Part shown: in pieces, positions 1-32,000 of the stretch
How positions within the stretch are numbered: the first letter of the stretch is position 1
Layout: every line of letters begins with the position of its first letter
DNA from: Candidatus Harpocratesius repetitus
GTDB taxonomy: Archaea; Asgardarchaeota; Lokiarchaeia; Sigyniarchaeales; Promethearchaeaceae
Assembly: GCA_021498095.1 (NCBI GenBank)
Contig: JAIZWK010000001.1
Location: 960,001 to 992,000, forward strand
Direction: 5' to 3'
DNA length: 32,000 nt
Notes under the pieces: generated by a model
What the model saw: the letters and a program-made list of their open reading frames with translations, nothing else
The model's database searches: none
What the model was told of the DNA's origin: nothing
Position numbers and translations under genes: made by a program

Positions 1-1
1 T

Positions 2-1480
2 TTTCATGAATGAAGTTAATGAAATCATTGACGAAAGACTCATTAAGTTCACTTGGTGTCCACCTGAACTCCATAAATATTTATTAAAATCTTCTTTAAT
101 CATTTCGTGGATTAATAAGATTTTATCTGCCCACTTATTTATATAATTTTTAATATTATTTGCGCGGAAAAATGTTGTTGGATTTATATTATCAATCCAA
201 TTATTTCTAATTATAATTGGAAAATTCTCTTCAATGAATTTGAATTTATTTCTCAAAGATTTAATATAATTCAAAGCTGATGGTGAATAATCTAATAAAT
301 CATCAAAAAAAGAAATAACACTTTTATATTTTCCGACATGTAAATTAAGAAATTGTTTTACTTCTTTTGCAGGGTAAGTACAAATGAATTCTAAATTAGA
401 TAATTTAAGATCTAATGAATATGGTTCTTGCAACCATTGAATAATCGGTTCACCTGTCTTTGTTTTTATTTCTTGATTTAAAATATTATTTAAGAATTCA
501 TCAGTCGGAATAATAAATGACTTAGATAAATCTTTGTTTATTCGAAAGATATATTTCATCACTTTTGGGATCATATCAGAATAATGTTTGTCAGTACGCT
601 TTCCCTTTAATAGTGAATCTAGAGCCCAAATATATCTAGTTGACACACCTCTTTTTTCTGTGGTGAATCCTATCGATAAACCATAAATTAAATTTACAAA
701 TGTAATTAGTAGTTCTTTTTGAAATTTACTGAAAATTTTTGAATTTGTTTTTGAATAAGCAAGTTTCTTAAATATTGCTAAGTCGTTATGAAAATCTTTT
801 AAAGCTAAATGAACACTTTCACTAGAATCTCTAAAAATTATTAATTTTTCTTTTTTAATTTTAAAAGTTGAAATAGGATAAAAGAATATCTCATCTTCAA
901 CAATTTTTATTGGAATAAGGTTGTTTTCATTTTGATAGGTAATATGTCCAACTCCTTTTTTAGAAACTTCATAATCCTTTAAGTATTTAATAACCATTGT
1001 TTCAGGATTTAAATTTTTATACATACTTAATAGATTTGGGTTGTATATTATATATTTGAGAACAATTGCGTCACGAAGAGTCATTCCGTTAGCTTTTTTT
1101 GGAAATAATTTCGAATTTCCACAAAGAGAAGAATCAATTTTTGGATTTTTTTTTAATTCAAGATATGGGTATCTAATTTCAGTATTATCGCGAATTGTCT
1201 TTATCATATCTTTTACTTTCGGCTCTAAGCGCGTTGAAAGTTTCTTTCTATAGAATTGAAATTTATTTTTAAAATTTTTTATATTAATAAGAAAATTAGG
1301 ATATGCAGACAATTGAATATTATTAATTAATAATTTCCTTTGATCTCTTTCCCAAATCTCCTTTTTAATTTTATATCCAAAATAAAAATGATTCCCTTTT
1401 TCTCCTAATTTTTTAATAGATATTAATGGAATCTTAATTTCTGACATATACTTTTTTGGATTTTTTGCAAAATCCGATAT
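2..1480 (-). other. AT-rich, Lys/Ile/Asn-rich C-terminal region of unknown fold (>=490 aa, continues past the window edge)
   Basis: Sampled 60-nt lines give ~13-30% GC here versus ~35-38% just above 1500. Translation switches from acidic/aromatic to basic. Confidence 0.75.
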
Positions 1481-4400
1481 TTTCGTTTGTTTTCCAGGAT
1501 CAACTACTTCAACTTTGACTACTTCTGAGCGATGTTCAGTCACATATTTCTTGTCAATCCATCGAGCTCCAGTTTCAACATCTAAATCCATTGCTCTTCC
1601 ATCAGCATAAACGCAAATTACTTTACCATACTCAAATGTATAAACCACATCAATCGATCGCCCAGTTCCTTCTCCCACACCAAATAGTGCTTGATAATAT
1701 TTGCTGTCTTGTTGAATTACCGCCTGAAAATTTTCCCCAAACAATGCCATTGCTTCCAAGAGTGCCTTATTTCGTGCCCGAATTGAAAGGTGACAGCTGG
1801 GAAAATTCATAGATGTTAAAGCTTTAGGATTAAATTTATATCCTTGAACCCGCAGTGCTTCCCGTAAGGAAGATCGCATATTGGCTTGAAGAAATTGTGT
1901 GAAAGTACCGAATAATAAAGGCTGCTGCTGTAAAGATTGCGCTAATTGTTTCAAGCCTAAATTGGTGATCATTGTCCGCATTTGCTTGATAACTGCCGTG
2001 CGTTTGGATTTTAAGAGATCATGTGTTTGATATTTGGTTCTCAAAGTACATAAGCTGGAAAAATCTTCTTTTTGCACGAACTGATCTTCCAAAGCGTAGA
2101 ATAGATTGCGCTCTCCCGAAGAAAGATAATCTTCCCCTTTGAAGGCGTTTATTTGTCCTTCCAGAAAGTCTGGAATAATTTCGGCTAAGATATTCCAAAC
2201 TTCACTGTCTCCTAAGCCGAGATGGGATAAACCGCGGGCAATAGCATCCTCCAAAATCATTTCTTGGAATACTTCTTTTCCAAACTGCCATACCCATTGC
2301 GATATGGAAAATTTATTCACCAAATCTCCGCCACTAACCTTTAATACGGCATATTCGCTGAGATATCCCATAGGATTCAGCAGGAAACTCACTCCATTGG
2401 CAATTAGAACCCCTTCCACAACTTGTTGAAGCTGTAGTTTGCGCATATCCTTCAAGATTTCTGGATCTGAAGAGGAAATTTCAGCATATTCGGTCCAATA
2501 AGCCGAAGCCAAACACATTTCGTAATAATCCATCAATCGTTCTAATGGACGGGATATGTTCCATGAAGATGAGATCAAGGGGACGACAATTGGACGACCC
2601 ATAGAATTGAGTTTAAAGCGAAAATCGGTATACATACGACTGTAATTGCCTAAAATATTCCTGATTCGTCCTTTTTCATTTGCATCCATAAAGGCTAAGT
2701 CAGAAGGAGGTGTTCCGATATTCTGCCAGTAATAATTGTAAATTTGGGGATTAATAGTGCTGGTGATGTCAATCGTAGAGAAGTCAGGAGCATCAGGCTC
2801 GGGTCGAGGGACATATCTAAGTTCGGAAAAATCATTAATATTTTGAAGGGAAACAGATGCCCCTACACAATTCCAGAAGCTTTCTAAATTACTGTAATAG
2901 GATGTGTTATAGTAATAAGGTGAAAAATAGAAATCGCGATATTTCCACGGTTTTGAGGTGTTTGTGAGGGGATCAAAGGTGGAATAATTCCAAGCAGCTT
3001 GCAGTAGATCTTGATAGAGGTTTTCTAAATGATTGTAGACAGTTGCATTATCCATGAAGAAGTGGGAATCTTTCGTAATTCCAACTATTTCATATTCATC
3101 ATATGTGCTATCATTACAAGCGATATAATTACGCCACCAGCGGTATTGAGCCAAACGTAATGAGAAGATAAATTCATATTCTAATAAATCGACCGAATTA
3201 TATCTATTAAAAATCATTTCAGGAAGTCCTATTTTCACCTCTTGGATGGAAAGAGATGGTTCGGAATCTTCTGTAGTTCCACCTATATCCCGCCACTCTG
3301 TTAAACTCCACCATAAAGAGGTATCAAAAATCGGGAGACTGGTTTCGACTACCCTTACTTGCATTACACGGGAGGAGAGAAATGGAACTAAATCTTGAAC
3401 AAATGCTTGAGTGGCATCTTGGAAGGTGTAAGGATCTTCTTCAATATCACCTAAATAATTCGGTTTCTGCAAGCCGTAATATCCATATTCTATCCAATGA
3501 TCAAGTATTTTTTCACGAAGATAATATTGATATAAGTAATTTAAGCCAAAATACATAGCAAAAGATATTCCACTTGCCGCGGGTTCAGGTAGAATAAAAG
3601 ATAATCCGGCTGTCATTAACACGTTTACTCCCATGAGAACATTATTTACCACTCGATCTAACTGATAACTCACAGAAAACATCGTAGGTGTACCGTGATG
3701 TAGTGAATCCATTCTTGCCTCATGGTCTTTTAAAGCATCATACCAAGCCATTCCATATATTTGTTCAAATCCGTCAACACCACTCAACCAATATGAAGGG
3801 AAGAAATAATCACCCGAACTGAGATAATCATCAACACCAAGATGAAGATAATGATTGTCTTCAGATTTTACGTAATAACCAATAGAATAATTTTCCGCAA
3901 ACGATTTCTCAGTAAAAATGAAACCTACATTAAATCGATTAGATCCATCCGGATCGGTCCAGTAAATCACTCCATGAGGATCGGTCAGAAGTGTATCTTG
4001 CAAGATTTGATGATTTTCACTGAAACCAACCCTGGGATCAACCATAACCTCAACATCATACTGCGGAATTACCTCTGTAGTTATGACCGTTCGATTTAAA
4101 ATATAAGGAGTACTGGAGTTAAAGTAGATAGAACCAAATTCATTGGTAATAAATTTATCCGGTCCGGAGATCATAAACGAACAATTTTCTGCCAAGCGAT
4201 TTCCCCGCTCAATCTTACCATCCCGTATTATGGTATAGGAATCATATACCCAGTAGGGATCCGCCGATTGATCTAAATCTAATCCTGCATTATCAAATCG
4301 ATCTTCACGGACAGCGATTGATTCAAAATTACCATCTCCATCTAAATCAAACGATTCAATTAATGTGGGGATTGTTTCCATCTCTGTGACAGGGATTAGT

Positions 4401-7400
4401 GAAGGACCTTCTTGGGATTGTGAAGCCGAATAAAGATCCATCTGAATGTTATAAGCAGTTTTCATTCCTGAAAAAATCGAATATAAGTGATCTCGATTGG
4501 TGAAAAACGCTTTAAACTCAGGTACCGGATCTGATACCAACCGCATCATTTGGCGTGTTTTTTTATCGAATACTCCATCACCGGTAAAATCTTGACTAAC
4601 CTCAATATATTCCTGCTCTTCATACTGCACAAAATAATGCCCAGTATCTCCCCCGTATAAATTATGGTTAAGTCCGTAGAGATTTGGGTCAGTAATCTGT
4701 GAAATAGATTCCGTGCTGTCAAATAAGACTTCATAGTCCCATTCTCCATCGCACCCAAAATCATAACGGAGATAATCCTTAACATTATTGGTAAAGTTTC
4801 CCACACCTTCTCCATCAAGAGCTAACACAGTAAGCTCATATCCATCATTCATGTCGTAATTCAGATCATATGTAGTTTGCTTCATCCAAGGAATTGTATA
4901 GGTAATGCAGCCCTCATTAATTGGTTCCCATTGAATTGGATGAACATTCCGATACCAAGCGGTCATTGTACGAGTATTTTCACGCTGTTGGGGATCAAAA
5001 TTATAACTGAAAATGGCTTGAATATCGGTTTCATATGCATCATCGGTTGTAGAATTTGGAACGGCGTAAACCGCCAAATTACTGAAGTATAGGGGTTGAT
5101 CTGCTTCATCTTGGTCCCATAATCGGGTTCCATAGAGAGCAATAGAATCAATGGAAATGGTGTCATTCGCCACTTGAAGATCAACAGTTTTAGTTTGCAT
5201 TCCTAAAGGTCCTGTAAAAACTGTCGGAAAAAGATCGAAGTGTTGGGTGACGCCATTGTTGTATGTTAATTCGAGGGCAGCTATAGAACGTTCTGTATAA
5301 AATGCCATTCCTTCAAACCCAATCCCTGTATGATTTGATGTCATAATTGAGTTGTTAAATTCGATTCCTACTGAAATGCCCACTAACCGATTACCGATAC
5401 CTGCAGATTGCAAATCTTCCCTTACTGTATTCATAATTTGAAGATTATTTTTGTTTTGAGACCAATAATGATGTGTACCGTCTGCATAATCGAAAGAAAG
5501 GGTAATGGAAAGGAAATCTTCTCCAGGAAGTACATATAAGGGAATTTCTAAATAACGATATATAACCGGGTTAAAGGACTCAAGATAAAGATCGCAAAGA
5601 TCCAGAGAAAAGTTATAATTCGGACTAATATCTCCTTCAATCGAAATGACATTCTCATCATTCAAGATGTCCCTTTTCCAATTATACGTATCAAAAGAAA
5701 GCATGGATTTATGATCACCTAATGAATCCACCGACCAATTTAAATTAGGAGCAGGAATGGTAACATGTGATTCATCAATTAAAGCATGAAGATCATTCAT
5801 CGTGTTATCTAAATTAATATCATCAATTAGAGGATGGGTGTATTTATCATCCCAGTACATTACTGTATCTAAATTCGAGCGATAAAGATGGAGATAATCA
5901 ATCGACAATACGTTTTTAGTTTGATGGATTCTATAGTGCACATTAGGATTCTTTGCACTAAAGGCAATTCTCACTCCTTTAAATCCTACGTATTTTCCGT
6001 TAGATGTAATTAAGAAGCGAGATAAGTCTGATTCAGATAAGACAACTAGATCATCATAAGTTTCATAGGATATTCTATTGGCATAATAAAGATTTCCTTT
6101 CACTGAAGCGACTGTTATCCATGAATCACCATTAAAGAATTGCAGCGAGGCATTATTCCAATATACTGTATTCTTTTTGTCTGCGTTTTCAGGATCCCAC
6201 ATGGAAACAGTGAATTTTGCATCAATATCAATTCTATTAATGCAGTTCATATCAATTGGAGTAAAGGTCATGTCAACTGTGATGGTTGTATTAACATCTC
6301 TTTCTTCCGACCTAAATGTGAAATTCTGAGCCAGATTGTCGTTTTTAACTTTTAATTTTTGAATCAAGTCTGATGTTTCTACAGGTATCATATCTTCTGT
6401 ATTTGAAACTGTTAACCCTGTAATTGGAATTTCTTCAGATATATATGGAATATCGGCCATTTCTTCTAAATTATGACCATCAGCATACCGTGGAGCATTC
6501 CAATCGGTAATGACAAAATCACGGTCATTTGGCCCAAGATTGTAGGAAAGAGCGGCGGAATAGGTGTAATTCAAGGTAGGGTCTTTAGGTAAAATTACAG
6601 GATTCATTAAAGTACTAATACCGTTGGCAGTCGAAGAGAATGAAGCTGAAATTTGTCCCGTAGATAAGGTTTGATTCCATATCGAAGGCATTACCAACAA
6701 GAAGATTTCTCTGGTTTTCAAGGGTGAATCATCAATAACATTATGAAGAACGGCACCTCCGTCATATGGAATACGTTTAACGTCGTAAAGAGAGATAAAG
6801 CCGTGATATATTATAGGCTCGGTAATGGAACTTAAGACTTTGGGATTAATTTTCAGACTGGTTACCCCTTTTCCTACAGAATCTTTAGGAGAAAATTCTC
6901 CAAATGAATCGAAATTATCACCTACTGCATTCCCACAAGCATCGCTTTCGTTATACCACCGCCAAAGGTTTTCTTGTGTGATAGTAGGATAATCCCATCC
7001 GTTTTCTTCATCAAAACCGCTCCAAAAATAAGAATGTTCATCCAGCATGGTCATAATTTCTGAAAGTTTATGCACTCCACTAGTAACGCTGGAAGGATCA
7101 TCAAGTCGGAGATAGTAATCGTTGATGGCCTCATCCCATTCAGAGGGGTTAGAAGTATTGGTTATTCCGAAATCAAAACCGTTTTCTATAAAATAATGTA
7201 AAAAGGAGCGACCAAAGACTCTTTCTCGTAAATCATCAGAATAAGCGGTTGGAATGGAGATAATATTTGTATCACCGGTAATGTGTCCGCGTTTTAAAAT
7301 GATGGGTGTAATAGAAGTCCGATCGCTATCAACGACAGTGATATTCCAACGCAAAAAGACCTGCTTACTCCATAAAGATTGGGCAAATACATGGGAAAGA

Positions 7401-10400
7401 TCAACGAACCATCCTTTTATATTCGATCCCGTGACACGATCTGATGCATCAATGGTATAGTTCAACCATTCAAAGTTATCATCATTATCCACCTCAACAG
7501 CATATAGTTGAATATCAACTTGCAAATTGGAAGGATCCCATGAATCAGTTTCAGGAATATAAATCTGCCAATCGATCTGTCCGTTATATGGGAGAAAGAT
7601 TGCAGGTGGAGTGAAGAGCAGTGATTCATTATACCGCAAGCCTAAATACATGGCATCTTCCAAAGTATAATTTCCAGTGTTTGTGTAATTATAAAAGGCG
7701 GCGGTGCGAAATCCATGCAAAGGATTAGCATTATCACTATAGAATTGATAACCTTCCAGAATTTGCGTTGTTAAAGGTAGAGAGAAGGCTTGTGAGATAT
7801 TCCAATGATGCTGTTCAACTGTGAAAAGATGAGGAAAGTTGAATGTGGCATTAAATGTTGCATTTTCGTATAGACGCCAGTTGAACATAGAAGAACTGGA
7901 GTGAATAAGGAAATTTAAATTATCAGAATGAATGTCTACATTAATTAAATCATTAACATTATCAGCACCAATTGAAGCACTAAATTGGGGAACTGCACTT
8001 TGAATTGAGCCGTTTAGATACATCCAATCTGAAGGATCGTGATTACTATTAATTTGTTCTAAAGCTGTTCCTAATTCTTTACCGAAATACCATACATTAT
8101 TGTGATCATAATCATTCGATTCTGTGAGGGTTAAATTACAAATGGTAATGTTGTAATTGGCAAAAGGTCGGTATTCTTCCCAAGTTTGATTGATTAAACT
8201 TTCATAATAATCAGATTCATAAAAAGCGGTCCAATTTTGATCCCCACTAGCATTAAAGATATTAAAATGCTGTGTTTCATTAAGATTCCATTCAGGGTCC
8301 ATATCGAACTGATAATGAAAACTAATGTTAGTATTGATTCCATCCATCCACCTAAATTCATATTCAAAGGGTATTGATTCATTCCAAGCTGAAGCATTAT
8401 TAATTTCAAAGGAGACTTGGGTGGGACGATTATTAACCCACAATTCTAATGTAATACTATCAGTAAAGTTGTAATTTTCATTAATGAAAGCATCACTGGA
8501 TACAACAAGATCTCCCGATAAAACGGGATAATTGTAATTGTAATATCCTTTACTGATATCTCCAGTAGCATTGACCAAATAGGCATTGCTGTATCCTTCG
8601 GAATCATGAGCCAGATCATTTAAGGTATAAAGATGGGTCACTGAATCTAAAGTATATGTCTCGGCTCCTTCTACTGTTAAACCTGTATCGACACTCCTAT
8701 AAGTGGCATTATAATAGCGGGATATCACCGAGACTAATTGATAATTCAAAGAATAATATCCAGGTAATAAACGATCTAATTGTGGACCTGCTGTTTCTGG
8801 AGTATAGACAAATTCTGCAATTCCTTGGCTATCAGTTTGGAGTATATAAGGGACATATCCCGTTCCATTCCAATAGCCGTCAATAATTTTCTCAGTTTGA
8901 TCAGAATCATACAGATCACACTGGATTAAAATTTGACTAGAAGCATCCAATCCAAAACGGCTTAAGAAATTATTAGCATCTAAATCTTCTGCAATTCCTT
9001 CTCCTGCTTCGGTATCCGTTTCAGCCACTGCGGCAAAAACGGAGAAATTGGCTGTTGTTACGGGCATATTCGCCGTTACCAATGTAAGATCTTCTGGTTC
9101 TATTAGTAGAATTCCTTCGATAGCAGTAGAGAGATAGCATGGATCAGCATATATTCCATCTGCATAATTAGAACTTTGAAGAATGGGAACTGCATCATCT
9201 GAATCATATATGTATTTTTCGTGATCAAACAATTCTGTTTCGTAAAGTTCTCCTTGATATTGGAAAGCGGGAATCTTCATATCATCAGCATTCCATTGAT
9301 CTGCATAGAAGATTCTAACATACAGCGGTACAGATGATACTGAATCAACAGGGATGTGGGTGATTTTCTCATACAGATCACAAATATCATATAATACATC
9401 TCCCTCAATCTCGAAATGGGCAATACCCTCAGCATTCGTCTCAGATACATCGTAATACAATGGAGCGGTCCACTTATACGTCTGTGTATCTTCTTCAAAG
9501 AAAGGATACAAAATTGGTCGATCCACCAACCCTTGAGTATAATGATGGAGCTGCAAATTGGCTGGTGGTTGTATATCTTGGTAATAAAGATATTCTCCAA
9601 AGCACGAACCCAAATCTGAAGTGAAATTATCCCTCCACGGCCATTCAGGAACGATGGATAAGGAAAGCCAGACGGGTAATTCTGGTGCATTATATCCTAA
9701 GATTTCATCTGTCATGCGTACGTCGATAGGAATATTATCGGAATATTGTACGGTCAAATTCAGTAAATTACCTGGTGAGATCCATGTATCAGCAAATTGG
9801 GAGCGGGCATTCATAGTAATTTCTCGAGGTTCAATCTGCAAAGTAAAAGAATGCGCTGTAGGGAAATAATGAGAATTTCCGCTAAAATAGGTTCTCATTA
9901 AGTATTGACCTGGAATTAGATCAAATGTGCTTCCAAAGGTTGAATCAAAGTAGAATTGGAATAAATTATTTGTAATTAACTCGCATGTTTGGATTGTTTT
10001 CCACATTTGATTATCCCAAATTTGAAGTTGAATAACATTGGAACTGAGATTCAAAGTCCGATTATACACCCAATTATTTCCTTCGTTAATATAGAAAGGA
10101 GTTTCATTATATTCGGGAATTCTTTCTAATACCAAATCCACCCCTCCTGCAATAAAAGAATCCGCTGTATTAAATGGAACAGGAAGGGTTAATGGATCTT
10201 GATCAGTTAAATAATAGATAGAAGCATTGTGCCGCTGTAATATAAAGGATAAATCAATAATGTCTGAAGTAGGGACAAAAAAGGCATTACCTGAATATTT
10301 AACCCGAAAATCTGTATATTCATCAGATCTACCGTATAAGATAAAAGTATATGGAGTTTCCATGTGTTCAGAAACAGCTATGCCCAAAATTACTTCTTCA

Positions 10401-13400
10401 TTCCCATGATTAGCCACTATTTGGAAGGAATCTAAAGTATCAATGAACACTTCTTCAGGGATGGCCGGGGAAAAGTGAAAATTCGTCATATTTACATACG
10501 TTCCTGTTATAAAATCAGAGACATCAAAGGTGCAGTCTGTCAAGTTCACAGAAATCGGATTGATTTTGAGAGTAGCCGTATTGAAACATGAATGAAAATC
10601 ACCAGAATGAATTGAAATATCAAGATTAAGATGATATATGCGATTATCTATCCCTTGAGGGAGTGTTTCATAAAAAGTGGTGGCGTTATTGAGAAAATCA
10701 ACGAATTTTATTGAAGTAATTCCGAAAAAGTAATTTGCATAAGTCGGGTTTAATACTTCAAAATGGGGCATAATAGTATTTGGAACGGCTCGAATAGAGA
10801 TTTTCTCGGTTAAATTCAAAATGTAATTCGGATTAAATGCCGCAATTTTAACAAATGGAACAAAAAGTTTCAGCTTCCGTAATAACATATCATTATAAAG
10901 ATATAGGCTGGGAGATTTCGTAATTAAAGACACAATATCTTGAGTATCAAAGGTATACACTGCAGTTTCAGTAACATTTCCAGTTGTATATGAAAATTCC
11001 ATTACAAAACTTTTAAAAATGCTTCCAAGATCGGGTAACCAATTATCAGGAATCACAATATTGGCTGATATACCTTCAAATGAAGCATTTATCCATTCAA
11101 CATTTGAAAAGGTGAAACCTATTGTATCTAACGCAGCTAACCCTCCATAGTAAAACTCCATTGAAGTTGAAATATCAAGATTAGGATCATAAAGATTTCC
11201 TTCAGAAAAGTCAATATTTGATATTGAAGTAATACTTACATTAGATAGATTTCTCAGATCTTGCGAATATAAGAAGGCGGAATCTATTGGTATGGAGAAT
11301 GATCCATTATTTCCTGTTTTTACTGTTTGATAGTTTAAATTATCAAATTGAATATTTACTAAAGAATTGGAAGGTAATGGTTGATCGTACTCATCAAAAA
11401 TATTACCGGTAATGAAATCTGCATAATGAACTTCAAGATTCTCCGATGAATTATAAATCACATGATAATTTTGATTAATTCGGAGAGATTTGCTGGTGAT
11501 TAATTCTTCATTTCCTGCTTTATCTTGCGCCCAGAATTTTAAAACCAAATTGGAAGAAGAAATCATCGGGATTTCTTGAAGTAAATTCCAAAGGTCAAAT
11601 CTAATTTCTTGAGAAGGATTAGCAATCTCTGTTGAAAGAAGAATTACATTTGATTCATCCCATAGTTGTAAGTTGAATGAACTTATTGTATTTTCATCAT
11701 TCAAACTAAAAATCAAAGGAGTTTGAGCGGAAAGATCAATAAATATTCCATAATCATGACTATAAGTTGAATTTTGTATCCAATTCGAAATTGGTGCAGT
11801 TCGATCTATAATAATGGATTGAAAGCATTCTCCTGTATTGCCATCGGAATCTTCAAGTGCTGCACGAAGTGTGACTAATCCTTCAGGCATTCCAACAGAA
11901 TATGAATCGATGCTTGCAGTATAGTGATTATCACCTGTAGAAAGAGTATCTGTTAATACAGGATAGAACGTGACATTGTCTTGAGTCCATTCAATAGTTA
12001 TTGAAGATAAATCAGTTGAATAATCCACAATATTAATAGCGAATAAATCTCCGTATTCTGGTACTTGATTATAGGGAATATTGTAGAATTCGGGATGGGG
12101 TTTGCTGATATCTAGTGATCCAAGCATATATTTCTCGCAGATAGTGGTATTCGTAATGTTGTTGATCATTCTCAGTCGAAGATTTACGATTGCTTCATTC
12201 GGCTGCATTACCATCACACTTCCATCGTCAAAAGCAAGATCTTCCCGACCGTTACCATCAAGATCTCCGAGAGCCAAATTATCAACAGGATCTTCCCGCA
12301 AACGTTCCATTTCTCGATGATATGTGACTGCGGTGGCGGTTACAAAATTATCTTGAATGCATGAATGGGTTAAAACGATGGGCTCTTTGCGCATATTGAT
12401 CATGTAAAATGCGGTTCTTATATAGCCCGTGATTACCATATCCCCATCCGATGAGTGAACATATTCCCCAATCTGATTGGAAGAGAATAGGTTAGCACTG
12501 ATATCAATTGAATATATCAAATAGCGGTCCAAACCATTTTCCGAAAGAACAGACTTCAGCATTGGTTTCACGGCAAATTTTACAGGCATACTGCTGTATT
12601 GGTTGTCGAGATACAATTCTACTTTTGGTTCAACTGGAATCACTAAACGAGGATCGCTGATATTAATCGCTGAACCAAACCCTAAAAGACTTGCATTAAC
12701 AATCAGATCGAACTGACCATGAATGTTGATGGTATCCCACTCACTAAGATCAAAATCGTAACTATTTCCCAACACAATCTCGAAAGCATGATGGTCTTCA
12801 TCGTAATTTGCAATTTGGGTAAAAATTGGTGTGTCTGATTCAGATCGACACCGAATCGCTTCTATATAAAGTGTATCGAAATCAATTAATATTAAATTGG
12901 CTAAATTGGTACCCGCTATAGATGATAATTCAGCAAGATAATTGTTGTGATCGATGATCAACCTCATTGTGAATTGATATACTCCTGGAGCGGATTGATT
13001 ATCTTCACCAAAATTCTGCCAATTGTCTGTTGAAAAGTAGTATTCCAGATTGACCATATTATTAAAATAATTGAGGGGATTAGTGATGGACATATCATGC
13101 CATACTCCTTGATGATCCCGAATTTGTAAATAGGTTTGTTGATTGTTAGTATTCCACCAATCTATTTGAGGAACATCACGTGTATTAAAGGCATTTATTC
13201 CAGAATAATAATTAGTTGAATGCGTTATTGAATCCCAGATATAATCTCTTAGAATTCCATTTAAATTATATTTAAGAAATTCTAATTCCGAAAATGTAAT
13301 ATTCAAAGCATTTGTATCAAGATCGATTGTAAATTCCTGCACAAATTTCGATTCTGAATTTTCATTTTGATTACCAAAATCTATCTGAACTGTGCTGGTT

Positions 13401-25400: not shown

Positions 25401-28400
25401 CAAATCCCGTTCCCCTCCAGATAAAATTCGGCATAAATTGAAACCATTTGGGGATCTAGATCGACAATAGGTGTAAGAATAACAATAGGATGGTTATAAT
25501 GGGCGGAAAATTCAAAAAATTTGTATGAAGAAGTAATTCCAGTCCAAACCCCCATCTCCATAGCAAAGGAGGTTATTGGTATGCAAGAATATGATGATGA
25601 TGAATTGATCACAAGGTCAGGATGAGAAAAAATCATATCGAATTCATCGGGATCCGCATAAACCGAAGGTAATGTAAATTCAACAGTAATCTGCAATTCA
25701 ACAATTCTCATCCCCAACCAAGGAGTTAGGTCAAATATCCATGTTTCTAAAGTGCTATTTTCAGAAAAGACACCTTTGGCGACTTCTGTTTCGTTTACCA
25801 TAATTTGATATGCACCGGTGGAATCGAGCGATCCTGCGGGTAAAACTGATGAATTAATGAAGCCCGTTAAAGAAATATTCCCATATATGCAAGAACTCGT
25901 ATCATAATCGGGAGCATAAATAAATGAGGTAGAAGCGGTAGTTCCTTGAGAACCGGTGCGCAGGCCCGAAATGCCCGAAATTATATAGCCGTCATTAACT
26001 ATTGTAGTGTTTAATGTTTGAGATGAAGATGAGAAGGTCAGATCTTGCCATTGATTGAGATGTTCGGCTGAAGACCAAGATGCAAGGTAGTTCATTTCTA
26101 TTTTAATTGATCTGAATGCGAAAAACCAAGAGTCGGGAGTTCCCCATGTAGTATTGTAAAAACCCGTGTTGAATATCATTTTAAGCCCGAGATAAAGTCG
26201 GGTGGATCTTGTATATGCAGAAGAAGAAAGAGATACGTTGATATAATTAAATGGTGAGCCTTGTGAAAAGGTGATCGGGATTATCTCGAGGATGTTGTGG
26301 TTCTCATCGTACATGACCGCTTCCAGCTCAAATGGTGTATCTCCAGGAAAGTCGTAATCATCATGAATTTCCCTAAAGGTCTTCATATTTAAGCTGATTG
26401 TTCCATTGAGAATATGTGTCGCAGGAAGGAAAAATGAAGGCGAAATAATAGTAATTTCTCCATTTTCCCCAGTAATTGTTCCATAATACATACAATCTTT
26501 TGCATCCCAAACATCATGGAACATGGATGGGTTAGTCTGCTCGTAAATCGTCCAACCATTATATCCTGTTGTTCCTCCTCGCCATGACCAGGCCCTAACT
26601 AAATTAGTAGTGGTGGTAATTCGAACAGGATATTCGGGATCACCTGAAATCTGCCCATCTTCATCAATACTCTCAGGAATTTGATAATCGAATTGATCAT
26701 AACGGTGAACCGCATCTAAAATATCGGTCGCTACGCAATCACTGTAAAACTCGTTTCCATTCCAAGAAAATTGAGCAATTGTAGTTAAAGGAACGAAGCC
26801 GGAACAATTTGTATATTCGAAATATCCAAAAGCGTTTGTTTGAAGATTAGTAAGGAACAGATATTCTCCGCCAATGTATTGCGAAAGGCTTACATTTGCA
26901 AAAGAAATCACCCGATTTGTATAAAGATCTTTCAATGTTGCGCGAAACACATTTTTAAATTCATCATGTGTATTAATAGAAATAAACCCTGCTGATGTCC
27001 CTTTTTCAATGGGGAAAGTAAAATGCGCATGAGAGGGAATGACCCTTATTGAATACTGTGCGGAACTATTATACGGGACATAATTCCAAATGTCACCAAC
27101 AACGCTAATCTGTACATAATATAGTTCATTAACAACATATGATTCATTACTCAAGCGCTCGGGATCCATTGCAAACGTAACGCTGTGCGATCCCGCAGGT
27201 AAACTTGCTCGATAGACATCCATCAACACATCATCACTGGCTCTTCGAATCTCGACGTGGTTAACAGTATCTTGATCTGTAGTCCAGGTTATATTCAATT
27301 CATCAAACACATGAATTCTGAATTCTGTGTTATTATAGTTCCATCCTGAAAAACCAGAATTTTGACCGTATAAACATGATAACTGCACATCAATGATGGG
27401 ATTTGTATTTGATGGAAGAGCATTAACATAAAAGAATGATGAATAAGTACCCATACAAAAAACGAAAATAAAGATTGCCCAAAATGTTACTCTTCGCTTC
27501 TTTTTGCGAATATTAAAGACTTTCTGGCCTACCAGCCAAATTCCTGTTATTAATAGTATGAATAATAATGTACTACCTATATCTGGACTGGGTTTAAAAG
27601 AACTTAATGGAAGAGAATCCTCTATAGAATTGTGTAAAATGTGGGGGATGATTGATTCACGTGTAGAAATTTGTCCGTCAGAAACGGTCACTTCCAACAC
27701 ACTTGCATTGTCTGTAATAAAACCTCCTAAAATGGTAAAATTCATCAAAAACGATTTTTCCTTAACCATTCCTAAAGAGAATAAAGAACCTTCATACAAT
27801 TTCCGCTCTCCATACCGTATTCGAACTGTGGAATTTGGCAAAAATTCGTAATCCGTCGCAACGATTTTGAAATAAGCTTTCTTATTTGGTCGAATTTCTG
27901 GAGTAATCTGAATAATATCAACTTCGGGGCGCTTGTTTTCCATTACATTAACAATTACTTGTTGATGGGTGCGGGTAACATCAGGAGCTTCTACAATAAC
28001 ATCCAATACATTAGAACCGATTGGAAATTTACTTGCATTTAAGTTATAGATAATATCGGTTGTTCCTGTATAATTGGCAACCATCAATTCAGAACCGTTA
28101 TATAGAAGATGGAATCTGCCGAAATCATTAGCTCGATCAATAACGCTAAAACTAACATTTACGATTTCCCTTTTATCTATTTCCATATTCATTGGTGAAA
28201 CCAAGCGAGGTGCTAAGTTTTCAACAATTTTTAGATCAACTGATGAATATATATAACCTATTAACGGATCTTCATAACGGAGCATCAATTCATACAACCC
28301 TACATCCCAAGAACTGACATTTAATTCAATTCTGCTGTTAGCTGGAGACGAAGAAATAATAAAATAATTTCTGGTTATAGAATCGTTTAAAATAATGGAA

Positions 28401-30310: not shown

Positions 30311-30472
30311 ATGAGAAGTGAACATCTAATGGATATAATACCGAAAATTTTTGCTTTATCTGCTTTAATAATTGCAATGCCGTTATTTTGGCCGGTGCTT
30401 TTGTTTCTATATAAATATGGAGATGAAATAATTATAGCAACATTATTGGGTCCAAATCCTGAAAAGCCATAA
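30311..30472 (+). CDS. Small single-TM membrane protein, 53 aa (below the ORF-track cutoff)
   Basis: MRSEHLMDIIPKIFALSALIIAMPLFWPVLLFLYKYGDEIIIATLLGPNPEKP*. Starts 6 nt after the previous stop and ends 21 nt before the next ATG. Confidence 0.55.
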   Translation: MRSEHLMDIIPKIFALSALIIAMPLFWPVLLFLYKYGDEIIIATLLGPNPEKP

Positions 30473-30493
30473 AAGCATAAAGAGACAATATCA

Positions 30494-30736
30494 ATGAGCA
30501 GTATATATATAGAAAATATAGGGTGTCTTTTCACAACTGTAAGTATAGTGTTAAGTGCAATGACAACTGTATTTTTTTCATCTGTTTATTTAATTTTTAA
30601 ATTTGATTTTCTGTCGCTTCAAAATGAAATTCAAGGTTTTTTTGCATTCACTATTTGTATTATTTTATTCTTTGTGATAGATGTGGTTGTTATCAATTTT
30701 TTATGGTATAACACAGGTAATCATAATTTAGTCTAA
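30494..30736 (+). CDS. Small two-TM membrane protein, 80 aa
   Basis: Two hydrophobic segments (CLFTTVSIVLSAMTTVFFSSVYLIF; FFAFTICIILFFVIDVVVINFLW), followed directly by a T9 run. Confidence 0.6.
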   Translation: MSSIYIENIGCLFTTVSIVLSAMTTVFFSSVYLIFKFDFLSLQNEIQGFFAFTICIILFFVIDVVVINFLWYNTGNHNLV

Positions 30737-30738
30737 TC

Positions 30739-30747
30739 TTTTTTTTT
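30739..30747 (+). terminator. Oligo-T archaeal-type terminator candidate
   Basis: T9 starting 2 nt after the TAA at 30734-30736. Confidence 0.45.
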
Positions 30748-30967
30748 ATATTTTTCCAAACTTTTTTAATCGATGTAAATTTCTCGCATAAGGACAAGAA
30801 GAATTAAGGTTTAAAAAATCTCAAAAAAATTTCATGTATATTATGTTCTCCTCTTGAAAAGTAAAATGAATAAAATCCAATTTAATCGCTTGTTTACTGG
30901 AAATCTTGATTGATTTTGCTGAAAGAATACCATTTTTTATAGAACAATAAATTATCTACTTCTTTCT

Positions 30968-30974
30968 AAAAAAA
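30968..30974 (-). terminator. Oligo-T terminator candidate for the nuclease gene
   Basis: T7 on the minus strand 2 nt after the TAA at 30977-30979. Confidence 0.35.
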
Positions 30975-30976
30975 TT

Positions 30977-31999
30977 TTAAACATATGGATCAGGAAGTAT
31001 TACATATTTAATAAAACCGTAAGAAGTATCTTCTATCTGTTGATTGAATCGGAGATACAATTTAGTTTTGGTCTGATCGAATCCATATGCGATTCCTATA
31101 TTAAATCCTTTTATTCTCATATCATTCACTAATTGTCCAATAAGTTCATCCATTGCGGTATTATTTTCGATTTTTTTAATTTCTATTGCTAATTTATCAT
31201 CTATAGTGATATCTATATGAGATCTTCCACATAATCTTGGATGTAATTTAACATTTTGAAAATGTTTCGTTAATTCTTTGACAATTGTAGGATTTATTCC
31301 AGTATCTTCATTAGGTAATTCATTTGGAAATAGATCTTTTATTGGGAGATCATTCAAAATTTTAGCCACTTTATTTAATAATGGATCTATAAAGTTAGGT
31401 ATTTCTAATCCTTTCTTTCTCCTATCCGAAATTAACATCTGAATTCCCTTTTGAGAACCAATGTCTTGAAATCTCTCTTGACTGCTTTTAGCAATTCTTT
31501 CAAAAATACTTCTTAACACAGGAGATTCTGATTTTTTTATGTCTTCAAGGATTTCATGAAGAATGTGAAGCGATTTTTGATAAGTTCGATAACATTCATT
31601 ATAAGAATTTGTATTTACTAAATCATTTTGCAATTCAGGAATATCTTGCCATTTTTTAAGCAAGATCAAAATTCCTGATGGAAGATCTGACTCATATTCT
31701 TTTATATCATTTTTCAGCTGTCTGCAGTGTTTATTTATAGTTTCAACAGTATCAGAAATTAAATATATAAGATCTTCAATAATTTTCCAAGTAGGTTCAC
31801 ATGAATGTTTTTTAGCATATTTTTTCTCATAATTGCCAAATAAATTAAATAATTCATTAAATAGCAATTTGACTTTTCTAAACACTTTTTTTTCTATTTC
31901 GATTCGAATTTTATGCTGCAAAATATTGATTTTTAATTCTTCTTTTTCTTCTTCCGAAGTACTAACCGTAATCGCTTTTTCGTTGTAAATAATTACTTT
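30977..31999 (-). CDS. PD-(D/E)xK restriction-endonuclease-fold protein with helical N-terminal region; 5'-partial (>=340 aa)
   Basis: C-terminal CGRSHIDITIDDKLAIEIKK...DELIGQL has the D...IE-x-K catalytic pattern. The frame stays open upstream of the track's TTG at 31921 to the window edge (KVIIYNEKAITVSTSEEEKEELKINILQHK...), so the true start is outside the window. Confidence 0.8.
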   Translation of the reverse strand, partial: KVIIYNEKAITVSTSEEEKEELKINILQHKIRIEIEKKVFRKVKLLFNELFNLFGNYEKKYAKKHSCEPTWKIIEDLIYLISDTVETINKHCRQLKNDIKEYESDLPSGILILLKKWQDIPELQNDLVNTNSYNECYRTYQKSLHILHEILEDIKKSESPVLRSIFERIAKSSQERFQDIGSQKGIQMLISDRRKKGLEIPNFIDPLLNKVAKILNDLPIKDLFPNELPNEDTGINPTIVKELTKHFQNVKLHPRLCGRSHIDITIDDKLAIEIKKIENNTAMDELIGQLVNDMRIKGFNIGIAYGFDQTKTKLYLRFNQQIEDTSYGFIKYVILPDPYV

Positions 32000-32000
32000 T

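Follow-up and report, generated by a model that had tools for sequence, protein, structure and literature searches.

The window analysed here (32,000 nt, positions 960001-992000 of contig C1 in the 4.36-Mb Harpocratesius genome, G000:C1:960001-992000) raises the question of whether a stop-free frame that occupies most of it is a gene and, if so, what its product might do. An ORF listing recovered one minus-strand frame at window positions 2-29254, which starts with ATG, encodes 9,751 aa and has an open 3' end. It is the same frame that the first-pass annotation had described as lacking a stop and as still open at position 1. No other overlapping ORF of at least 300 aa was listed. Since a TGA lies one codon 5' of the ATG, the start of the gene is no further upstream. 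At the other end, the first-pass annotation had advised extension past the window to find the stop; the frame continues for 1,054 nt beyond the window edge and reaches a TAA at genome positions 958946-958948. The complete protein has 10,102 aa (30,309 nt including the stop, without any N), so the earlier statement of at least 9,751 aa was correct. It has a mass of 1.147 MDa and a pI of 4.4, and its frame is by far the longest in the genome, the runner-up having 4,297 aa. At the genome GC content of 31%, about 7.8% of random codons are stops, and the chance of 10,102 stop-free codons is about 1e-356.

The giant is almost certainly a real gene, given that colinear giants exist in another closed genome, that purifying selection is indicated and that contigs tile the region without indels. 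A related strain from another study differs by 31 changes, 21 of which fall in third codon positions; about 20 of the 31 are synonymous, indicating that purifying selection is acting in this frame. Window positions 1-20000 are tiled with no indels by contigs of what is probably the source sample. The alternative is that a mis-assembly over a 374-nt repeat joined a giant surface gene to an unrelated gene, or that the frame is a decaying pseudogene. Such an artefact might be suspected from the fall in GC from about 37% to 28% over the last 2 kb, from the ends of the short-read contigs at window positions 1553-1758, within a repeat common to the giant and a paralogue, and from the fact that the probable source sample supplies all the read support. 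However, contig breaks are expected at a repeat, and the conserved body reaches past it, with the other giants aligning as far as an Asp-Pro pair (residues 9252-9253) inside the tail. The contigs flanking the repeat carry giant-specific variants (0-3 mismatches), 1,100 codons remain open at 28% GC, and the substitution pattern is again that of purifying selection. One giant of the independently closed genome (G010_C) ends in the same domain family, and a swap between the repeat copies would still give the giant a tail of that family. An artefact is therefore very improbable, and the data support a single genuine prokaryotic protein gene of more than 1 MDa, as first annotated, with no misread stop and no evident chimera.

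The gene had also been called unlisted, and this holds for the collections that we searched. Among 5.8 billion proteins, none of 5,363-17,065 aa matched the giant, itself included, and a search of the same collection at shorter lengths returned only two fragments (324 and 287 aa). When the 1,138-aa tail was compared with 1.84 billion protein representatives, six short fragments were obtained, most of them paralogues from its own genome. A related-locus search across genome contigs found no relative with a single protein. The giant is thus invisible in the big protein collections, suggesting that such genes are systematically under-annotated.

The source genome, with its archaeal 16S rRNA, is that of a low-GC Asgard archaeon of the Lokiarchaeia type. 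Homologues are present in G010, a closed genome of 6,035,313 bp from a different genus of the same family. Its three colinear giants (9,739, 7,593 and 9,599 aa), labelled G010_A, G010_B and G010_C, match the G000 giant over 75% of its length, with identities of 22-30%. Among four full giants and two fragments the body is colinear, whereas the tips are unrelated or just 34% identical. In a same-genus genome the giant ends in an unrelated tip, a homologue of which is free-standing in G000. G010_C ends with the same C-terminal domain (CTD) family as the G000 giant. Common to the giants of both genomes are the colinear body, a leucine-rich-repeat (LRR) gene on the 3' side, the Asp-Pro boundary and, on one paralogue, the CTD family. 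In contrast, a five-helix N-terminal anchor and a helical insert of about 1,000 aa are the G000 giant's own, and orphan cassettes are dispersed in G000 but adjoin a giant in G010. What these searches add to the bare frame is that the giant belongs to a surface-protein family restricted to one family of Lokiarchaeia, with a probably exchangeable, polymorphic-toxin-like C-terminal tip.

Table 1. Features of the giant gene in window coordinates, with the corresponding residues
Feature	Window position	Strand	Residues and remarks
Start codon (ATG 29252-29254) and basic N-terminal segment	29048..29254	-	1-69; K/R-rich
Three hydrophobic helices, predicted N-terminal membrane anchor	28796..29047	-	70-88, 93-111, 131-153; Kyte-Doolittle peaks 2.0-2.7 over 19 aa
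First extracellular loop (predicted), with sequons	27584..28795	-	154-557
Hydrophobic helices 4 and 5	27434..27583	-	558-580, 589-607; Kyte-Doolittle peaks 1.9, 1.7
Giant acidic ectodomain (predicted)	3644..27433	-	608-8537, about 7,900 aa; sequon-rich, non-repetitive, colinear with G010 giants
Helical/coiled-coil insert	19655..22747	-	about 2170-3200; about 1,000 aa
Big_7 bacterial Ig-like domain (PF17957)	18059..18241	-	3672-3732; E 5e-9, 37.1 bits against a cut-off of 24.1
Modelled beta-sandwich chain	7655..11161	-	6032-7200
Hydrophobic helical hairpin	3515..3643	-	8538-8580; Kyte-Doolittle peaks
Last hydrophobic helix	2366..2422	-	8945-8963; aligns across giants
Conserved pre-tip region	1496..2365	-	8964-9253; terminates in Val-Val-Asp-Pro
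Putative recombination handle, 374 nt	1531..1904	-	92% DNA identity to the 5' end of a free-standing tip gene
Variable tip, part within the window	2..1495	-	9254-9751

The N-terminal part of the protein (Table 1) looks like a membrane anchor. The basic segment before the first helix is probably cytoplasmic, and a short Arg/Lys-rich loop, read from the translation, separates helices 4 and 5. Residues 1-500 hold 10 N-glycosylation sequons (N-X-S/T), and the loop between helices 3 and 4 can be aligned with G010_A and G010_C, where it is 21-24% identical. In the long region that follows, D+E is far above K+R, and most 500-aa bins hold as many sequons as expected or more; genome-wide, ORFs with transmembrane (TM) helices have sequons at 1.4 times expectation. 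Self-BLAST of the giant detected no internal repeats at E<1e-3. The helical insert is a gap in the alignments of G010_A and G010_B and is partly present in G010_C. Sub-threshold Pfam coiled-coil matches fall at residues about 2946-3184, and residues 2557-3165 are free of sequons where 9.4 are expected.

Big_7 was the sole Pfam domain above the cut-off when the whole giant was scanned. A PDB sequence search with the whole giant gave only marginal dysferlin noise, and an ESM Atlas feature search with residues 5160-7200 gave no usable match. Structure models cover 1,169 and 256 residues of the giant. The larger one, made with AlphaFold2 from an 8-sequence alignment, consists mostly of strands at a mean pLDDT of 58, and Foldseek matched it to multi-beta-sandwich proteins: complement C5/C3/C4, alpha-2-macroglobulins and the archaeal S-layer protein 7ptp (E 1e-14 to 1e-11, TM about 0.1). 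From this low-confidence model of one piece of about 1,170 aa, the ectodomain is predicted to be mainly beta-sandwich domains. Taken together, the hydrophobic helices, the pI, the sequon frequency, Big_7 and the resemblance of the model to complement, alpha-2-macroglobulin and S-layer chains make it very likely that the giant is a surface protein.

Toward the C-terminus, the hydrophobic hairpin is found at homologous places in at least three of the four giants (G000, G010_B and G010_C), and sequons go on beyond it, the final one being at residue 8899. From the last hydrophobic helix onward, sequons end and K+R climbs in all four giants. Such an arrangement, a hydrophobic helix with a K/R-rich tail behind it, classically marks a TM anchor whose tail is cytoplasmic. 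The pre-tip region ends in a hydrophobic-hydrophobic-Asp-Pro motif that a MAFFT alignment placed in all seven tails (7/7), after which similarity vanishes; in the giant this Asp-Pro is encoded at window positions 1496-1501. The tip beyond it runs on outside the window to residue 10,102 (genome positions 958949-960000), is basic, has about 850 aa in all and is encoded by DNA whose GC is down to 28%. Its last 256 aa or so (residues 9847-10102) form the family-restricted CTD.

Searches with the tip gave no match in Pfam, which covered the last 1,500 aa, or in NCBIfam, PADLOC or PHROGs, and an ESM Atlas feature search gave no usable match; no toxin domain was recognised in it by the family, ESM Atlas and protein-representative searches. 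NCBIfam, PADLOC and PHROGs searches with the tail, the paralogues and the LRR partners returned only weak LRR matches. A model of the CTD (pLDDT 69) had no Foldseek match at E <=0.001, the best being 0.06, and a wide VIA search had none at Z >=5, the best neighbours (Z <=3.9) being of a restriction-endonuclease-like flavour. Since these structural neighbours are weak, an endonuclease-like fold of the CTD is at most hinted at by the model.

An LRR gene lies directly downstream of the giant, on the same strand, in five of the six giants examined; the exception is the G001 giant, whose next gene has no detectable LRR. G000 has two further tip-plus-LRR cassettes 560-670 kb from the giant, and in both the free-standing tip gene has an LRR gene directly downstream. 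The LRR paralogues of G000 are 32-40% identical to each other. One of the free-standing tip genes (1521083-1523962, 560 kb from the giant) carries the second copy of the 374-nt handle at G000:C1:1521058-1521431. The giant and this orphan are identical at 116 of 128 aa (90.6%) before the Asp-Pro and at 268 of 795 (33.7%) after it. A similar pair is found in G010, where the gene order is giant CTD, LRR333, a 206-aa orphan CTD and LRR310. There the orphan agrees with the giant's CTD at all but two of 78 positions over residues 38-115 (about 97% identity), beyond which identity drops to about 45%; LRR333 and LRR310 are 51% identical. Each free-standing tip gene has a start codon of its own and encodes no signal peptide, and the LRR partner has neither a signal peptide nor a TM helix. 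A complex prediction for the CTD with the 457-aa LRR protein encoded downstream of the giant scored 0.00, which we counted neither for nor against binding. We consider it probable that the tip is exchangeable and has a cognate partner. A pair that is alike before the Asp-Pro and unlike after it is direct evidence for recombination at a defined boundary and is, together with the sequon statistics below, new in this analysis.

In the tails of four giants and two free-standing tips, no N-X-S/T sequon was observed where 34.8 are expected, while seven control motifs in the same sequences occurred 21-36 times against 26-47 expected. The tip of the G000 giant alone has none against 7.8 expected. CTD-bearing ORFs from other genomes have 5 against 29.6 expected. 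In contrast, the observed/expected ratio is 1.00 for soluble ORFs genome-wide, and the LRR partners have sequons at expectation. The sequon-free zone begins at the last hydrophobic helix, not at the Asp-Pro. The absence of sequons from tails and their spare copies, which is both complete and specific, is a cheap statistical marker with which further exported effectors of glycosylating archaea could be sought.

The layout resembles bacterial polymorphic toxins with orphan cassettes (CdiA-CT/CdiI, Rhs-CT/RhsI, MafB/MafI; PMC3482391). These likewise have a very large exported stalk with a conserved body, a C-terminal tip that varies between homologues behind a short conserved boundary motif, a directly downstream partner gene that diverges with the tip (the LRR paralogues within G000 and G010 are 32-51% identical), and spare tip-plus-partner cassettes that retain a near-identical pre-tip stretch. 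The partners seen here (LRR, SUKH and fusions) belong to classes that have been listed as immunity proteins: Zhang et al. (2012, PMC3482391) define Imm-LRR, Imm-SUKH and polyimmunity proteins. G010_B is followed by a gene in which SMI1_KNR4/SUKH-1 (E 8e-10, above the cut-off) is joined to LRRs, and the tail end of G010_B matches Toxin-deaminase PF14424 below the Pfam cut-off (E 1.4e-5), with Asp-x-Glu and Pro-Cys-x-x-Cys motifs; a PDB sequence search with this end gave nothing useful. Unlike the bacterial systems, the host is an archaeon, the stalk is predicted to be a non-repetitive, N-terminally TM-anchored glycoprotein of about 10,000 aa, the boundary is hydrophobic-hydrophobic-Asp-Pro rather than VENN or DPxGL, and a tip of about 850 aa without a recognised toxin domain is preceded by a hydrophobic hairpin and one helix. 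A Pfam scan of the whole giant found no TPS/FHA, RHS/YD, LXG/WXG, MafB-N, HINT, PrsW or PVC peptidase module and no known export or processing domain was found. With Big_7 alone above the cut-off, the giant cannot be filed under CDI, Rhs, MafB or LXG, and only the general layout is common.

Two other known groups were compared. Ig-domain adhesins and S-layer-type archaeal surface proteins have recognisable arrays of Ig-like, Big, PKD or cadherin-type domains between an N-terminal signal and a C-terminal anchor. The giant has one Big_7 and, in the low-confidence model of residues 6032-7200, a putative beta-sandwich chain. Asgard genomes hold many unrelated giant genes, including the aloposon genes Otus and Ephialtes (Wu et al. 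2022, PMC8813620), and aloposons have tandem giants, integration at a downstream tRNA and four upstream genes that include a MinD/ParA ATPase (PMC8813620). An aloposon was rejected for this locus, which has a single giant, no tRNA in the window or in flanks of 15 kb and 12 kb, and no MinD/ParA-type gene on the upstream side. Among the genes there are a DDE transposase and an AAA_15/AAA_21 ATPase, and the downstream flank holds housekeeping genes (pyruvate:ferredoxin oxidoreductase-like subunits and TFB-like genes, read from translations).

On balance we lean slightly toward an archaeal polymorphic-toxin-like system built on a giant stalk. The giant would be a long cell-surface fibre anchored by its N-terminus with an exchangeable effector tip at its end, the LRR protein would be the tip's cognate cytoplasmic binding (immunity) partner, and homologous recombination in the conserved pre-tip handle would swap tips. 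The tip might leave the cell, possibly after a cut at the Asp-Pro, and act on neighbouring cells. That it is a toxin delivered to other cells, with the LRR protein as antidote, is a narrower proposal to which we give a little under even chances. Several observations go against this reading. With its helix and K/R-rich tail, the giant would keep the tip within the producing cell, and sequons are absent from that helix onward rather than from the Asp-Pro. The orphan cassettes of G000 are far from the giant while those of classical loci are directly downstream, the G001 giant has no LRR gene behind it, and neither a toxin domain in the G000 tip nor a known export or processing domain was recognised. 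The free-standing tips, having their own start codons and no signal peptide, might also be ordinary cytoplasmic proteins.

The same features could be read differently, with the giant as an adhesin or envelope fibre anchored at both ends and its C-terminal 1,100 aa or so as a permanently cytoplasmic signalling or cytoskeleton-docking domain. The LRR protein would then be a cytoplasmic adaptor, and the tail variability would reflect fast evolution or co-evolution with the partner rather than toxin exchange. This is consistent with the conserved helix directly before the tail in all four giants, where K+R goes up and sequons disappear at exactly that point, with the cytoplasmic appearance of the free-standing paralogues and LRR partners, and with the lack of a recognised toxin domain in the G000 tip. 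However, a never-exported domain has no reason to purge sequons, and cytoplasmic proteins of this genome have them at chance level, whereas the tails and tip copies have none of about 35 and control motifs occur there normally. Also left unexplained would be the SUKH immunity-type domain, the deaminase-like end of G010_B and the orphan cassettes, whose near-identical handle stops at the Asp-Pro. A purely cytoplasmic tail was downgraded after the sequon statistics and the orphan cassettes, and we regard this reading as rather unlikely. Bacterial CdiA reportedly undergoes secretion arrest, in which the toxic C-terminal part is retained on the producing cell's side of the membrane until contact is made. 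By analogy, the tip might be kept in the producer cytoplasm behind the last helix by the LRR partner and threaded out on contact with a neighbour. Both systems would have a long surface filament, and the helix with its K/R-rich tail would be reconciled with the sequon purge, since a tail that passes the oligosaccharyltransferase unfolded would have had every sequon removed by selection. This is purely an analogy. There is no outer membrane or CdiB and no sequence similarity, and we consider such an arrest unlikely. If it were true, sequon purging would be a general signature of exported but unglycosylated archaeal effectors, and the closest prokaryotic relatives of eukaryotes would have a megadalton machine for contact-dependent delivery.

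Less likely still is kin or self-recognition without killing, in which the polymorphic tip and polymorphic LRR protein would form a lock-and-key identity pair acting between cells of the same strain through the giant fibre. It would account equally for the cassette polymorphism and the co-varying partners, and no toxin fold is proven; similar proposals exist for the hypervariable Ig-domain modules of Thermococcales (PMC8416519). Against it, the SUKH domain and the deaminase-like match point to antagonism. Moreover, an LRR partner without a signal peptide or TM helix would meet a neighbour's tip only if that tip enters the cell, which is the delivery step of a toxin.

Among Archaea, proteins of more than 10,000 aa come mainly from Asgard lineages (West-Roberts et al. 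2023, bioRxiv 10.1101/2023.11.21.568195). With 10,102 aa, no repeats and no recognised families beyond its one Ig-like domain, the giant is among the largest archaeal proteins. The Lokiarchaeia include cultured relatives of the eukaryotic ancestor and live in tight multi-species consortia. If the cassettes are read correctly, Lokiarchaeia would have a contact-dependent system of effector delivery or recognition carried by a fibre that might be hundreds of nanometres long, and this would bear on competition, kin recognition and partner interaction of their cells.

A single frame on the minus strand runs open from position 29254 to position 2 of the window (9,751 codons, with an ATG start and an open 3' end), as the first-pass annotation had read it, and the ORF listing of the window contains no overlapping ORF of at least 300 aa other than this giant. 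Extending the frame in the genome sequence placed its stop outside the window (TAA at genome 958946-958948), and a TGA lies one codon 5' of the ATG. The complete gene is 30,309 nt long, its ORF does not contain any N, and it encodes a protein of 10,102 aa with a pI of 4.39 and a computed mass of 1,147,312 Da, in line with the predicted size of more than 1 MDa. The window corresponds to G000:C1:960001-992000. The genome (G000) is a single contig of 4,361,485 bp, in which the giant is the longest frame, 2.3 times the next. By our own arithmetic, the chance of a stop-free run of this length at 31% GC is ~1e-356. Two SSU rRNA genes, with scores of 1,457-1,472 bits for the archaeal model, identify the organism as an archaeon.

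Thirty relatives were searched in all six frames. G010, a closed 6,035,313-bp genome from the same family, contains homologous frames of 9,753, 7,597, and 9,602 codons, and five further genomes of the family have giant fragments at contig ends. The extracted G010 giants (9,739, 7,593, and 9,599 aa) are colinear with 7,588 of the 10,102 giant residues at 22-30% identity. Contigs from another study's run carry pieces of the giant from a second strain (95-99% identity); 21 of the 31 listed differences are at codon position 3, and roughly 20 leave the amino acid unchanged. Window positions 1-20000 are tiled with no insertions or deletions by contigs from the probable source sample, which are not independent of the assembly; they break at 1553-1758 (a repeat) and at two short bubbles. 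The runs listed for the gene included none of RNA. At window 7517-7636 and 8039-8158, the short-read contigs of this sample split into alternative 120-nt unitigs, one with 5 differences, which suggests that strain variants co-exist within the giant gene. When 400 genomes of the phylum were searched, 6 of the 13 other members of the family gave matches, and a second family gave one weak match. Homologues, a second strain, and read support together show that this is a real gene, for an exceptionally large surface protein restricted to the family; the colinear G010 giants, the third-position differences, and the indel-free tiling all support the earlier claim that it is genuine. That such a gene would escape annotation was also correct, as the protein collections held no full-length match among proteins of 5,363-17,065 aa, and shorter proteins yielded just two fragments.

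Coordinates of features of the giant, its relatives, and its flanks (residues are those of the giant unless another protein is named)
Feature	Location	Strand	Remark
N-terminal anchor helices	residues 70-88, 93-111, 131-153, 558-580, 589-607	-	hydropathy
Ectodomain	residues 608-8537	-	acidic, D+E 2 to 5 times K+R
Helical insert, ~1,000 aa	residues ~2170-3200	-	missing in G010_A and G010_B, partly present in G010_C
Sequon-free stretch	residues 2557-3165, window 19760-21586	-	coincides with helical insert
Big_7 domain	residues 3672-3732	-	sole Pfam domain above threshold in the giant
Sequon-free stretch	residues 4539-5126, window 13877-15640	-	in part least conserved among giants
Sequon-free stretches in relatives	G010_A 3880-5364; G010_C 4244-5512
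Hydrophobic hairpin	residues 8538-8580	-	in at least 3 of 4 full giants (G000, G010_B, G010_C)
Last hydrophobic helix	residues 8945-8963	-	in 4 of 4 full giants
Asp-Pro boundary	residues 9252-9253, window 1496-1501	-	seven-tail alignment
LRR gene after giant, 457 aa	genome 957360-958730
Free-standing tip gene, 959 aa	G000 1521083-1523962
Shorter tip gene, 349 aa	G000 ~1.631 Mb		matches last third of tip
Sequon-free large ORFs	G000 2262095-2264920, 2914580-2917531, 3120868-3123198, 4145166-4147601, 4076737-4078770
Upstream ORF, 314 aa	window 30977-31921	-	TTG start; frame open to window edge
DDE_Tnp_1 transposase	L027 1283-2590, genome 993283-994590	-	E 2e-7
AAA_15/AAA_21 + DUF3696 ATPase	L027 5371-7050, genome 997371-999050	-	E 1e-24

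In G000, sequons (N-X-S/T N-glycosylation sites) occur at 1.40 times expectation in TM-containing ORFs and at 1.00 times in soluble ORFs, and therefore they mark exported sequence in this organism. They are at or above expectation in most 500-aa bins of the ectodomain. Sequon-free stretches (0 observed vs 7-14 expected each) were also seen inside the otherwise sequon-rich ectodomains. Self-BLAST found no internal repeats in the giant, and a repeat-free sequence is unusual among giant proteins. Pfam coiled-coil noise was found near residues 2950-3180. Modeling of residues 6032-7200 with AlphaFold2 and eight homologues gave a mostly beta, low-confidence model (pLDDT 58), which Foldseek matched to multi-beta-sandwich chains (complement C3/C4/C5, alpha-2-macroglobulins, and an archaeal S-layer protein; E 1e-14 to 1e-11). 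The TM of these matches is low because the domain orientations are arbitrary. We read the body as a putative long chain of diverged beta-sandwich domains, from this low-confidence model for residues 6032-7200 and by inference for the rest.

Beyond the last hydrophobic helix, K+R is about doubled and the sequons are gone. We aligned seven tails, from the G000 giant, its free-standing paralogue, G010_A, G010_B, G010_C, and the giants of G001 (same genus) and G013 (same family). In all seven, the conserved pre-tip region ends in two hydrophobic residues and Asp-Pro, after which similarity is lost. The G001 giant fragment aligns with residues 8300-9266 and continues into an unrelated tip of ~970 aa. 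A free-standing 604-aa ORF in G000 (49377-51191, minus strand) is homologous to the extreme C-terminal tip of the G001 giant (E 4e-23), and therefore tips on one genome's giant are separate genes in another. This ORF has 0 sequons vs 3.8 expected and a weak match to the family of the CTD, the last ~256 residues of the tip. A second, smaller copy of the pre-tail module (G000:C1:1337654-1338991, minus strand; L028 3654-4991) is 28% identical to residues 8300-8736. It lies within a ~1,050-aa frame broken by one TGA and one TAG, and the ORF that follows (296 aa) has no family matches. This copy may represent a degraded relative of the C-terminal part of the giant.

The cassette organisation of the giant's tip is well supported. 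G000 carries two further copies of the tip. The near-identical pre-tip stretch, or handle (window 1531-1904), matches the 5' end of the 959-aa gene at 92% DNA identity. At the protein level, the giant and this paralogue share 116 of 128 residues (90.6%) between giant residue 9126, where the paralogue starts, and Asp-Pro, and 268 of 795 (33.7%) after it. All three G000 tip copies are followed on the same strand by homologous leucine-rich-repeat (LRR) genes, those after the other two encoding 371 and 366 aa, and the three LRR proteins are mutually 32-40% identical. An LRR gene also follows 3 of 3 G010 giants and the G013 giant, and no LRR was detectable in the gene after the G001 giant. At the G010_C locus, the order is giant CTD, LRR333, a 206-aa orphan CTD, and LRR310. 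Over residues 38-115, the orphan CTD differs from the giant's CTD at two of 78 positions (~97% identity), and beyond them the identity is ~45%; LRR333 and LRR310 are 51% identical. The gene after G010_B (L023 13526-15085, plus strand) begins 8 nt ahead of the stop of G010_B, and its product joins an SMI1_KNR4/SUKH-1 domain (E 8e-10, above the cut-off) to about eight LRRs. Both SUKH and LRR proteins have been catalogued as classes of immunity protein, and their fusions are called polyimmunity proteins (PMC3482391), which this product resembles. The end of the G010_B tail has a sub-threshold match to Toxin-deaminase PF14424 (E 1.4e-5, 25.7 bits vs 29.6) and carries Asp-x-Glu and Pro-Cys-x-x-Cys motifs; in toxin deaminases, Asp occasionally replaces His (PMC3482391).

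The tails of the four giants and the two free-standing tips contain 0 sequons vs 34.8 expected from shuffling. Seven control motifs (reversed sequon, D-x-S/T, Q-x-S/T, N-x-A/G, N-S/T, N-x-x-S/T, and K-x-S/T) were observed 21-36 times vs 26-47 expected. CTD-bearing ORFs in other genomes have 5 sequons vs 29.6 expected, and the LRR partners are at expectation. Soluble G000 proteins are exactly at expectation. A domain that always stays in the cytoplasm would not need to shed every sequon. Most simply, the tails would be exposed to the glycosylation machinery and have to remain unglycosylated. Since the loss of sequons starts from the last hydrophobic helix and not at Asp-Pro, late export of everything behind that helix would also fit. 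Five more large G000 ORFs (677-983 aa) have 0 sequons vs 6-8 expected; they resemble neither the giants' tails nor the LRR partners and may be other exported but unglycosylated proteins.

The tip has no Pfam, NCBIfam, PADLOC, or PHROGs family match. The CTD family was found only in the window's family (5 of 14 genomes including G000, several copies each), where it forms the end of G010_C and also occurs in ORFs 208-1,823 aa long. An AlphaFold2 model of the CTD from 12 sequences has an alpha/beta fold (pLDDT 69, pTM 0.72), and even its closest structural neighbours match weakly (Foldseek E 0.06; VIA Z at most 3.9). Restriction-endonuclease-fold proteins, including a CdiA-CT and a T6SS effector, are frequent among these weak top-ranked matches, and Asp-32, Glu-44, and Lys-62 (domain numbering) are conserved. 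A restriction-endonuclease-like CTD is a possible lead from the model, not a finding.

Upstream of the giant, the 314-aa ORF has weak PD-(D/E)XK_3 (E 0.022) and GxxExxY (E 0.0036) matches near its C-terminus, and the transposase and the ATPase lie on this side too. Downstream, beyond the LRR gene, translations resemble pyruvate:ferredoxin oxidoreductase subunits and TFB-like factors. The upstream flank has the appearance of a mobile or defence island, and the downstream flank that of housekeeping. Heimdallarchaeum aloposons (PMC8813620) have tRNA and ParA/MinD features, but no tRNA was found in the window or flanks and no ParA/MinD gene at the locus, and we rejected the aloposon reading.

Giant genes in Asgard archaea are already known (PMC8813620, Extended Data Fig. 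7; bioRxiv 10.1101/2023.11.21.568195). Some archaea are predicted to carry polymorphic toxin systems (PMC3482391; PMC6393860), and contact-dependent antagonism between archaea has been demonstrated for a contractile injection system (PMC11566945). Our literature search found no paper joining Asgard archaea, contact dependence, and toxins. The five elements that jointly define polymorphic toxin systems are all in the giant's layout: a conserved stalk, a motif at its boundary, a tip that varies, a downstream partner that diverges with the tip, and spare cassettes with a conserved handle. None of the named bacterial classes admits the giant, which lacks modules such as TPS/FHA, RHS, LXG, and HINT in Pfam. 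Toxin delivery by the tip would be the likeliest of the mechanisms considered, and the giant would represent a polymorphic-toxin-like system outside every named bacterial class.

Follow-up and report, generated by a model that had tools for sequence, protein, structure and literature searches.

Polymorphic toxins that act on contact are a leading theme in the social life of bacteria, and to our knowledge little is known about them in archaea. Eukaryotes have their closest relatives in the Asgard archaea, a group in whose biology cell–cell contact dominates; no published contact-dependent polymorphic toxin system of these organisms was found in the literature that we searched. Polymorphic toxin systems are reportedly described by Zhang, de Souza, Anantharaman, Iyer and Aravind (Biol Direct, 2012), and their archaeal representatives are said to have been surveyed by Makarova et al. 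(mBio, 2019). The gene analysed here, a giant open reading frame (ORF) in a window of 32,000 nucleotides (the whole stretch of DNA that was studied) from a Lokiarchaeia genome, resembles these systems in several respects. It would encode a large surface or secreted protein with a conserved junction motif and variable C-terminal tips, followed directly by a putative cognate gene that co-varies with the tip; orphan cassettes of tip and partner exist, with recombination at the junction, and the family includes deaminase-like and nuclease-like tips and, in one member, a SUKH-domain neighbour. Unlike these systems, the giant protein is built without TPS, RHS/YD, PAAR, LXG, HINT, PT-TG or VENN, has a multi-pass N-terminal anchor and carries a non-repetitive stalk of 7–9 kaa. 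Its family also differs from them in the length of the tails (600–1,000 aa against 100–300 aa), in partners that are mostly LRR proteins of 230–680 aa, in the purge of N-glycosylation sequons (N-x-S/T) from the tails and in the dispersal of the orphans over the chromosome.

The CdiA/CdiB pair (type Vb secretion) shares with this locus a filamentous surface protein, a C-terminal toxin (here putative) behind a short motif (VENN in CdiA, V-D-P here), orphan CT/immunity modules whose 5′ homology permits tip replacement and a membrane-inserting region ahead of the toxin (here predicted). However, Pfam and NCBIfam revealed no TPS domain, FHA-1/FHA-2 repeats or VENN in the giant protein, a CdiB partner is absent, the archaeal envelope has a single membrane, and there is no sequence similarity. 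The moderately hydrophobic hairpins and acidic amphipathic helices beside a cargo that would cross a membrane also recall the diphtheria-toxin T domain, colicin pore-forming domains and self-translocating toxins of the MARTX type, as a functional analogy only: sequence similarity is undetectable, and the AlphaFold model of the membrane module and handle (pLDDT 46, pTM 0.25) was too poor for a fold search. Within Archaea, the hypervariable Ig-domain gene module of Thermococcales, for which Makarova et al. (2021, PMC8416519) proposed a role in conflicts or in telling self from non-self, likewise combines a large surface protein with variable genes downstream, but it belongs to another protein family, is not giant and has no fused sequon-free tail, handle, V-D-P junction or LRR partners. 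Giant ORFs of Asgard genomes are on record, listed without architecture or function (2022, PMC8813620), and the aloposon giants, tandem genes of 3–6 kaa in mobile elements of Heimdallarchaeia, are not of the present family. By its domain content the chassis of the giant protein is new, built without known trafficking or pre-toxin domains. No domain is shared with known delivery systems, and the membrane-active module may therefore be a novel kind of translocation mechanism.

Our analysis suggests that a Lokiarchaeia polymorphic effector system uses the product of the giant gene as its delivery protein, a reading that we hold to be reasonably probable. It had been proposed in an earlier note on this DNA and is supported by mostly unrelated tails, tail-specific partners and orphan cassettes. 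The giant-protein family offers a concrete, testable system.

The ORF occupies positions 2..29254 of the minus strand (aa 1–9751 of 10,102), with an ATG start and an open left edge. Its share in the window amounts to 9,751 codons in one frame, which is real and continues beyond the edge: in the genome (G000:C1:958946-989254) a further 1,054 nt to the left of the window complete a protein of 10,102 aa, the longest in this 4.36-Mb genome (runner-up 4,296 aa). The C-terminal end of the protein is absent from the window; the terminal 351 aa, with the candidate catalytic domain, and the downstream partner gene lie to the left. The probable archaeal origin was corroborated by downstream genes for TFIIB and a four-subunit pyruvate:ferredoxin oxidoreductase. 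The same archaeal family includes closed genomes of 6.04 Mb and 4.3 Mb.

The N-terminus consists of a Lys-rich, presumably cytoplasmic segment (aa 1–59; 29078..29254, minus strand, as for all features below), predicted TM helices 1–3 (aa 60–150; 28805..29077; Kyte–Doolittle peaks of 2.0–2.7), a first extracellular loop (aa 151–557; 27584..28804) with 11 sequons against 4.4 expected, and TM helices 4–5 with a KKKRR cytoplasmic loop (aa 558–610; 27425..27583; Kyte–Doolittle). The proposed five-TM anchor, with three hydropathy peaks in the first stretch and two in the second, is thus retained. The ectodomain trunk that follows (aa 611–8535; 3650..27424), approximately 7,900 aa long, is Lys-poor (about 2%), acidic, sequon-rich (138 sequons) and non-repetitive. 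It includes a long coiled-coil insert (aa ~2200–3200; 19655..22657), the matches of which are confined to SMC/Rad50-type coiled-coil models, and a Big_7 Ig-like domain (aa 3672–3732; 18059..18241), the sole globular Pfam domain above threshold. Of the modules formerly recognized, the coiled coil and one Ig domain stand, but the lectin-like and FG-GAP modules found no support in Pfam, NCBIfam or PDB sequences; a phmmer search of PDB sequences with the whole trunk gave no match. Internal repeats like those of RTX- or Bap-type adhesins were ruled out, the trunk having none besides the coiled coil. The usual trafficking domains are indeed missing, as searches of the full-length giant protein against Pfam and NCBIfam (E ≤ 0.1) gave no TPS, RHS/YD, PAAR, LXG or HINT match. 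Lys content stays at 1–3%, with a net negative charge, until aa ~9000 and then switches sharply to 11%; together with a GC content of 25% at window positions 1–1000, this agrees with the compositionally foreign C-terminus of the earlier note.

Conserved hydrophobic helices do precede the C-terminal cargo, as had been suggested. The predicted membrane module starts with a hydrophobic helical hairpin split by PEP and kept in all homologs (aa 8536–8578; 3521..3649), continues with a Lys-poor inter-helix domain (aa 8579–8942; 2429..3520) with seven sequons, one of them conserved (aa 8899–8901; window 2552–2560), and reaches a third, moderately hydrophobic and Gly/Asn-rich helix, TM3 (aa 8943–8966; 2357..2428). 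Downstream of TM3, where the giant protein has zero sequons, lie a conserved acidic amphipathic helix, E-x-F-E-E-h-h-L-E, then G-x-s-x-G-L-A-N-x-L-G-E (aa 8992–9037; 2144..2281), and the ‘handle’ domain of about 125 aa (aa 9126–9253; 1496..1879). The latter begins at a conserved Met, which is the start position of the orphan genes, and ends in V-D-P (window 1496–1504). A positive-inside analysis found no bias on either side of the third helix and gives no preference between topologies. Against the delivery of effectors, a hairpin and one further helix predict an out-to-in crossing; the tail could therefore sit in the producer's cytoplasm, with which its Lys-rich make-up fits.

The class-A tail (aa 9254–10102) is Lys-rich and 849 aa long when complete; its part in the window (aa 9254–9751; 2..1495) has 12% Lys and no sequon. 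The terminal domain (aa ~9805–10102, outside the window to the left) was modelled with pLDDT 68 and pTM 0.71, and its top Foldseek/VIA-align matches are nearly all PD-(D/E)xK nucleases (best Z 7.9, best Foldseek E 0.013), a match that falls short of the level separating this fold from a generic alpha/beta sandwich. In the model D9876 and E9890, both conserved, lie on adjacent strands, the x-K position of (D/E)-x-K is Leu, and a conserved K9908 follows about 18 residues further on. The domain may have a weakly nuclease-like fold of the PD-(D/E)xK type, the restriction-endonuclease-like core of which is alpha-beta-beta-beta-alpha-beta. A feature search of the Protein Atlas with it gave no usable match. 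The tip had alternatively been considered as a signalling domain; none was found, the matches being to the nuclease fold instead.

Colinear relatives of 7.6–9.7 kaa were found in the same archaeal family only, and the trunk is colinear with their giant ORFs at about 23–31% identity; the closed 6.04-Mb genome has three of them (9,739, 7,593 and 9,599 aa). Relatives were recovered solely via six-frame genome searches. A protein-database homolog search with the trunk end gave no match in the giant length class, and an exhaustive HMMER search with aa 8952–10102 against 1.84 billion representatives gave seven matches, mostly paralogs or fragments from this organism itself. Homology among the relatives stops at a conserved [VILM]-[VI]-D-P motif. 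This V-D-P junction is kept in 20 of 24 members, and in every complete giant homolog examined, handle and junction are the same and such a tail follows them. Beyond it the tails form at least eight BLAST classes, mostly mutually unrecognisable. Comparison by hhalign linked classes A, B and D through their terminal domains alone and, with shallow alignments, yielded no link for classes C, E, F and G, the G010a tail or the deaminase-like tail. Pfam recognized no families in nine further tails and the class-C orphans, and a search of 5.8 billion proteins with a class-C tail returned paralogs from this genome only. In a maximum-likelihood tree of the trunk end and module, class-A tails occur in both major clades (a single class-A clade is rejected, AU p=0.0002), and in genome G013 sister modules bear unrelated tails. 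The tail classes do not follow the branching of the trunk-end tree, and the expectation of the earlier note that trunk homologs would have unrelated C-termini was largely borne out, the module being shared up to V-D-P and followed by mostly unrelated tails.

The uniform length of about 840 aa suggested that all tails might be one deeply diverged family, of which hhalign supports just the A/B/D terminal domain; the alignments are shallow, and deeper homology is conceivable. Many tails measure about 780–850 aa, a striking uniformity that one would not usually see among cassettes for unrelated toxins and that speaks against an effector role. The tip of the 7,593-aa sibling scored 24.0 bits against the Toxin-deaminase family PF14424, below the cut-off of 29.6; the zinc motif P-C-x-x-C is present as PCRSC and the H-x-E position reads D-T-E. 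By language-model features its nearest Atlas clusters are PF14424 toxin-deaminases (0.93), and the gene that follows it encodes LRR joined to a SUKH-1 domain that passes the threshold. This tip can be described as a toxin-deaminase look-alike. Both enzymatic resemblances have features that count against effectors, namely the displaced canonical (D/E)xK lysine and weak match of the nuclease-like domain, and the sub-threshold Pfam match of the deaminase-like one, with D-T-E for H-x-E.

The distribution of sequons sets the tails apart. Only two were counted in 23 tails (15,590 aa) against 125 expected, whereas the partners of the tails have 57 against 58 expected. Genome-wide, the ratio of observed to expected sequons is 1.00 in Lys-rich and 1.49 in Lys-poor ORFs. 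The purge C-terminal of the third helix is family-wide, and the signal by itself sufficed for blind recovery of the family's tails: when the genome was screened without bias for long ORFs free of sequons, six of the seven matches were tails of this family. So nearly complete a purge offers evidence of a new type, drawn from sequence, as to which portion of a protein receives different treatment in the cell. The sequon-free part would be the one that crosses a membrane unglycosylated, either that of a target or, on release, that of the producer.

The gene after the giant ORF is co-directional, starts 215 nt past the stop and encodes a 457-aa cytoplasmic protein, probably of the LRR type. At the place where the earlier note had suggested looking for a small immunity ORF there is thus a gene, though not a small one. 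Its match to LRR_4 (18.3 bits) is below the cut-off of 27; BLAST links it to paralogs (E 1e-36 to 1e-43) and to relatives (1e-6), and these linked relatives pass LRR_8 with up to 158 bits. Of the 22 family ORFs whose 3′ end is complete, 19 are followed by an ORF in the same direction at a distance of no more than about 230 nt, and one LRR cluster covers 14 of 20 partner ORFs compared. The partners are soluble, no hydrophobic segments having been found in them. The family of the partner changes with the class of the tail, and A, C and D have one each: LRR proteins of 457, 371 and 366 aa for class A, a family of 316–337 aa for class C, and a 349/332-aa family, in two genomes, for class D. The 457-aa LRR protein is most likely the cognate binder of the tail and probably an immunity protein. 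The large size of the partners (230–680 aa) and their mostly LRR nature regardless of tail class are observations against an effector system.

At least nine trunk-less cassettes of tail and partner exist in this genome. The earlier note had proposed looking for orphan tip cassettes to the left of the window; they do exist, but are scattered through the genome and not directly adjacent. Genes with handle and tail lie at 1.521, 2.264 and 2.917 Mb, the last preceded by a remnant of the membrane module, and other tail genes at 1.631, 4.186, 4.145, 2.796, 3.121 and 0.049 Mb. The orphan ORFs are intact, begin at a conserved start of their own and showed no signal peptide or other export signal, and class C comprises four copies of about 80–83% identity and a distant fifth. 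Intact, signal-less orphans and the class-C copies resemble an expressed gene family more than silent cassettes, which goes against the effector reading.

In the polymorphic effector system that we propose, five N-terminal TM helices would tether the protein to the producer, from which a glycosylated stalk of about 7,900 aa would project outward. A conserved membrane-active module, made up of the hydrophobic hairpin, the glycosylated domain, the third helix and the acidic amphipathic helix, would be followed by the handle of about 125 aa ending in V-D-P and by an exchangeable effector tail of about 850 aa, here restriction-endonuclease-like at its end. The neighbouring LRR protein would bind its cognate tail, presumably as immunity, and cassettes of tail and partner elsewhere in the genome may supply or exchange tips via recombination in the handle. 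We infer that the tails are toxic and that their delivery requires cell contact.

The protein could instead be a giant receptor or adhesin whose tail never leaves the cytoplasm. Hairpin and third helix would then cross the membrane of the producer, the LRR protein would be recruited by the tail as an adaptor that links it to signalling or to the cytoskeleton, and the stand-alone tail genes would encode soluble paralogs of this intracellular part. This would agree with a helix count that predicts N-in and C-in, with a tail as Lys-rich as the organism's cytoplasmic proteome, with partners that lack a hydrophobic segment, with orphans devoid of signal peptides and with uniform tail lengths. We nevertheless consider it unlikely. 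Cytoplasmic proteins and partners are at the chance level of sequons (1.00, and 57 versus 58), whereas the tails are not (2 versus 125), and this purge weakens the case for a cytoplasmic tail because a never-exported domain has no reason for it. The positive-inside bias is missing after the third helix, trunk lineages have swapped tail classes, and a sibling has a toxin-deaminase-like tip beside a SUKH-domain neighbour.

The same polymorphism, partner co-variation and surface display would be expected if tail and partner served self/non-self (kin) recognition, licensing or blocking cell–cell fusion, bridges or cooperation without killing. Cultured relatives live in tight cell–cell consortia, with complex surface proteins replacing an S-layer (PMC9834061), and a similar role was proposed for the Thermococcales Ig-protein modules (PMC8416519). 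However, determinants of recognition should be on the exposed glycosylated part and not on a sequon-free, cytoplasm-like tail, and the deaminase-like and nuclease-like tips and the SUKH domain suggest toxin–immunity chemistry; we give this explanation little credence. Least credible to us, and very improbable, are autonomous toxin–antitoxin or defence-like two-gene modules. Such cassettes, selfish or defensive and at work in the cytoplasm, would multiply in the genome, and the fusion of one of them to the giant gene would be incidental. The many stand-alone pairs, the multiplication of class C and the intact orphan ORFs with a conserved start of their own would suit them. The fusion does not appear incidental, because all complete giant homologs examined end in a tail behind handle and V-D-P; several orphans keep the handle or remnants of the trunk membrane module, and the sequon purge would be unaccounted for in purely cytoplasmic modules. 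Returning to the polymorphic effector system, a bolder version of it is conceivable, if doubtful: the sequon-free zone would be threaded through the bilayer into another cell, making the protein a self-contained megadalton translocation device of Lokiarchaeia that delivers its fused tail as well as separate, handle-bearing cargo. If true, this would mean Asgard-specific protein injection into syntrophic partners or competitors, with a bearing on the cell–cell intimacy invoked for eukaryogenesis, and sequon depletion could mark translocated effectors generally in N-glycosylating prokaryotes.

In a second assembly, from the same or a near-identical organism, an A5 run in GTGCAAAAAGAAG (2057..2077, minus strand) is one A shorter and the frame stops 10 codons on. 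The joining of tail to trunk in the giant gene depends on the assembly's handling of a 374-nt near-identical repeat; no trunk joints with other tails were seen in the contigs, and short-read unitigs break inside this 92% repeat. The tract in the handle of the giant gene (1531..1904, minus strand) is 92% identical in nucleotide sequence to the 5′ end of an orphan tail gene (G000:C1:1521058-1521431). Its edges are sharp: it stops eight codons ahead of V-D-P, and its flanks are unrelated upstream and about 33–48% identical in amino acid sequence downstream. It has the recombination-like appearance of a recent conversion tract.

The giant ORF starts with an ATG at window position 29254 and runs on the minus strand to the left edge, over 9,751 codons. 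The source genome is a single contig of 4.36 Mb with 31% GC, in which the window covers positions 960001–992000. The frame extends a further 1,054 nt past the window to a stop at 958946, giving a protein of 10,102 aa, more than twice the length encoded by the second-longest ORF of the genome. Downstream of the gene lie archaeal neighbours, encoding TFIIB and a four-subunit pyruvate:ferredoxin oxidoreductase, and the source organism is an archaeon. Upstream there are a DDE transposase and two ORFs, of 314 and 375 aa, that match no Pfam family (window 30977–31921 and, in locus L005, L005:8–1135 and L005:1280–2587).

Hydropathy analysis places three transmembrane helices at aa 60–150, followed by a 400-aa loop and two further helices flanking a KKKRR loop (aa 558–610). 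The trunk (aa 611 to ~8535) is acidic, with 1–3% Lys; it contains no internal repeats besides a coiled coil of ~1,000 aa and has no match among PDB sequences. Big_7 is the sole Pfam domain above threshold. The trunk is followed by a membrane module consisting of a hydrophobic hairpin (aa 8536–8578), a Lys-poor inter-helix domain of 364 aa with seven N-x-S/T sequons, one of which (aa 8899) is kept in most homologs, a moderately hydrophobic third helix (aa 8943–8966) and, conserved too, an acidic amphipathic helix (E-V-F-Q-E-M-I-L-E-D). A linker then leads to a ‘handle’ of ~125 aa, extending from a conserved Met (aa 9126) to V-V-D-P (aa 9250–9253). The remaining 849 residues form the tail, with 12% Lys.

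A word-indexed protein search found no giant relatives, and an exhaustive HMMER search with its last 1,151 aa against 1.84 billion proteins gave seven matches, mostly from the same organism. Six-frame searches of related genomes revealed colinear relatives, ~23–31% identical, only within the same family, whose genomes include two closed ones (6,035,313 bp and 4.3 Mb). The 6.04-Mb genome carries three intact giant ORFs (9,739, 7,593 and 9,599 aa), and four draft genomes contain fragments. All relatives are built in one order, from a Lys-poor trunk through a hairpin, a glycosylatable domain and a third helix to a Lys-rich tail. Outside the family there is only a weak match, to a 14,557-aa ORF from another family of the same order (L131, G290:C47:30000–49000). 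Its overall design is the same, with a Lys-poor, sequon-rich trunk, a hairpin, a helix and a Lys-rich, sequon-free tail of ~1,900 aa; it has neither the V-D-P motif nor a co-directional partner gene.

In alignments, homology among the giants ends at a [VILM]-[VI]-D-P motif. The 23 tails of at least 100 aa fall into 11 BLAST groups, and profile comparison connects no classes other than A, B and D, and these through their terminal domains alone (~89% probability). Tails have also changed hands between trunks. The trunk end of the giant protein is nearest to a class-D-tailed protein of the same genus and to the 9,739-aa protein, which has a different tail class again; its tail has its match in the 9,599-aa protein. 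In a maximum-likelihood tree of trunk end and module, class-A tails, that of the giant included, occur in both major clades, and a tree constrained to a single clade for them is worse by 123 log-likelihood units (AU p=0.0002). One genome carries two sister modules with unrelated tails.

The tails are accompanied by partner genes. Among 22 family ORFs with a complete 3′ end, 19 are followed within about 230 nt by a co-directional ORF, and a single cluster of LRR proteins (LRR_8 up to 158 bits) accounts for 14 of the 20 partner ORFs compared. The partner of the giant, outside the window after a gap of 215 nt, encodes 457 aa without a hydrophobic segment and, taken alone, scores under the LRR threshold. 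For classes A, C and D, tail class and partner family go together. Class-A tails are followed by LRR proteins of 457, 371 and 366 aa (32–40% identical). The four class-C copies, ~80–83% identical, have partners from a family of 316–337 aa (82–90% identical), and the partner of a distant class-C copy (25% identical) belongs to this family too, with 412 aa and about 30% identity. Class-D tails of two genomes are paired with proteins of 349 and 332 aa (28% identical, E 7e-44). In all four class-A pairs of the source genome (the giant and those at 1.521, 1.631 and 4.186 Mb), 203–226 nt separate the stop of the tail from the LRR start, a uniformity that suggests a conserved intergenic element.

Profile and tblastn searches, together with a screen for sequon-free ORFs, show that tail genes lacking a trunk are present elsewhere in the source genome. 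Three of these orphans start with the handle (1521083–1523959, 2262098–2264950 and 2914583–2917531, the last directly downstream of a 397-aa membrane-module remnant), and others, at 1.631, 4.186, 4.145, 2.796, 3.121 and 0.049 Mb, consist of the tail only. Window positions 1531–1904 are 92% identical in nucleotide sequence to part of the 1.521-Mb orphan, over a tract of 374 nt reaching from 25 nt ahead of the orphan ATG to eight codons short of V-D-P; upstream the sequences are unrelated, and downstream protein identity is about 33–48%. Recent gene conversion at a cassette junction would leave such a pattern. The short-read unitig graph of the source sample breaks inside this repeat, so the joining of trunk and tail rests on the closed assembly. 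The 1.521-Mb class-A orphan (L006) ends at an in-frame TGA (G000:C1:1523960–1523962, in whole-contig coordinates) 30 codons before the end position of the giant, which removes the conserved W-W-x-N that closes the terminal domain.

Two tail classes have toxin-like tips. The model of the terminal domain of the giant (aa ~9805–10102; pLDDT 68, pTM 0.71) matches, in Foldseek as well as in an independent all-against-all aligner, almost entirely PD-(D/E)xK nucleases, including Can2, BsaWI, R.BspD6I, TnsA, Bax1 and Vsr, at modest scores (best Z 7.9, best Foldseek E 0.013). In the model, the conserved residues D9876 and E9890 occupy neighbouring strands; a conserved Lys is found at 9908, not at the canonical position. 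Weak matches to the profile of this domain at G000:C1:62443–63108 (E 2e-7) and 3084908–3086314 (E 3e-3) suggest that the nuclease-like family is wider in the source genome. In the 7,593-aa sibling, the tip contains a PCRSC motif, scores 24 bits against PF14424 Toxin-deaminase, below the cut-off of 29.6, and in language-model space is nearest to toxin-deaminase clusters (0.93). The gene that follows encodes SUKH-1 fused to LRRs (39.8 bits, threshold 25.4); in polymorphic toxin systems, SUKH is the archetypal family of immunity proteins.

Lys content and sequon density tell apart two proteome classes in the source genome: ORFs with Lys below 4% have 1.75 sequons per 100 aa (observed/expected 1.49), and those with Lys above 7% have 0.62–0.69 (observed/expected 1.00). 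The trunk, with 1.74, is typical of the former class, which is presumably extracellular. Past the third helix, the giant protein has no sequon against 7.7 expected, and four other homologs likewise have none; the 23 tails (15,590 aa) hold 2 against 125 expected, and the adjacent partner proteins 57 against 58. A blind screen of all source-genome ORFs with at least five expected sequons returned seven sequon-free ORFs, six of them tails of this family. The seventh (L132, G000:C1:4076740–4078770; 0 sequons against 7.8 expected) encodes a Lys-poor protein (1.8%) with PPC, two Big_7 and a caspase (Peptidase_C14) domain.

The main rival explanation holds that the tail is permanently cytoplasmic and the LRR protein an adaptor, which would account for the composition of the tail and for the helix count. 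However, there is no reason for sequons to disappear from a domain that oligosaccharyltransferase never encounters; tail swapping and the SUKH and deaminase content are equally unexplained by a cytoplasmic tail. From the purge we infer that all sequence beyond the third helix spends some stage outside the cytoplasm of the producer and has to stay free of glycans, as would be expected of a polypeptide crossing a membrane. Judged by sequence comparison, polymorphic toxin systems are defined by just the combination of features found in this family: chassis and tip are distinct, a motif marks their junction, tips have been swapped and come with cognate partners, cassettes are dispersed, a conversion tract is present, and in two tail classes the tips are toxin-like. 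The giant family shares this signature but stands apart from CdiA and Rhs, since the giant protein contains no known trafficking or pre-toxin domain; it would thus be a new variant, outside these and the other named families. Delivery of the tail could take two forms. The C-terminal module may be a free distal end that inserts into the target membrane and passes the sequon-free part across it. Alternatively, the module may first span the membrane of the producer, with the partner holding the tail inside until its later release.

Met 9126 (window 1877–1879), the first residue of the handle-plus-tail orphans, is retained within most giant homologs, and an internal start there could possibly yield a free handle-plus-tail product. 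An A5 run lies at window 2057–2077, within GTGCAAAAAGAAG. P0005, a database protein of 476 aa (97% identical), has one A fewer at this run and reads ...DQFVQKKIFPAYVL-stop, which cuts the protein between the third helix and the handle and tail. Either a homopolymer error in the sequencing of the other assembly or genuine on/off variation of the tail could underlie the difference. At G000:C1:1335767–1338991 lies a degenerate trunk-end relative, 30% identical to aa 8300–8712, which is broken by one TGA and one TAG and is followed by a Lys-rich stretch, sequon-free from aa 451 on.
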